Positions 1 to 64,000 of a stretch of 64,000 nucleotides of DNA are shown piece by piece (positions within the stretch are counted from its first letter, which is position 1; each line of letters opens with the position of its first letter). The translations under genes were made by a program, and so were the position numbers. The DNA is from Escherichia coli (GTDB lineage Bacteria > Pseudomonadota > Gammaproteobacteria > Enterobacterales > Enterobacteriaceae). The stretch lies in NCBI RefSeq assembly GCF_050320075.1, contig NZ_CP190018.1. The stretch is one strand, 5' to 3'. Below the pieces are notes generated by a model that worked only from the letters and a program-made list of their open reading frames with translations, was not told where the DNA came from and ran no database searches.

Positions 1-504
1 ACGTGGGTAATATCCTACACCACCTGCGCGCATAGATAACGCGGCTTTGCGAATATTGCTTAACGCGATACCTTCAATATGGAAATCCATCGCCTGCCCT
101 TTCGTGTGATAGCTTTTCTTCGCTACTCCACGGCTGCGGGCGCGTAGTTCATTGTTGGTATCAATGGAGCGATAACCGGAAATGAGTTGCACCGGTTTGC
201 GGGTGCCTAACAACCCTTGCAGGCGATACAACTGATCGAATAATCCTGGGTCGATGGACTTTATTTTGTTCGCGCGATAATCGCGGAAAAAATGGTTAAG
301 TTTTGCCAATTCTTCCTGAATATAGCCTCTGCCATCGAAAAACTCCGCTTTGATTGACTCTCCGGTATGAAGATTATTGAGTGTCAAAATACGCGGGCGT
401 GGGGTAGAGAGTGTTGCAAACGCAGGGGTCGGCAGGATGGCGGCACCGAGTGCAACGCCACCAAGCGCCAGCAGTTTGCGGCGATTAGCGTCGAATTTGT
501 CCAT
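1..504 (-). CDS. mepK: Peptidoglycan L,D-endopeptidase MepK (YcbK), partial; C-terminus runs off the window start
   Basis: Minus-strand ATG at 502-504; translation MDKFDANRRKLLALGG... has a twin-arginine signal and matches YcbK/MepK; frame stays open to position 1. Confidence 0.85.
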   Translation of the reverse strand, partial: MDKFDANRRKLLALGGVALGAAILPTPAFATLSTPRPRILTLNNLHTGESIKAEFFDGRGYIQEELAKLNHFFRDYRANKIKSIDPGLFDQLYRLQGLLGTRKPVQLISGYRSIDTNNELRARSRGVAKKSYHTKGQAMDFHIEGIALSNIRKAALSMRAGGVGYYPR

Positions 505-684
505 GATAATCAAGTCTACAGGTCAATGTTATCGTTTATATGCACTTCTGGCGCACAAGAGGCACCTTAACCGTCAGTAAAGCTGACGTCAAGATGACTC
601 AACCCCAGCAGTGACGGGGGCTGCAGAGAATCGCGCCCGATCATGCTAATTATTACGACAACTGATTTCCCCGAACTGCTTCAT

Positions 685-2532
685 TTACCTGATTAATTGT
701 TCCGCTTTCGATACGATTTGCGAGCTGGATCGCGCAGGCAGATCATAATTGTAAATATCTGTACGATACTGGGTACGACCATCTGCACCAACAAAGGCCG
801 TCAGGTAGTAGAGATTCACCGGAATCGACTGCCGAATATTGACGTAACGCGTATCGCCCTGCTTCAGCGCATCAGAAATACGTTTGTCATTCCATCCTGC
901 ATCCTGCAACAGCATATTCGCCAGATCGGAAGCTTTATTCACTCGTACACAGCCTGAGCTCAATGCGCGTGTATCACGCTTGAACAGATTGTGGTTCGGC
1001 GTGTCATGCAAATAAATGGCCTCTGAACTCGGCATATTGAATTTATAGCGCCCCAGCGAGTTCCGTGGGCCTGGAGCCTGCTGGAAGCGAAACGGTAAAT
1101 TCGAGGCCGTGATTGTAGACCAGTCAACCTGCCATGGGTCAATCGCTTCTCTGCTGTTCCAGCCGCGCATCACCGTATAGCCATGGCTTTCGAGGTATCC
1201 CGGATCGTTGCGCACTTTCGGCAGAATATCTTTGCGTGCCAGAGTTGGTGGTACGTTCCACGGCGGGTTTACCACTACGTTGTTAAGTGCACTGCTCATC
1301 ATCGGCGTTTTGCGATCGGGGCGACCGACAATGACTCGCGAATCCAGTACCTGATTGCCGTTCTGATAGTAGACCAGCGAATAGGCTGGAATGTTAACCA
1401 TGATCCCGGTAGAAAGCTCTGTTGGTAGCAAGCGCAATCGCTGGATGTTGAGTGCCAACACGCCAGCACGCTGGGCGGGCGTTACGTTTAACCAGTCACG
1501 CGTTGCCGGGCCAATAGCGCCATCTGCTCCCAATCCTTGCCATGCCTGAAAACGTTTAACGGCCTCCACCAGTTCATTATCGTAGGCGGCACGAACGGCA
1601 GGCGCAGGTTTACTACGAGACGTCGTTTGCTTGTCCATCGGCTTAGTTTCTGCTGTTTCAACAGTAACAGCGGATGGGCTGACTACTGCGTCAGTTGGCG
1701 TGTCATCGCCAGGGAGAGTAATTTTTGGCCCCCCGTCCAACATGCCTGTGCGTTGCAATATTTCGCGCAACGCCGGTACGTCGTTACTCCACTGCCCTGG
1801 GCGCAACGTTGCTTTACCGGTCAGTTGAGGCCACGGTTTGGTGTCACTGAGTAAGGCCAGTAACGATTCATGCATCGCCGCATATTGCGGATGCTGCGGT
1901 GCCAGTCCTGCAACAAACGTCGGCAATTGACCTTTATCCAGCGCCAGCTGCCATTGGTTAATCACCGAAAGCGGCGGCGTTGCAAGCGCATAAGGTTTAC
2001 TGCTATATAGCCAGCGAGTGCCTTTGACCGGAATATTTGCAATGAAATGGAGATAGCCCATCATCGCATCAGAGAGCACGACGTCGCGTGCCATTCCGTT
2101 AACACCAGGATCGGTCAGTAACTCTACCCATTTATTAAACTGCGGCTGGAAACCGGCAATCGCCACCTCGGCCAGCTGTTGCTGGAAGGCTTTAACAGCA
2201 TCACGGTTTTCCCACATGGGTTGCATATCGCGTGCGGCATACAACAGTTGAAGCTGGTTAAGATAAACCGGCTTGTAACCTGCGGGTAATTGAGATTCGA
2301 TTTGCGTGCGGGCTTTTTCTGCCGCACCTTCAGGCAATGGCTGGATCCCCGCCATTATTGCCGTGGCTTGCGCCTGCGGCAGTGCCTCGCCCTGTTCACT
2401 GACAGCCACCGGGCTGTCGCCAGGGATTACTTCAGGCTCATCGGCCTGCGCATTGAACAGTGGAGCGAATGTTACGGCCAGGCACAAACTGATTGCCGAC
2501 AGCCGACGACCACACATCATATTAAGCAACAT
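685..2532 (-). CDS. ldtD: L,D-transpeptidase LdtD (YcbB)
   Basis: 615-aa ORF recognised as YcbB/LdtD with N-terminal signal peptide; stop TAA at 685-687. Confidence 0.92.
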
Positions 2533-2756
2533 CCCTTGCCCCCTGTTTTTATCATACTCTGAATAGCCAGGCTGTTATTTTACGACTTGCCTGTACAACG
2601 CCAATACTCACGAAAGTATGACGAGCAAGCCTGTTACTCATCAGGCTTATCTTCAGTATATAAACGCCGATACGTTTTTACATAACCTAATGTAAAGAAG
2701 TTTAAAGAAAAGCGCGCCGTAATGTGCCACTTTTTTAGTGCAGAAACGGAGTTTTC

Positions 2757-2788
2757 GGAAAAAGAAAAGGCGGCATTGCTGCCGCCTT
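2757..2788 (-). terminator. Rho-independent terminator downstream of mukB
   Basis: Minus-strand hairpin AAGGCGGCAGCAATGCCGCCTT followed by TTCTTTTTC, immediately 3' of the mukB stop. Confidence 0.6.
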
Positions 2789-2792
2789 AATT

Positions 2793-5700
2793 TTAACTCG
2801 CCTGAGAAGGCGCTTCGTCACTTCCTGGAAGCGTTTCAGGGAGTTGCGGCGCAAAGCCACGCAGGCCGACGACGTGAACGTGTTCGGTATTCTGGAAGAC
2901 TTTACGCACCAGTTTATAGGTGGTGCCTTTCTCCGGGCTGATATTTTCCGGCGCTGCGATGATGAGCTGCATTTGCAAACGTTCACACAATTCAAACAGC
3001 GTGGCGATAGAACGAGCATCCAGTCGCGCTGCTTCATCGAGGAACAGCAGGCGGCAAGGAGAGATATCTTTACCGCGCAGGCGGCGAGATTCATCTTCCC
3101 AGCTTTGTACCACCATCACCAGAATCGACATACCGGTACCAATCGCCTCACCGGTCGACAATGCACCAGACTCTGCGCGCAACCAGCCATCAGAACCACG
3201 GTTAACCTCAACTTCCATTTCCAGATAGTTGCGGTAATCCAGCAGTTCTTCGCCAATGGTCTGCGGCGTGCGCTGCCCCATATCAATCTGCGGATTAAGA
3301 CGCTGATACAATTTCGCCAGCGCTTCCGAGAAGGTCAGACGGTTGCTGTTAAACAGATCCTGATGCTGCTCATGCTGTTCAGAGAGCACATCCAGCAGCA
3401 TGGCGTGCGTTTCACGCACGTTCACGTTGAGGCGCACGCTGTTCACCTGACCAAACGATACGTTCTGCAACCCCTGGTTGAGCATACGGATACGGTTCTG
3501 CTCGCGCTGAATGGTTTTTCGAATAATGTTCGCCACGCTGCGGGAACTGATCGCCAGTTTCTGTTCACGGGAGGTTAACTCTTCGGTCAGACGGCTAAGT
3601 TCGATCTCCATCTGTTCGATAGCTTCCACCGGATCATCGGTACGAATAATATCCTGACGAATACGTTCACGCAGATGCTGATAAACCGCCACGAAGAACT
3701 GAATTTTACGTTCCGGACGTTTTGGATCTTCCGACATGCGCAGCACATCGCGCAGATGTTCGTTATCTGCCACTGCCAGACGCAGCGCACCTAACGCCTT
3801 ATCCGACATGGAACGCAAATCATCAGCGGAGAGATAAGCCAGCTCACGACGGTGTAAGCGGCGCTCAACGCCGTTATCTTTCACCATGCGCATGACTGCA
3901 CACCAGCCCGCTTTCGCGGTCACTACCTGCTCGCGCATCTCAAAGTAATCCCGCTCCAGCTTGCGCAGTTTGCGGGTCAGGTTGTCCATCTCTGCTTCGC
4001 AGAAGGTAAGCGCTTTTTCCAGTTGATTGCGGCGTGAACGGTTATTGCTCAGTTGCGCGTGCAACTCGTCACGGCGAATACGCGCCCGCTCTTCTGCCCC
4101 GCTATCAGCTCGCACGCCGATATCCTGCAATTCACGTTGCAGATCATTGAGTAGCTCTTTTTTGGTGTCGTAAGAACTTTTCAGCGAAGCCAGCACCTGG
4201 TTGTACTGACTCAACTGCGCTGCGTGTCCGCGCAACGCTTCACGCGCGCGGGTACGCTCCGCTTCCGCCTGTTCCAGACGTTCACGCAGTTTTTCGTTGA
4301 GATCGCTGTTACCGCTAAGCATTTCTGCCGAGTCAGAGTAGCTAAAGTGCGCACGACGCTGCACCACTTCCGTCAGGGCAAACGCCTGCTGACGGGCATC
4401 GCGCTGCATCTGCTGAGAGTACGCGTAATCTTCTTTTAACTGTTCGAACTGTTCCGGGTCACTCTGCAATACCGAAACGATCGGTTCCAGTTTCGCCAGT
4501 TGATTACCGAACTGCTGAACAAAACGCGCGGCTTCCTGGGCTTCATCCAGACGTTCGCGGATTTCATCGACGCGATCCGCCAGGCTGTCATCAGCCAACA
4601 AGTTGAGACGCGGCAGAATGCGGTTCAGCGCCGTAACACCCTCTTTCGCCTGCTCAAACTGAATACGCTGCTGCTGGTTATCATTTTCATGATTACTCAA
4701 CGCCCGCTCCAGTTCGACGCGACGGCTGTTCAGTTGACGGATTTCTGCTTCCGGGTCAGACTCAAACGCCACCGCCAGATGACTACCTATAAAGCGGCTG
4801 AATGCCTGATGCAGACGCTGGGTTTTCTGTACATCAAAGGAGAGCGTGGCGAAGCGTTCGGAAAGCACTTCACGCTCGGCATGGAGGCTTTCAATACGGC
4901 TTTCACGCGCAGCACGACCAAACAGCGGCACTTCCGGGAAACGTGAATAACGCCACTGACGATCGGCGATTTTCACCACTACAGCTTTTTCCAGCTCATC
5001 AACGCTGAACACGCTGTCATCGAATGACTGCGGATCCCCTTCGATCAGATAGAGATCTTCCGGGCAATCGGTCAAGCCTTCCAGGTGCTCGGTTACCTGT
5101 GACAGATCTGGCACCACGATGGCGTGGCGTGACGGGCCATACAGCGCTGAGAAGTACGGCGCATCTTCCAGGCTAACGTCATCATAAATTTCTGACAGCA
5201 GCACACCACCAAAACGCTCCGCCAGCGCGTTCAGACGCTGATCTTCAGAGCCGCCTGGCTGGCTTAAACGTTCGATCTCTTCATCGACGGCGTTTTTGCG
5301 TGCGCCAACTTCGTCACGTTCAACAATCGCTTCGCGCTCACGCTCAAGCAACTGTTGCAGATATTCGGTGACGTCCTGGCTGGAGGTGAACTCTTCGCCG
5401 CACTGTTCGCTCAACTGGTTGAGACTGTTTTGCGCTGCCAGCCAAACCGGCGCACGCTGCATCAAACTCTGAATGCGAGACTGCAGCTGTTCCTGTTCCT
5501 GGCGCAGTGCCATGCGCTCTTCGCGGGCGTTAGACACGCTATCGGAAAGAGAGGCAATGCGTGCTTCCAGCTCCTGATGCAGAGCTTCCAGTTCATCAAT
5601 ATCAAAATTCTTGCCCTGACGTTTGCAGAAATCTGCCAGCAGGCGTTCGGCTTCTTGCTGCTCGCGCAGACGCTGTTCCAGTTCGCTTAAGCGCATCCGC

Positions 5701-7253
5701 AACGGTTGAACCTGCTCTGCCAGGTGACGCTGATCGACCCCTTCGCGCAATAGTTCGCGAGCGACATCCCACGCCTCGTTACGCGCCAGCGGGCCATTAA
5801 TTGCCACCACCAGCTGATAAGCCTGCTCAAACTGGCTGTGCGCGGTTTGCGCCATGCTCATTTTCTGCTCAAGAGAGAGCATTTTTTCAGTCGCTTCCAG
5901 CTCTTTCGCCTGGAAGGTTTCCAGCCATTCGGCGGCGCTGTCGGCGGTTAAGTCCGGCAGATGGCACAGTTCTTTGGCACGATTAAGCGCAGCAATCGCC
6001 TGGTTATACTGGATCGCGCGCGTTTGCTGGACGTCCAGCGCCTGCTGATAGTCAGCAAGCTGGCTTTTCAGCTCGTCCACTTCCAGTTCGGCAGCTTCCG
6101 CACGAGCCTCGTTCTCTTCCTGGCGTTCGATGGCTTCTGCCACCACTTCGTTTTGCTCTTCCAGACGGATCTGCAGCTCATCGAGATCCGCTTCGTAACG
6201 TTCGATCTTCTCCTGCTGACGCAGTGCGGTTTGCACCAGGTTCAGGTGATCGCTGGCCGCCTGATAATCCGCTTCCAGATCGCCTTCGGCACCGTTGTGC
6301 TCTGCCAGCTCACGCGCCATATCGACGTGTTTGTACTGCTCAGCCGCCAATTGCTGACGCGAAGTATGTAGCTCGCGACGAAATTCCAGGGCTTTGTCGA
6401 GATGGACACGGCGCTCGTTGGCGTGACGCATGTAGTCCGCCGCCACGTAGTTGGTGGCTTCGCTGATCAGATGCTTAAACAGGTCACGGTCCGACTGGGT
6501 GACACGAATCGCTTCCAGCGTCATGCGATTTTCACGCAGTGCCGCTTCCATGTCCTGGAACGCTTTACGCACCCCGCTGTTTTCCGGCAACAGGTAGTCG
6601 CGCAGAGAACGAGTAATGGCGCTGGAGATCCCGCCATACAGCGAGGCTTCGATCAGACGATAGAATTTGCTACGGTCAGATGCGGAGCGCAGACGACGCG
6701 CGATGATGCCCAGATCGAACATCAGCGAGTGGTAATCGGTAATGGAGTTGAACTGTTTAAACTGCACGCCTTCCATCGCCTCGAGCTTGTCTTTCAGCTC
6801 GTTAAGCGGCAGCACGCGCGCCTGGCGTTCGTTCAGGGTTTCGGTCACCAACTGCGTCGGCAGCACCGACATCGGCAGGCCCTGAATGGCAAATGGTTTG
6901 ATATCCACTTTACGATCGCGTCCGGCAACCTGTTGCAGACGCACACCGACCACCACGCGCTGGTGGCGCGAGTTAATGGTGTCGAGCATCGAATAACAGA
7001 CACCCGCTTTCAGCTTACCGTGCAGACCTTTATCACGCGAACCGCTGGTGGCCCCGGCTTCCGTAGTGTTACGGAAATGCAGCAGGGTCAGGTCGGGGAT
7101 CAGCGCCGTAACGAACGCCGCCATGGTGGTGGATTTACCCGCCCCGTTACCGCCAGAAAGCGTCGTGACCAGCTCGTCAAGGTCAAAAGTTCGGGCAAAA
7201 AAGCCGTTCCAGTTAATCAGCGTCAGTGAGCGAAATTTACCGCGTTCAATCAT
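2793..7253 (-). CDS. mukB: Chromosome partition protein MukB (SMC-like condensin)
   Basis: 1486-aa ORF; N-terminal Walker [10 protein letters not shown], long coiled coils, C-terminal head; length matches MukB. Confidence 0.97.
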
Positions 7254-7957
7254 TATTCTTCCTCTCCGCTATCTGGCTGACTCTCTTCGGTTTCATCGTT
7301 GAGTTGCAGATGATTTTCAATCGGCATTGCTTCGCCATCACGAATCAGGCGACGCTGTGCTTCACGGGGATCGTCGCCAGCACGCACATCGGCTCCGAAG
7401 CGGAACACCGATTCGGTAATGCGGAACTTGCTGCTGTCGTGGCCCATAAACCACACCATGCCCAAACGACGCAGACGGTTGAGCGAAGAACGTACTTTCT
7501 CCTGCAACTTCTGCCGGTCAACGTCTGAACCGGTTGAACGGTTGTTCACCAGTTTCAGCAGTTTCGCTTCATCGGCCAGGGTGAGCAGTTCGTCGTACAG
7601 TTCCTGTTGAGTAAAAATCCCCTCATTCGCCAGCCGTTCCGGGCTGAGATAGAGATAACAGAGGATTTTCCCGACCATCATATCCAGTTCCGACAAGACG
7701 GAACGAGGGATCAGCGTGGTGGAACGTGGGCGTAAATAGAAGAACCCTTCCGGTGCACGAATAAGCTCAACGTTATAACGCGCGTAAAACTCTTCCAGAT
7801 ATTCCTGAAAATCCATCAGGAATGCATGATTATCCAGTTCGTCGAGGCCAATATGGCGGCCTGAACGTAAGGCGCTATCCAGCGCCGGAAATAACGGATT
7901 CGCCAGCGCCTGCGCCAGCTTAACCGGCATCACTTGTTCAATATTTGTCGATGACAT
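7253..7957 (-). CDS. mukE: Chromosome partition protein MukE
   Basis: Track ORF 7253-7984; conserved MukE N-terminus MSSTNIEQ starts at ATG 7955-7957; stop TAA shares one base with the mukB ATG. Confidence 0.9.
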
Positions 7958-9260
7958 GCGCCTGTACCTTGGCTCCGTAATCATTAATCGGCTGCCATTT
8001 CGCTGGCAGTCCGGTGAAATCTGCTTGCGCTACGCCAAGACGTACCGCCTGATCAATAACAATGCGCGCAACGTCAAAGTGACGTGCACGCGGATACTGT
8101 GACAGATATTCGCGTACCACCAGACCAAGATCCAGCGGCACTTGTCTGGTTTTGTACACGGCGAGTTGTTCTTCGATGATCGCCGCCAGCTGTTCGCGGA
8201 TCTCGTTAAACTCTTCGTACTCCAGATCCTCAGGAAGTTCTCCTGTCACTTCTTCATCGCGCAGAGCCATCTCTTCGTCACGCATATCCAACAGACGATC
8301 GGCATTGGCATAAGTTAGCGCCCACGGCTCATCAAAATAGGTTTGTACCGACTGACGTAACCGCTGAGCAAAGACGCGGTTTTTATCCATATCGATTGCG
8401 GTACGGATAAATTTGTGTACGTGGCGGTCGTAGCCAATCCACAAGTCTATGGATTGCTGGCCCCAGCTGATAATACGGTCGAGTTTGCTCTGCAGATCGA
8501 ATACCAGACGATCGACAAAATGCAGATCGTCATGGGTCATCGTCGCATCCTGAATGCGCAACAGATTAGCCTGCAATTTGTCGCCTGCCGCTTCCAGCGT
8601 ATCCTGCAATTCACGCAGCGTTCCGGAAGTTTCCGAAAGCAACAATTCACAGCTGGAGATCGCCGCCCGCCAGTCTTTGTTCAGCAACTGGGCGATATCG
8701 TCCTTCACCTGCTGCTGCTGTTCGTCCATCAGACGTTGCGTCAGGTCGATACTGTCAAAAATTTCTGCTACCGAATATTTCAGCGGCGCATAGACATTAC
8801 GGTGCCAGTGAAATTCATCACCGCCCTCTTCGGCGGCATCTGCTGCGCGTTTGAGCTCACCCGCCACAATCGACAACTGCATAGAAAGGCGCAGCGTAGA
8901 AAACTCGCGCTGACGGATGTAATAGTCAGTAATGCCGATGCCGAGCGGCGTCAGACGGTAAATTGCGTTCCCTTCCGCCTGCTCGCTGGTAAAGCGGTTC
9001 AGCAGACGTTGACGCACCATGTCGTTGATCGCGTTGTTGGCGCGCACGCCGATGGTTTCGCTGGTTTGCTCAAACGCATCACTCACATGGCGGAATGCAT
9101 CCACCAGCTCGCCTTCACTCATCTCACCATCCAGACGCTCGCCGTTCAGCGTGGCAACCGCCAGCAGAAAAGAGAGTCGGTCTACCGGCAGCGAGATGGA
9201 GAAGTCATTTTTTCTGGCCCAGGCAACCAGTTCGGGGACTGTCTGGGAAAATTCACTCAT
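7938..9260 (-). CDS. mukF: Chromosome partition protein MukF (kleisin)
   Basis: 440-aa ORF recognised as MukF; overlaps the mukE start. Confidence 0.95.
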
Positions 9261-10042
9261 ACTTTATCCTTGCTCTGCGGTTTGCGCGCGGTGACATGAA
9301 TATAACGCCCCAGGGTAATATACGGTTCCTGACGGCAATAACGCGTTTCTAATTCAAGTAATGCTTCATAGCAGTCGCGCTGCTGGTGCTTCTCGCGCAG
9401 ATAATCATGAAACACGCGAACGCCTGTCTTACCCATAATTTGCCAACCAGCTTCTTCCAGCCACAGATAAACCTGCGCCGGGTCGCGTGGATAATCTGGC
9501 GAAAGCGTCCGTTTTTTCTTTTTCGGCATTCCCGCCTGCACGTAATCAAAATTCCCGGCGACCATGTTATGCATCAGCAAGCCGTGCGCATTGTAGAACA
9601 TTAACGACAACACACCGCCTGGACGCAACACTGACCACAGGGTCTGTAATACGCTGCGGGGATCGGCCACCCACTCGAGCACCGCATGGAACAATATCAG
9701 ATCAACGGGCGTTTCCAAATGCGAAGCAACATCCTGAGCGGCGCAATGTATAAATTGCATGTTGTCGCTCACACCTTTTGCTTCTGCCGCCTGTTTTGCG
9801 CGGTCGATCATCTGCGCAGAAAGATCGCATAAAATGACCTGATGCCCACGCTCGGCCATTTTGATTGCGGTCTGCCCTTCTCCACCGCCAGCATCCAGCA
9901 CACGCAGTTTTTGCGGGCCCATTTCCGCCAGCACGCGATCGAGATCCTGCCACAGAATAGCCTGTCGAAGCTGCCCTTTGGTGGTGCCGTAAATGTTACG
10001 GGAAAACTTTTCCGCAATATCATCAAAATTGCGATCCTGCAT
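9257..10042 (-). CDS. cmoM: tRNA cmo5U methyltransferase CmoM (SmtA), SAM-dependent
   Basis: Track ORF begins at a GTG at 10054; conserved start MQDRNFDD at ATG 10040-10042; DAGGGEG SAM motif; 4-bp overlap with mukF, consistent with a smtA-mukFEB operon. Confidence 0.9.
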
Positions 10043-10177
10043 TGCTTTCTCCACCGGTTGGCTAAGACGTTTTCTGATAAAGACGCTATTTTGTCACAGC
10101 CACGGCGAGAATGAACCTGTCTGGTGTAATATCGCTGGCGATCCCTTGCTATATGGTTAAAAAAGGAACCAGAAAGG

Positions 10178-10957
10178 ATGCTTTTTACACTGAAAAAAGT
10201 GATTGGCAATATGTTGCTGCCACTTCCGCTGATGTTGTTGATTATTGGCGCTGGCCTGGCGCTGCTGTGGTTTAGCCGTTTTCAAAAAACCGGGAAGATT
10301 TTTATTAGCATTGGGTGGCTGGCGCTCTTGTTATTGAGTTTGCAACCGGTAGCCGACCGCCTGCTGCGTCCCATCGAAAGCACCTATCCGACATGGAATA
10401 ATTCGCAAAAAGTGGACTATATCGTGGTGCTCGGAGGTGGTTATACCTGGAACCCGCAGTGGGCACCAAGCTCGAATTTAATCAATAACAGTCTGCCTCG
10501 CCTGAATGAAGGTATTCGCTTATGGCGCGAAAATCCGGGATCAAAACTGATCTTCACGGGAGGCGTAGCAAAAACCAATACGGTGAGTACAGCGGAAGTA
10601 GGTGCCAGAGTTGCGCAATCGCTGGGCGTGCCGCGCGAGCAAATTATCACTCTGGATTTGCCAAAAGATACCGAAGAAGAAGCTGCGGCAGTGAAACAGG
10701 CGATTGGTGACGCCCCTTTCCTGCTGGTGACCTCCGCATCACATCTGCCGCGGGCGATGATCTTTTTTCAGCAGGAAGGGTTAAATCCGCTACCAGCCCC
10801 AGCGAATCAGTTGGCCATCGACTCGCCGCTTAATCCGTGGGAACGGGCAATCCCTTCTCCGGTTTGGTTGATGCATAGCGATCGTGTTGGCTATGAAACG
10901 CTTGGCCGCATCTGGCAGTGGCTGAAAGGTCCGTCAGGCGAGCCACGGCAAGAGTGA
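10178..10957 (+). CDS. elyC: Envelope biogenesis factor ElyC (YcbC), DUF218
   Basis: 259-aa ORF with N-terminal transmembrane segment; RBS AGGAACCAGAAAGG before ATG 10178. Confidence 0.9.
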   Translation: MLFTLKKVIGNMLLPLPLMLLIIGAGLALLWFSRFQKTGKIFISIGWLALLLLSLQPVADRLLRPIESTYPTWNNSQKVDYIVVLGGGYTWNPQWAPSSNLINNSLPRLNEGIRLWRENPGSKLIFTGGVAKTNTVSTAEVGARVAQSLGVPREQIITLDLPKDTEEEAAAVKQAIGDAPFLLVTSASHLPRAMIFFQQEGLNPLPAPANQLAIDSPLNPWERAIPSPVWLMHSDRVGYETLGRIWQWLKGPSGEPRQE

Positions 10958-11827
10958 TTTTGATGCCAGATCGAAGTTGCGCCGACTAAATCGTCCGGTA
11001 TTAACCAGTTGCGCAACTTCATCCCATAACACATACAACCAACGCCGCCAGATGAACGACTCCGCCACTGGCGCGCGTTGCAGGTAACTCCAGAGCAAAT
11101 CTTCCGCCAGAGAATTATCCATTAGTCGGAACAGTTCGTATTCTCGCGGTGCCCAAAGCATTAGTCCCGGCCCGACCATCGCCAGTAACTGATCGCTGCG
11201 CGAATCTTTCAGCATGCTGCGTAAACAGAAGTTACCGTGAATCAGCACACAATTGTCGTTAAAGCCTTCAAATAATGCCGGAAGACATTCGCGAGTACGA
11301 AACAGGATCCGCTTATCCTGCATCGTTAGACCGGTGTTATTGAACTGATTGAGCGTGGTCCATAGCACTTCAACATGTTGCCGGTACCATGAGGGCCAGA
11401 AATTTTCCTGAGTATTGTCGACCGCGCCGACGCAACCGCGACTGTCCTGACGGTGCCAGGCCAGTAAGGCTTCAACGATTTGATCTTTGAGCTGTTCCCA
11501 GCGTTCTGGTGTTCGGGCTGGTGCCTCCACCGAAACACCACGCATCCGCTCCAGTAGCAGGACATCGGGGCCGGGGTGTTCTTCATGCGTCATCACACCA
11601 TAAATAGTCGGCATACGGACAGTTCCACTTCTTGCCAGCATGGTGGTTTTCCATGCCAGTTGTCGGGCTTTTCCGGGCGTACTAAAGCTTCTTGCCATTA
11701 ACGGCATTGGGTTTCCCTGGCTGTCATACAAAGCCCACAACGCCGTATCCGCTTTTTCATTGACGCACTCAATACGACTGAGTTTTTCGCCCAGTAAATG
11801 GCTTAATTCGGCACGCAGCTGTTCCAT
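10934..11827 (-). CDS. ycbJ: Putative phosphotransferase/kinase-like protein YcbJ
   Basis: 297-aa ORF, ATG at 11825-11827; convergent with elyC with a 24-bp 3' overlap. Confidence 0.88.
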   Translation of the reverse strand: MEQLRAELSHLLGEKLSRIECVNEKADTALWALYDSQGNPMPLMARSFSTPGKARQLAWKTTMLARSGTVRMPTIYGVMTHEEHPGPDVLLLERMRGVSVEAPARTPERWEQLKDQIVEALLAWHRQDSRGCVGAVDNTQENFWPSWYRQHVEVLWTTLNQFNNTGLTMQDKRILFRTRECLPALFEGFNDNCVLIHGNFCLRSMLKDSRSDQLLAMVGPGLMLWAPREYELFRLMDNSLAEDLLWSYLQRAPVAESFIWRRWLYVLWDEVAQLVNTGRFSRRNFDLASKSLLPWLA

Positions 11828-11980
11828 TCAGATTACCCTCATAAAAGCTACTGCTTTCATAATGAGCGCCAATATAAAAGATGTCACCTGAATGAGATCA
11901 ATTGTTGAAAAGAAAAATTGAGGAAAATCGTAACGGTACGACACTCCTCCCAAAATTGGCTGGAGTGTCGTGAAGTGAAA

Positions 11981-12906
<926 letters not shown>

Positions 12907-12957
12907 AGTTCCTCCAGATGGATCGGGTTATGAATGCATAAATCTTATCATAATCAT

Positions 12958-14190
12958 TTATGCGACGGGGTCTATTTCCCAGCCGGTGCGGCAATCAGTA
13001 AAGAGGCCTTGCGGGCAGCGTTCTAATGTCACCCGCGTTGCCTGCTGCCAGTTAGCGAAATCAGTAATCGCCTGACGTAACCCTTTTTGCAGCGTTGTCG
13101 TTGGTTTAATGCCTTCTTGTAACCACAGAGAGATAACTTCAAGGATGCCTGTCTGGCGATGCATTTTGGCATCCATTCGCCCAACTAATTGCCCACGATG
13201 TAATAACGGCAGAACAAAATAGCCATACTGGCGTTTCGGCGCTGGGGTATAGCACTCCAGCCGGTAGCTAAAATCAAAAAGCTGCTCTGCGCGTTTGCGA
13301 TCCCAGACAACAGGATCAAAAGGCGAAAGTACCGCGCTGTGCGTTGCAGTGAGCTTTCCGGCCAGCGCACGCTCGAGTAGCGGCAGCAAATCAGCATGCA
13401 GCCAAAGATTGCCCAATTTTTCAACATGCACAGCAATGATTTGCTGCTGTTCAGCCCTCGCTTCGCGCCACGCCGCCAGTGCCGGACGTTTCAGCCGATA
13501 GTAATCTGCCAGCCACTGTTCGCGGAATATTCCCAGGCTACGCGCACTGTTATCCAGCATGATGATTTCTGCTTCTGTTTGCGAAACGAGATCGCGCTCA
13601 TCATCCCAGTCAGGCATGACTCGGTGGGTTAAATCATAAACGCGCTGGAAGTTGCGCCGTTCAATCACCATCACCTTTCCGGCAGTAAATAAACCTTCCA
13701 GATGCCGTTTATGCGGCTTCCATTCCCACCAGCCGCTTGCACCTTTACGAGAATGCTCGAAATCGGCTGAACGTACCGGCCCCTTATCATGAATATGCTG
13801 AATTAACTGTGCAATTTCCGCCTCATGTTCCTGCATCCAGGCGTTTTTGTATTTCCAGCCCATTTTTTCAGGTGCCAGCATGCGGTGGCGAATAAGACGA
13901 AAGTTGCTACGCGGCATAAAGCAGGCTTCATGCGCCCAGTATTCCATTAATTCGCCACGCGCCAGAGACTCATCCAGCCACTGGGCAGGATAATTTCCCA
14001 GACGACTGAAAAGCACCAGATATGGACTACGGGCAACAATATTAATGGTATCGATTTGCAGCAAGGACATGCGGGAGATCGTTGCCGGAATATCCTCCAA
14101 CGATGCTCGACGGCGGGGTTTGTTTAACAGGCCTTGCGCGGCGAGGTGAAGATTACGCGCATCAGCAAGAGAGAGGTGCGGCAGCGACAT
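12958..14190 (-). CDS. ycaQ: Winged-helix DNA glycosylase-like protein YcaQ
   Basis: 410-aa ORF in the expected position between lpxK and ycaR. Confidence 0.9.
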   Translation of the reverse strand: MSLPHLSLADARNLHLAAQGLLNKPRRRASLEDIPATISRMSLLQIDTINIVARSPYLVLFSRLGNYPAQWLDESLARGELMEYWAHEACFMPRSNFRLIRHRMLAPEKMGWKYKNAWMQEHEAEIAQLIQHIHDKGPVRSADFEHSRKGASGWWEWKPHKRHLEGLFTAGKVMVIERRNFQRVYDLTHRVMPDWDDERDLVSQTEAEIIMLDNSARSLGIFREQWLADYYRLKRPALAAWREARAEQQQIIAVHVEKLGNLWLHADLLPLLERALAGKLTATHSAVLSPFDPVVWDRKRAEQLFDFSYRLECYTPAPKRQYGYFVLPLLHRGQLVGRMDAKMHRQTGILEVISLWLQEGIKPTTTLQKGLRQAITDFANWQQATRVTLERCPQGLFTDCRTGWEIDPVA

Positions 14191-14226
14191 TCATGACTCC
14201 ATCAATCGAACGCTGCCGCGGCGTAA

Positions 14227-15213
14227 CTAGTTGCCAGAAGCCAGCGAGGTTAGTTGCGCAAGCAGTTTCGCTGGTTCATCACCTGAAAGCTGTGCGTCAA
14301 CAGGCAAATACCACCAATTTCCTTCGGCAAAGGGCAGGCATTTCACCGCATCTTTTTCAGTCATTACCAGCGTTTGCCCGGCGCTTACCAACGCACTAAC
14401 ATCCGCATGGTTCAAAGACTGATGATCGGCCAGTGGTACACATTTTTCCGGTTGTACGCCGCACATCTTCAGCGTGGCAAAAAAGCGCGGCGGATGTCCA
14501 ATCCCCGCCATCGCCACTACATGTTCAAGCTGAGCAACGTCACAACGCGTACCGGTACGTAAATTCACCGCCTGACCCGGCAGCAGATGCATGGGGATTT
14601 CACCGCTGCGGGGGACACCGCCGTTGACGATTACCGCATCAACCGACTTTAAGCGCCCCGCTCGCTCACGCATTGGCCCCGCCGGCAACCACCAACCATT
14701 GCCAAAGCGACGCACACCATCAATAACGACAATTTCCACATCACGCGCCAGACGGTAATGCTGTAAACCGTCGTCGGTTACGATGATCTGCACATCAGGG
14801 TGTTGCGCCAGAATGGCTTTTACCGCATCAGAACGCACGGGAGAAACCGCAACGGGCGCGCCAGTGCGTTGATAAATCAACACAGGTTCATCACCCGCCT
14901 GTGCTGTGGTGGTATCTGCCGACAATAACAGCGGATAAGATTCAGCCTTACCACCATATCCCCGCGATACGACCCCCACGCGAATACCGCGCTGTTGCAG
15001 CTGTTCCACCAGCCAGATAACGACCGGGGTTTTTCCGTTGCCGCCTGCGGTGAGATTACCAACCACGACAACCGGTACGGGGGCACGCCAGGCGCGCTTC
15101 AGTTTTAGTTTATAGCAAAGACGGATCGCGCCACTCACCAGGCCATACAACCAGGAGAGTGGCAGCAATAGCCGCCACAAAGGGGATTCACCAGACCAGA
15201 TTTTTTCGATCAT
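14227..15213 (-). CDS. lpxK: Tetraacyldisaccharide 4'-kinase LpxK
   Basis: 328-aa ORF; P-loop [15 protein letters not shown] overlap with the msbA stop. Confidence 0.95.
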
Positions 15214-16958
15214 TGACCAAACTGCATTTTGTGAAGTTGCGCGTAAACGCCACGGTGCTCAAGCAAATCGTTATGCGTACCGCGTTCCACAATGACACCA
15301 TCCTCGACGACCACGATTTCGTCTGCCTTTTCAATGGTAGACAAGCGGTGGGCAATCACCAGAGAGGTACGGTTTTTCTGCAACTCATCCAGTGCCGCCT
15401 GAATCGCACGTTCGGATTCGGTATCCAACGCCGAGGTAGCTTCGTCCAGAATCAGAATCGGGCTATCACGCAACAAGGCTCGAGCGATGGCAATACGCTG
15501 ACGCTGACCGCCAGAGAGCAGCACGCCGTTTTCACCAATCACTGTATCGAGACCGTTATCCATCTTATTGATGAAGTCCATGGCGTAGGCCATACGCGCC
15601 GCTTCTTCAATTTGCTCACGGCTGTACTGTTCAGTCCGTGCGTAAGCAATGTTGTTGGCAACCGTATCGTTAAACAGATGGACATTCTGCGACACCAGAG
15701 CAACCTGGTTACGTAACGACGCCAGGGTATACTCGCGCAGATCGTGACCATCCATCAGGATTTCGCCTTCATCAATATCGTAAAAACGTGTGATTAGGCT
15801 GGCGATGGTTGATTTACCTGAACCAGAGCGTCCAACCAGAGCAACCGTCTTCCCTGCCGGAATTTTCAGGTTGATGTTACGCAATGCGGGCACGTCACGT
15901 CCCGGATAAGTAAAGGTGACATTGCGGAATTCCACGTCGCCAGTCGCACGCTCGATCACGCGCTTACCTTCGTCTTTCTCCTGCTCACTGTCCAGAATGG
16001 TAAACAGCGTCTGACAAGCCGCCATACCGCGCTGGAACTGGGCGTTAACGTTGGTCAGCGATTTCAGCGGACGCATCAGTGCAATCATTGAAGAGAAAAC
16101 AACGGTAATCGTACCGGCAGTCAGGCTATCCATGACACTTGGGAAGCTCGCCGCATACAGAACAAACGCCAGCGCCAAAGAGGCGATCAGCTGAATGATC
16201 GGATCAGAGATGGAAGAGGCTGAAACCATTTTCATCCCCTGAAGACGCATTCGGTTACTGACTTTATCGAAGCGTTTCGTTTCCACTTCCTGACCACCGA
16301 AAATCAATACTTCTTTGTGGCCCTTCAGCATTTGTTCTGCGCTGGTGGTCACCTGCCCCATGGTGTTCTGCATGTTTTTACTGATGTTACGAAAACGCTT
16401 CGATACAACGCGAATCGCAATCGAAACAATCGGTGCCAGCACAATCAAAATGATCGACAGTTGCCAGCTGTAATAGAACATCATGATGAACAGGCCGATG
16501 ATCGACGCACCTTCACGCACAACAGTAATCAGTGCGCCGGAAGAAGAAGAAGCAACCTGTTCGGAATCGTAGGTGATACGTGACAACAGCGTACCCGTTG
16601 ACTGTTTGTCAAAGAATGAAACTGGCATTCCCATCATGTGACCAAACAGGCGGCGACGCATGGTCATTACCACCTTTCCTGATACCCAGGAGATACAGTA
16701 GCTGGAGACATAGCTGGTGATACCACGTAAAATCATTAGCCCGATCACCACCAGCGGCATCCACACCAGCACGGAGCGATCTGTTTTACCAAAGCCATCA
16801 TCAAGAAGTGGCTTAAGGAGCGATAACATGAAGGTATCGCTGGCTGCGTTGAGGATTAACGCTACGCCCGCCACGATCAGACCCGCTTTGAAAGGCGCAA
16901 TGGTTGGCCACAGTCGGCGGAAGGTCTGCCACGTAGAGAGATCTTTGTCGTTATGCAT
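15210..16958 (-). CDS. msbA: Lipid A / LPS flippase ABC transporter MsbA
   Basis: 582-aa ORF with six-TM domain plus ABC NBD (Walker [10 protein letters not shown], signature LSGGQRQR). Confidence 0.97.
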
Positions 16959-16994
16959 TCAAAAAACCAGCATTTGTTGAAATAGCCGCATATT

Positions 16995-19259
16995 CTACCC
17001 GTTATCCACTGGCACGCCAAACCACTGATGATACCAACGAGGTAAAATTTGCTCCCTGAGGCTGCTAATCCGCCAGCCTTGCGCTGAAAAATTGACCGTC
17101 ACTTGACCCTGATGTGGAGTATCAAGCCACTTATAACCTTGTTGTTGATAGCGATGCTTAACTTTGTTGGAGGGCAATCGCCATGCGTTATAGCGCGATG
17201 CCGATGCGAGTGCCACTTTTCCATTCACTCGCTGAATTAATGGCAACGATGATGAGGTATTACTGCCATGGTGAGGTACCTGAAGCAATGTTGCCTGCAC
17301 TTGCTGCCAGTAACGGCTTAGCATCTTTTGTTCAGCGGGGGCTTCAATATCACCGGTTAGAAGAATGCTATTCGTCCCGTCATCAACCTTAACCACACAG
17401 GAATGGTTATTTCCTTTATCGTTGCTAGCTTGTAAAGGCCAGTGCGCGCTGAAACGCAATCCTTGCCATTGCCACGCTTCGCCACGCACACAGGGCTGAT
17501 GATGTTCCCAGTTTAACGGACTTCTGATCCATAACATCGGCCATGTGTGCAATATTGAGTCCAGCCCTCCCCGGTGATCCAGATGTTCATGACTCAGAAT
17601 AACGCCTTCCGGTTCAAGATTATGCCAGTGGAGCCAGGGGATAATCAGTTGTTGCCCACTATCCCCTTCGGGCCAGGCCAGTCCCGTGTCATAGAGAATC
17701 GCTTTGCCGTTTCGCGCAATGACCATTGCCAGCCCTTGCCCGACATCAAGCATGTACACTTGCCACTCGTCAGGTCGAGGTTTTTGCCACAGCGGCCAGC
17801 ACATCAGCAAGCCTCCAGCCACACACATTGCTGGCAACGTTCGCCAGGCGTTTAATCGCCATACCACCAGTAAGAACCATGGGGAAAATGTTAGCCATTG
17901 CCAACGTTCAGCAATGTTGATCCACCCTTCCGGCAAACTCTTTAACCCCCAGAAAAGTAAAGCCAAAGACCGGTCGGCAAGAAACCATAACCCCTGTTCC
18001 AGGATTAACGGCCCGCTTAAATGCACAACCATCGCGGCGAGGATCAATGGAACCGTGATAAATGTCACCAGGGGAATTGCAAATAGATTTGCAATAAACG
18101 AGGTCAGACTAATGCCATGAAATATGACGATTTGCACGGGCATAAGCAGGAGGGTGATTCCCAGTTGCAGATGGATGAGGGAAACAACCGCACGCAATAC
18201 CGGCGGCAGCTGCCACTCAGGACAGGGAAACCACTGATACCAAAAAATCAGTGCCGCGACCGCAGCGGCAGAGAGCCATAAACTTTGCGAGAGAATGGCA
18301 ACAGGATCCATCAGCAAAATTGCCGCCAGACAACATATCCATACATCCCAGCCACTCCATTGTCGCCCACTTAACTTAAGCATTCCCCACATGGCAAGCG
18401 CCACCACGGTACGAAATGCAGGAGGTTGCATTCCCGTCAGCCAGGCATAAAAAGCAGCACAGCAGATTCCGCCAATTAATGGCATTTGCCAGTGGATCCA
18501 GCGCCCAGGCAGAAAAATTTGTCCACTGCGAATGAGTCCGGCAGCCAGCAACGCCGCAAAAGCGATATGCAATCCCGATATCGCCATTAAATGCGCCGTT
18601 CCAGTATCGCGCATGATATTTTTGATTTCTTTGGGAACGGATAACCGTTCCCCCATACCTAAACCAAGAATAACCGCATTCCACGGATAGGGTTGCAGCG
18701 TTGTTTGTAATGACGCCAGATACTGTGCACGCAAGCTACAATCCGGTTCAATGACACTTGCCTGCAGAAAGCGGCCGGTCAGCGGCTGATGCTGGGCAAT
18801 GGCATAACGCTGGCTATCAAAGCTGCCATCATTAAGTTGGCCATGAACTGCACGAACTTTGAGTTTCATTGACCATAGTTGTCCGGCACAAACCGCTTGC
18901 GGGAGATATTCGCCATACAGCACGAGGCCTGGCGCAGGGAATATACGTCGACCTTGTAGATGAGTGACTTGACCGTAATGAGTGGTCATGCCGTCAGTAG
19001 CAGTGATCTCAACTATTGCATCCTGCGTCGCGCCAGTTAAGGTTTCTCCTGCCCACAAAATTTGCTTTGCCGCTGATATGCCCCAAAGAAAAAACAGCAA
19101 CGTCAGCGCGATATAACGGACGGCTTTAACAGGAATAAATGCCAGTACGCAGGCGAAGACAGTCAGAAACGCAAGGGTTAATGTCCCAGGCAATTGGGGC
19201 AAAACCAGCAACGGAAAAATTCCGCAAATTATGCATACGCCGACTGTCGTTATTTTCAT
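16995..19259 (-). CDS. ycaI: ComEC/Rec2-family inner-membrane protein YcaI
   Basis: Track ORF extends to a GTG at 19337; conserved start MKITTVGV at ATG 19257-19259; polytopic N-terminus and C-terminal metallo-beta-lactamase-like HEHLDH motif. Confidence 0.85.
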   Translation of the reverse strand: MKITTVGVCIICGIFPLLVLPQLPGTLTLAFLTVFACVLAFIPVKAVRYIALTLLFFLWGISAAKQILWAGETLTGATQDAIVEITATDGMTTHYGQVTHLQGRRIFPAPGLVLYGEYLPQAVCAGQLWSMKLKVRAVHGQLNDGSFDSQRYAIAQHQPLTGRFLQASVIEPDCSLRAQYLASLQTTLQPYPWNAVILGLGMGERLSVPKEIKNIMRDTGTAHLMAISGLHIAFAALLAAGLIRSGQIFLPGRWIHWQMPLIGGICCAAFYAWLTGMQPPAFRTVVALAMWGMLKLSGRQWSGWDVWICCLAAILLMDPVAILSQSLWLSAAAVAALIFWYQWFPCPEWQLPPVLRAVVSLIHLQLGITLLLMPVQIVIFHGISLTSFIANLFAIPLVTFITVPLILAAMVVHLSGPLILEQGLWFLADRSLALLFWGLKSLPEGWINIAERWQWLTFSPWFLLVVWRLNAWRTLPAMCVAGGLLMCWPLWQKPRPDEWQVYMLDVGQGLAMVIARNGKAILYDTGLAWPEGDSGQQLIIPWLHWHNLEPEGVILSHEHLDHRGGLDSILHTWPMLWIRSPLNWEHHQPCVRGEAWQWQGLRFSAHWPLQASNDKGNNHSCVVKVDDGTNSILLTGDIEAPAEQKMLSRYWQQVQATLLQVPHHGSNTSSSLPLIQRVNGKVALASASRYNAWRLPSNKVKHRYQQQGYKWLDTPHQGQVTVNFSAQGWRISSLREQILPRWYHQWFGVPVDNG

Positions 19260-19414
19260 GCACCCCTCCGTATTTATGGAAAGTGTGCAACTTTGTTGAG
19301 CGGTTGTCTGGTGGGAGTTTTGCGTTCCCCGAGGCACGTTCAGAAGAATTTAACGAGAGGGTGAAAACTGTTCAAAACTCTGCGAGGCAGCTTCCAGTTC
19401 CAGATTAGAGAAAT

Positions 19415-19441
19415 GAAAAAAGCACCCGACAGGTGCTTTTC
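19415..19441 (-). terminator. Rho-independent terminator downstream of ihfB (bidirectional-looking)
   Basis: Hairpin GCACC-CGACA-GGTGC flanked by an A-run and a T-run, directly 3' of the ihfB stop. Confidence 0.65.
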
Positions 19442-19465
19442 TCGCGTTCAAGTTTGAGTAAAAAC

Positions 19466-19750
19466 TTAACCGTAAATATTGGCGCGATCGCGCAGTTCTT
19501 TACCTGGTTTAAAGTGAGGAACGTATTTTCCTTCCAGTTCTACTTTATCGCCAGTCTTCGGATTACGTCCGGTACGTGGTGCGCGGTAGTGCAAAGAGAA
19601 ACTGCCGAAACCGCGGATTTCAATACGCTCGCCCTGCGCAAGAGTCGAGGCCATATGCTCCAGCATCTCTTTTACTGCATCTTCAACCGTCTTGGCGGGA
19701 ATGTGCGATTGCTGGGTGGCAAGTCTTTCTATCAATTCTGACTTGGTCAT
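19466..19750 (-). CDS. ihfB: Integration host factor beta subunit
   Basis: 94-aa [14 protein letters not shown]...; RBS GGAGGAATC before ATG. Confidence 0.97.
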
Positions 19751-19909
19751 GATTCCTCCGGTTCCTTAAAGGCAAATTAAGCGGCTGCTGTTGCTGCATT
19801 GATTAAGGGCGGCCGTAGCCGCCCTTAGTGCTTGATTACAGGACGAAACCTGCAATCTGTCAAGTAAACTCAACAAACTTCGGAATAAAAATCCCGAAGA
19901 GTCAGAGAA

Positions 19910-21583
19910 TCACTCGCCTTTAGCTGCTTTGAAAGCTTCAGCCATTGCGTTGTTGGAGAAGTTTGCATCTTCCTGTTTGTTAACAGTTGCGATTGCATCT
20001 TTCTCGTCAGCTTCGTCTTTCGCACGAACAGACAGGCTGATTGCGCGGTTTTTACGATCAACGCCGGTGAATTTAGCTTCAACTTCGTCGCCAACGCTCA
20101 GAACCAGGGTAGCGTCTTCAACGCGGTCACGGGATGCTTCAGAAGCACGCAGGTAACCTTCAACGCCGTCAGCCAGTTCTACGGTTGCGCCTTTAGCGTC
20201 AACTGCAGTTACTTTACCGGTTACGATAGCGCCTTTCTTGTTCAGAGCAACCCAGTTGTTGAACGGATCTTCTGCGAGCTGTTTAACGCCCAGGGAGATA
20301 CGTTCACGTTCTGCGTCAACCTGCAGAACAACTGCAGCGATTTCGTCGCCTTTTTTGTATTCACGAACTGCTTCTTCGCCTGCAACGTTCCAGGAGATGT
20401 CAGACAGGTGAACCAGGCCGTCGATGCCGCCGTCCAGGCCGATGAAGATACCGAAGTCAGTGATAGACTTGATTTTACCTTCAACACGGTCACCCTTGTT
20501 GTGGGTTTCCGCGAACTGCTGCCACGGGTTAGCTTTGCACTGTTTCAGACCCAGGGAGATACGACGACGTTCTTCGTCGATATCCAGAACCATAACTTCC
20601 ACTACATCGCCAACGTTAACAACTTTGGACGGGTGGATGTTTTTGTTGGTCCAATCCATTTCGGAAACGTGTACCAGGCCTTCAACGCCTTCTTCGATTT
20701 CAACGAAGCAGCCGTAGTCGGTCAGGTTGGTCACGCGACCAGTCAGTTTGGTACCTTCCGGATAACGTTTAGCGATAGCTACCCACGGATCTTCGCCCAG
20801 CTGTTTCAGGCCCAGGGATACACGGGTACGTTCGCGGTCGAACTTCAGCACTTTAACAGTGATTTCGTCGCCCACGTTGACGATTTCGCTCGGATGCTTA
20901 ACGCGTTTCCAGGCCATATCAGTGATGTGCAGCAGGCCGTCAACGCCGCCCAGATCAACGAATGCACCGTAGTCAGTGAGGTTCTTAACGATACCTTTAA
21001 CTTCCATGCCTTCCTGCAGGTTTTCCAGCAGCTGATCGCGCTCTGCGCTGTTTTCGGATTCGATAACGGCACGACGAGAAACAACAACGTTGTTGCGCTT
21101 CTGATCCAGCTTGATTACTTTGAATTCAAGCTCTTTGCCTTCCAGGTGCAGAGTGTCACGCACCGGACGAACGTCTACCAGAGAACCTGGCAGGAACGCA
21201 CGAATACCGTTCAGCTCAACAGTGAAGCCGCCCTTAACTTTGCCGTTGATAACACCGGTAACAGTTTCAGCATCTTCGTAAGCTTTTTCCAGCGTGATCC
21301 AGGCTTCGTGACGTTTAGCTTTCTCACGGGACAGCAGAGTTTCACCGAAGCCGTCTTCTACTGCGTCCAGAGCAACGTCAACTTCGTCACCTACCTGGAT
21401 TTCCAGCTCGCCCTGGGCGTTTTTGAACTGCTCAGCCGGGATGGCGGACTCAGATTTCAGACCAGCGTCAACCAGTACTACGTCTTTGTCGATAGCAACA
21501 ACAACGCCACGAACGATAGAACCCGGGCGGGTTTCGATTTCTTTTAAGGACTCTTCAAAGAGTTGAGCAAAAGATTCAGTCAT
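19910..21583 (-). CDS. rpsA: 30S ribosomal protein S1
   Basis: 557-aa ORF with repeated S1 domains; [14 protein letters not shown]-terminus. Confidence 0.98.
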
Positions 21584-21693
21584 GTTTAATCTTCAGGTTT
21601 ATATTTAACGTCCACCTGGCTCCATGCCGGATGGGGTTGTTTAACATACCCGCTGTCATTCCATTGCAACGGGGGTACTGCAAATTCGGTCGC

Positions 21694-22377
21694 TTATGCG
21701 AGAGCCAATTTCTGGCGCGCGTATTGTAGCGCTTTTTCAATCACTTGCTCAATGCTTAAGGTGGTGGAATCCAACACTAAAGCATCGGCTGCCGGAACCA
21801 GTGGCGCTACCGCTCGGTTACGATCGCGGTCGTCGCGTTCTTTGATCTCGGCCAAAAGGCGCTCAAAGTTAACACTAAAGCCCTTCTCCTGCAACTGTAG
21901 CATGCGGCGATGCGCACGTTCTTCCGAGGAGGCGTCAAGGAAAATTTTCACTGGCGCATCAGGGAATACCACCGTTCCCATATCGCGGCCATCGGCAATC
22001 AAGCCTGGTAATTCGCGAAACGCGCGTTGGCGACGCAATAATGCTTCACGAACGCGTGGGAATGCCGCGACTTGTGAAGCAGCATTCGCCACTTCCTGAG
22101 TACGAATTTCGCCGCTGACATCTTCCCCTTCGAGGATCACTTCCAGATTGCCATTGGTCGACACAAAACGTACATCCAGATGGGATGCCAGCGGCACGAG
22201 CGCATCTTCCGATGCAACATCAACATGGTGATGTAATGCCGCCAGTGCCAGTACGCGATAAATTGCACCCGAGTCCAGCAGATGCCATTGCAACGCTTCC
22301 GCCATAGCCTTACACAAGGTGCCTTTCCCTGCACCGCTTGGGCCATCAATGGTAATAACCGGGGCAATTGCCGTCAT
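21694..22377 (-). CDS. cmk: Cytidylate kinase
   Basis: 227-aa ORF with P-loop GPSGAGKGT. Confidence 0.96.
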
Positions 22378-22549
22378 CTTTATCTCCTTAAAACAGGCGT
22401 ACCGTTAACATAACCGCGCGCATTATACGCGCCGACGCCACAAATCGTTAACGTTGTGTGCAAAAACCAGTTTTGTCTGTATTCAGATGGGGATTTATTG
22501 CGCAATTATAGCGGGCTGGCAGAAGACCAGCCCGAAAGATGACAATGAT

Positions 22550-23314
22550 TTACTTACCAGAGGCGATACGATCACGGATGTGTTGCGCACGCTCTGTTGA
22601 TGGTGGGTGAGAGTCAAACATGGACTGGGTACGACCGCCATCCAGGCTGGCCAATTTTTCAAAGCTGCCAACCAGCCCCTGGGTGCTGATGCCACGTTTC
22701 TTCAACAGTTCAAAGGAGAAATCATCTGCTTCGGACTCTTTATCGCGGGAGTATTTAGCATTGATCGCGCCTTCTGCGATATCACCTAATTGTGAGCGAG
22801 AAAGCTGGGAAGCCGCACCGCTGGTAGCGGAAATCGCATCACGTGCGGCAACGATCGCATAAGAAGCTTTCATTTCAGCCAGCGAGTGACCCAACGCGAC
22901 GTGGCCCAGTTCATGACCCAGAACGCCTTCAATTTCGTTGTCGTTCATCATGTCCATCAGGCCACTGTAGACACGAACACAGCCGTTCGCCATCGCCCAT
23001 GCGTTGACGTCGCTGGTCATATAAACCTTATAGTTGACCGGCGTGCCATTAATATTGTTACCCAATGCTTTGGCGATTTTTGCCAGACGTTTACCGTACT
23101 TGCTGGATTTACTTGCGACTTGATTGCCGCTGTCCATTTCGGCACAGCCCTGATTGGCAATCGCTTTTGCATCAGCATCGCTTAACGTTGCTGCTTTATA
23201 GGCATTTAAACCTGAGCTGATAGCCATATTGGTATCAATACCGTGGGTATTTTGACACCCTGTCAGTAATGCTGCAGAGGCCGCAATCGCCAGCAGTAAT
23301 TTAGTATTCTTCAT
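22550..23314 (-). CDS. loiP: Outer-membrane M48 metalloprotease lipoprotein LoiP (YcaL)
   Basis: Conserved start MKNTKLL at ATG 23312-23314 (track ORF extends to 23338); lipobox LLTGC; HELGH zinc motif. Confidence 0.9.
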   Translation of the reverse strand: MKNTKLLLAIAASAALLTGCQNTHGIDTNMAISSGLNAYKAATLSDADAKAIANQGCAEMDSGNQVASKSSKYGKRLAKIAKALGNNINGTPVNYKVYMTSDVNAWAMANGCVRVYSGLMDMMNDNEIEGVLGHELGHVALGHSLAEMKASYAIVAARDAISATSGAASQLSRSQLGDIAEGAINAKYSRDKESEADDFSFELLKKRGISTQGLVGSFEKLASLDGGRTQSMFDSHPPSTERAQHIRDRIASGK

Positions 23315-23409
23315 GTGAATCATCCGTTGATTAATCATATATAAATATTATGTATCAATAACTTACATTGACAAACGACGCTACCATTAATCAAAATGAC
23401 TCACAAGGT

Positions 23410-23436
23410 CCGAAAAAAAACGCCGGCAATGTGCCG
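23410..23436 (-). terminator. Rho-independent terminator downstream of aroA
   Basis: Minus-strand hairpin CGTCGGCA-CAT-TGCCGGCG followed by TTTTTTTT. Confidence 0.6.
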
Positions 23437-23482
23437 ACGTTTTGATAAAGAAAGATTTGGCTATTTATTGCACGTTGTTCAT

Positions 23483-24766
23483 TCAGGCTGCCTGGCTAAT
23501 CCGCGCCAGCTGCTCGAAATAATCCGGAAATGTTTTGGCCGTGCATTTGGGATCAAGAATCGTCACTGGTGTATCTGACAACGCCACCAGCGAGAAACAC
23601 ATCGCCATCCGGTGATCATTGTATGTTGCGATCTCGGCAAAGTTCAGTTTTTCCGGTGGAGTGATACGAATGTAATCGTGCCCCTCTTCTACTTCCGCAC
23701 CAACTTTACGCAGTTCTGTTGCCATCGCAAACAGGCGATCGGTCTCTTTAACACGCCAGTTATAGATATTGCGCAGCGTGGTGGTGCCTTTTGCAAATAA
23801 CGCCGCCGTGGCAATGGTCATCGCCGCATCAGGAATATGGTTCATATCCATATCAATAGCGTTCAGTTCACCCCGCGTGCAGGAAATATAATCATCGCCC
23901 CAGCAAATGGTCGCGCCCATTTTTTCCAGCACATCAGCAAAGCGAATATCACCCTGCATACTGTTGCGTCCAATGCCGGTCACTTTTACAGTGCCGCCTT
24001 TGATTGCTGCTGCTGCCAGGAAGTAAGAAGCCGAAGATGCATCGCCTTCGACCAAATAAGTACCCGGAGACTGATAAGACTGCCCGCCTTTTACGACAAA
24101 TTGTTGATAGTGCTGATTTTCAATTTCAACACCAAACGTCTTCATCAGATTGAGTGTGATGTCGATATAAGGTTTAGAAACCAGATCGCCTTTAATACGA
24201 ATAACCGTATCTTCCGGCGCAAGAGGCGCAGTCATTAATAGTGCGGTGAGGAACTGGCTGGAAACGGAGCCATCAACGTCAACGTTGCCGCCAGTAAAGC
24301 TGCCCTGTAAACGCAATGGCGGATAATTTTCTTGTTCCAGGTAAGTGATCTTCGCCCCGCCCAGGCGCAGCGCATCCACCAGATGACCAATCGGGCGCTC
24401 TTTCATACGCGGCTCACCAGTCAGCACAATATCATTGCTACCCAGACAAAGAGCTGCCGCCAGCGGGCGCATTGCCGTTCCGGCGTTTCCGAGGAACAAC
24501 TCCAGGGCACCTTCTGCGTGTAATGGACCGCCGTTACCGATAATTTCGCAACGCGTACGATCAGCTGAAAGCGTATAGCTTACCCCTAACGCTGCTAATG
24601 CATTCAGCATATGGCGCACGTCATCGCTATCCAGCAGATTGGTTAATACTGTTTTGCCGTGTGCTAATGCCGCCAGCAATAAAGCGCGGTTAGAAACGCT
24701 CTTGGAACCGGGCAGATTAATAGTGCCATCGACACGAGCGATGGGTTGTAACGTCAGGGATTCCAT
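23483..24766 (-). CDS. aroA: 3-phosphoshikimate 1-carboxyvinyltransferase (EPSP synthase)
   Basis: 427-aa [17 protein letters not shown]... Confidence 0.97.
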
Positions 24767-24792
24767 GAACTCAACTCTCTACAACAGAAATA

Positions 24793-24822
24793 AAAACCCC
24801 ACAGGCTGGCTGTGGGGATTAA
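24793..24822 (-). terminator. Hairpin plus T-run between serC and aroA (intra-operon attenuator/terminator)
   Basis: Minus-strand CCCCACAG-CCAGC-CTGTGGGG followed by TTTTTATTT. Confidence 0.55.
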
Positions 24823-24836
24823 GCAAAATTTCGGCA

Positions 24837-36550: not shown

Positions 36551-37177
36551 ATGACCAAACCGTATGTTCGTCTTGATAAAAATGATGCTGCCGTTTTGCT
36601 TGTTGATCACCAGGCTGGTTTACTTTCCCTTGTACGGGATATCGAACCCGATAAGTTTAAAAATAACGTGCTGGCGCTGGGTGACCTGGCTAAGTATTTC
36701 AACTTACCAACTATTCTTACCACCAGTTTTGAAACCGGTCCTAACGGCCCATTAGTTCCAGAACTGAAAGCACAATTCCCCGATGCACCTTACATTGCTC
36801 GCCCGGGCAATATTAACGCCTGGGATAACGAAGATTTTGTAAAAGCAGTCAAAGCGACAGGTAAAAAACAGTTAATTATTGCCGGTGTGGTAACCGAAGT
36901 TTGCGTGGCATTCCCGGCGCTTTCAGCCATTGAAGAAGGGTTTGACGTCTTTGTCGTGACTGACGCGTCAGGGACCTTTAATGAAATTACCCGGCATTCG
37001 GCGTGGGATCGCATGTCGCAAGCTGGTGCGCAATTGATGACATGGTTCGGCGTGGCTTGCGAGCTGCATCGCGACTGGCGTAATGATATTGAAGGACTGG
37101 CGACGTTGTTCTCTAACCATATTCCTGATTATCGTAATTTGATGACCAGTTATGACACGTTAACGAAGCAGAAATAA
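36551..37177 (+). CDS. ycaC: Isochorismatase-family hydrolase YcaC
   Basis: 208-aa ORF; RBS GGAGAAGAGG before ATG. Confidence 0.92.
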   Translation: MTKPYVRLDKNDAAVLLVDHQAGLLSLVRDIEPDKFKNNVLALGDLAKYFNLPTILTTSFETGPNGPLVPELKAQFPDAPYIARPGNINAWDNEDFVKAVKATGKKQLIIAGVVTEVCVAFPALSAIEEGFDVFVVTDASGTFNEITRHSAWDRMSQAGAQLMTWFGVACELHRDWRNDIEGLATLFSNHIPDYRNLMTSYDTLTKQK

Positions 37178-37182
37178 AAGAG

Positions 37183-37204
37183 AACCGGGGCCGAAACCCC
37201 GGTT
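37183..37204 (+). terminator. Bidirectional hairpin between convergent ycaC and dmsC
   Basis: AACCGGGG-CCGAAA-CCCCGGTT perfect stem. Confidence 0.5.
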
Positions 37205-37211
37205 GTTATGA

Positions 37212-38075
37212 TTAGCTTGCGACGGCCATCCCCACGGTCATATGCAAACCATAGAATACGCCACGACCGATTAATTCCCCTGCCAGAAGCAGAATGAATG
37301 ATACGGAAAGTAGCGGAACCGCAGGCTGATAACCTTTTAGCTGTGGTGCAATCCACAAGCACAGGGCAACAGCCAAAAGCACGATCCGCCAGGACATCAG
37401 CGCACCATAGTCCGGCACCAGCGCTGCGGCCTGCTGCACAGAGCTATGAATAGTCGCCAGCTCTGCGCCCTGCATCACTGACACCACGCCACTCACTACC
37501 AGGGCCAGTACAGAAATGGCTGGCAGCAGACGCATCGCCCAGCCATCGACGCCAGCCAGACTCAGCAACAGGTAACCCAGTAACGGGCCGCCCATAAACA
37601 TCGTCAGGAAGAAGCCCATCGGCGTCCAGATGCTGTACCAGGTCGGAACGGTATCAATGCTGTTATACACACGCACCATCATCCAGACAAAGATGACGCC
37701 AAGAACCATCGTCACTATCAGCCAGAGCGTACGCAATGCCGGTGACAGCTTTTTCAGCATTGCCAGCAACCAGCCGATGCCACCAACAGCAAAAAAGATC
37801 GAACCGCTGGCGATTTCGTTACTGAGTGCTGAAGCCCCTACCCGGTTGAGCGAGTTAAAGGCGCGCATCGGTGAACCAAGATGAAGCATAGAGGCGATAA
37901 AGCCAATGCCCATCAGCACCCATAAACCAAACATGCAGGCAATAACACGCTGCTGGGCTTCTGCTCGCAGGTCGCCTTTGAGCAGCGCCAAAGCCAGAAC
38001 GATAAAACCACCCGCTACACATTGCCCGAAGACCGTGAAGATCATCAGCGGCCATTCATGCCATCCACTTCCCAT
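37212..38075 (-). CDS. dmsC: DMSO reductase membrane anchor subunit DmsC
   Basis: Conserved start MGSGWHEWPLMIF at ATG 38073-38075 with RBS GGAGGTG (track ORF extends to 38138); polytopic. Confidence 0.9.
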   Translation of the reverse strand: MGSGWHEWPLMIFTVFGQCVAGGFIVLALALLKGDLRAEAQQRVIACMFGLWVLMGIGFIASMLHLGSPMRAFNSLNRVGASALSNEIASGSIFFAVGGIGWLLAMLKKLSPALRTLWLIVTMVLGVIFVWMMVRVYNSIDTVPTWYSIWTPMGFFLTMFMGGPLLGYLLLSLAGVDGWAMRLLPAISVLALVVSGVVSVMQGAELATIHSSVQQAAALVPDYGALMSWRIVLLAVALCLWIAPQLKGYQPAVPLLSVSFILLLAGELIGRGVFYGLHMTVGMAVAS

Positions 38076-38076
38076 C

Positions 38077-38694
38077 TCACACCTCCTTCGGGTTTGCCAG
38101 ATAGCCAGTGGTATCCCCGGTCGGGCGGCTGTTGGCATTGGGTTTGATCACAATATTCGGTTTGGTAAAGTGAGCTCGCGGCAACGGCGCAACGGCCGCC
38201 AGATCGCCATGTTTTTTACGCAGCTCGTCGATAGGGCCGAAATCCAGCGCCCGCAGCGGGCAAGATTCAACACAGATCGGCTTTTTCCCCTCCGCAACAC
38301 GGTCATAACAACCATCGCATTTGGTCATATGGCCTTTCGTTTCGTTATATTGCGGTGCGCCATACGGGCAAGCCATATGGCAGTAGCGGCAGCCAATGCA
38401 CACATCTTCATCGACTACAACAAAACCATCTTCACGTTTATGCATCGCACCACTCGGGCAGACTTTAGTACAAGCCGGATCTTCGCAGTGGTTGCACGAA
38501 ATCGACAGATAGTAGGCAAACACGTTCTGGTGCCAGACACCGTTATCTTCCTGCCAGTCGCCACCAGCATATTCATAAATGCGGCGGAAGCTGACTTCCG
38601 GCGTCAGATCTTTATAGTCTTTACAGGCCAGCTCGCAGGTTTTGCAACCGGTGCAACGGCTGGAATCAATAAAAAATCCATACTGGGTTGTCAT
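38077..38694 (-). CDS. dmsB: DMSO reductase iron-sulfur subunit DmsB
   Basis: 205-aa ORF with multiple CxxCxxCxxxCP ferredoxin motifs. Confidence 0.96.
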   Translation of the reverse strand: MTTQYGFFIDSSRCTGCKTCELACKDYKDLTPEVSFRRIYEYAGGDWQEDNGVWHQNVFAYYLSISCNHCEDPACTKVCPSGAMHKREDGFVVVDEDVCIGCRYCHMACPYGAPQYNETKGHMTKCDGCYDRVAEGKKPICVESCPLRALDFGPIDELRKKHGDLAAVAPLPRAHFTKPNIVIKPNANSRPTGDTTGYLANPKEV

Positions 38695-38704
38695 CGGTTA
38701 CTCC

Positions 38705-41149
38705 TTACACCTTTTCAACCTGAACAAGGTTTGTATGTGACGGATTCCCCTTAGCGAGAGGAGACGGACGTTGAGTGGTCAGTACGTTGATACAACCTCC
38801 CTTATCGACACGTTTTGCATCCGGGTCATACCAGGCACCTTCACCCAGTGCGACCACACCCGGCATCATTCGTGGCGTCACTTTCGCCTCAATATGAACC
38901 TCACCACGATCGTTAAAGATCCTGACTTTATCGCCGTTGTTGATACCGCGTTTTTGGGCATCAAGCGGGTTGATCCACATTTCCTGACGGCAAGCCGCTT
39001 TCAGCACATCAACGTTGCCGTAAGTTGAGTGAACGCGAGATTTGTAGTGGAAGCCAGTAAGCTGCAGCGGATATTGTTTGTTCAGCGGATCCTGATAACT
39101 TTCAAAGCCCGGCGTATAGATCGGCAGTGGATCGATCACATCGCCTTCTGGCAATTCCCAGGTCGCGGCAATGTCAGCCAGCGCCTGCGAATAAATCTCA
39201 ATTTTACCCGATGGCGTGGTCAGTGGATTTGCCTGAGGATCTTCACGGAAAGCTTTATAAGCAACGTGGTGCCCTTGTGGGTCGCGCTTTTTAAAGATCC
39301 CCTGCTTGCGGAACTCTTCAAACGTTGGCAGTTCAGGAATCGCTTCCCGCGACTGGGCATACAGATGCCGCATCCACTCTTCCTGTGTACGGCCTTCAGT
39401 AAACTGTTGCTCAACGCCAAGACGTTTTGCCAGTTCGCTGGTCATTTCATAGATGGTCTTACATTCAAAGCGCGGTTTAATCACCTGATCGTTGAAAATC
39501 ACGTAAGACATATTCCCGCAGGATGCATCCAGTGCAAAGTCCATCTGTTCGGAAGCGGTGCAGTCAGGCAGCAGGATGTCAGCATATTTCGCTGATGAGG
39601 TCATGTGGCAGTCGATAACCACAATCAGCTCGCACTTCTTATCATCCTGAAGGATTTCATGGGTACGGTTGATTTCAGAATGCTGGTTAATCAGGCAGTT
39701 ACCGGCATAGTTCCAGATCATTTTGATCGGCACATCCAGCTTATCTTTCCCGCGCACACCATCACGCAGCGCTGTCATTTCCGGGCCACGTTCAATGGCA
39801 TCGGTCCACATAAACATAGAAATGCTGGTCTGGATCGGGTTTTCGAGGGTCGGCATACGCACAAACGGTAAGCTGTATGAACCTTCACGCGCGCCGCTGT
39901 TCCCTCCATTAATACCAACGTTACCGGTCAGAATCGCCAGCATCGAGATAGCACGGGTTGCGATTTCACCGTTAGCGTGACGCTGCGGGCCCCATCCCTG
40001 GCTGATAAACGCCGGTTTGGTACTACCGATTTCACGAGCCAATTTGATGATTTTGTCTGCCGGAACACCGGTGATTTGCGAGGCCCATTCCGGCGTTTTA
40101 GCTACGCCATCTGGCCCTTCACCCAGAATATAAGCTTTATAGTGACCATTTTTCGGCGCACTGGCAGGCAGTGTTTTCTCGTCGTAGCCAACGCAATATT
40201 TATCGAGGAATGCCTGATCCACCAGGTTTTCGGTGATCATGACATACGCCAGACCGTTAACCAGTGCGGCATCTGTTCCCGGACGAATAGGGATCCACTC
40301 ATCTTCGCGCCCGGCTCCGGTGTCGGTATAGCGCGGATCGATGATGATCATGCGAGCATTAGATTTCTGACGCGCCTGTTCAAGATAGTAAGTCACCCCA
40401 CCGCCACTCATTCGCGTTTCGCCAGGGTTATTACCAAACAGCACTACCAGTTTACTGTTTTCGATATCCGACGGGCTGTTACCATCTGCCCAGCCGCCGT
40501 AGGTATAGTTCAAACCTTCCGCAATTTGCGCGGAAGAGTAGTCACCGTAATGGTTCAGATAACCGCCGCAGCAGTTCATCAGGCGAGCGACCAGGGTATT
40601 TCCCGGCGGCCAGGAGCGGGTCATGGTGCCACCCAGCGTACCGGTGCCATAGTTCAGATAGATGGATTCGTTGCCGTACTCTTTGATCAGGCGCTGCATA
40701 TTGGTCGCGATGATGTCGTAGGCTTCTTCCCAGCTAATGCGCTCGAATTTGCCTTCACCGCGCGCTCCGACTCGTTTCATCGGATATTTCAGGCGGTCCG
40801 GATTGTAGACACGGCGACGCATGGAACGACCACGCAGACAGGCGCGCACCTGGTGCAGGCCGTCATAGTTGTCATCGCCAGTATTATCCGTTTCAACATA
40901 TTTGATTTCACCGTCCACGACGTGCATACGTAGCGGGCAGCGACTACCACAGTTAACTGTACAGGCGCTCCAGATAACCTTTTCGTCTGATTTTGTTGGA
41001 ATGGCGCTATTGACAGCGTGCGCAATCCGACTAAAAGGTAATGTTAACGCGCTGCTGGCCATTGCCAGGCCGCCGATCGCTGTCGTTTTTACCAAACCAC
41101 GGCGACTCACCTCAGCAGCCAATACCGCATCAGGGATTTTCGTTTTCAT
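38705..41149 (-). CDS. dmsA: DMSO reductase catalytic subunit DmsA (molybdopterin, Tat-exported)
   Basis: 814-aa ORF; twin-arginine signal SRRGLVKTTAIGG. Confidence 0.96.
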   Translation of the reverse strand: MKTKIPDAVLAAEVSRRGLVKTTAIGGLAMASSALTLPFSRIAHAVNSAIPTKSDEKVIWSACTVNCGSRCPLRMHVVDGEIKYVETDNTGDDNYDGLHQVRACLRGRSMRRRVYNPDRLKYPMKRVGARGEGKFERISWEEAYDIIATNMQRLIKEYGNESIYLNYGTGTLGGTMTRSWPPGNTLVARLMNCCGGYLNHYGDYSSAQIAEGLNYTYGGWADGNSPSDIENSKLVVLFGNNPGETRMSGGGVTYYLEQARQKSNARMIIIDPRYTDTGAGREDEWIPIRPGTDAALVNGLAYVMITENLVDQAFLDKYCVGYDEKTLPASAPKNGHYKAYILGEGPDGVAKTPEWASQITGVPADKIIKLAREIGSTKPAFISQGWGPQRHANGEIATRAISMLAILTGNVGINGGNSGAREGSYSLPFVRMPTLENPIQTSISMFMWTDAIERGPEMTALRDGVRGKDKLDVPIKMIWNYAGNCLINQHSEINRTHEILQDDKKCELIVVIDCHMTSSAKYADILLPDCTASEQMDFALDASCGNMSYVIFNDQVIKPRFECKTIYEMTSELAKRLGVEQQFTEGRTQEEWMRHLYAQSREAIPELPTFEEFRKQGIFKKRDPQGHHVAYKAFREDPQANPLTTPSGKIEIYSQALADIAATWELPEGDVIDPLPIYTPGFESYQDPLNKQYPLQLTGFHYKSRVHSTYGNVDVLKAACRQEMWINPLDAQKRGINNGDKVRIFNDRGEVHIEAKVTPRMMPGVVALGEGAWYDPDAKRVDKGGCINVLTTQRPSPLAKGNPSHTNLVQVEKV

Positions 41150-41342
41150 AATGGCTCACTCAAGCTTGCTCACGATTGATTCCAGTAACAAACCGTATTG
41201 TGTAATTATTTCTATAGCAGGTCGCTATATAGGCTTGTATACATCGAATAATTTGAAAATCAAAGAGATAGGTAGATTTTCACTCGAAAGTAGTATTACG
41301 TGTAAGTGAGGAGTAATTATTGTTCGGTATCAAAGGGAGACA

Positions 41343-41366
41343 AAAAAAGCGCCCGCAGGCGCTTTT
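41343..41366 (-). terminator. Rho-independent terminator downstream of serS
   Basis: Hairpin AGCGCC-CGCA-GGCGCT flanked by A/T runs, just 3' of the serS stop. Confidence 0.65.
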
Positions 41367-41387
41367 TAGATTCAGAAAAATTGGGTA

Positions 41388-42701
<1,314 letters not shown>

Positions 42702-42770
42702 TTAAATGGGAGATGTGGCCACAGCCTGCGACCACAGGGATACAGTAACAACATTACCGCAACGATAACA

Positions 42771-44114
42771 TTAACGGTAGCGTTTTATGGGGCTATTTTG
42801 ATCCTGTTCAGCCAGCCAGGCGAGCTTTTCGCCAATCTTGCCTTCAAGGCCCCTGTTTGTCGGGAAATAATAGCGTGTTTGTGCTATTTCCGGCGGGAAG
42901 TAAACCTCACCGGCAGCATAAGCGTTTGCTTCATCATGAGCGTAACGATATTCCTGCCCGTAGCCCATTTCCTTCATTAATTTCGTCGGCGCATTACGCA
43001 AATGAACCGGCACGTCATAATCCGGACGTTCGCGAGCATCCGCCAGCGCGGCTTTAAACGCAGTGTAGACAGCGTTGCTTTTTGGCGCGCAGGCCAGGTA
43101 AACAATCGCCTGAGCAATGGCGCGTTCTCCTTCCGCCGGGCCAACTCGGGTAAAGCAATCCCAGGCCGCAATTGCCACCTGCATCGCTCGTGGATCAGCA
43201 TTACCCACATCTTCCGACGCTATCGCCAGACAGCGACGCGCGACATATAACGGATCGCCACCGGCAGTAATAATTCGCGCATACCAGTACAGCGCCGCAT
43301 CGGGTGCGCTACCACGTACCGACTTATGCAGTGCGGAAATGAGATCGTAAAAGCGATCGCCTTTGTTATCAAAGCGGGCGCTACGTTCACCGGCGATTTC
43401 AGTCAGTAATTCAGGCTTCAGGACCCGCTTACCGCTATCATCGACTTCGGCCATATCCGCCATCATTTCCAGCGTATTTAACGCCCGGCGCGCGTCGCCA
43501 TTCACCAGTTCAGCAATGGCGCGTCGCGTTTCATCTGGCAGAACTATATCCTGACCACCATAGCCACGGGTTTTGTCTTCCATCGCCTGAGTAAGCACCT
43601 GCTCAATATCCTCTGTACTCAGGGATTTCAGCAGATAGACACGGGCACGGGAAAGCAGTGCCGAGTTAAGTTCAAACGACGGGTTTTCAGTGGTTGCGCC
43701 AATAAAAGTGATGGTGCCGTCTTCAATATGTGGCAGAAATGCATCCTGCTGGCTTTTGTTGAATCGGTGAACTTCGTCAACAAAAAGAATAGTGCGGCGA
43801 CCAGCATTGCGGTTTTGCCGAGCGCGCTCGATCGCCTCGCGAATCTCTTTCACGCCAGAAGTAACGGCAGAAATACGTTCCACATCAGCGTTCGCATAGC
43901 GGGCAATCACTTCAGCGAGGGTTGTTTTGCCGGTACCCGGTGGCCCCCAGAGGATCATAGAATGCAAATGCCCGGCTTCGATAGCACGCGGCAACGGCTT
44001 CCCCGCAGCCAACAAATGTTGCTGGCCGATATACTGTGCTAAATTTTCTGGCCGCATACGCGCGGCCAGAGGTTGAAAAGTATTATCCGAAAAATCGAGC
44101 GACAGATTGCTCAC
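42771..44114 (-). CDS. rarA: Replication-associated recombination protein RarA (MgsA, AAA+)
   Basis: 447-aa ORF; Walker [10 protein letters not shown]; start codon at 44112-44114 reads GTG. Confidence 0.93.
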
Positions 44115-44124
44115 TCAGGTGCCT

Positions 44125-44736
44125 CTACTTACGTTGATCATCTACCGTTACGCCTTGCGGCGGGGTGAAGGTAAATTTCGCTGCATCCACAGTCCCATTT
44201 TGCTGGGATTTCAGCTGATAACTGCTGCGCTGATCGTCCTGCTCCACCGCGCTAAACTGATGGATTGTGCCATCACGTCCCACGTTAATGGTGAACTGCT
44301 TCAGATTGCCATTGCTGGCTTTCGGCGTCAGGACAAAGTCATCGCCATTCTGTTTGATATTGTACTGCTGCCAGTCGCTGGACTGGTTGCGGGCAATCAG
44401 CATAAACGGCGTATTACCGGTGGCATCTTTCAGCCAGGTTGCCGTAGCTTGCTCAACGAACGGGTTATAGAACCACAGTGTTTTACCGTCCGAAACCAGA
44501 ATGCTTTCATCAGGTTGAGTCATATGCCAGTTGAATAAGTTTGGACGTTTCACCCACAGATCGCCCTGGCCTTCCTGCACCGCCGCGCCGCTACCGTCAG
44601 TCACTTTTTGTGTGAAGCTGGCGTGGAAGCTGCTGACTTTATCCAGGCGGCTTTTAAGATCGCTTGCGGCATCAGCCCAAACGCTGCTTGCTACTAAGCT
44701 TGAGAGTAATGCACAGGTGATGGCAATTTTTTTCAT
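44125..44736 (-). CDS. lolA: Outer-membrane lipoprotein carrier protein LolA
   Basis: Signal peptide [21 protein letters not shown]; tandem ATGs at 44734-44739, downstream one chosen. Confidence 0.93.
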
Positions 44737-44848
44737 CATTATTCCTCAAATTACGTCACTCCCGATCGGGAGTTCCCTCTACTCTCTATTCCAGGCTAAT
44801 AATCAGCTTGAGGAAAGAAGAAAATACTGAATTTTCAGTTGTTAGAGT

Positions 44849-44884
44849 GCCGGATGCGACGCTACCGAGCCTTATCCGGCCTAC
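44849..44884. repeat. REP-like element between ftsK and lolA
   Basis: GCCGGATGCGACGC...CTTATCCGGCCTAC resembles the REP consensus. Confidence 0.6.
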
Positions 44885-44894
44885 GATGCATTAA

Positions 44895-47800
44895 TTAGTC
44901 AAACGGCGGTGGGGCCAGCACTTCACGATTACCGTTGTGCCCCTGTTCGCTGACAATCCCCTGCGCTTCCATCTGTTCGATAATACGCGCTGCACGGTTA
45001 TAACCAATGCGGAACTGACGCTGTACGCCAGAAATTGATGCTTTGCGTTTTTCAGTGACAAACTGCACCGCCTGATCGAACAACGGATCCAGCTCTTCAG
45101 CGCCATCGAAACCGCCCGCGCCACCTTCGCTTTCACTGTCGGAGGTGATGCCATCAACATACTGTGGGCGACCACGCGCTTTCCAGTCCTGCACCACGGC
45201 ATGAACTTCCTGATCGCGAACAAAAGCACCATGAACACGTACCGGCAACGTGGAGTTCGGCCCAGAGTAAAGCATATCCCCCATACCCAGCAGTGATTCC
45301 GCGCCAGCCTGATCAAGAATGGTACGTGAGTCAATCTTACTGGATACGGTAAAGGCGATACGGGTCGGAATATTCGCTTTAATCAGACCAGTAATAACAT
45401 CAACCGATGGACGCTGCGTTGCCAGTACGAGGTGGATACCCGCGGCACGGGCTTTTTGCGCCAGACGTGCTATAAGCTCTTCCACTTTTTTACCTACCGT
45501 CATCATCAGGTCGGCAAATTCGTCCACCAACACCACAATGTACGGTTCTTTTTTCAGCACCGGATGCTGGGCATCCATACTGTCACCCGGCTTCCAGTAC
45601 GGGTCTGGAATCGGACGCATCATGCGATCGGCTTCAGCAATTTTTTCGTTATAACCCGCCAGATTACGCACACCTAGGGCGGACATCAGCTTATAACGAC
45701 GTTCCATTTCATTTACGCACCAGCGCAAAGCGTTGGCAGCATCTTTCATGTCGGTAACGACTTCCGTTAACAGATGCGGAATGCCTTCATAAACCGAAAG
45801 CTCCAGCATTTTCGGGTCGATCATGATGAAACGCACATCTTCTGGCTGTGCTTTATAAAGCATGCTCAGGATCATCGCGTTCACCCCGACAGACTTACCG
45901 GAACCGGTAGTCCCCGCAACCAACAAGTGCGGCATTTTCGCCAGATCGGCAACCACCGGCTCACCGGCGATATCTTTACCCAGCACCACGGTTAATGGCG
46001 ACGGATTATCGCGGAATTTGGCGTTATCCAATACTTCGCGCAGATAAACGGTTTGTCGTTTTTTATTCGGTAACTCCAGACCTACATAGGGTTTGCCAGG
46101 AATAACTTCAACGACACGCACCGCCACCGTCGAAAGTGAACGGGCAAGGTCCCGTGACAAGTTAGAAATGCGCGCCGCTTTTACGCCCGGTGCCAGGTTA
46201 AGTTCAAAGCGAGTGATAACCGGCCCCGGAGAGTAATTGACGACATCGGCTTTAATACGGAAATCAGCCAGACGCGCTTCCACCAGACGCGCCATTTGTT
46301 CAAGCGCAAAGGTATCTACCGGCTCCACTTCGCTCGGCGGCGGTGTCAGCAAATCCAGAGAAGGCAGCGGCGTCGTCGGTTTATGCAACGGACGGCTGTC
46401 ACCATTGCGCATCAACAGCGGATGAAGCAGGGTATCATGCGGCTGCGGCGCAACTGGCTGTTGCGGCTGCTGATATTGCGGCTGCTGTGCAACCGGCTGT
46501 TGCGGCTGCTGATATTGCTGCTGCGGCGCAACCGGTTGTTGTGGCTGCTGATATTGCTGCTGCGGTGCAACCGGCTGTTGCGGCTGCTGATACTGCGGCT
46601 GCGGCGCAACTGGTTGCTGCGGCTGCTGATACTGTTGCTGCGGTGCAATCGGTTGTTGCGGCTGCTGTACAGGTTCAACAATTGGCGTAAACAACGGTTC
46701 GTGTGGACCATCATCCAGCAACGCTTTCATTGGCGAAAATTCAAAATCATCCAGCGTGAACGGATTCGCCCCAGCCGGTTGTTCGCCGGAATAACGTTGT
46801 TGTTGAGTTTGCGCAAACTGACGAGCCAGTTCAGCCTCTGCCGCAGCATCTGCATCTTCTGCGTTCACGGGCACATCATGTTGATACTGTTCGCCATAGC
46901 GTTGCTGCTGTGTCTGGGCGAACTGACGTGCCAGTTCATCCTGCTGCATCGCATCGATTTCATCATCGTTATACTGATCGCCGGAATCGTACTGATTGCG
47001 CTGAGCTTCACGGGCTTTTTCTTCTGCCGCACGCTGTGAGGGCAGCTTAATACCGTAAGACGCCAGTTCACGACGAGTTGGCACGCGGATACGTTTCGGT
47101 CGTGGCAACTGCGGGCCAATCCCCTCTTTGACCTGTGGACGCGGTCCAGCGCTATTTGCCAGACTGAAGACTGGCGCGGCAACGGTTGCGGCAGCCCCCG
47201 TCGCCAGTGTCGCTTTTTTCACGCCAGATGCCAGAGGGGAAACAGCGGCAGCGGCTTCCACTGGAGGTACTGCTGCAACAGAAGGTGTTTTCAGCGAAGA
47301 TTTGATCGGTTCTGGTTCTTTAACCGGTTCAGGAATCGGTTGATACCAGGCCGCAAGTTGTTCACGTTCACGGGCACGCTTCTCTTCCACTTCTTCAAAA
47401 TAGTAAAGCGGCGGACGCGCGGGTTTTGTCTCTTCTACAACGGGTTCAGGCTCCACAACAGGCTGCTGTTCAACAGGTTGCGGCTGTTGGTACAACGGCT
47501 CCTGAGCGACTGGCTGCTGATAAGTTTGCTCAGTCTGGTATGTAGACTGTGGAGCAAAAGTGGATTGCTGCTCTTCGGCTTGCCAGGCGTTACCTGCCAC
47601 CGATTGTTCTGGCGCAGGGGCGTAATACGACTGTTGCGCAGACTGTTCCGGCGCAGTTGCGTAATACGGCTGCTGAACAGGTTGTTCCGCCGCAGGAGCG
47701 TAGTAAGGTTGTTGCACAGGTTGTTCCGCTGCTGGCGCATAATACGGCTGCTGTGGCTGTACAGGTTGTTGCAGCGGCTCATTATATTGCACTGCAGGCT

Positions 47801-48962
47801 GCGCATATTGTGGCTGCTGTGGGTAACCTTCCTGTGCAGGAGCAATAACCGGCTCTCCCGTTTGTGGCCCCGGTACAGGCTGCCAGGCTACTGTAGGTTG
47901 TGCAGGTGGAACATCAACAGAGGCAACAGGCGGCGTCTGAGTCACAGGTTCAACCGGCGCAGCCCAGCTTTGTGTCGCCGTGGTAGCAGCAGCTGCTACA
48001 GCAACAGGTTCGGTAATTGGCGCACCGTTTAATAATGGATCGTATTCGTCATATTCTGGCTGCGTTGCACGATTGCCCGAAAAGAGGACGTCGTCCGGGT
48101 CGGCAGCCACACCGCGTGCAGTGTAGGTAATCTCTTCTTCATCATCCATCCGCTTACCGGAGAACAACGCAGCATCTGTTTGCCGCCCCATCGGATTAAT
48201 GAATTTTTCCGCCAACCGTTTACGACGCGCTAACGCGCCGCGAAGAATACGGGCACGGCGTGATTCATGCTGTTTGCCGTGATTTTCATCTTCATACTCT
48301 TCGTCGTCTTCATACTCATCTTCATCGACCCAGGTATCATCGCGACGGGTACGATTACTGGCGAAGGTGAGAATGTTTAAAATCCAGCCGCCGAGTTTTT
48401 CAGCAATGGTCACCCATGACCAACCGGTGAACAGCGTCAGACCCGCAGCCCAAACGCAGAGCAGCGCAATAGTTCCCCCGCTACTGTGTAGCAGTGGTTG
48501 TAGCGTAGTGCTTAGTAAGCTGCCAATGACGCCACCGGAGGCAAAATACCAGATATCGTCAGCGTTGATTGCCGCCAGACCACAGGAGGTAAGGATGAGC
48601 GCCAAAACGCCAATGATGCGTAGCGAAACGGCAAAATAATCAATGTATTCGTCGCTGGACTGATGACGCCAGGCAAACCAACAACCGCCGACAATAATGA
48701 CGGGAATGGTGTAAGCCATCACGCCAAAAATAAAGAACAGCGTATCTGCCAGCCATGCACCGGGCATCCCACCTAAATTATGGATAGGTTCATGCCAGGC
48801 CGTTTGCGACCAGCTGGGGTCCGAAGGGTTAAAGCTTAGTAAGGCAGCCATCAACCAGACGGCAAACAGGACAATAAGGATCAGCAACGCCTCCAGAAGG
48901 CGGCGGCCGCTACTTAACTTTGTCAATGTGACTTCTTTGTCTTCAGTGTATTCCTGGCTCAA
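44895..48962 (-). CDS. ftsK: DNA translocase FtsK
   Basis: 1355-aa ORF; N-terminal TM domain, long Pro/Gln-rich linker with tandem peptide repeats, C-terminal motor with Walker A GTTGSGKS and gamma domain. Confidence 0.96.
46440..46680 (-). repeat. Tandem ~39-bp coding repeats in the ftsK linker
   Basis: Repeated CTGCTGATATTGCTGCTGCGG-type units visible in the DNA, encoding about six [13 protein letters not shown] repeats. Confidence 0.85.
47575..47790 (-). repeat. Second tandem coding repeat block in the ftsK linker
   Basis: Repeated GGCGCAGGGGCGTAATACGGCTGCTG-like units encoding about four [13 protein letters not shown] repeats. Confidence 0.8.
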
Positions 48963-49096
48963 GAAAGGCTCTCCAGGTTACAGGCTTTTCCTGCCCGATG
49001 CTAAAACGGACAACAGTACCAGGTTACCCCAGTACTGTTGCTGTATGGATTAACAGGAGTGTAATCAAAATACGCCGATTTTGCACCTGTTCCGTG

Positions 49097-49591
49097 TTAG
49101 CGCGTCTTAATAACCAGACGATTACTCTGCTTGACTTCTTCCATAACAACGTATGTCCGTGTGTCATTGACGCCAGGCAGACGCAGCAGGGTTTCCCCCA
49201 GCAACTTACGGTAAGCTGACATATCCGGCACGCGTGTTTTCAACAGGTAGTCGAAATCACCAGATACTAAATGACACTCCTGAATTTCTTCAAGTTTTTG
49301 TACAGCGGTATTGAATTGTTCAAACACATCCGGTGCGCCACGATTCAGAGTAATCTCAACGAATACCAGAAGTGATGCATCCAGATAATGGGGGTTAAGC
49401 AGCGCCGTATAGCCCTGAATAAACCCTTGTCTTTCCAGCCGACGCACACGCTCAAGGCACGGCGTTGGGGAAAGTCCCACACGTTTAGAAAGCTCGACGT
49501 TAGAAATACGCCCATCCTTTTGCAACTCATTAAGAATGTTACGATCGATACGGTCGAGATCTTTGCCAGGGCGCTTCTTGCTATCTACCAT
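49097..49591 (-). CDS. lrp: Leucine-responsive regulatory protein Lrp
   Basis: Conserved start MVDSKKRPGKDLDRIDRNIL at ATG 49589-49591 (track ORF extends upstream). Confidence 0.95.
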   Translation of the reverse strand: MVDSKKRPGKDLDRIDRNILNELQKDGRISNVELSKRVGLSPTPCLERVRRLERQGFIQGYTALLNPHYLDASLLVFVEITLNRGAPDVFEQFNTAVQKLEEIQECHLVSGDFDYLLKTRVPDMSAYRKLLGETLLRLPGVNDTRTYVVMEEVKQSNRLVIKTR

Positions 49592-50018
49592 TATTATTGT
49601 CTCTCTGTATTCCTTCCCTACTCCTGTCTGACCCTGAAACATCACTGTTCAGAGTCGCTACCCGTCACGATAGACCGAAATCATGAAGATTCACGGCGCG
49701 CAATGCCTGGGTCTACGGTGAGAAGACCGTTGCCTTGTGGCTGCTATCGACATCACGAATGGCGTCTGTCCACGCCATACGTAGATTTCACTAGCACGGT
49801 AAACATGGTATTTACATGCATGGTTATGCGCATATAAGAATACTGTTTTTTTTCTTCCTCGAATGTTTTCGCAAAACACCAGGGGATTGTCAAAGCAAAA
49901 CATCGATTTTTAGTACAACATGCCAGATATTCATTACTAGGGGCGTTTATTCATCATTTAATCGGCTTATAAAGCGGGAAATTTAAGTAGCAGAGGTGAT
50001 AATGACGGGAGAATTTGA

Positions 50019-51101
<1,083 letters not shown>

Positions 51102-51128
51102 TTTTACAAATCAGTAACAAAAGTAAAG

Positions 51129-51167
51129 AAGGCGACACCATGCGACTATGGGTCGCCTTTATTTTTT
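51129..51167 (+). terminator. Rho-independent terminator downstream of trxB
   Basis: Hairpin AAGGCGAC...GTCGCCTT followed by TATTTTTT. Confidence 0.7.
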
Positions 51168-51223
51168 CCTCGTTGTAACATTGCTCTGCAAATAATTCTG
51201 ATAACTCACCTGCTAAGCGTGCA

Positions 51224-52990
51224 ATGAATAAATCCCGTCAAAAAGAGTTAACCCGCTGGTTAAAACAGCAAAGCGTCATCTCCCAACGTTGGCTGAATAT
51301 TTCTCGTCTGCTGGGCTTTGTGAGCGGCATATTGATCATTGCCCAGGCCTGGTTCATGGCGCGAATTCTGCAACATATGATTATGGAGAATATTCCCCGT
51401 GAAGCCCTGCTGCTTCCCTTTACGTTACTGGTTCTGACCTTTGTACTTCGCGCATGGGTGGTCTGGTTACGCGAACGGGTGGGTTATCACGCCGGGCAGC
51501 ATATCCGCTTTGCCATCCGCCGTCAGGTTCTCGACCGTCTGCAACAAGCAGGGCCAGCGTGGATTCAGGGTAAACCGGCGGGGAGCTGGGCGACGCTGGT
51601 ACTCGAGCAAATTGACGATATGCATGATTACTATGCACGCTACCTGCCGCAAATGGCGCTGGCAGTGTCGGTGCCGTTGCTGATTGTGGTGGCTATCTTC
51701 CCCTCTAACTGGGCTGCGGCGCTCATTCTGCTGGGCACTGCTCCGTTAATTCCGTTGTTTATGGCGCTGGTTGGAATGGGGGCTGCCGATGCTAACCGAC
51801 GTAACTTTCTCGCTCTTGCTCGCTTAAGTGGGCATTTTCTCGATCGCCTGCGCGGCATGGAAACATTGCGTATTTTTGGTCGTGGTGAAGCTGAAATTGA
51901 AAGTATTCGTTCTGCTTCGGAAGATTTCCGCCAACGGACAATGGAAGTGCTACGGCTGGCGTTTTTATCCTCCGGCATTCTCGAATTTTTTACCTCGCTG
52001 TCAATTGCTCTGGTGGCGGTCTACTTTGGTTTTTCCTATCTCGGCGAGCTGGATTTTGGTCACTATGATACTGGCGTGACGCTGGCTGCGGGTTTTCTGG
52101 CCCTGATCCTTGCGCCGGAGTTTTTCCAGCCATTACGCGATCTCGGTACGTTTTATCATGCTAAAGCCCAGGCTGTTGGTGCAGCTGACAGTTTGAAAAC
52201 GTTTATGGAAACCCCGCTTGCCCATCCGCAGCGTGGTGAGGCGGAATTAGCATCGACCGATCCGGTGACCATTGAAGCCGAGGAGCTGTTTATTACATCA
52301 CCAGAAGGTAAAACGCTGGCCGGACCGCTGAACTTTACTTTGCCAGCAGGCCAACGTGCCGTGTTGGTTGGTCGCAGCGGTTCAGGTAAAAGCTCACTGC
52401 TGAACGCGCTTTCTGGTTTTCTCTCATATCAGGGATCGCTACGAATCAACGGGATAGAATTACGCGATTTATCACCGGAATCATGGCGTAAACATCTCTC
52501 CTGGGTTGGGCAAAACCCACAATTACCGGCAGCAACACTACGGGATAACGTACTACTGGCACGACCTGATGCCAGCGAACACGAGTTACAAACAGCGCTG
52601 GATAACGCCTGGGTCAGTGAGTTTCTACCGCTCCTGCCACAAGGCGTTGATACGCCTGTTGGCGACCAGGCTGCCCGCCTTTCCGTGGGGCAGGCACAGC
52701 GCGTGGCGGTGGCCCGAGCATTACTAAATCCCTGTTCGCTATTACTGTTGGATGAACCCGCTGCCAGCCTTGATGCTCACAGTGAACAGCGCGTAATGGA
52801 GGCGCTTAATGCCGCCTCTCTGGGCCAGACAACGTTAATGGTCACCCACCAGTTAGAAGATCTTGCTGACTGGGATGTCATTTGGGTAATGCAGGATGGT
52901 CAGATTATTGAGCAAGGACGTTACGCGGAATTAAGCGTGGCTGGTGGTCCTTTCTCCACATTGCTGGCCCATCGTCAGGAGGAGATTTAA
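51224..52990 (+). CDS. cydD: Cysteine/glutathione ABC exporter CydD
   Basis: 588-aa ORF with TMD plus NBD (Walker [10 protein letters not shown]). Confidence 0.95.
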   Translation: MNKSRQKELTRWLKQQSVISQRWLNISRLLGFVSGILIIAQAWFMARILQHMIMENIPREALLLPFTLLVLTFVLRAWVVWLRERVGYHAGQHIRFAIRRQVLDRLQQAGPAWIQGKPAGSWATLVLEQIDDMHDYYARYLPQMALAVSVPLLIVVAIFPSNWAAALILLGTAPLIPLFMALVGMGAADANRRNFLALARLSGHFLDRLRGMETLRIFGRGEAEIESIRSASEDFRQRTMEVLRLAFLSSGILEFFTSLSIALVAVYFGFSYLGELDFGHYDTGVTLAAGFLALILAPEFFQPLRDLGTFYHAKAQAVGAADSLKTFMETPLAHPQRGEAELASTDPVTIEAEELFITSPEGKTLAGPLNFTLPAGQRAVLVGRSGSGKSSLLNALSGFLSYQGSLRINGIELRDLSPESWRKHLSWVGQNPQLPAATLRDNVLLARPDASEHELQTALDNAWVSEFLPLLPQGVDTPVGDQAARLSVGQAQRVAVARALLNPCSLLLLDEPAASLDAHSEQRVMEALNAASLGQTTLMVTHQLEDLADWDVIWVMQDGQIIEQGRYAELSVAGGPFSTLLAHRQEEI

Positions 52991-54712
52991 ATGCGCGCTT
53001 TGCTACCCTATCTGGCACTGTATAAACGTCATAAATGGATGTTAAGTCTTGGTATTGTGCTGGCAATTGTCACGCTGCTCGCCAGTATCGGTCTGTTGAC
53101 ACTTTCCGGCTGGTTCCTCTCGGCCTCAGCGGTAGCGGGGGTTGCCGGACTGTACAGCTTCAACTATATGCTACCCGCTGCGGGCGTGCGTGGTGCAGCA
53201 ATCACCCGTACTGCCGGGCGCTATTTTGAACGTCTGGTAAGTCACGACGCGACTTTCCGCGTGTTGCAGCATCTGCGCATTTATACCTTCAGCAAATTGC
53301 TGCCCCTCTCCCCTGCCGGACTGGCGCGCTATCGTCAGGGCGAATTGCTCAACCGCGTGGTGGCGGATGTTGATACGCTCGATCATCTTTACCTGCGCGT
53401 TATCTCGCCGCTGGTGGGCGCTTTTGTGGTGATTATGGTGGTGACAATCGGGTTAAGTTTCCTTGATTTCACCCTCGCCTTTACGCTGGGCGGCATTATG
53501 TTACTGACGCTTTTCCTGATGCCACCGCTGTTTTATCGTGCGGGAAAAAGCACCGGGCAAAATCTGACTCATCTTCGCGGGCAGTATCGCCAACAACTGA
53601 CGGCCTGGCTGCAAGGGCAAGCTGAGCTGACCATTTTTGGTGCCAGCGATCGTTATCGCACGCAGTTAGAGAATACCGAAATTCAGTGGCTGGAAGCGCA
53701 ACGACGTCAATCTGAACTCACCGCATTGTCGCAAGCGATAATGCTGCTCATTGGCGCGTTAGCGGTGATCCTGATGCTGTGGATGGCGTCTGGCGGCGTT
53801 GGCGGCAATGCTCAACCCGGCGCGTTAATTGCCCTGTTTGTCTTCTGCGCGTTAGCCGCGTTTGAAGCACTGGCACCAGTAACGGGTGCATTTCAGCATC
53901 TGGGGCAAGTCATTGCCTCTGCCGTTCGGATCACTGACTTAACGGATCAAAAACCGGAAGTCACCTTCCCTGATACCCAAACTCGTGTTGCCGATCGCGT
54001 TTCGTTGACGTTACGGGATGTTCAGTTCACTTATCCGGAGCAATCCCAACAGGCACTTAAAGGGATTTCTCTTCAGGTAAACGCCGGAGAACATATAGCG
54101 ATTCTCGGGCGAACCGGATGCGGCAAATCAACACTGTTACAACTGCTGACCCGCGCATGGGACCCGCAACAGGGCGAGATTTTGCTTAACGGTAGCCCCA
54201 TAGCCAGCCTGAATGAAGCGACTCTACGACAGACCATCAGCGTTGTTCCTCAGCGAGTGCATCTGTTTAGCGCCACGCTGCGTGATAATCTGTTACTCGC
54301 CTCGCCTGGCAGTAGTGATGAGGCTCTGGCGGAGATCTTACGTCGCGTTGGTCTGGAGAAGTTGCTCGAGGATGCAGGTCTCAACAGTTGGTTAGGTGAA
54401 GGCGGACGCCAGCTCTCCGGTGGTGAACTGCGCCGTCTGGCTATCGCCCGTGCGCTGTTACATGATGCGCCGCTGGTATTGCTGGATGAACCTACAGAAG
54501 GCTTAGATGCCACAACCGAAAGTCAGATCCTTGAATTGCTTGCAGAAATGATGCATGAGAAAACGGTGTTAATGGTCACCCATCGACTTCGCGGACTCTC
54601 TCGTTTCCAACAAATAATAGTGATGGACAACGGGCAAATTATTGAGCAAGGTACTCACGCAGAACTGCTTGCCAGACAGGGGCGTTATTACCAGTTTAAG
54701 CAGGGTTTGTAA
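52991..54712 (+). CDS. cydC: Cysteine/glutathione ABC exporter CydC
   Basis: 573-aa ORF; ATG immediately follows the cydD stop; Walker A GRTGCGKST. Confidence 0.95.
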   Translation: MRALLPYLALYKRHKWMLSLGIVLAIVTLLASIGLLTLSGWFLSASAVAGVAGLYSFNYMLPAAGVRGAAITRTAGRYFERLVSHDATFRVLQHLRIYTFSKLLPLSPAGLARYRQGELLNRVVADVDTLDHLYLRVISPLVGAFVVIMVVTIGLSFLDFTLAFTLGGIMLLTLFLMPPLFYRAGKSTGQNLTHLRGQYRQQLTAWLQGQAELTIFGASDRYRTQLENTEIQWLEAQRRQSELTALSQAIMLLIGALAVILMLWMASGGVGGNAQPGALIALFVFCALAAFEALAPVTGAFQHLGQVIASAVRITDLTDQKPEVTFPDTQTRVADRVSLTLRDVQFTYPEQSQQALKGISLQVNAGEHIAILGRTGCGKSTLLQLLTRAWDPQQGEILLNGSPIASLNEATLRQTISVVPQRVHLFSATLRDNLLLASPGSSDEALAEILRRVGLEKLLEDAGLNSWLGEGGRQLSGGELRRLAIARALLHDAPLVLLDEPTEGLDATTESQILELLAEMMHEKTVLMVTHRLRGLSRFQQIIVMDNGQIIEQGTHAELLARQGRYYQFKQGL

Positions 54713-54753
54713 GCTATTATTGAACGATCCGACTTGCGTGGAGTTTTGCGGTC

Positions 54754-55458
54754 ATGCGCCTGGTTCAGCTTTCTCGCCATTCAATAGCCTTCCCTTCCCC
54801 GGAAGGCGCATTACGTGAGCCTAACGGCCTGCTGGCACTTGGGGGCGATCTTAGCCCTGCACGCCTGTTAATGGCTTACCAGCGTGGTATTTTTCCGTGG
54901 TTTTCTCCCGGCGACCCCATCCTCTGGTGGTCGCCCGATCCCCGCGCGGTGCTTTGGCCTGAATCACTGCATATCAGCCGTAGTATGAAGCGATTTCATA
55001 AACGCTCGCCCTATCGTGTCACGATGAATTACGCTTTTGGTCAGGTCATTGAAGGCTGTGCCAGCGATCGCGAAGAAGGAACCTGGATCACGCGTGGCGT
55101 GGTCGAAGCCTACCATCGCCTTCACGAACTCGGTCATGCCCACTCCATTGAAGTCTGGCGTGAAGATGAGCTTGTCGGCGGTATGTACGGCGTGGCCCAG
55201 GGAACGCTATTTTGTGGTGAGTCCATGTTCAGCCGGATGGAAAATGCGTCTAAAACGGCGCTTCTGGTATTCTGTGAGGAATTTATTGGTCATGGCGGTA
55301 AGCTTATCGACTGCCAGGTACTTAACGATCACACAGCGTCGCTTGGTGCCTGCGAAATTCCCCGCCGGGATTACCTCAATTATCTCAATCAAATGCGCCT
55401 CGGACGATTGCCGAATAATTTCTGGGTACCACGGTGCTTGTTTTCACCACAAGAATGA
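54754..55458 (+). CDS. aat: Leucyl/phenylalanyl-tRNA--protein transferase
   Basis: 234-aa [34 protein letters not shown]... Confidence 0.95.
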
Positions 55459-55739
55459 ATGTTTTCGGCACATTTCTCCCCAGAGTGTTATAATTGCGGT
55501 CGCAGAGTTGGTTACGCTCATTACCCCGCTGCCGATAAGGAATTTTTCGCGTCAGGTAACGCCCATCGTTTATCTCACCGCTCCCTTATACGTTGCGCTT
55601 TTGGTGCGGCTTAGCCGTGTGTTTTCGGAGTAATGTGCCGAACCTGTTTGTTGCGATTTAGCGCGCAAATCTTTACTTATTTACAGAACTTCGGCATTAT
55701 CTTGCCGGTTCAAATTACGGTAGTGATACCCCAGAGGAT

Positions 55740-55961
<222 letters not shown>

Positions 55962-56001
55962 TTGTTTTACCGCCTGATGGGCGAAGAGAAAGAACGAGTA
56001 A

Positions 56002-56030
56002 AAGGTCGGTTTAACCGGCCTTTTTATTTT
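56002..56030 (+). terminator. Rho-independent terminator downstream of infA
   Basis: Hairpin AGGTCGGTT-T-AACCGGCCT followed by TTTTTATTTT. Confidence 0.65.
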
Positions 56031-56142
56031 GTGATATGTATGAAGTACTTTGGAAGTATAAGTCCATAACTTGTCTCGATGTAGATATACTGCACAACTT
56101 GTTTACAGTATGAGCAAACAATAATTATCATTAAAATTCTTC

Positions 56143-56171
56143 TTGACCGTTTTACTCCAACTCCCTATAGT
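56143..56171 (+). promoter_or_regulatory. Candidate sigma70 promoter for serW
   Basis: -35 TTGACC at 56143-56148, 17-bp spacer, -10 TATAGT at 56166-56171, AT-rich upstream tract and GC-rich discriminator, about 44 bp before the tRNA 5' end. Confidence 0.55.
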
Positions 56172-56214
56172 AGCGCCCCGTTGCCACCCATGAGGTTTGG
56201 TAGCAAAACAATTT

Positions 56215-56302
56215 GGTGAGGTGTCCGAGTGGCTGAAGGAGCACGCCTGGAAAGTGTGTATACGGCAACGTATCGGGGGTTCGAATCCCCCCCTCACCGC
56301 CA
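56215..56302 (+). tRNA. serW: tRNA-Ser (anticodon GGA)
   Basis: 88-nt sequence GGTGAGGTGTCCGAGTGG...GGTTCGAATCCCCCCCTCACCGCCA with long variable arm; anticodon GGA at 56249-56251; encoded CCA end. Confidence 0.95.
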
Positions 56303-56313
56303 TATTTAAAGAA

Positions 56314-56347
56314 AAGCTCGTACGAAAGTGCGAGCTTTTTTTTCGCA
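56314..56347 (+). terminator. Rho-independent terminator after serW (copy 1 of 3)
   Basis: Hairpin GCTCGTAC-GAAA-GTGCGAGC followed by a run of eight or more T. Confidence 0.7.
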
Positions 56348-56493
56348 TATTGCACTCCAGGGGGGATGAGAAGCCCCGACCGGGGTTCGACAACTGGCGC
56401 AGCCAGTTGGACAGACCACGAACACAGTGAGTGGGCTGCCCGCAGGGCGAGCGAAGCGAGTCAATCCCCCCCTCACCGCCATATTCAAAGAAG

Positions 56494-56527
56494 AGCTCGT
56501 ACGAAAGTGCGAGCTTTTTTTTCGCAT
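56494..56527 (+). terminator. Terminator-like hairpin, repeat copy 2
   Basis: Same hairpin plus T-run inside the second repeat unit. Confidence 0.6.
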
Positions 56528-56672
56528 ATTGCACTCCAGGGGGGATGAGAAGCCCCGACCGGGGTTCGACAACTGGCGCAGCCAGTTGGACAGACCACGA
56601 ACACAGTGAGTGGGCTGCCCGCAGGGCGAGCGAAGCGAGTCAATCCCCCCTCACCGCCATATTTAAAGAAAA

Positions 56673-56700
56673 GCTCGTACGAAAGTACGAGTTTTTTTTC
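56673..56700 (+). terminator. Terminator-like hairpin, repeat copy 3
   Basis: CTCGTAC-GAAA-GTACGAG followed by TTTTTTTT. Confidence 0.6.
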
Positions 56701-56939
56701 GCATTTTATCTGCCTGTACGGCAGTGAACGGTATAAAAATCGAGTTTTTCTTTCGGTTGGCTTTCTAAGCTGCCTGTACGGCAGTGAACTCAAATACTAC
56801 ACGTTTAGTCCGTTATTAATAAAGCAAAACCATCTCATTTTCCTGCTGCCACCCTTTTTTATTCTTACCTTCCAGCACCATTAATTATCAACAACTTACC
56901 TTCACCTCCAAAAATAGGGTTTTCACCGCCCCAGCCTAC

Positions 56940-56978
56940 AAACAAAAAGTCCGTAACCTCTTTCGAGATTACGGACTT
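56940..56978 (-). terminator. Rho-independent terminator downstream of clpA
   Basis: Minus-strand hairpin AGTCCGTAA...TTACGGACT followed by TTTTTGTTTG. Confidence 0.65.
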
Positions 56979-57001
56979 CACCAACCTACCTGACAATCAG
57001 A

Positions 57002-59278
57002 TTAATGCGCTGCTTCCGCCTTGTGCTTTTGTGCACTCTGGAATCCATAAGTCAGCTCATTTTTCTCTTTATCCAGCGCAACCGTCACCTGACCGCCGTC
57101 CACCAGCGAACCAAACAACAGTTCGTTGGCGAGCGGTTTTTTCAGGTTGTCCTGGATGACACGCGCCATCGGACGTGCGCCCATTGCCCGGTCGTAACCT
57201 TTCTCGGCCAGCCAGTTACGCGCTTCCTGGCTCACTTCCAGAGAAACACCTTTCTGATCCAACTGAACCTGCAACTCGACGATGAATTTATCCACTACCT
57301 GATGGATCACGTCGGTGGAGAGATGATCGAACCAGATAATGTTGTCGAGACGGTTACGAAACTCCGGCGTAAAGATCTTCTTGATCTCTTCCATCGCATC
57401 GGTGCTGTTGTCCTGGTGGATAAGACCAATCGATTTGCGCTCAGTTTCTCGTACCCCAGCGTTGGTGGTCATCACCAATACCACGTTACGGAAGTCCGCT
57501 TTGCGTCCGTTGTTATCGGTCAGCGTACCGTTGTCCATCACCTGCAACAGAATATTGAACACGTCCGGGTGCGCTTTCTCGATTTCGTCCAGCAGCAGCA
57601 CCGCATGTGGATGCTTGATGACCGCATCAGTCAGCAAACCGCCCTGATCAAAACCAACGTATCCCGGAGGCGCACCAATCAGACGGCTGACGGTATGGCG
57701 TTCCATATACTCGGACATATCAAAGCGCAGAAGCTCAATGCCCAAAGCTTTCGAAAGCTGTACCGTCACCTCTGTTTTCCCGACCCCGGTAGGGCCGGCA
57801 AACAGGAACGAACCGACCGGTTTATGTTCGTGACCTAAACCTGCACGCGCCATCTTAATGGCTTCAGTCAGCGCCTCAATGGCTTTATCCTGACCGAAGA
57901 CCAGCATTTTCAGGCGATCGCCGAGGTTTTTCAGGGTATCGCGGTCACTCTGAGAAACACTCTTCTCTGGAATGCGTGCAATACGGGCCACCACGGACTC
58001 AATATCCGCCACATTAACGGTTTTCTTGCGTTTGCTTACCGGCATCAGGCGTGCGCGAGCGCCCGCTTCGTCGATGACGTCAATGGCTTTATCCGGCAGA
58101 TGACGATCGTTAATGTATTTCACCGCCAGCTCTACCGCTGCACGCACCGCTTTTGCGGTATAACGCACATCGTGGTGCGCTTCATACTTCGGTTTCAGGC
58201 CGTTGATGATTTGAACAGTTTCTTCGATCGACGGTTCAGTAATATCAATTTTCTGGAAGCGACGCGCCAAAGCACGGTCTTTCTCGAAAATGTTGCTGAA
58301 CTCCTGATAGGTTGTCGAACCAATTACGCGAATTTTACCGCTGGAGAGCAACGGTTTGATCAGGTTAGCCGCATCGACCTGACCACCAGACGCTGCACCC
58401 GCACCGATAATGGTGTGGATCTCATCAATAAACAGGATGCTGTTAGTGTCCTGCTCCAGCTGCTTGAGCAACGCTTTAAAACGTTTTTCAAAGTCGCCGC
58501 GATATTTTGTGCCCGCTAACAGAGAACCGATATCGAGAGAGTAAATCGTACAGTCAGCCATCACTTCCGGCACATCACCCTGAACAATTCGCCAGGCAAG
58601 ACCTTCCGCAATCGCGGTTTTACCGACACCAGATTCCCCCACCAGCAGCGGGTTGTTTTTACGGCGACGGCAGAGAACCTGAATAGCACGCTCCAGCTCC
58701 TTCTCACGACCAATCAGTGGGTCGATTCCGCCCACGCGCGCAAGCTGATTCAGGTTCGTCGTGAAATTCTCCATACGTTCCTCCCCACCAGCTTGTTCTT
58801 CGCTGTTTGGCTGGCTGCCAGGATCAGAAGACTGTGTCGGCTCGTCTTTACGCGTGCCATGAGAGATAAAGTTCACCACATCGAGACGGCTGACTTCATG
58901 TTTACGCAACAGATATGCCGCCTGCGACTCCTGTTCGCTAAAGATAGCGACCAGAACGTTTGCACCGGTAACCTCATTGCGACCGGAGGACTGGACATGG
59001 AAGACCGCACGTTGCAGCACACGCTGAAAACTCAGCGTCGGCTGTGTGTCGCGCTCCTCTTCACTGGCAGGCAGAACGGGTGTGGTTTGTTCAATAAAGG
59101 CTTCCAGTTCCTGACGGAGCGCAACCAAATCCACAGAACACGCTTCCAGCGCCTCCCGGGCAGATGGGTTACTGAGCAGCGCCAGTAACAAGTGCTCGAC
59201 GGTCATAAACTCATGACGGTGCTCGCGCGCTCTGGCGAAAGCCATATTTAAACTGAGTTCCAGTTCTTGATTGAGCAT
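57002..59278 (-). CDS. clpA: ATP-dependent Clp protease ATP-binding subunit ClpA
   Basis: Conserved start [19 protein letters not shown] at ATG 59276-59278 (track ORF starts five codons upstream); two AAA+ modules with Walker A GESGVGKT and GPTGVGKT. Confidence 0.97.
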
Positions 59279-59308
59279 AGGCACCTCCCCCAATTTTTAT
59301 GCCTGCAT

Positions 59309-59629
59309 TCAGGCTTTTTCTAGCGTACACAGCAATGGATGCTCATTCTCCCTCGCGTACTTGTTCACCATCGCCACTTTGGTTTCTGCAACCTCGGCGG
59401 TAAAGACTCCGCAAATGGCCTTCCCCTGGTAGTGAACAGCGAGCATCAATTGCGTTGCACGTTCTACATCATAAGAAAAGAATTTTTGTAACACGTCAAT
59501 AACAAACTCCATCGGAGTGTAATCATCATTGACTAATATCACTTTATACATAGATGGCGGTTTTAGCGCGTCGCGAACTTTTTCTTCCGCCAGTTGATCA
59601 AAGTCCAGCCAGTCGTTCGTTTTACCCAT
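59309..59629 (-). CDS. clpS: ClpA adaptor protein ClpS
   Basis: 106-aa [21 protein letters not shown]... immediately upstream of clpA. Confidence 0.96.
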
Positions 59630-59951
59630 TGTCAGTTATCATCTTCGGTTACGGTTATCGGCAGAACGCCCTGCCGCTGACAAGAGCTTATTTGCCTGAC
59701 CAATCTACTCCACATGATAGATAACTATCATCTATCGTTGGCATCAGCGACATCTGTCACATTCCTGTCAATAGCGTTAACTGCTTCAAATTTTTGATTC
59801 ATACCTGCCCCCTGGCCCCTGTCAAATGCTTGACGGCTCGCCCTAATTCTCTAAATTGTATTTCTAGAGTTGGCGAGGTTTTGAACAGCCCCCTCTCTGA
59901 CCCCGGTTTATTCCATCTTACTTGTATAAGATTTGCGAAGGATGTCGAAGC

Positions 59952-60176
59952 ATGGAAAAGGGTACTGTTAAGTGGTTCAACAATGCCAAAGGGTTTGGTT
60001 TCATCTGCCCTGAAGGCGGCGGCGAAGATATTTTCGCTCATTATTCCACCATTCAGATGGATGGTTACAGAACGCTAAAAGCTGGACAATCCGTTCAGTT
60101 TGATGTCCACCAGGGGCCAAAAGGCAATCACGCCAGTGTTATTGTGCCCGTCGAAGTAGAAGCGGCAGTCGCATAG
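59952..60176 (+). CDS. cspD: Cold-shock-domain protein CspD
   Basis: Conserved start MEKGTVKWFNNAKGFGFI at ATG 59952 (track ORF starts ten codons upstream). Confidence 0.95.
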   Translation: MEKGTVKWFNNAKGFGFICPEGGGEDIFAHYSTIQMDGYRTLKAGQSVQFDVHQGPKGNHASVIVPVEVEAAVA

Positions 60177-60209
60177 CTCTTCTGTCTCATTGTGTACATC
60201 CTAAAGGCA

Positions 60210-60240
60210 AAATGCCAGCCCGATCGGCTGGCATTTTTAT
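60210..60240. terminator. Bidirectional terminator between convergent cspD and macB
   Basis: Hairpin TGCCAGCC-CGAT-GGCTGGCA with an A-run upstream and a T-run downstream. Confidence 0.7.
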
Positions 60241-60248
60241 CTCAAAAA

Positions 60249-62195
60249 TTACTCTCGTGCCAGAGCATCTACTGGATCCAGTCGTGCCGCATTTCGTGCG
60301 GGTAACCAGCCAAATAAAATCCCGGTGACCGTCGAGCAGAGAAACGCCAGCAGCAGCGCCAACGGTGAAAAACCAATCTCCCAGCCGGGTAAGAAAAGCT
60401 GTAAGGTGAAAGCAATTAACAGTGACAGTGTTATTCCCAACGCGCCACCGACCAGGCAAACCAGTACTGCTTCGATCAGGAACTGTTGCAACACATCACT
60501 TGCTCGCGCACCTACAGCCATGCGAATGCCAATTTCCCGCGTCCGCTCGGTCACTGACACCAGCATAATATTCATTACACCAATACCGCCCACCACTAGC
60601 GAAATCACCGCCACCAGCGTCAGAAACAGTTGTAAAGTACGTGTGGTCTTTTCAACGGTTTTCAAGACGCCGTCCATGTTCCAGGTAAAGAAATCCTTCT
60701 TACCGTGGCGCAGTGAAAGTAAACGCGTGAGTTGCTGTTCCGCCTCGGCGCTGTCAAATCCTTCTTTCACCCTGACAGTAATGGAGTTCAGCCACGACTG
60801 GCCCATAACTCGCCCGGACATCGTGCTGTAAGGTAGCCAGACACGCAGCACTTTACTGCTACCAAACATCGACTGTTTTTCTTCCGCCACACCAATGACT
60901 CTGGCGGGCATATTGCCGACCAGAATCACCTCGCCAACCACATCTGCTTTATGGGGGAAAAGCTGGCGGCGAGTATTACTGTCGAGCACCACCACCTGCG
61001 CACGACCGTTCAGCTGCTCCTGATTAAAGGTGTTCCCTTCACTGAAGGTCATGCCATAGACATTAAAATAATCGCCGCTCACGCCATTGGCACTGGCAGC
61101 AACATCAACATTGTTATAACGCAGGCGCAGGTTTTGCGAGACGGCAGGTGTGGCTGAGGCGACCCACGGTTGTTTTTGGATGGCGATTAAGTCGTCGTAC
61201 TTCAGCGCCTGCTGATATTGCGGATCGTCATCGCCAAAATCTTTCCCGGGATAGACATCAATAGTATTCGTACCAATAGAACGAATATCCGCCAGCACCA
61301 TTTGTTTGGCGGCGTCGCCCACCACGACAATTGAAACCACCGACGCAATACCGATAATAATCCCCAGCATGGTCAGTAAAGTACGCATTTTATTCGCTGC
61401 CAGCGCCCGCCATGCCATCGTCAGCGCTTCGTTAAAACCGCTGACAAATTGCCGCCAGCCAGAGGCCGTGTTGACAACAGGTTCCGTCCCGCCAGCAACA
61501 TTCACTTTTTCAACGGCGGGAGGATTGCGCACAATTTCGCCGTCGCGAATTTCGATCACCCGCTCGGCCTGAGCAGCGACCTGCGGATCGTGGGTAACGA
61601 TAATCACCGTATGCCCGCGATCGCGCAGCTGATGCAGGATCGCCATCACCTCTTCGCCAGAATGGCTGTCCAGTGCGCCGGTTGGTTCATCGGCAAGAAT
61701 TACCTGACCGCCGTTCATCAATGCCCGCGCGATGCTGACGCGCTGTTGCTGCCCCCCCGAAAGCTGTGCCGGGTAATACTCTGTACGGTCTTCCAGCCCC
61801 AGTCGTTGCAGTAACTCCTGGGCGCGAAGCAGCCGCTGTTTCCGCTCAAGACCGGCATAGACGGCGGGTACTTCAACGTTCTGCTCGGCGGTTAAATGCG
61901 AAAGCAAATGGTAACGCTGGAAAATAAAGCCGAAGTGTTCGCGACGCAGTTGCGCCAGCGCATCGGCGTCCAGCGTGGCAACATCCTGACCGGCTACGCG
62001 ATAGGTGCCGCTGGTGGCCTTATCCAGGCAGCCGAGAATATTCATCAGGGTCGATTTACCGGAACCCGAAGCGCCGACAATCGCCACCATCTCACCAGCA
62101 TAAATATCGAGGGTGATGCCCTTCAGCACCTCAACCTGCTCATCACCGGCAGGATAGCTGCGACGAATATCCTTTAATTCGAGCAAGGGCGTCAT
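60249..62195 (-). CDS. macB: Macrolide export ABC transporter MacB (fused NBD-permease)
   Basis: 648-aa ORF; N-terminal NBD with Walker [10 protein letters not shown] and C-terminal FtsX-like permease. Confidence 0.96.
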
Positions 62196-63307
62196 TGTGC
62201 AGCTCCTGGTTTGGCCTCACCAATCACCACTTCATCGCCCGCTTCCAGCCCTTTGACAATCTCAACATCGGTATCGTTACGTGCGCCAATCGTCACTTCA
62301 CGCTCGCGTGTTTCACCATTACGCAACAATTTGACTTTATAACGATTATCGCCAACCGGATCGCCTAACGCCGACAGAGGGATCGTCAGCACATTTTTCA
62401 CATCGGTGAGCTGAATATGCACTTGCGCGGTCATATCCAGCCGCAGCAAACCATTGGGGTTGGGGACTTCAAAACGGGCGTAATAGAAAATAGCGTCGTT
62501 AACCTTTTCCGGCGTCGGTAGCACATCCTTGATTTGCCCCTCGTAGCGCGTCAGCGGATCGCCAAGCACCGTAAACCAGGCTTTTTGCCCCGACTTCAGG
62601 TGGATTACATCCGCTTCAGAAACCTGCGCTTTTACCAGCATGGTGCTCATATCTGCCAGCGTCAGAATGTTCGGTGCTTGTTGTGCGGCAATCACCGTCT
62701 GGCCTTGCAGAGTGGTGATTTGCGTGACTTCCCCGGCCATCGGGGCAACGATGCGGGTGTAATCGAGATTGGTTTTAGCCGTATCGAGTGAGGCCTGATT
62801 GCGCTTGATTTGCGCGTCAATGGTGCCAATTTGCGCCTGTTTCACAGCCATCTCCGTCGCGGCGGTATCAAGATCCTGCTGTGAAACCGCTTGCGTTTGT
62901 GCAAGACGTTGCTGACGGGAATACGTCACCCGCGCCAGTTTCAGCTCCGCTTCCGCCTGCTGCCGCTGCGCGCGTAGCTCCATCAGCGTTGCTTCCACCT
63001 CCTTAATCTGGTTTTCAGCCTGTTCAGGATCAATAACCCCTAAAAGCTGGTCTTTTTTTACTTTATCGCCAATCGCCACCGACAGCGTTTTCAACTGACC
63101 GCTGACCTGCGCGCCCACATCAACCTTACGCAGCGCGTCCAGCTTTCCGGTCGCCAGCACGCTTTGCTGTAAATCACCGGGGCGCACAATCAGCGTCTGA
63201 TAAGTCGGCACGGGTGCGTTAAGAATTCTCCATAACGTAATCAGCCCGGCAATGACTATCACCAGCGCAATAACGTAACGCTTCTTCACGGTTTTCCGCT
63301 TTTTCAT
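62192..63307 (-). CDS. macA: Macrolide export periplasmic adaptor MacA
   Basis: Conserved start [15 protein letters not shown] at ATG 63305-63307 (track ORF starts at a TTG at 63334); ATGA overlap with the macB start. Confidence 0.93.
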
Positions 63308-63457
63308 AAATATTCTGAATACTCCATATGCCAATCCGGGTCATTAACTTCAACGAAATATCAACAAAACCCTAAAATTTACGTTAGTAATCACACTATT
63401 GATGTTTGGTTAAGATACGCAATGGTGAAATCGACGTCATGTATAACCATTGATTTC

Positions 63458-64000
63458 ATGAATATGTCGCAGCTAACTGAACGGACCTTTACGCCATCTG
63501 AATCTCTCAGCAGCCTGTCACTTTTTCTTAGTCTGGCACGTGGACAGTGTCGGCCGGGTAAATTCTGGCATCGCCGTAGTTTTCGCCAGAAATTTTTGCT
63601 GCGCTCGTTGATTATGCCGCGTTTAAGCGTTGAGTGGATGAACGAACTTTCCCACTGGCCTAATCTCAATGTGTTGTTAACGCGCCAGCCGCGACTGCCT
63701 GTGCGTCTGCATCGCCCTTACCTTGCGGCGAATCTTAGCCGTAAGCAATTGCTGGAGGCGTTACGTTACCATTATGCGTTACTCCGCGGGTGTATGTCGG
63801 CGGAAGAATTCAGCTTATATTTGAATACCCCCGGGCTGCAACTGGCGAAGCTGGAAGGCAAAAACGGCGAGCAGTTCACACTTGAGCTGACCATGATGAT
63901 CTCAATGGATAAAGAAGGTGACAGCACAATCCTGTTCCGCAACAGCGAAGGTATTCCTCTGGCAGAGATCACGTTTACCCTGTGTGAATATCAGGGGAAA
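63458..64000 (+). CDS. ybjX: VirK-like protein YbjX (DUF535), partial; 3' end beyond the window
   Basis: Plus-strand frame from ATG 63458 reads MNMSQLTERTFTPSESLSSLSLFLSLARGQ... and stays open to position 64000; not in the ORF track because no stop lies inside the window. Confidence 0.85.
   Translation, partial: MNMSQLTERTFTPSESLSSLSLFLSLARGQCRPGKFWHRRSFRQKFLLRSLIMPRLSVEWMNELSHWPNLNVLLTRQPRLPVRLHRPYLAANLSRKQLLEALRYHYALLRGCMSAEEFSLYLNTPGLQLAKLEGKNGEQFTLELTMMISMDKEGDSTILFRNSEGIPLAEITFTLCEYQGK

Follow-up and report, generated by a model that had tools for sequence, protein, structure and literature searches.

The window, i.e., the whole stretch of 64,000 nucleotides of Escherichia coli DNA that was analysed (NCBI RefSeq assembly GCF_050320075.1, contig NZ_CP190018.1), carries on its minus strand the genes cmoM, mukF, mukE and mukB, in this order. 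The coding sequences, their junctions and the start codons that matter for mukE are the following (all positions are those of the window, together with the source of each assignment):

7938..9260, minus strand: mukF, coding sequence of 440 aa, the kleisin subunit of MukBEF (open reading frame list, Pfam and RefSeq annotation of the identical sequence)
7253..7957, minus strand: mukE, 234 aa plus TAA, the coding sequence used in vivo (translation, match to PDB 3EUH, Pfam, Nakahigashi et al. 2016)
2793..7253, minus strand: mukB, coding sequence of 1486 aa (open reading frame list, RefSeq annotation)
9257..9260, minus strand: cmoM stop and mukF start, ATGA, overlap of 4 nt (open reading frame list, RefSeq, K-12)
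7938..7957, minus strand: mukF/mukE overlap of 20 nt, i.e., mukE codons 1-6 and two bases of codon 7 (read from the sequence)
7251..7255, minus strand: mukE stop and mukB start, TAATG, overlap of 1 nt, with A7253 common to TAA 7255-7253 and ATG 7253-7251
7938..7940, minus strand: TGA stop codon of mukF, 17 nt past the first base of the mukE ATG
7955..7957, minus strand: mukE initiation codon ATG (conservation, TetRP, N-terminal peptide)
7982..7984, minus strand: upstream in-frame ATG, start of a 243-aa open reading frame, non-functional; formed by MukF Asn426-Asp427 (AAT GAT)
7928..7930, minus strand: downstream in-frame ATG, Met10 (MPVKLAQ, 225 aa), the K-12 start before 2014; 7 nt after the mukF stop

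Reading the minus strand together with its translation (the mukF 3' end runs ...GAC AAA TAT TGA) reproduced every coordinate that an earlier note on this DNA had given for a 20-bp mukF/mukE overlap and for the TAATG junction between mukE and mukB. On the mukF side, the overlapping 20 nt comprise codons 435-440 and the stop. The alternative mukE start that the same note had placed at 7984, nine codons upstream, is likewise present as an open reading frame: ATG 7984-7982 opens the longest one (7253..7984), and its overlap with mukF would be 47 nt. The genes at the mukFEB junctions are co-directional and overlap by 20, 1 and 4 nt, which is the spacing of coupled gene pairs, and we presume that they share a single transcript.

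Pfam confirms the identities of MukF and MukE. Residues 3-440 of MukF are covered by the Pfam families KicB, MukF_M and MukF_C, and the mukE product matches PF04288 with 422 bits (cut-off 25; E=4.6e-127) and PF21980 with 173 bits (cut-off 27). It also matches the MukE chain of PDB 3EUH over its full length of 234 aa, with a single difference (Ser instead of Asn at position 225). In the window, in the RefSeq records and in 8 diverse loci, mukE lies between mukF (kleisin) and mukB (SMC). The 901 bases around the junction recur with 100% identity in many RefSeq E. coli chromosomes, and 5,425 of 5,426 complete E. coli genomes contain a match; of the 5,429 E. coli matches to window positions 7200-8100, four lie on plasmids and not on chromosomes. 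The closest known system is the K-12 operon cmoM(smtA)-mukF-mukE-mukB (mukE: b0923, NP_415443.2), which agrees with the locus in the window in gene order, in the 234-aa start and in the overlaps of 20, 1 and 4 nt. In K-12 MG1655, mukE is annotated at 975622..976326, mukF ends at 975641 and mukB starts at 976326. We found no difference of substance between the two loci; the one in the window is a strain-level allele of the same locus.

The earlier note had placed the mukE start at the ATG that opens MSSTNIEQ (7957-7955), while regarding it as ambiguous from sequence alone. That caution was fair for one sequence; comparison and published data settle the matter in favour of the placement. RefSeq/PGAP annotates the 234-aa MukE, with overlaps of 20 and 1 nt, both on the identical E. 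coli chromosome and in K-12 MG1655. The two kinds of experiment that the note had proposed as a check, N-terminal proteomics and ribosome profiling, have counterparts in published TetRP and COFRADIC data, so that both an initiation signal and a matching N-terminus are available for ATG 7957-7955. Specifically, Nakahigashi et al. 2016 (PMC4909307; Table S2, mukE in row 10) reported a TetRP signal of 20.1/14.1/10.6 at site -27, compared with 0/0/0 in the three samples at the 2006 start, i.e., at Met10, the later internal methionine that the note had allowed for; they shifted the mukE start 27 nt upstream of the 2006 annotation, which corresponds to the 225-aa form (PMC4909307). The same change had been made in the 2014 GenBank record (PMC4909307). 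A second start candidate for mukE is absent from Table S2, for which positions within +/-60 nt of the 2006 start, among them the 243-aa ATG, had been searched (PMC4909307). In addition, Table S4 of that study lists a COFRADIC-enriched N-terminal mukE peptide, SSTNIEQ..., which is the 234-aa protein minus its initiator Met (PMC4909307). Since this peptide is preceded by Met in the 243-aa form, trypsin could not have made it from that form. The mukE entry in this set of TetRP-confirmed re-annotations concerns the same locus as the one in the window (PMC4909307). MukE was not among the entries of the TRAINSPOTTER N-terminomics supplements. Among deposited structures, the 234-aa N-terminus is found in PDB 3EUH and 9GMB, with an equivalent N-terminus in the Photorhabdus structure 7NYW; the constructs of 3RPU and 7V8P begin with the 225-aa N-terminus. 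The Pfam model PF04288 also begins at residue 10 of the 234-aa protein (window 7256-7957), a legacy of the 225-aa start.

To compare the junction between species, we collected mukE loci from 80 genomes, all of them Enterobacteriaceae with MukE identities of 89-99%. After removal of extra E. coli copies and of one truncated locus, and with the window added, 78 ungapped junctions were compared; lineages more distant than Enterobacteriaceae were sampled singly, locus by locus. The mukF TGA lies at +17 of mukE, giving the 20-nt overlap, in 78/78 of the Enterobacteriaceae species. ATG 7957-7955 is kept in all 78 as well, and its T occupies the silent third position of the codon for MukF His435, which is always CAT and never CAC. 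The SD-like AAGG upstream of it is kept in 74/78, while the rival upstream ATG 7984-7982 is replaced by ACG in 19/78 through a silent AAT/AAC change at MukF Asn426. Among complete E. coli genomes, 5,397 of 5,425 share an identical 75-nt junction. The 20-nt overlap also occurs in Yersinia, Photorhabdus and Erwinia loci and in locus L086, whose MukE is 61% identical. Given its presence in all 78 species, in more distant loci and in nearly all E. coli genomes, the overlap is not a chance feature of one strain. In more distant lineages the distance between mukF and mukE varies, the genes overlapping by 8 or 32 nt or being separated by 34 or 85 nt, and the two gaps imply that the overlap is not essential to MukFEB systems. 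In the AT-rich locus L085, for example, the genes do not overlap and are separated by a 34-nt spacer with its own SD; MukE begins MNENLQDLISTKLAA there, and this N-terminus has about the length of the 234-aa form and no Met at the position of Met10.

Across the 78 species, the sequence around the mukE start stands out from the rest of mukF. Three features are relevant here:

7951..7982, minus strand: near-invariant block of 32 nt, -25 to +6 relative to the mukE ATG; 2/32 columns vary, in 4 and 6 of the 78 species
7967..7970, minus strand: SD-like AAGG, -13 to -10, separated from the mukE ATG by 9 nt; kept in most loci compared, including L086
7973..7976, minus strand: second SD-like motif GGAG, -19 to -16, with 15 nt between it and the ATG; forms the most stable anti-SD duplex (-5.8 kcal/mol)

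Silent sites that flank the 32-nt block vary freely. Within it, seven successive silent third positions (mukF codons 427-433) are invariant, and the next longest such run in mukF is two (codons 435-436). As a background, 5.4% of 424 degenerate mukF codons are invariant and the mean third-position entropy is 0.90 bits (74 species), from which the chance expectation for a frozen run of seven codons is about 6e-7 (0.054^7 x 424). Yersinia, Photorhabdus and Erwinia loci carry the block with one or two differences. In L086, silent mukF sites differ, while AAGGTACAGGC.CATGTCATCGA and the 20-nt overlap are retained. Invariance also extends to the silent positions of mukE codons 2-9, and normal variation returns from codon 11.

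A spacer of 9 nt, as found between AAGG and the mukE ATG, is favoured for UAAGG-type SD sequences. Four of the 78 species have G in place of the second A of AAGG, and the same CAAGG motif also precedes the mukF start. GGAG is invariant in the 78 species and reads GGGG in L086; it gives the strongest anti-SD match, and at 15 nt from the AUG it lies beyond the optimal distance. The predicted anti-SD duplex is -5.8 kcal/mol for ATG 7957-7955, -1.8 kcal/mol for the upstream ATG and -0.2 kcal/mol for the downstream ATG. From this pattern we infer that the 32-nt block is probably the mukE translation-initiation region embedded in mukF, and silent positions of mukF would be frozen across Enterobacterales because their bases serve two functions, i.e., mukF coding and mukE initiation.

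Taken together, it is very probable that mukE is translated from ATG 7957-7955 as a protein of 234 aa and that its ribosome-binding region lies wholly inside the end of mukF; mukF termination probably promotes mukE initiation. The mukF-mukE junction itself is an annotated and experimentally supported feature of E. coli that was already known. The frozen initiation region of 32 nt is what is expected of an embedded ribosome-binding site and adds a modest detail to this knowledge.

The length of the conserved stretch (core from -25 to +6, with freezing to +29) admits readings that go beyond a simple ribosome-binding site. One is that it is a dedicated element which sets a 2:1 ratio of MukE to MukF synthesis; we give this a low probability. 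Such an element could possibly act through back-scanning re-initiation combined with independent initiation, through a low level of Met10 use, or through binding of a trans-acting regulator. Another reading, which we likewise judge improbable, is that the invariant block mainly serves something other than ribosome binding, namely as a site for an sRNA or an autoregulatory protein, as a MazF site or as an internal promoter for mukE-mukB. It would account for a block longer than a minimal SD plus AUG and for the reduced variation to +29, and mukE is indeed among the MazF-processed transcripts, with cleavage at an ACA 7 nt from the start (PMC5001579), which fits the ACA at 7965-7963. This triplet (7963-7965, minus strand; 6-8 nt upstream of the ATG), however, is GCA in Yersinia, Photorhabdus and Erwinia, where the rest of the block is kept; no promoter-like site was found at the junctions and no Rfam family scored above chance. 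The block is moreover centred on the start codon that is used and spans approximately a 30S footprint, which makes a role in mukE initiation the simplest reading.

Initiation at Met10 (ATG 7930-7928) by termination-reinitiation, giving a 225-aa protein as the main product or as a minor isoform, is highly unlikely. This ATG is the one nearest to the mukF stop and is kept in 78/78 Enterobacteriaceae; the silent positions of mukE codons 7-9 are invariant, with variation returning directly after it; and the 225-aa protein folds and has been crystallised (3RPU, 7V8P). Against these points stand the empty TetRP samples at this codon and an N-terminal peptide that was recorded for the new annotation only (PMC4909307). 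The codon also has no SD, its residue is not Met in L085 or L086, and its conservation as an internal Met of the 234-aa protein requires no start function. As separate observations, the silent-site invariance that extends beyond the mukF stop into mukE codons 7-9 (7928-7939, minus strand) ends exactly at the Met10 ATG, and codons 8 and 9 tolerate amino-acid changes despite it.

A start at ATG 7984-7982, with the extension MITEPRYRR, has a probability close to nil and is effectively refuted: although it opens the longest open reading frame, has been used in one deposited Photorhabdus asymbiotica annotation (P0072, 249 aa) and would add a peptide, ITEPRYRR, that is identical in nearly all 78 species, its ATG is ACG in 19 of them (through position -26, just outside the frozen block), it has no SD (anti-SD duplex of just -1.8 kcal/mol), no second TetRP candidate is listed within the +/-60 nt range, the recorded N-terminal peptide starts with Ser2 of the 234-aa form (PMC4909307), and of the best 120 database homologues nearly all cover at most 96% of a 243-aa query. 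The conservation of the upstream nine codons, which the earlier note had suggested as a way of choosing between the starts, turned out to be misleading, as ITEPRYRR is near-invariant and yet the ATG that would open it is lost in 24% of species. The peptide is conserved because its nucleotides belong to the frozen mukE initiation region and not because it is translated; in L086, where silent mukF sites differ, the hypothetical extension becomes STIMGLRYRL. More generally, conservation of the peptide encoded by an upstream extension can be an artefact of nucleotide constraint in an overlapping gene.

With the start at ATG 7957-7955, a mechanism for the effect of mukF translation on mukE can be proposed. 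The mukE ribosome-binding region (AAGG, GGAG and the start codon) would lie entirely within the last ~14 codons of mukF, and the mukF stop, 17 nt past the mukE start, would fall inside one ribosome footprint, so that terminating ribosomes would be released on the mukE initiation region. These ribosomes probably aid mukE initiation, either by keeping a weak local hairpin open or by re-initiating after a short backward movement and capture by the SD and the AUG. Independent binding of 30S subunits to the SD probably adds further initiations. The MukBEF complex contains MukE4F2 (PMC8669397), and at this 2:1 ratio of MukE to MukF a strict 1:1 re-initiation would be insufficient, which suggests that independent, SD-driven initiation probably contributes. 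Overall, it is plausible that mukE translation depends on mukF translation. A full-text literature search found no experiments on mukF-mukE coupling, polarity or synthesis rates.

The two routes of coupling considered here, one through the opening of local structure and the other through short-range scanning followed by re-initiation, have been reviewed, and re-initiation at a start 17 nt before a stop is not as well documented as coupling across overlaps of 1 or 4 nt (PMC12548453). With the overlapping pairs known to be coupled (PMC12548453; Huber et al. 2019, PMC6728339), the mukF-mukE pair has in common that the genes are co-directional, encode subunits of one complex, have short or negative spacing and place the SD in the upstream coding sequence. 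The canonical motifs of such pairs, -1 and -4, are exactly those seen at the mukE/mukB and cmoM/mukF junctions, respectively. The 20-nt mukF/mukE overlap, whose start codon precedes the stop by 17 nt, is rarer than these motifs, and coupling across it is plausible. Should such coupling be real, mukF-mukE would offer a natural case of re-initiation at a start that precedes the stop, across an overlap of 20 nt.

The 130-nt junction fold has z = -0.55, and the hairpin that pairs the mukE AUG and holds the SD in its loop (41 nt) is weak and not significant (-8.3 kcal/mol, z = -1.0). RNAalifold on the junction returned one-sided changes only and no compensatory ones, the region being invariant. As the AUG hairpin is weak and compensatory changes are absent, coupling through RNA unfolding lacks specific support. 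An Rfam scan of the junction gave only chance-level matches, to eukaryotic and archaeal families, and with these z-scores, no compensatory changes and no Rfam match, a structured RNA element was set aside as a candidate. Antisense coding was rejected too, the plus strand holding just two mechanical open reading frames (33 and 48 aa) without support. We found no promoter-like or terminator-like sites at the junctions. A further hairpin, CTGCCA-GCGAAA-TGGCAG, is present at 7992-8009 (minus strand; mukF codons 418-423), 10 nt upstream of the invariant block. Across 68 sequences, 97% of its cells are paired, with wobble-type, one-sided changes only; Leu418 and Gln423 have frozen silent sites, and the pairing is lost in the Yersinia locus.

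The neighbouring junctions have recognisable initiation signals as well. The mukB start is preceded by the following feature:

7261..7267, minus strand: mukB SD GGAGAGG in the mukE 3' end, with a 7-nt spacer (anti-SD duplex -6.6 kcal/mol)

The mukE/mukB junction reads TAATG in most of the 78 species, ATGA (4 nt) in a few, and has an 8-nt overlap in four, and a GGAG/GAGG SD occurs shortly upstream of the mukB ATG in every one of these variants. In distant lineages the mukE/mukB overlap stays between 0 and 11 nt. Ahead of the mukF start, CAAGGA is conserved.

These results have two practical consequences. First, the 234-aa MukE is confirmed as the native protein, which is relevant given that 3RPU, 7V8P and the Pfam MukE model reflect the 225-aa start. 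Second, anyone recoding or tagging the mukF 3' end should consider that ~30 nt of it also serve as the mukE ribosome-binding region.

Several minor observations concern MukE itself. Among species, residue 3 (7949-7951, minus strand) is either Ser or Leu, as a by-product of silent ATC/ATT exchange in MukF Ile437, and this alternation suggests that the extreme N-terminus of MukE is unconstrained as protein. The cluster representative P0001 (236 aa, 668 members) begins MRMSLTNIEQ, i.e., its called start is two codons upstream of the conserved ATG. Finally, some distant MukE homologues, such as P0127 (501 aa), P0136 (574 aa) and other representatives of 380-570 aa, carry Asp/Glu-rich, low-complexity C-terminal tails of ~300 residues, and the acidic tail of E. 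coli MukE is far shorter than these.

Follow-up and report, generated by a model that had tools for sequence, protein, structure and literature searches.

The convergent genes elyC and ycbJ of Escherichia coli share their last 24 bp, and this overlap, which is already annotated and published, is mechanistically ordinary. With a probability of about 0.85, it represents an ordinary old tail-to-tail overlap, in which the ElyC reading frame ran on into the constrained 3′ end of ycbJ and received a passenger tail from it, with no dedicated terminator or RNA element at the junction.

The pair was studied in a window of 64,000 nucleotides from E. coli (RefSeq assembly GCF_050320075.1, contig NZ_CP190018.1), whose positions are used throughout, and the features are collected in Table 1. 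The gene names, coordinates, and strands, as well as the figure of 24 bp, were given in the first-pass annotation of this DNA; all of them are correct as judged from the open reading frame listing and RefSeq, and the overlap is confirmed as a real and correctly described observation. Within its neighborhood, elyC is the sole plus-strand gene amid genes of the minus strand, with lpxK, ycaQ, ycaR, kdsB, and ycbJ on one side and cmoM-mukFE on the other. Positions 10100–11900 of the window are 100% identical to E. coli strain CFSAN061763, and the region has been found in 5425 of 5426 complete E. coli genomes, with an identity of 95–100%. Identical gene ends are given by RefSeq in CFSAN061763, K-12 MG1655, and strain 88-3493; in K-12 MG1655, the RefSeq coordinates are 971752–972645 (plus strand) for ycbJ and 972622–973401 (minus strand) for elyC, and K-12 coordinates were mapped by the relation window = 983579 − K-12 coordinate.

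Both open reading frames are real. The Pfam search recognizes DUF218 in ElyC (PF02698, E 2e-28) and an APH-type phosphotransferase domain in YcbJ (PF01636, E 2e-6), while the NCBIfam equivalogs NF007794 and NF007890 cover ElyC (1–259/259) and YcbJ (1–297/297) over their full lengths. In addition, each gene shows third-position variation in its own flank, and orthologues are present in 80 species. A frame or annotation difference that would shorten one of the two frames, named in the first-pass annotation as the way in which the overlap might vanish, was sought and none was found: the RefSeq ends agree, and both equivalog models are matched end to end. Since a 3′ overlap is set by the positions of the stop codons alone, the choice of start codons is irrelevant to it.

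Table 1. Features of the elyC/ycbJ region (positions in the window)
Feature	Position	Strand	Remarks
elyC (ycbC) CDS	10178..10957	+	259 aa, stop TGA at 10955-10957; envelope biogenesis factor, DUF218 domain
ycbJ CDS	10934..11827	-	297 aa, stop TGA at 10936-10934 (TCA on the + strand); YcbJ-family (APH-like) putative phosphotransferase
Tail-to-tail overlap	10934..10957	both	24 bp, TCAGGCGAGCCACGGCAAGAGTGA; seven sense codons and the stop of each gene
ElyC residues 252-259 (PSGEPRQE)	10931..10954	+	lineage-specific C-terminal extension; last 7 codons inside the overlap
YcbJ residues 291-297 (SLLPWLA)	10937..10957	-	conserved C-terminus; frame apparently constraining the shared DNA
Weak terminator-like hairpin and T-run	10204..10222	-	6 pairs, 3 GC; antisense to the elyC 5′ end
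Imperfect inverted repeat	arms 10911-10923 / 10941-10953	both	85% complementary, spans the junction
Perfect 10-bp inverted repeat	10973-10982 / 11011-11020		inside ycbJ; GAAGTTGCGC / GCGCAACTTC; starts 16 nt past the elyC stop; no U-tract
Rho-dependent termination region	11459 (K-12 972120 +)	-	ycbJ sense; score 5.47, p 5e-12 (Adams et al. 2021, supplementary file 2, PMC7815308)
Term-seq "primary" 3′ end after kdsB	11935 (K-12 971644 +)	-	in the 153-bp kdsB-ycbJ spacer (Adams et al. 2021, PMC7815308)
3′ end inside cmoM	9941		Adams et al. 2021, supplement (PMC7815308)

The codons of the two genes are in register within the overlap, positions 1, 2, and 3 of elyC facing positions 3, 2, and 1 of ycbJ. 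The shared DNA is read as S-G-E-P-R-Q-E-stop in ElyC and, on the opposite strand, as S-L-L-P-W-L-A-stop in YcbJ, with each stop codon being the complement of a serine codon of the partner: the TGA of elyC is the TCA of YcbJ Ser291, and the TGA of ycbJ is the TCA of ElyC Ser253. A second in-frame TGA is located two codons past the elyC stop (TGA TTT TGA, 10958–10963), and read-through of the first stop would lengthen ElyC by a single residue.

The in-register antisense frame of ycbJ contains 16 stops in 297 codons, so that seven open codons before a stop correspond to the chance expectation. In an E. coli reference genome, 75 convergent pairs have been counted among 663 overlapping adjacent CDS pairs (PMC4161906). 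Both the existence and the length of the elyC/ycbJ overlap are statistically unremarkable. The pair is like other prokaryotic convergent overlapping pairs in that the genes lie on opposite strands and share short 3′ ends, and one partner bears a lineage-specific C-terminal extension; compared with the common 4-bp convergent class, the overlap is longer. Convergent overlaps are thought to arise via 3′-end extension after the loss or shift of a stop codon, and by the length-based definition of the same work, elyC/ycbJ, whose overlap length is a multiple of three, is in register and belongs to phase 0 (PMC2716372). Phase 1 is said to predominate among convergent overlaps other than those of 4 nt (bioRxiv 10.1101/2025.11.07.687268).

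Which of the two frames shapes the shared DNA was approached through column entropies computed over 78 sequences. In each flank, variation peaks at the third codon positions of the gene that alone occupies it (elyC, 1.15 bit; ycbJ, 1.21 bit). In the overlap, the middle codon positions are nearly invariant (0.09 bit), and variation is higher at the third positions of ycbJ (0.72 bit) than at those of elyC (0.50 bit). At the protein level, the last seven residues of YcbJ are less variable than the protein as a whole (0.394 bit versus a mean of 0.49), with only L/I/V and A/S/T/V exchanges and with invariant W and P, whereas the last seven residues of ElyC are more variable than the ElyC mean (0.815 versus 0.52 bit). 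The charge-changing E/K/Q/D swaps in the ElyC tail are synonymous changes of leucine codons in ycbJ, and the invariant Ser and Pro of this tail face the stop and Trp codons of ycbJ. The tail is not wholly free, as Gly254 and Gly/Arg256 of ElyC are fairly constant and ycbJ forces only part of this constancy. Taken over the alignment, the pattern suggests that YcbJ is the constrained frame and that ElyC residues 252–259 are a passenger extension. Coding constraint suffices to explain why the 24 bp are conserved.

The ElyC family agrees with a tail that was added in one lineage. An exhaustive protein search over 50%-identity cluster representatives yielded distant ElyC homologues (37–58% identity) that align only to about residue 251 and typically end some six residues earlier than E. 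coli ElyC, while in a search over 90% clusters the listed matches comprised close relatives only. Among 128 full-length family representatives, the stretch beyond the E. coli L249 column has a mode and a median of 4 residues, versus 10 in E. coli; ten or more residues are present in only 12% of them. Across the family, the tails show no sequence relationship. The two nearest 50%-cluster representatives are P0127, which is metagenomic, syntenic, and devoid of ycbJ, and P0123, which is non-syntenic and has a different gene neighborhood. The longer variants P0124 and P0208, single-sequence 50%-cluster representatives with a frameshifted look, were left aside; rare truncated or frameshifted ElyC variants do occur in the databases.

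Conservation of the arrangement was followed in a scan of one genome per species, in which the best 80 loci, all from Enterobacteriaceae, were retained and both orthologues were extended to their stops. The overlap, whose conservation in this family was proposed as a check when it was first noted, is kept in 77 of the 80 loci: it measures 24 bp in 70 and 21 bp in seven, and three have none. The 21-bp loci belong to Salmonella enterica subsp. arizonae, Yokenella, three Buttiauxella, Cedecea, and one genome labelled Enterobacter sp.; here ElyC stops one codon earlier at a TAA or TAG that lies opposite the ycbJ Leu292 codon, read as TTA or CTA. The loci without overlap are those of Citrobacter youngae (a gap of 93 bp), C. 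werkmanii (58 bp), and Citrobacter sp. wls619 (117 bp). Judged from this distribution, the overlap appears to be ancient. Selection on the arrangement itself could be an alternative cause for the exact 24 bp being kept in most of the family.

The three Citrobacter loci carry palindromic elements precisely where elyC and ycbJ meet (L009:4266-4358, L015:4266-4323, and L025:4266-4382), and these elements turn the 24-bp overlap into a REP-containing spacer of 58–117 bp, with both genes kept. ElyC gains a three-residue tail in these loci, ending in …WLKG(A/R/S)EH, and the YcbJ end …SLLPWLA is intact. The insert of L025 matches at least 40 unannotated sites in every E. coli genome, a dispersion that marks it as a repeat of the REP/BIME type. 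A second kind of separation is provided by an allele from a contig labelled E. coli/Shigella, in which CCG is replaced by TAG at ElyC codon 252 (L082:3250-3260), leaving an ElyC of 251 residues that ends in …WQWLKG. On this contig, elyC (2501–3256) abuts ycbJ (3257–4150) with 0 bp of overlap and 0 bp of gap, and the YcbJ tail is unchanged. The exact TAG allele is absent from 5425 complete E. coli genomes and is therefore rare. The genes have thus been uncoupled in nature at least twice with neither gene being lost, and each time the ElyC tail was removed and the YcbJ tail was spared. As a textbook example, the pair shows cleanly how the constraint on an antisense overlap can be asymmetric and how such an overlap has been uncoupled in nature via REP insertion.

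The overlap was probably formed as follows. The C-terminus of YcbJ, …SLLPWLA-stop, would be the selected reading frame, and the functional sequence of ElyC would end near …WQWLKG (residue 251). From there the ElyC frame would continue in register over the antisense of the last ycbJ codons up to the first codon complementary to a stop. In most species this codon is Ser TCA, with TGA as its complement, and in a few it is Leu TTA or CTA, with TAA or TAG as the complement. The outcome would be the 8-residue ElyC tail (252–259), the overlapping part of which is dictated mostly by ycbJ codons. The historical order we infer to be a stop-codon shift that extended ElyC, and the time and direction of this origin are read from the ElyC homologues alone.

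As nothing separates the genes, each mRNA is bound to enter the partner gene before it can end. The claim, made from the sequence, that the gene boundary leaves no space for a terminator holds: a terminator-site scan detected no intrinsic terminator in the overlap on either strand and none on the plus strand from the elyC stop to 12100. On the minus strand, the sole terminator-like site from the ycbJ stop to cmoM is the weak hairpin at 10222..10204, for which no Term-seq 3′ end is listed in the supplement of Adams et al. 2021 (PMC7815308). Full-length transcripts must thus end inside the partner gene and are complementary over at least 24 nt; as an intrinsic terminator is missing, they would presumably be terminated by Rho or by diffuse read-out.

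Published termination maps give some idea of the traffic toward the junction. The Rho-dependent region at 11459 lies about 370 nt into ycbJ (Adams et al. 2021, PMC7815308), which suggests that much of the transcription entering ycbJ never attains its 3′ end; the number of polymerases reaching the overlap from the ycbJ side is expected to be cut by this region. The 3′ end at 11935, located after kdsB, implies that ycbJ probably depends for most of its transcription on a promoter of its own. For elyC and the overlap, the curated Term-seq and Rho tables of Adams et al. 2021 (PMC7815308) contain no entry, and the expression of both genes may be too low for their cut-offs; the SMRT-Cappable-seq supplements mention neither gene. 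A promoter-like site is seen at 11887..11859 on the minus strand.

The first-pass annotation also supposed that the convergent transcripts run through each other, and this has proved correct and already in print, as ycbJ-elyC is an entry in Table 1 of the ExcludonFinder study of MG1655, with overlapping transcripts like the other convergent excludons described there (PMC12288877). Mutual interference was suggested there as a possible consequence, and it might be assumed that the overlap is a selected regulatory excludon, in which colliding polymerases, RNase III cutting of the sense-antisense duplex, or both make ElyC and the putative kinase mutually antagonistic; we consider this improbable. 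The pair is among 165 convergent excludons seen in at least 50% of 58 MG1655 transcriptomes (PMC12288877), it has no terminator between the genes, its adjacency and orientation are conserved across Enterobacteriaceae, and in a metagenomic lineage lacking ycbJ, elyC is packed on converging kdsB (4 bp) as well. However, the excludon listing records only overlapping RNA-seq coverage, which is unavoidable with overlapping coding sequences, and coding constraint explains the sequence conservation of the 24 bp. In three Citrobacter species, a REP spacer of 58–117 bp stands at the junction and both genes have been retained, while the Rho region inside ycbJ should limit the convergent traffic. Pair-specific data on reciprocal expression, dsRNA, or RNase III were sought in the literature for ycbJ-elyC, and none were found. 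The comparison with excludons is itself partial: typical excludons overlap in their 3′ UTRs, with a mean intergenic region of 95 nt, whereas in ycbJ-elyC it is the coding sequences that overlap, and the excludon concept implies reciprocal expression via interference and RNase III, whereas ycbJ-elyC is likened to excludons by transcript overlap alone.

A broader version of selection on the arrangement, which we likewise hold to be improbable, is that the packing of elyC against any converging gene has been selected, with kdsB-ycbJ transcription (the LPS/Kdo side) running antisense through elyC and tuning its level. It can be considered in view of a metagenomic ElyC (51% identity) that lies between cmoM-mukF and kdsB without ycbJ (L088:1443-1446; also L089 and L090). 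This locus resembles the E. coli pair in its neighborhood (cmoM-mukF, elyC, kdsB), in the lone-strand position of elyC, and in the packing of the elyC stop into the converging gene, but elyC there converges on kdsB, the two genes share just the 4 bp CTAA, and the end of this ElyC (…WLRHSPRPATNPTQD) is unrelated to the E. coli tail. Tight packing of the elyC 3′ end is therefore not tied to ycbJ. If such selection were real, outer-membrane and peptidoglycan/ECA precursor supply would be linked, and the locus would represent either a true excludon that has been conserved or a transcription unit, kdsB-ycbJ…cmoM-mukFEB, that is non-contiguous and harbors elyC in antisense orientation.

It is very unlikely that a stem-loop at the overlap or beside it serves as an overlapping bidirectional terminator of the type known from SEnd-seq, which would position head-on polymerase collisions and give both transcripts defined ends. 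For convergent pairs, a mechanism has been described in which polymerases collide head-on at bidirectional terminators; these need a stem-loop and lack the features of an intrinsic terminator (bioRxiv 10.1101/2022.10.23.513370). Like the systems of Ju et al. 2019 and of the preprint by Wang et al. 2022, elyC/ycbJ is a convergent pair without a canonical intrinsic terminator, in which transcription of both genes necessarily brings polymerases into head-on encounters; unlike them, it has no significant or conserved stem-loop, whereas bidirectional terminators lie between genes and contain a stem-loop that fixes the site of collision. Two inverted repeats could be taken for such an element, at 10911-10923/10941-10953 and at 10973-10982/11011-11020, and a 151-nt fold of the plus strand does beat its shuffles (z −2.58), but the junction hairpin stays at the level of shuffles on both strands, the minus-strand 151-nt fold gives a z of only −0.77, and in the curated Term-seq data, no 3′ end is listed for either strand at the overlap or in its vicinity (Adams et al. 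2021, PMC7815308).

Neither repeat qualifies as a conserved RNA element. Read in one and the same codon phase, the arms of the junction repeat specify I-W-Q-W-L of ElyC and L-L-P-W-L of YcbJ, and a Trp-Leu motif near the ends of both proteins yields the TGGCT/AGCCA complementarity by itself; this repeat is judged to be incidental to the W-L codons. The 58-nt junction fold (10905–10962) is no better than shuffles (z −0.55 on the plus and +0.05 on the minus strand) and varies in other species; over 78 sequences, the pairs of the junction helix are mostly invariant, and none is changed on both sides. The downstream perfect stem (10973–11020) is present in Escherichia and not conserved in other genera: its helix is 63% paired over the 78 sequences, with the core pairs unpaired in about 60 of them, and the z of −2.58 stems largely from this E. 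coli-specific stem. No covariation was detected in the 78 sequences, as pairs changed on both sides numbered 10 versus 10.7 in shuffles, and Rfam gave no match at E ≤ 1 over positions 9000–13000.

An annotation or sequencing artefact, with one of the frames being truly shorter, is excluded by the conservation data, since the stops are read straight from the sequence and recur unchanged in K-12 and in each further complete genome that was inspected, the same frame ends recur in 70 other species, and the equivalog matches are full-length.

Read as an ordinary old tail-to-tail overlap, elyC/ycbJ opens no new biological question, and its main value is a caution concerning deletion mutants of either gene. 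As 24 bp are shared, a deletion or insertion at the end of one gene touches the other. The Keio deletions reportedly leave the final 21 nt of the target gene in place. In that case, because 24 = 21 + 3, ΔycbJ would remove exactly 10955-10957, the stop of elyC, and ΔelyC would remove exactly 10934-10936, the stop of ycbJ. Each allele would then extend the partner protein, and the phenotypes of ΔycbJ would need to be checked against ElyC, and vice versa. This fits the remark in a phenotypic profiling study that ycbJ overlaps elyC in the opposite orientation and that its deletion inactivates elyC (mSystems 2025, PMC12282094). The phenotypes of ΔelyC have been complemented by elyC in trans, and the DUF218 domain of ElyC has been predicted to be periplasmic (PMC3879167).

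What the first reader, a model, noticed from the sequence alone, without database searches (positions are those of the whole stretch)
46440..47790. Repeat-length variation in the FtsK linker
The ftsK ORF here is 1355 aa, and the DNA shows two blocks of near-perfect tandem repeats (about six 39-bp units encoding [13 protein letters not shown] and about four encoding [13 protein letters not shown]). From memory K-12 FtsK is about 1329 aa, so the difference is probably repeat copy number. Such in-frame minisatellites are slippage-prone and alter the unstructured linker joining the membrane anchor to the motor.
Basis: partly seen in the sequence, partly recalled or inferred. Interest (0 to 1): 0.25.

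Follow-up and report, generated by a model that had tools for sequence, protein, structure and literature searches.

The report
Known 39-bp repeat polymorphisms in ftsK
The cell-division gene ftsK here is 26 amino acids longer than in E. coli K-12 because one of its two in-frame 39-bp repeat arrays has four units instead of two; both arrays are long-known strain-typing markers, so this is ordinary variation.

Summary
ftsK (window 44895-48962, minus strand, TTG start) encodes 1355 aa and K-12 encodes 1329. There are two in-frame 39-bp arrays in the Pro/Gln-rich linker. Array A (46438-46667) has 5.9 units at 87% DNA match. Array B (47598-47753) has 4 units at 76% match.

The whole 78-bp difference from K-12 lies in array B (4 units against 2). 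Array A has the same copy number in both.

Neither array is new. Published MLVA primers map perfectly around them: CVN001 and ms07 flank array A, and ms06 flanks array B. The window's 379-bp ms06 amplicon is the top of the published 301-379 bp range. The Salmonella counterpart is STTR7/SENTR2.

In systematic samples of 5,426 complete E. coli genomes, array B has 4, 3 or 2 units in about 35%, 33% and 28%. Array A has mostly 6 or 7 units. Gene length runs from 3795 to 4146 bp.

Unit-level DNA shows how alleles arise. K-12's two B units equal units 1 and 4 of a 4-unit allele exactly. Three-unit alleles carry perfect hybrid units. One strain has an exact 78-bp duplication.

Alleles are constant within lineages, always in frame, and have no shown phenotype. 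This is already known and of low interest.

The parts
44895..48962 (-). ftsK coding sequence, 1355 aa plus stop, TTG start; DNA translocase FtsK
   Evidence: ORF list. Pfam finds FtsK_4TM at aa 20-191, FtsK_alpha at 866-966, FtsK_SpoIIIE at 974-1187 and FtsK_gamma at 1290-1350. The sequence is 100% identical to the annotated ftsK of E. coli CFSAN061763.
46368..48389 (-). Linker region (aa 192-865) between the membrane anchor and the motor; 13.9% Pro and 15.6% Gln
   Evidence: Boundaries from the Pfam domains; composition computed. The review PMC5357621 describes it as an unstructured Pro/Gln-rich linker.
46437..46667 (-). Array A: 5.9 units of 39 bp encoding [10 protein letters not shown](Q/P)QY (aa 766-842). 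This is VNTR locus CVN001 / ms07. Copy number is the same as in K-12.
   Evidence: TRF; units read in frame; primer mapping; comparison with K-12.
47598..47753 (-). Array B: 4 units of 39 bp encoding [17 protein letters not shown] units (aa 404-455). This is VNTR locus ms06, allele 4. K-12 has 2 units.
   Evidence: TRF; units read in frame; primer mapping; alignment gap against K-12.
47628..47705 (-). The 78 bp (aa 420-445, two units) present here and absent from K-12. The exact placement within the array is arbitrary because of the repeat.
   Evidence: The gap in alignment A1 falls at columns 420-445. K-12's units equal u1 and u4 of a 4-unit allele.
46336..46355 (+). CVN001 reverse primer site; the ms07 reverse primer overlaps it at 46341-46360
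   Evidence: Perfect matches. Primer sequences come from PMC8143711 and PMC8215070.
46762..46780 (-). CVN001 forward primer site. The amplicon 46336-46780 is 445 bp, giving allele (445-250)/39 = 5.
   Evidence: Perfect match; sizing formula from PMC8143711.
46908..46927 (-). ms07 forward primer site; amplicon 46341-46927 is 587 bp
   Evidence: Perfect match.
47485..47504 (+). ms06 reverse primer site
   Evidence: Perfect match.
47844..47863 (-). ms06 forward primer site. The amplicon 47485-47863 is 379 bp, the upper end of the published 301-379 bp range (alleles 2, 3, 4).
   Evidence: Perfect match; published size range and alleles from PMC8215070.

Best explanation
These are two in-frame 39-bp minisatellites in the disordered Pro/Gln-rich linker of FtsK. 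They are already used as MLVA typing loci: array A is CVN001/ms07 and array B is ms06. The window carries a common allele pair, B = 4 units and A = about 6 units. K-12 carries B = 2 and A = about 6, which accounts for 1355 against 1329 aa. Copy number changes when 39-bp units misalign, through replication slippage or unequal sister-strand exchange. This removes or duplicates whole units, so the frame is always kept. Within E. coli, the shorter B alleles, including K-12's, are deletions from a 4-unit form. Shown here: the arrays, their polymorphism, the deletion and duplication junctions, and their identity with the known markers. Inferred: that slippage or unequal exchange is the molecular route, and that the variation is neutral or nearly so, changing only the length of a flexible tether.
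For: A single 26-aa gap in array B explains the whole length difference from K-12. In 10 fully compared alleles, every difference in gene length equals the sum of the two arrays' differences. The published ms06, ms07 and CVN001 primers match perfectly around the arrays. PMC11773471 assigns CVN001 (printed there as CNV001) to ftsK. The ms06 size range and alleles 2-4 match. The Salmonella 39-bp ftsK VNTR STTR7/SENTR2 is documented. Population samples give gene lengths of 3990, 4029, 4044, 4068, 4107 and 4146 bp. Array B has 4, 3 or 2 units in 21, 20 and 17 of 60 genomes. Array A has 6 units in 22 of 60, 8 units in 5 and 5 units in 1; another 28 were unresolved, and 3 of 3 spot checks among them were 7 units. 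Junction evidence: K-12 u1 and u2 equal A16 u1 and u4 with 0 of 39 differences; 1919D3 u3 is a perfect u3|u4 hybrid; Ec-FL1-1X u1 is a perfect u1|u2 hybrid. GPEC874 has an exact 78-bp duplication in array A. Alleles are constant within lineages: all K-12 derivatives and all O157:H7 rows have the same sizes. An isolate whose array A is reduced to one unit still has an intact 1264-aa ORF. Swapping an 84-bp ftsK repeat indel between two S. Enteritidis strains did not change survival in egg white.
Against: No phenotype was tested here, so neutrality rests on the range of alleles seen in natural isolates and on one Salmonella experiment in a single condition. According to the review PMC5357621, linker mutations increase filamentation and parts of the linker contact FtsQ, FtsL, FtsI and FtsZ, so some dependence on length cannot be excluded. 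Differences among units are about 2:1 synonymous to non-synonymous. That points to purifying selection on the peptide unit, so the sequence is not entirely free to drift. The direction of change across Escherichia species is unclear, because outgroups have 2, 4 or 5 B units and no clear unit-by-unit orthology. The allele frequencies come from score-ranked systematic samples of a database biased toward clinical strains.
Confidence: 0.93

Rival explanations
1. Linker length is functionally tuned. Different unit numbers would set the reach or divisome contacts of the FtsK motor and be kept by selection in different lineages.
For: Linker mutations increase filamentation and linker segments contact divisome proteins, as summarised in the review PMC5357621. 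Differences among units are mostly synonymous, 32:14 in array A and 33:17 in array B. Arrays with a 13-aa period persist in Escherichia, Salmonella, Citrobacter, Kluyvera and Superficieibacter. Most alleles fall in a narrow range of 1329-1381 aa.
Against: The two arrays vary independently, and the 10 compared alleles show no sign of length compensation. A natural isolate lacks 5 of about 6 A units and still has an intact gene. Klebsiella, Enterobacter and Kosakonia mostly lack such arrays. An allele swap in Salmonella gave no phenotype in the one condition tested.
Confidence: 0.1
2. Alleles spread mainly by homologous recombination between strains, importing whole ftsK segments, rather than by copy-number change within each lineage.
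For: Variant units are shared in mosaic fashion. The window and Ec-FL1-1X share the Ser-containing units u3 and u4 but differ in u1 and u2. The same overall gene length arises from different A/B combinations.
Against: Hybrid units and an exact 78-bp duplication are direct signatures of misalignment within the array. Recombination can move alleles between strains but cannot create new copy numbers. This explanation complements the main one rather than excluding it.
Confidence: 0.3
3. The length difference is an artefact, caused by a different start-codon call or by collapse or expansion of repeats during assembly.
For: Repeat arrays can be misassembled, and a few outgroup assemblies show broken reading frames in the linker (L059, L085).
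Against: All 14 alleles examined use the same TTG start and have a single terminal stop. The window's array-B region is at least 99% identical in 135 independent complete genomes. The allele sizes match PCR-measured MLVA sizes.
Confidence: 0.02
4. The arrays form a contingency (phase-variation) locus that switches FtsK function on and off at high frequency.
For: Tandem repeats inside a coding region are the usual basis of phase variation.
Against: The unit is 39 bp, a multiple of 3, so every change keeps the frame. All alleles seen are intact. The units are imperfect: the longest in-register perfect match is 28 bp in A and 14 bp in B. Sizes are invariant across K-12 laboratory derivatives and across the O157:H7 genomes sampled.
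Confidence: 0.01

Closest known systems
CVN001 (generic E. coli MLVA, Lindstedt et al. 2007) and ms07 (Shigella/E. coli MLVA panel)
   Same: This is the same locus as array A. Both primer pairs match the window perfectly around 46438-46667, the repeat unit is 39 bp, and the locus is assigned to ftsK in PMC11773471.
   Different: Nothing differs. The window is simply CVN001 allele 5 (445-bp amplicon), the same size as K-12.
ms06 (Shigella/E. coli MLVA panel)
   Same: This is the same locus as array B. The primers match perfectly at 47485-47504 and 47844-47863, the unit is 39 bp, and the published alleles are 2, 3 and 4 with amplicons of 301-379 bp.
   Different: Nothing differs. The window is allele 4 (379 bp). 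K-12's 2-unit array corresponds to 301 bp.
STTR7 / SENTR2, the 39-bp VNTR in Salmonella enterica ftsK
   Same: It is a 39-bp in-frame PQ repeat in the same part of the FtsK linker as array A, polymorphic between serovars and strains. S. enterica subsp. arizonae has about 5 [13 protein letters not shown] units at the array-A position.
   Different: In the one Salmonella genome examined, no 13-aa periodic array was detected at the array-B position. The published S. Enteritidis reference has 9.3 copies.
Other in-frame VNTRs in flexible regions of envelope and division proteins, such as tolA (CVN004 in E. coli, SENTR1 in Salmonella)
   Same: These are also coding, in-frame tandem repeats that vary in copy number between strains and are used for MLVA.
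   Different: They are in a different gene with different unit lengths (15 bp and 45 bp).

Membership tests
FtsK/SpoIIIE DNA translocase (E. coli-type FtsK) | N-terminal 4TM anchor, alpha/beta motor with P-loop, and C-terminal gamma domain | tested here: met
   Pfam hits above the curated cut-offs: FtsK_4TM (E 5e-42), FtsK_alpha (1e-29), FtsK_SpoIIIE (9e-88) and FtsK_gamma (3e-28). The protein is 99% identical to K-12 FtsK. The gene order lrp-ftsK-lolA-rarA is the same as in K-12.
VNTR / minisatellite typing locus (ms06, ms07/CVN001) | Head-to-tail tandem array of a fixed unit length (39 bp) | tested here: met
   TRF finds period 39 with 5.9 and 3.8 copies. Lag-39 identity is 0.875 and 0.76 against a background of 0.27.
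VNTR / minisatellite typing locus (ms06, ms07/CVN001) | Copy number polymorphic among strains in whole units | tested here: met
   Array B has 2, 3 or 4 units and array A has 1 to 8 units across E. coli genomes.
VNTR / minisatellite typing locus (ms06, ms07/CVN001) | Published locus-specific primers flank the array | tested here: met
   All six primers, plus the ECMLV4 pair, match with 0 mismatches and in the correct orientation. The amplicons are 379, 587 and 445 bp.
Contingency / phase-variation locus | A change in repeat number switches expression or reading frame on and off | tested here: not met
   The unit is 39 bp, a multiple of 3. All 14 alleles examined have an intact ORF.
Contingency / phase-variation locus | Hypermutability visible within clonal lineages | tested here: not met
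   All sampled K-12 derivatives (MG1655, DH1, C600, XL1-Blue, NEB 5-alpha, MC1061) and all sampled O157:H7 genomes have identical array sizes. This was judged only from sampled genomes; no mutation rate was measured.

The most novel reading that the evidence does not exclude
The most novel reading not excluded is that the 13-residue unit is a selected structural or spacing module of the FtsK tether. Unit number would then be under stabilising selection and would subtly tune how the DNA motor is coupled to the closing septum. Lineage-specific alleles would differ in chromosome dimer resolution or division timing.
Probability: 0.07. Interest if true: 0.35.

Novelty: already known. Interest (0 to 1): 0.08.

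Why it matters
It matters little beyond bookkeeping. It shows that FtsK length in E. coli is allele-dependent, about 1264-1381 aa in the genomes examined. The commonly quoted K-12 length of 1329 aa is the shortest of the common classes and carries a derived 78-bp deletion. Total length is a poor proxy for allele identity, because different A/B combinations give the same length. In practice, these arrays explain why ftsK lengths differ between annotations, and they can be read directly from genomes as in-silico MLVA alleles (here ms06 = 4 and CVN001 = 5). If linker length had a phenotype it would bear on how the motor is tethered to the septum, but nothing here suggests that it does.

Tried and rejected
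1. Full-text searches for 'FtsK linker' with 'repeats', and for 'FtsK', 'linker' and 'PQ-rich', returned nothing. The primary paper on the linker's functional regions (Dubarry 2010, PubMed 21091498) is not held, so functional statements rest on the review PMC5357621.

2. Sizing array A with the window's own sequence as query failed for longer alleles, because insertions were split into separate places. Re-querying with an 8-unit allele resolved the 5-, 6- and 8-unit alleles, but one-unit differences remained split. Three spot checks all gave 7 units.

3. I tried to set the direction of array-B change using other Escherichia species. Copy numbers were 2, 4, 4, 5 and 2, and no unit-by-unit orthology to E. 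coli u1-u4 could be established. The claim that shorter alleles are deletions therefore rests on hybrid units within E. coli only.

4. I tested whether arrays A and B derive from one 13-aa motif. The best cyclic identity was 5 of 13, no better than composition-matched shuffles, so this was rejected.

5. Plus-strand ORFs over the arrays (46296-47039, 46343-46690, 47340-48032) were considered and dismissed as by-products of low-complexity repeats on the antisense strand of a well-supported gene.

6. Start-codon or annotation differences were rejected as the cause of the length difference, because all alleles share the same TTG start.

Full report
**The observation.** The window holds a 4068-bp ORF on the minus strand (44895..48962, TTG start, 1355 aa). 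Pfam finds the complete FtsK architecture: 4TM at aa 20-191, alpha at 866-966, FtsK_SpoIIIE at 974-1187 and gamma at 1290-1350. The ORF is 100% identical to the annotated ftsK of E. coli CFSAN061763 and matches ftsK in 5,425 of 5,426 complete E. coli genomes. Tandem Repeats Finder reports two 39-bp arrays. Array A lies at 46438-46667 with 5.9 copies, 87% matches and score 334. Array B lies at 47604-47750 with 3.8 copies, 76% matches and score 161. Read in frame, array A encodes [10 protein letters not shown](Q/P)QY units (aa 766-842), and array B encodes exactly four [17 protein letters not shown] units (aa 404-455). Identity at a lag of 39 bases is 0.875 and 0.76 inside the arrays against 0.27 in the rest of the gene. 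The repeats are real. They are near-perfect only as protein: DNA units differ at 2-11 of 39 positions.

**Comparison with K-12.** MG1655 ftsK (b0890) is 3990 bp, or 1329 aa. The protein alignment has the same start, 99% identity, and a single gap of 26 aa at columns 420-445, inside array B. K-12 therefore has two B units where the window has four. Array A spans 78 aa in both strains.

**What it is.** Both arrays are established typing markers. The 39-bp locus CVN001 of the generic E. coli MLVA scheme is assigned to ftsK in PMC11773471. Its published primers (PMC8143711) match the window perfectly at 46336-46355 and 46762-46780, around array A. The amplicon is 445 bp, which gives allele (445-250)/39 = 5. 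The ms07 primers of the Shigella/E. coli panel flank the same array (46341-46360 and 46908-46927). The ms06 primers flank array B (47485-47504 and 47844-47863) and give 379 bp. That is the top of the published ms06 range of 301-379 bp, with alleles 2, 3 and 4 (PMC8215070). K-12's 2-unit array would give 301 bp. In Salmonella the counterpart is the 39-bp VNTR STTR7/SENTR2 in ftsK (PMC2430564), described as a variable PQ repeat region (PMC8627665).

**Population picture.** An evenly spaced sample of 40 of the 5,426 genomes gave ftsK lengths of 3990 (11 genomes), 4029 (6), 4044 (2), 4068 (7), 4107 (12) and 4146 bp (1); the 40th hit covered only 62% of the query and was not sized. Ten alleles spanning these classes were read in full. 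Every length difference equals the sum of the two arrays' differences. Array B spans 33, 46 or 59 aa, and array A spans 65, 78, 83, 91 or 104 aa. All alleles start with TTG and are intact.

- Array B, sample of 60: 21 genomes have 4 units, 20 have 3, 17 have 2, and 2 have odd partial-unit alleles.
- Array A, sample of 60: 22 have about 6 units (as in the window and K-12), 5 have 8, 1 has 5, 3 have odd sizes, and one O157:H7 row was only partially aligned and not sized. Another 28 were unresolved by the method, and all 3 spot checks among them were 7-unit alleles.

The window's allele pair is therefore common and unremarkable. K-12's length is the shortest of the common classes. Total length misleads: Ec40743 is also 1355 aa but has 3 + 7 units, and 372_BP0083 is 1329 aa like K-12 but has 3 + 5 units. 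At the extreme, urine isolate 25403 has an intact 1264-aa FtsK with array A reduced to a single unit. These frequencies come from score-ranked samples of a database biased toward clinical strains and are approximate.

**Mechanism.** Unit-level DNA shows the events directly.

- K-12's two B units are identical (0 of 39 differences each) to units 1 and 4 of the 4-unit allele of strain A16. This is a clean loss of 78 bp.
- The third unit of the 3-unit allele in 1919D3 is a perfect hybrid of u3 and u4. Three other strains (AHB10, Ec40743, 372_BP0083) carry a closely similar third unit.
- The first unit of Ec-FL1-1X is a perfect hybrid of u1 and u2. This is an independent loss of 39 bp.
- GPEC874 carries an exact two-unit (78-bp) duplication in array A. 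This fits TRF's slightly better score at period 78.

These are the expected products of misalignment between units, by replication slippage or unequal sister-strand exchange. The choice between those two routes is inferred, not shown. Because the unit is 13 codons, the frame is always kept.

The arrays are not hypermutable. The longest in-register perfect match is 28 bp in A and 14 bp in B. All sampled K-12 laboratory derivatives and all sampled O157:H7 genomes have the same sizes. Homologous recombination between strains probably also moves alleles around, since variant units are shared in mosaic fashion, but it cannot create new copy numbers.

**Function.** Both arrays lie in the linker (aa 192-865), which is 13.9% Pro and 15.6% Gln against 5.7% and 3.1% in the rest of the protein. 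The review PMC5357621 describes this region as unstructured and variable in length and composition between species. The same review states that linker mutations increase filamentation and that parts of the linker contact FtsQ, FtsL, FtsI and FtsZ. The only direct test found was in S. Enteritidis: exchanging an 84-bp ftsK repeat indel between two strains did not change survival in egg white (PMC6137255). Differences among units are about 2:1 synonymous to non-synonymous, 32:14 in A and 33:17 in B. That suggests the peptide unit is conserved even though its copy number is free to vary. My reading is that this is length variation of a flexible tether with little or no phenotypic effect. That reading is inferred.

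**Beyond E. coli.** A degenerate pattern for the conserved [10 protein letters not shown] motif between the arrays retrieved 92 loci from species-representative genomes, nearly all Enterobacteriaceae. Array B occurs in every Escherichia species hit: E. albertii has 4 units, E. whittamii 5, SCPM-O-B-8794 has 4, and E1V33 and MOD1-EC7003 have 2 each. The units have turned over too much to assign orthology with E. coli u1-u4. Array-A-type PQ repeats occur in S. enterica subsp. arizonae (about 5 units) and in many Citrobacter (about 3-9 units). Kluyvera and Superficieibacter have 13-aa arrays with other unit sequences at the array-B position, reaching about 14 units. Klebsiella, Enterobacter and Kosakonia mostly show no 13-aa periodicity. 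The units of arrays A and B are not detectably related to each other.

**Verdict.** The feature is a pair of already-described VNTR loci carrying common alleles. Novelty: already known. Interest: low.

Noticed in passing
window 46791-46937 (-), FtsK aa 676-724: A third, non-tandem duplication sits in the linker. The motif [14 protein letters not shown] occurs twice, 35 aa apart (aa 676-689 and 711-724), between arrays B and A. It is the same in K-12.
   Followed up: no
window 48285-48326 (-), FtsK aa ~213-226: TRF reports a weak 6-bp periodic tract (7 copies, 66% matches) that encodes the acidic run [13 protein letters not shown] just after the membrane domain. It showed no length variation among the 10 alleles compared.
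   Followed up: partly
L105 (NZ_CP134387.1, pMTY11352_3, 88,440 bp): A record labelled as a plasmid carries the chromosomal block cydC-cydD-trxB-lrp-ftsK-lolA-rarA-serS. Eight ftsK matches in the collection sit on 'plasmid' records. These are either excised chromosomal segments or F-prime-like elements, or assembly or labelling problems.
   Followed up: partly
L102 (E. coli 25403, NZ_CP195555.1): This natural urine isolate has array A collapsed to one unit (FtsK 1264 aa, intact). The loss is 195 bp, the same size as the in-frame deletion reported for an S. Typhimurium MLVA type in PMC8627665.
   Followed up: partly
L007 (AHB10), L103 (ZJ3920), and Nissle 1917 / APEC O1 rows: Some alleles carry a partial-unit 15-bp insertion (an extra PQYQQ) in array A, giving gene lengths off the 39-bp ladder (for example 4044 bp). 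L104 (L7_E1373 ETEC) has a 12-bp partial-unit deletion in array B.
   Followed up: partly
L041, L092, L096, L099 (Kluyvera spp. and relatives); L012, L043 (Superficieibacter): At the array-B position these genera carry long 13-aa arrays with different units: QPQQPAYEQPQYA, up to about 14 units, in Kluyvera, and QPQYQPYAEPPVA in Superficieibacter. The Kluyvera unit resembles the E. coli array-A unit (9 of 13 matches after rotation). The Superficieibacter unit resembles the array-B unit (8 of 13). The statistical support is weak.
   Followed up: partly
L059 (Enterobacter sp. EA-1), L085 (Leclercia adecarboxylata NCTC13032): The open frame around the conserved linker motif is very short in these records (56 and 264 codons). 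This suggests frameshifts or sequencing errors in the ftsK linker of those assemblies.
   Followed up: no
window 46296-47039 (+), 46343-46690 (+), 47340-48032 (+): Long antisense ORFs with repetitive L/R-rich or A-rich translations run over both arrays. They are by-products of the codon-periodic repeats, not evidence of genes.
   Followed up: no

Follow-up and report, generated by a model that had tools for sequence, protein, structure and literature searches.

Tandem repeats downstream of Escherichia coli serW as a probable tRNA-Ser(GGA)-linked RtT array

The RtT RNA family (Rfam RF00391) was first defined on 178-bp repeats found in the tyrT-tyrV operon. The K-12 version of this operon holds four RtT copies that score 133–137 bits, recur with a 178-bp period, and each close with the last 19 nt of tRNA-Tyr, and the K-12 annotation gives a 171-nt rttR of tyrT that starts 7 nt past the tRNA and ends at the repeat CCA. 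The 171-nt rtT RNA of tyrT was described as a discrete product and linked to the response to amino-acid limitation (Bosl and Kersten 1991, cited in PMC4986893 and PMC3318445), and the only known published lead on a role of RtT is that the tyrT copy modulates the stringent response. In Actinobacillus pleuropneumoniae, Northern blots revealed RtT homologues beside the tRNA genes for Asn and Lys (PMC4986893).

The window analyzed here is a 64,000-nucleotide stretch of an E. coli genome (GCF_050320075.1, NZ_CP190018.1). ARAGORN identified one tRNA in it, the tRNA-Ser(GGA) gene serW, which lies between infA, ending near 55961, and the convergent clpA on the − strand. A first-pass annotation had described tandem repeats of about 178 bp 3′ of serW, and these were found to be real. 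Tandem Repeats Finder gave a period of 179 with 2.4 copies and 97% matches at 56284–56704, and a repeat search resolved two full 179-nt copies (56284–56462 and 56463–56641) that are 99% identical, together with a 55-nt block of tRNA tail and terminator that occurs three times at spacings of 179 and 178 nt. Each unit is composed of an intrinsic terminator followed by a module of approximately 135 nt, which ends in the 3′ 19 nt of serW including the CCA. Sequence reading located the terminator hairpin, the GC-rich body, the palindrome, and the T-arm-like GGGGTTCGA exactly where they had been annotated, and the claim that each unit closes with the last 19 nt of serW, with the second tail one C short, was likewise borne out. 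All three terminator hairpins read AAAGAAAAGCTCGTAC-GAAA-GTGCGAGCTTTTTTTT, and the tRNA-derived part of each unit amounts to 28 nt, namely GGGGTTCGA (the 5′ half of the T-arm) and AATCCCCCCCTCACCGCCA (the 3′ 19 nt). The features are as follows.

56143–56171, + strand: promoter-like site of serW (TTGACC, 17 nt, TATAGT; promoter scan)
56215–56302, + strand: serW, tRNA-Ser(GGA) (ARAGORN; Rfam RF00005, 53.8 bits)
56284–56302, + strand: last 19 nt of serW, tail copy 0
56308–56343, + strand: terminator 1, directly 3′ of the tRNA CCA, with A-tract, hairpin, and T8 and a bidirectional look (inverted repeat, fold)
56345–56481, + strand: RtT unit 1 (RF00391, 45.1 bits)
56360–56367, + strand: P1 5′ strand GGGGGGAT of unit 1, following its leader (folds and covariation)
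56370–56388, + strand: P2 hairpin of unit 1, GAAGCCCC-GACC-GGGGTTC
56382–56390, + strand: T-arm-like GGGGTTCGA of unit 1
56391–56409, + strand: H3 of unit 1, the palindrome CAACTGGC (56391–56398), GCA, GCCAGTTG (56402–56409)
56412–56438, + strand: H4 of unit 1
56439–56447, + strand: CCC-GCA-GGG of unit 1
56463–56481, + strand: tail AATCCCCCCCTCACCGCCA of unit 1, identical to 56284–56302 and ending CTCACCGCCA at 56481
56464–56471, + strand: P1 3′ strand ATCCCCCC of unit 1
56487–56522, + strand: terminator 2, intrinsic (sequence reading, repeat search)
56525–56659, + strand: RtT unit 2, with six C in its tail rather than seven (RF00391, 48.6 bits)
56642–56659, + strand: tail of unit 2, one C fewer than the 3′ 19 nt of serW
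56665–56704, + strand: terminator 3 plus CGCAT, a partial third unit (hairpin 56665–56699)
56702–56789, − strand: orphan type I-F CRISPR array of two repeats and one spacer (RF01317, 50.1 and 29.7 bits)
56730–56761, − strand: its 32-nt spacer
56946–56979, − strand: terminator of the neighboring clpA
57002–57004, − strand: stop codon of clpA

Both bodies matched RF00391 over its full length (model 1–130) at 45.1 and 48.6 bits. The gathering score of this family is 45 bits, and both units passed at the curated thresholds in the local scan as well as in the scan of the whole window. Such scores (45–49 bits) are marginal against the 133–137 bits of the tyrT copies; the Ser subtype lies at a distance from the Tyr-dominated Rfam model. 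In the same window, a strong match to the enterobacterial sRNA STnc130 (RF02084, 140 bits) was located at 41240–41374 on the + strand, unrelated to the RtT array. Further marks of the family are present at serW: the units lie on the strand of a tRNA gene, directly 3′ of it and within its transcription unit; they end in approximately 19 nt of the host tRNA 3′ end including CCA; their period of 179/178 bp over 2.4 copies corresponds to the tandem period of about 178 bp; and their structure is closed by pairing of GG..GGAU with AUCC.. of the tail, a helix (P1) that co-varies with the tRNA type. A sequence 99.9% identical over 1051 bp (NZ_CP042899.1) carries two "RtT sRNA" annotations at serW in RefSeq/PGAP, and RtT entries at serW likewise stand in the RefSeq records of E. 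coli B, of an O145 strain, and of strain 7/2. The serW repeats hence very probably constitute a two-unit RtT array of a tRNA-Ser(GGA)-linked subtype, whose module folds into a closed multi-hairpin RNA. This array is a known feature, as the family is catalogued and the locus is already annotated in RefSeq genomes; it accordingly carries little weight for the window and should not be treated as a new mobile-element scar. A similar fragment exists on a 105-kb E. coli plasmid, p2017-19-1CC_1 (NZ_AP027855.1, 29448–29590), where an IS1-flanked piece of chromosome, annotated as "tRNA-OTHER", matches the 3′ end of serW together with the terminator and the first part of an RtT body (query 287–389, 94%); this match is uninformative about the array.

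A pattern scan of one genome per species, covering at least 120 loci, returned at least 195 elements, of which at least 87 follow tRNA-Ser(GGA), at least 80 follow tRNA-Tyr(GUA), and at least one follows tRNA-Lys; among the matches listed, one degenerate copy follows tRNA-Pro and the remainder have no tRNA in the flank retrieved. For most of the at least 195 elements listed, the last 19 nt are those of the upstream tRNA. The 5′ part of the body consists of a strand ending in GGAU, a GA, the hairpin GAA-N-(T-stem complement)/(T-stem 5′ strand)-UUC, and another GA; the 3′ part consists of two to four hairpins that vary, among them the conserved CCC-GNA-GGG, and an A; and the body ends with AUCC-(T-stem 3′ strand), which runs into the acceptor 3′ strand and CCA. 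The T-arm of the host tRNA is thus kept as two halves, which the hairpin insert separates within the loop and which each base-pair with a complement lying upstream. The P1 strands change with the host tRNA as listed below.

Ser type: GGGGGGAT/ATCCCCCC
Enterobacterial Tyr: GGGGAAGGAT/ATCCTTCCCC
Lys: CTGGAT/ATCCAG
Two Marinobacterium Tyr types: AGGTGGAT/ATCCACCT and GGGTGGAT/ATCCACCC

Between the two Marinobacterium types, one pair that lies outside the T-stem has undergone a compensatory change from A-U to G-C. Across all contexts examined, which are Ser, two Ser variants, enterobacterial Tyr, the two Marinobacterium Tyr types, and Lys, four segments of the module track the T-stem of the host tRNA. 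This re-matching of the tail and helices to whichever tRNA hosts them provides a testable handle on RtT function, and a statement of it was not found in our literature search. RtT-like elements after other tRNAs were also noticed in an Oceanospirillaceae MAG, a Marinobacterium MAG, and Neiella marina. The element of tRNA-Pro(UGG) has a 5′ strand, GCAGAGGGAT, that perfectly complements the 3′ region of tRNA-Pro while its own tail is degenerate, and in the element of the Marinobacterium MAG, P2 still pairs (CATC/GATG) though it no longer equals the tRNA T-stem. Some Ser-type bodies, those of a Citrobacter MAG and of Enterobacter sp. JUb54, contain an extra insertion of approximately 75 nt (GCACAAAAA..GCCCCGAAGGGGCGAGGCCCAGGGATGGGCCGAGTAAC) in the CCC-GNA-GGG hairpin; its near identity between genera suggests a small mobile repeat landing in this loop.

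The P1 and P2 helices were evaluated on a cross-type alignment of 22 sequences, in which 86% of the cells were paired and the covariation score was 0.305; slid controls gave at most 0.133, and none of 500 shuffles reached 0.305. For 27 distinct Ser-type sequences, the RNAalifold structure paired 97.8% of the cells, and compensatory changes were detected in 10 of the 36 pairs, mostly in H3 and H4, compared with 4.7 ± 1.2 in shuffles (0/500 reach ten) and at most 2 in slid controls. One Citrobacter has H4 swapped for a different perfect hairpin. A single unit of the window folded at −76.9 kcal/mol (z = −5.56). Since the closing helix co-varies with the tRNA and the hairpins show compensatory changes, selection acts on the structure of the RtT units, which in the simplest case is an RNA structure. 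A constraint on the DNA itself could conceivably underlie the hairpin covariation instead. G-U pairs, one of which is invariant, outnumber A-C cells in the Ser-type alignment, an excess that mildly favours an RNA read from the + strand. The same four segments also admit an alternative pairing, composed of a T-arm-like 5′ hairpin and a reconstituted split T-arm, whose covariation equals that of P1+P2, as expected because a T-arm and its reverse complement are almost the same. Only the P1 extension pairs and the invariant GGAU/AUCC and GAA/UUC lean towards P1+P2.

These data also bear on the suggestion of the first-pass annotation that the repeats are a degenerate pseudo-tRNA array, that is, decaying tandem duplicates of a tRNA-Ser gene. 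Every unit does carry 28 nt of tRNA, comprising a T-arm split in the loop, the acceptor 3′ strand, and CCA, and units that keep the T-arm unsplit, described below, point to exchange with real T-arms; an ancient origin by partial duplication of a tRNA is plausible. However, the units lack a D arm, an anticodon arm, and the 5′ strand of the acceptor stem. Outside the tRNA pieces, Tyr-type and Ser-type bodies are homologous and selected for their structure; the body is conserved instead of decaying. The proposed pseudogene-mode run of ARAGORN yielded no tRNA or cloverleaf in the units at default, -ps, or -ps80, and the calls that appear only at -ps70 (56335–56418 and 56514–56597) are spurious, with ends that do not fall at the tails. 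Intermediates between a full tRNA gene and an RtT body are absent across the at least 120 loci listed, which speaks against decay as the present state of the units. We consider the pseudo-tRNA array highly unlikely as an explanation of the serW units.

The other suggestion was an integrase footprint, in which an element inserted at the 3′ end of serW, its tail was duplicated as attL/attR, and the remnant was later tandemly duplicated. Integration at serW and serX does occur: the islands OI-43 and OI-48, with their P4-family integrase, insert there, and the 14-bp direct repeats on either side of them are the last 14 bp of the tRNA; this core, CCCCCTCACCGCCA, is present inside every unit tail (PMC3064760). 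In addition, homology breaks right after serW in O157 genomes, and the K-12 serW resembles an empty integration site. The core is nevertheless found in each tail because the tail copies the tRNA end, and the multiplied potential attB cores are a consequence of the units, not their origin. The block actually shared between the repeats is approximately 60 bp of tail and terminator, not the 14-bp core, and the serW alleles vary by whole units. The match to a prophage end that had been sought did not emerge among 50,697 phage records searched with the unit (BLASTN, distant mode); neither an integrase remnant nor any foreign or mobile-element sequence was found, and the ORFs across the unit are unconserved. 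The body is instead homologous to those after tyrT, serX, and Ser, Tyr, and Lys tRNAs of many genera, with helices matched to the respective tRNA, and a decaying scar would not keep such helices together with compensatory changes. An att scar therefore has a very slim chance of being the correct description. Of the interpretation attached to the first-pass annotation, the strain variability, the absence of two units from K-12, and the tRNA-derived pieces stood, whereas the integrase scar and the pseudo-tRNA array did not.

The terminators raise the question of whether the repeats are primarily an insulator, with three bidirectional terminators placed between the convergent serW and clpA and the bodies as passengers. 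All three are strong, with a hairpin, a T-run, and an A-tract upstream, and 32 of 42 Ser-type tails have a terminator after them, its hairpin kept by compensatory changes. On the other hand, no terminator comes after any of 57 enterobacterial Tyr-type tails, whose arrays keep the body all the same, and the selection signal sits in the body helices. The serW allele of zero units already has one terminator, and clpA has its own. An array maintained chiefly for its terminators is consequently judged very improbable.

A small-protein gene was considered as well. An ATG within GGATGAGAAG starts a 60-aa ORF at 56366–56548 (+) that would encode a basic, Tpr-like peptide beginning MRSPDRGST, and tpr of the tyrT repeats uses the same conserved ATG and begins MRSFDQGST. 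This N-terminal similarity follows from the conserved RNA motifs. The ORF extends past tail and terminator into the following unit; its stop is unconserved, and its ATG is absent in the alleles of E. coli B and O145. With neither start nor stop conserved, the ORF was rejected as a gene, and the probability of a protein-coding function is close to negligible.

The comparison with K-12 and other E. coli that had been proposed revealed alleles of 0, 1, 2, or 3 units, and hence no universal arrangement. In K-12, the block of tail, terminator, and CGCAT exists exactly once, directly 3′ of serW, and is followed by a CRISPR remnant. The K-12 gap between serW and clpA had been put at about 350 bp shorter, equal to two units, and this was accurate: measured to the clpA stop, it is 343 bp in K-12 and 699 bp in the window, a difference of 356 bp. 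The alleles retrieved hold these numbers of units.

0 units: K-12
1 unit: O145 RM8995, JNE25-005, 0H26
2 units: the window, CFSAN061763, WCHEC96200, E. coli B
3 units: strain 7/2

At least one serW unit is present in 742 of 5426 complete E. coli genomes (~14%), counted as those covering at least 80% of the serW query, of which zero-unit genomes reach only 78–79%; a Ser-type body somewhere in the genome is present in 3776/5426. The serW array is therefore dispensable, since K-12 and approximately 86% of E. coli genomes do without it. In E. coli B and O145 the conserved GGAUGAGAA motif is altered, which may represent decay at the serW locus, and in the alleles of E. coli B, O145, and 0H26 the GGATGAGAA motif is altered, GGAT being replaced by GGGT or GGT. 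Because the array is polymorphic from zero to three units, with none in K-12 and units present in E. coli B, the function of the RtT RNA can be approached through a ready-made contrast between common laboratory strains with and without the array.

The fetched serW alleles differ by whole units, and the junction past the last terminator is constant. A junction of approximately 60 bp, composed of tail, terminator, and CGCAT, is identical at each unit boundary and directly 3′ of the tRNA; exchange between such junctions would therefore add or remove whole units and could restore the K-12 state exactly. Unequal homologous recombination or replication slippage between these junctions would account for gain and loss, unequal recombination being the most likely route of copy-number change, and the K-12 serW state would resemble a clean deletion of two units. 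Units were found with either of two downstream flank haplotypes and with different CRISPR spacers, which indicates that the serW-clpA region recombines. As to the origin of the array, Ser-type units were located at a serX-like locus (ghrA/ycdX nearby) in approximately 30 or more loci among the matches listed, and at a serW-like locus (infA/aat/clpA nearby) in six Citrobacter genomes among the matches listed, plus the window. The units of the window and the Citrobacter serW units have small diagnostic characters in common, and in a neighbor-joining tree based on about 118 nt, all E. coli serW units group with Citrobacter serW while the E. coli serX units group with E. albertii serX. This grouping is only suggestive; it favours an old serW lineage that would have been lost from most E. 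coli over a recent copy from serX. "Insert-less" RtT units of approximately 106 bp were also observed, as the first serX unit of E. coli SCPM-O-B-8794 and in Marinobacterium alkalitolerans, in which the 5′ module is fused directly to an unsplit T-arm and tRNA tail (...GGGGTTCGAATCC...CCA); they look like products of unequal exchange between a real tRNA T-arm and an RtT T-arm half.

The orphan CRISPR array beyond the last terminator belongs to the clpA-infA locus, where such an array was named CRISPR4.1-2 (PMC3903273). Its spacer is unlike that of K-12 and matches type I-F csy3 of other E. coli at 94–97% identity; either this spacer or its csy3 counterpart occurs in 652 of 5426 genomes. This fits a putative self-targeting "anti-cas" spacer in strains without I-F cas genes. 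The CRISPR4 arrays next to the fetched serW alleles contained 1–3 spacers.

The promoter scan detected only the promoter-like site of serW as able to drive the array; the repeats have no internal promoter-like site, and none lies in the 43 nt between the serW CCA and the start of unit 1 on the + strand. The units would thus be made only when transcription that starts at the serW promoter reads through the terminators, and probably in small amounts, because the sole promoter-like site is that of serW and terminators precede the units; judged from this arrangement, expression of the serW units may be very low. By analogy with the tyrT copy, the tRNA-like 3′ end would provide each module with a tRNA-type 3′ maturation site and release discrete RNAs ending in CCA. 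A literature search for expression of the serW or serX RtT units returned nothing specific.

With respect to a role, the 5′ 17–18 nt of the RtT module are an almost exact antisense of the cognate T-arm, and the sense T-arm is split by a hairpin insert of approximately 75 nt, leaving the acceptor 3′ strand and CCA hanging free. The four segments can form two mutually exclusive pairings, P1+P2, in which both T-arm halves are sequestered, and a T′-hairpin with a T-arm that carries the T-loop. It is conceivable, though on balance we think it rather unlikely, that the modules are tRNA-specific mimics or antisense decoys and not passive by-products. If they were, the RNA could switch between a look-alike of the tRNA 3′ domain and a closed form, and could titrate factors that read the T-arm and CCA of one tRNA, such as 3′-processing enzymes, RelA, or the ribosome; at the DNA level, the tails could act as extra attB cores for serW/serX integrases.

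The serW array can finally be placed among the described systems. The attL/attR sequences of OI-43, OI-48, and SRL-PAI are, like the serW tails, direct repeats of the tRNA-Ser 3′ end at serW or serX. Those repeats flank islands that encode a P4-family integrase and carry, among other cargo, the ter and ure clusters (PMC3064760), whereas the sequence flanked at serW is a 118-nt conserved structured body free of mobile-element sequence. K-12 serX has a tRNA sequence identical to that of serW and is arranged as ghrA-serX-[four bodies, 181-bp period]-ycdU. Its units share the tRNA sequence, unit architecture, terminator, and tail with those of serW and are annotated "RtT sRNA" in PGAP, and the body is 92.6% identical to that of the window (about 90% with the leader included). 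The two differ in being paralogous tRNA loci, in period (181 against 179 bp), and in diagnostic positions, with GGCGACAGCC against GGCGCAGCC and CCGTGAACGCAGTGAGCGG against CCACGAACACAGTGAGTGG, where the second contrast is a compensatory change of a base pair. The rtT/RttR repeats of tyrT-tyrV, like the Ser-type units, are located directly 3′ of a tRNA on the same strand, the periods spanning 178–181 bp, and each is closed by the 3′ 19 nt of its host tRNA with the CCA. The conserved core GGAUGAGAA...GGUUCGA...CCCGNAGGG is common to both, and in both P1 pairs a 5′ segment with the 3′ strand of the T-stem. The tpr ORF of tyrT rtT has no conserved counterpart at serW, and Ser-type units begin with an intrinsic terminator while tyrT-type units do not. 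H3 and H4 of the serW units are longer and different in sequence from those of tyrT rtT, and their tail, like the two helices derived from the T-stem, is re-matched to tRNA-Ser.

Follow-up and report, generated by a model that had tools for sequence, protein, structure and literature searches.

The two identical dyad-symmetric segments that lie between serW and clpA in the window, as we call the whole 64-kb stretch of Escherichia coli DNA analyzed here, almost certainly belong to a type I-F orphan CRISPR array that carries a single csy3-derived spacer. We identify this feature as the orphan CRISPR4.1-2 mini-array and assign a probability of about 0.85 to the reading in which the array, inert alone, acts as an ‘anti-cas’ barrier against its cognate system. 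That this particular copy is a presently effective barrier, and not a relic, is somewhat favored. The feature is real but ordinary: both the anti-cas idea and the array itself, with locus, name, and repeats, are already known from work published between 2010 and 2016. The addition made here is only small. In the survey of 2010, the spacers listed match Cas1, Cas3, and Csy2 but not Csy3 (PMC2886076), and the csy3-spacer group is absent from that list.

Anatomy of the two-repeat array

The first-pass annotation had recorded a perfect 20-bp duplication in non-coding DNA, and this part of its description is borne out. The motif CTGCCTGTACGGCAGTGAAC occurs in two exact copies, at positions 56710–56729 and 56770–56789, with a start-to-start distance of 60 bp, and both copies are non-coding and lie between the last serW-type terminator hairpin (56666–56699, scored on both strands by a terminator scan) and the clpA terminator (56946–56979). 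The window contains exactly these two copies and no more when up to three mismatches are allowed, and two matches to the motif arose in none of 100 dinucleotide-preserving shuffles of the window. Two details of the duplication had been misread. The inverted repeat, noted as CTGCC-GTAC-GGCAG with a 4-nt loop, reads CTGCC-TGTAC-GGCAG, in which arms of 5 bp enclose a loop of 5 nt. The duplicated unit, noted as 20 nt, is 28 nt long, as the right copy runs leftwards to 56762 (TTTCTAAG followed by the 20-mer). The duplication appeared to span only 20 bp because the corresponding 8-nt extension of the left copy (56702–56709) has diverged at five of its eight positions.

The array is read on the minus strand, in the order leader (57001→56790), leader-proximal repeat R1 (56789→56762), spacer (56761→56730), and leader-distal terminal repeat R2 (56729→56702). 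R1 (GTTCACTGCCGTACAGGCAGCTTAGAAA) agrees at every position with the E. coli type I-F (CRISPR-4) consensus and has no mismatches to the repeats of both arrays of strain UTI89. It matches the Rfam family CRISPR-DR4 (RF01317) over the full length (1–28) with 50.1 bits, where the gathering score is 35, and an E-value of 1.6e-10; 27 of the 28 positions are identical to the family consensus, the exception being position 12 in the loop, which is U in R1 and C in the consensus. The single spacer (56730–56761, 32 nt; GCCAACCGAAAGAAAAACTCGATTTTTATACC in the crRNA sense) matches csy3, or cas7f, of type I-F systems. R2 (56702–56729; GTTCACTGCCGTACAGGCAGATAAAATG) is degenerate: its first 20 nt, consisting of the hairpin and the 3′ handle, are intact, whereas five of its last eight nucleotides are off consensus. 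Its match to CRISPR-DR4 (29.7 bits, E = 3e-4) falls under the gathering score, as expected for a terminal repeat.

The repeat hairpin CUGCC/GGCAG occupies repeat positions 6–20, pairs in a 5-bp stem around a 5-nt loop, and folds at −8.6 kcal/mol. The same 28-nt length, stem, loop, and hairpin position characterize CRISPR-DR4, the type I-F ‘Ypest’ family, which includes Yersinia and Pseudomonas repeats cut by Csy4/Cas6f; membership in the family is silent on the cas-less, self-system-targeting context seen in the window. Together, a 28-nt repeat and a 32-nt spacer make up the 60-bp period, which matches the UTI89 arrays and is the periodicity stated for type I-F arrays (PMC3506596). The earlier interpretation of the palindromes is partly supported: a ‘small structured RNA element’ was right in kind, as each copy encodes, on the minus strand, the stem-loop found in the RNA of a CRISPR repeat and is not an operator, while the CRISPR identity, the strand, and the spacer had all been overlooked.

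A search of the 64-kb window for further type I-F repeats, with up to six mismatches allowed, found none. With two repeats only, the array is under the threshold that automatic CRISPR finders apply, and in cas-less strains it carries no PGAP annotation. In strain LSC52 (L008, NZ_CM137002.1), PGAP places a ‘hypothetical protein’ (WP_012602745.1, 407–805) over the orphan array, very likely a spurious open reading frame. Since two-repeat arrays go unannotated, and the orphan array is in one strain even overcalled as a hypothetical protein, the ‘palindrome pair’ will resurface in scans.

On one side of the array, the leader (56790–57001, minus strand) extends over 212 bp from the clpA stop codon to R1 and contains the clpA terminator hairpin. 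Its A+T content is 60%, compared with 48.7% across the window, and the ~45 bp adjoining R1 are nearly invariant between strains. The 3′ end of clpA, the core gene that flanks the locus, follows at 57002–57600 on the minus strand, placed by the PGAP annotation of the identical region in strain YZLc1-3, to which the window region is 100% identical except for one additional 131-bp block in YZLc1-3. On the other side, the serW gene for tRNA-Ser(GGA) was located at 56215–56302 on the plus strand by ARAGORN and the Rfam tRNA model. What the first-pass annotation had called serW repeats are two RtT-like elements, organized as 179-bp tandem units at 56284–56462 and 56463–56641 (window 56284–56641), each of which closes with a duplicate of the serW 3′ acceptor end together with the serW terminator. 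Rfam RF00391 matches on the plus strand at 56345–56481 and 56525–56659, with 45.1 and 48.6 bits for a gathering score of 45. K-12 has no RtT-like elements at serW, and their copy number differs between strains. In YZLc1-3, the additional 131 bp lie at the RtT-like elements, which carry the PGAP label ‘RtT sRNA, processed from tyrT transcript’.

The array abuts this 179-bp tandem repeat, and a small hairpin is possible in each copy of the motif. Both facts are compatible with a Cas-independent structured RNA or terminator belonging to the serW/RtT block, or with a chance duplication that accompanied the serW/RtT repeats, and we consider either very improbable. K-12 and most other strains have both CRISPR repeats without the RtT repeats, the 60-bp period bears no relation to the 179-bp unit, the motif is unlike the RtT unit and has no other copy in the window at the three-mismatch limit, and no T-run comes after the hairpin on the minus strand. 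A chance duplication tied to the serW repeats, which the first-pass annotation had named as the outcome that would undo its own proposal, is at odds with the presence of the region in 5424 of 5426 complete E. coli genomes. Cross-strain comparison rules out that the pair is a by-product of the 179-bp serW/RtT unit.

The locus with and without cas genes

The window covers the infA–serW–clpA locus of E. coli. The clpA-infA locus has been named ‘CRISPR-III’, and a lone cas-less array in this position is designated CRISPR4.1-2 (PMC3903273, Almendros 2014); the same array was called ‘CRISPR3’ by Touchon & Rocha 2010 (PMC2886076). No cas genes were found beside the array in the window, where clpA adjoins the leader and the serW/RtT block adjoins the terminal repeat, and such a cas-less orphan is a described state of CRISPR-III (PMC3903273). 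The cas-positive arrangement is exemplified by UTI89, in which the order is clpA, a 9-repeat CRISPR, cas1f-cas3f-csy1-csy2-csy3-cas6f, serW, a 7-repeat CRISPR, and infA. In this architecture, serW is the landmark between the two type I-F arrays of cas-positive strains (PMC2886076). The shared repeat and a leader with 85.5% identity to that of CRISPR4.1 in UTI89 make the array in the window, by sequence comparison, a positional homologue of CRISPR4.1 that lacks the cas operon. Identity to the equivalent leader of K-12 is 87.8%.

A comparison with the complete type I-F loci of E. coli (UTI89, LF82, and ED1a) reveals what the orphan has in common with them and what sets it apart. The repeat, its orientation, and the 60-bp period are the same, and the clpA-side CRISPR4.1 leader is homologous, but the window has neither the cas operon nor the second array between serW and infA. 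It holds one spacer, compared with 6–8 in the complete arrays, and its terminal repeat ends in ...GATAAAATG instead of ...GTATTCACA and ...GTCTTCAAA. The spacer in the window aims at a gene of the type I-F system itself, which 0 of the 14 spacers of UTI89 do; these 14, compared with the UTI89 cas operon at up to seven mismatches, gave no match.

We rejected the possibility that R2 is the terminal repeat of CRISPR4.1 or CRISPR4.2 left behind by a simple repeat-to-repeat deletion, as it matches neither and the serW flank of UTI89 differs. Both serW of UTI89 (L004 9814–9901, NZ_CP062985.1) and the flank on the cas6f side differ in sequence from the serW region of the window. The sequences hint that the cas-serW-CRISPR4.2 segment may have been exchanged whole, as one block. 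In the same UTI89 record, csy2 (7203–8126) carries an internal stop and is labelled a pseudogene, and the type I-F system of this strain may be defective.

Thirteen cas-less strains were aligned or dissected, and 12 of their arrays were scored for R1. The leader-proximal repeat equals the consensus in 11 of the 12, and the terminal repeat ends in ...GATAAAATG in every strain sampled (n = 13). The 32-bp interval, by contrast, changes completely from one lineage to the next, as in the window compared with K-12. The number of repeats per array ranges from 1 to 4; spacers common to several arrays are distal, and additional units sit on the leader side. LSC52 has a 4-repeat orphan array, the three spacers of which target cas3f, cas1f, and cas3f. 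In strain TL20 (L014), a single degenerate terminal repeat remains, and in strains 2022CK-00450 and 129130 (L003/L015), a 4-nt deletion within a CCCGCCCACC run has reduced the cas1f spacer to 28 nt. In strain TUM18530 (L011), the flank of the array toward serW has a tyrosine recombinase/integrase gene at 1–240, and the stretch covered has no annotated serW; this suggests a putative genomic island integrated at serW.

The orphan array of K-12 MG1655, an example of the known CRISPR4.1-2 arrays (Diez-Villasenor 2010; Touchon & Rocha 2010; Almendros 2014; Almendros 2016), lends itself to direct comparison. It occupies the same locus, on the clpA side of serW, with the same leader, 28-nt repeat, and ...GATAAAATG end, and like the array in the window it consists of two repeats and one spacer, has no cas genes, and holds a spacer derived from a type I-F cas gene beside a CC PAM. 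The two arrays differ in three respects. First, the 32-nt spacer of K-12, although in the same position, is unrelated and targets cas1f instead of csy3. Second, the terminal stem is intact in the window, whereas in K-12 it is broken by the change G17A (G to A). Third, the two RtT-like repeats found between serW and the array in the window are absent from K-12.

This variation also bears on whether the two copies could be an operator pair for a dimeric transcription factor that regulates serW, clpA, or a small RNA. Two identical, dyad-symmetric, intergenic sites 60 bp apart have the appearance of such a pair, and a dimeric protein-binding site was one of the proposals of the first-pass annotation. 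As a transcription-factor operator, that proposal does not stand, since the interval is hypervariable while the copies are constant and units are added at one end. Operator behavior is not shown by a locus in which the repeats are constant, the intervals vary, and the intervals match cas genes beside a PAM. The full 28-nt unit belongs to a curated CRISPR repeat family, the copies number 1 to 4 in cas-less strains and 7 and 9 beside the cas genes of UTI89, and the intervals are cas-gene fragments with PAMs. Two repeat variants (C6 to T in R1 of WCHEC000837 and C9 to T in R4 of LSC52) retain pairing through a U-G wobble, which makes sense at the RNA level only. Copy-number variation and the hypervariable interval across strains effectively refute the operator reading, to which we attach almost no probability. 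The attributes of a type I-F array are, instead, directly observed: the repeat with its hairpin, the 60-bp period, spacer turnover with polarized gain, and an AT-rich homologous leader. Adjacent cognate cas genes are missing.

The csy3 spacer and its target

The spacer aligns with csy3 at 30 of 32 positions in each of two alleles. In csy3 of UTI89 (L004 8999–9030), the mismatches fall at positions 2 and 23, and in csy3 of strain 025542-1 (L005 201–232), positions 26 and 29 are mismatched; neither allele fits the spacer in full. In both alleles, the dinucleotide CC lies directly 5′ of the protospacer on the spacer-identical strand. The type I-F PAM of E. coli lies at the leader-proximal end and reads GG on the target strand, equal to CC on the spacer-identical one, and native type I-F activity has been reported in E. 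coli (PMC3506596). A 30/32 match within the 9-kb cas region has a chance expectation of about 4e-12.

The two alleles differ in where they depart from the spacer. Position 2 is PAM-proximal and falls within the seed of type I systems. The mismatch at this position to the common, UTI89-type csy3 could weaken direct interference, judging from the alignment; against the rarer 025542-1-type allele, the seed match is intact.

Among all complete E. coli genomes, the full-length matches of the spacer are csy3 of type I-F-positive strains and copies of the array, and nothing else. Phage and plasmid collections yielded no credible target, only short chance matches (E about 1–10). The sole full-length match in the plasmid collection (PLSDB NZ_CP134663.1, H83) is a 4.9-Mb E. 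coli chromosome mislabelled ‘plasmid’, which carries the same csy3-spacer array. A full-text literature search did not find the spacer sequence.

The preference for type I-F cas genes extends beyond the window. The 13 cas-less strains provided 10 distinct spacers, and all 10 match cas1f, cas3f, or csy3 of UTI89 with 1–5 mismatches. CC occupies the PAM position for nine of the 10, for which the binomial probability is about 1e-10 if the dinucleotides were random. The window's array combines what distinguishes anti-cas orphans: a clpA-infA position without type I-F cas genes, a spacer whose best match is a type I-F cas gene, and a CC PAM.

The spacer of the window is found in an array in about 410 of 5426 complete genomes (about 8%), a figure reached by subtracting about 100 unrelated long arrays from the 511 places where repeat-spacer-repeat is covered to at least 80%. 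Genomes with a match over at least 80% of the spacer number 652, equal to the sum of about 411 array carriers and 241 csy3 carriers; as arithmetic on summary counts, this would fit an absence of overlap between the two sets. Each genome listed with the exact spacer has a single place of match. The csy3 gene is present in 241 of the 5426 genomes, and cas-F genes occupy the CRISPR-III locus in 241 of 5426. The spacer assigns a strain to the csy3 group among orphan-array lineages.

Proposed barrier function

The array suggests the following course of events. Transcription would start from the leader, and in the cell of the window the transcript would be inert, with no type I-F cas genes at the locus. 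Upon entry of type I-F cas genes by a mobile element or by recombination, Cas6f would cut after G20 of each repeat and release one 60-nt crRNA, composed of CUUAGAAA, the spacer, and GUUCACUGCCGUACAGGCAG, with the last eight nucleotides of R1 (CUUAGAAA) as the 5′ handle. The newly arrived Csy complex and Cas2/3 would then be guided to the csy3 gene that accompanies them, so that the cas-carrying DNA would be degraded and primed adaptation triggered. In type I-F systems, Csy4/Cas6f cuts at the 3′ base of the repeat hairpin, so that 8 nt remain as the 5′ handle and 20 nt as the 3′ hairpin. A 60-nt crRNA requires the last eight nucleotides of R1 and the first 20 of R2, and these are exactly the parts that are intact. 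That only the first 20 nt of R2 are required explains why a perfect 20-bp duplication is accompanied by a diverged extension.

An ‘anti-CRISPR’ role for orphan arrays was proposed by Touchon & Rocha 2010 (PMC2886076). According to the review PMC8616872 by the Mojica group, Almendros 2016 found that native orphan arrays interfere with plasmids bearing the full set of type I-F cas genes and trigger priming. The window's array reproduces the anti-cas orphan arrays of these authors (Touchon & Rocha 2010; Almendros et al. 2016, Nat Microbiol 1:16081). It also resembles the mini-CRISPR arrays or solitary repeat units of viruses and plasmids (PMC8616872), which likewise have one spacer, a complete and a truncated or degenerate repeat, and no cas genes, and which depend on Cas proteins supplied in trans. 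The latter target a competing virus, whereas the array in the window is chromosomal and vertically inherited, occupies a fixed core-genome locus, and has a cas gene as its target.

Three steps of the proposed course (transcription of the window's array, termination at the serW-type hairpin, and efficacy despite two mismatches) are ones that we infer. A simple scan of 56600–57050 on either strand found no consensus sigma-70 promoter, and by eye only hexamers with 3–4 of 6 consensus positions could be recognized. With no such promoter in the scan, expression of the window's array would be expected from the literature on other orphan arrays, for which the summary of Almendros et al. 2016 in PMC8616872 states constitutive expression. 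At the other end, the terminator scan scored the serW/RtT-type hairpin on both strands, with a plus-strand site at 56666–56699 and a minus-strand site at 56691–56674. These terminator-like scores make the hairpin a probable stop for a minus-strand pre-crRNA.

The same type I-F orphan array could instead be a fossil: a spacer acquired from the cell's own csy3 would have caused autoimmunity that selected for loss of the cas genes, and the array would be a decaying scar without a present role. The hypothesis of cas loss by self-targeting is attributed to Diez-Villasenor et al. 2010 (PMC2886076), and the review PMC8616872 also states that a self-targeting origin had been suggested. We regard the fossil reading as possible, at well below even odds. 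It is in line with the lack of cas genes at the locus, the absence of a promoter consensus in the scan, the imperfect fit of the spacer to extant csy3 alleles, and the decay visible elsewhere, namely the terminal G to A of K-12, the lone repeat of TL20, and the 28-nt cas1f spacer of two strains. Against it, R1 retains the consensus in 11 of 12 arrays while the adjoining leader differs by 8–15% between strains, and precisely the parts needed for one crRNA are intact in the window. The arguments for retention in PMC2886076 and the interference with cas-F plasmids reported for native orphan arrays (Almendros 2016, through PMC8616872) point the same way. A self-targeting origin and a present barrier function are compatible, not mutually exclusive. 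We give little credence to the idea that selection has left a signature in the array, in that nothing was kept but the parts from which the crRNA forms (the final 8 nt of R1 and the initial 20 nt of R2).

It is also improbable, although less so than an operator or a serW/RtT by-product, that the orphan transcript is borrowed by heterologous machinery related to type I-F that arrives on mobile elements, such as plasmid-borne type I-F variants, or that the transcript acts without Cas on the convergent transcripts of serW-RtT and clpA, by an antisense effect or by termination. The former possibility has a precedent in type I-F3 CRISPR-associated transposons, which are described in PMC10369902 as co-opting host arrays.

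If the array is the barrier that we propose, it predicts that the strain would resist acquisition of a type I-F CRISPR-Cas system. Such resistance would bear on the engineering of type I-F tools in E. coli hosts of this kind, and on why type I-F stays in about 4% of complete E. coli genomes.

To look beyond E. coli, we searched a collection holding one genome per species for exact matches to the orphan-type terminal repeat. The search gave a single contig, which comes from an E. coli-like MAG and has the spacer of K-12. A csy3 gene is present in the type strain of E. coli, DSM 30083 / ATCC 11775. We take this strain to be the E. coli representative in the collection, and its csy3-positive state would explain the absence of E. 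coli from the result. An exact-match scan of one genome per species says little about presence of the array in relatives. The contig itself (JADFJT010000085.1, labelled ‘Proteobacteria bacterium’; L016, 1–1341) carries clpA, the array, and serW at 94–98% identity to the window, with a K-12-type cas1f spacer, and diverges from the window directly after serW.
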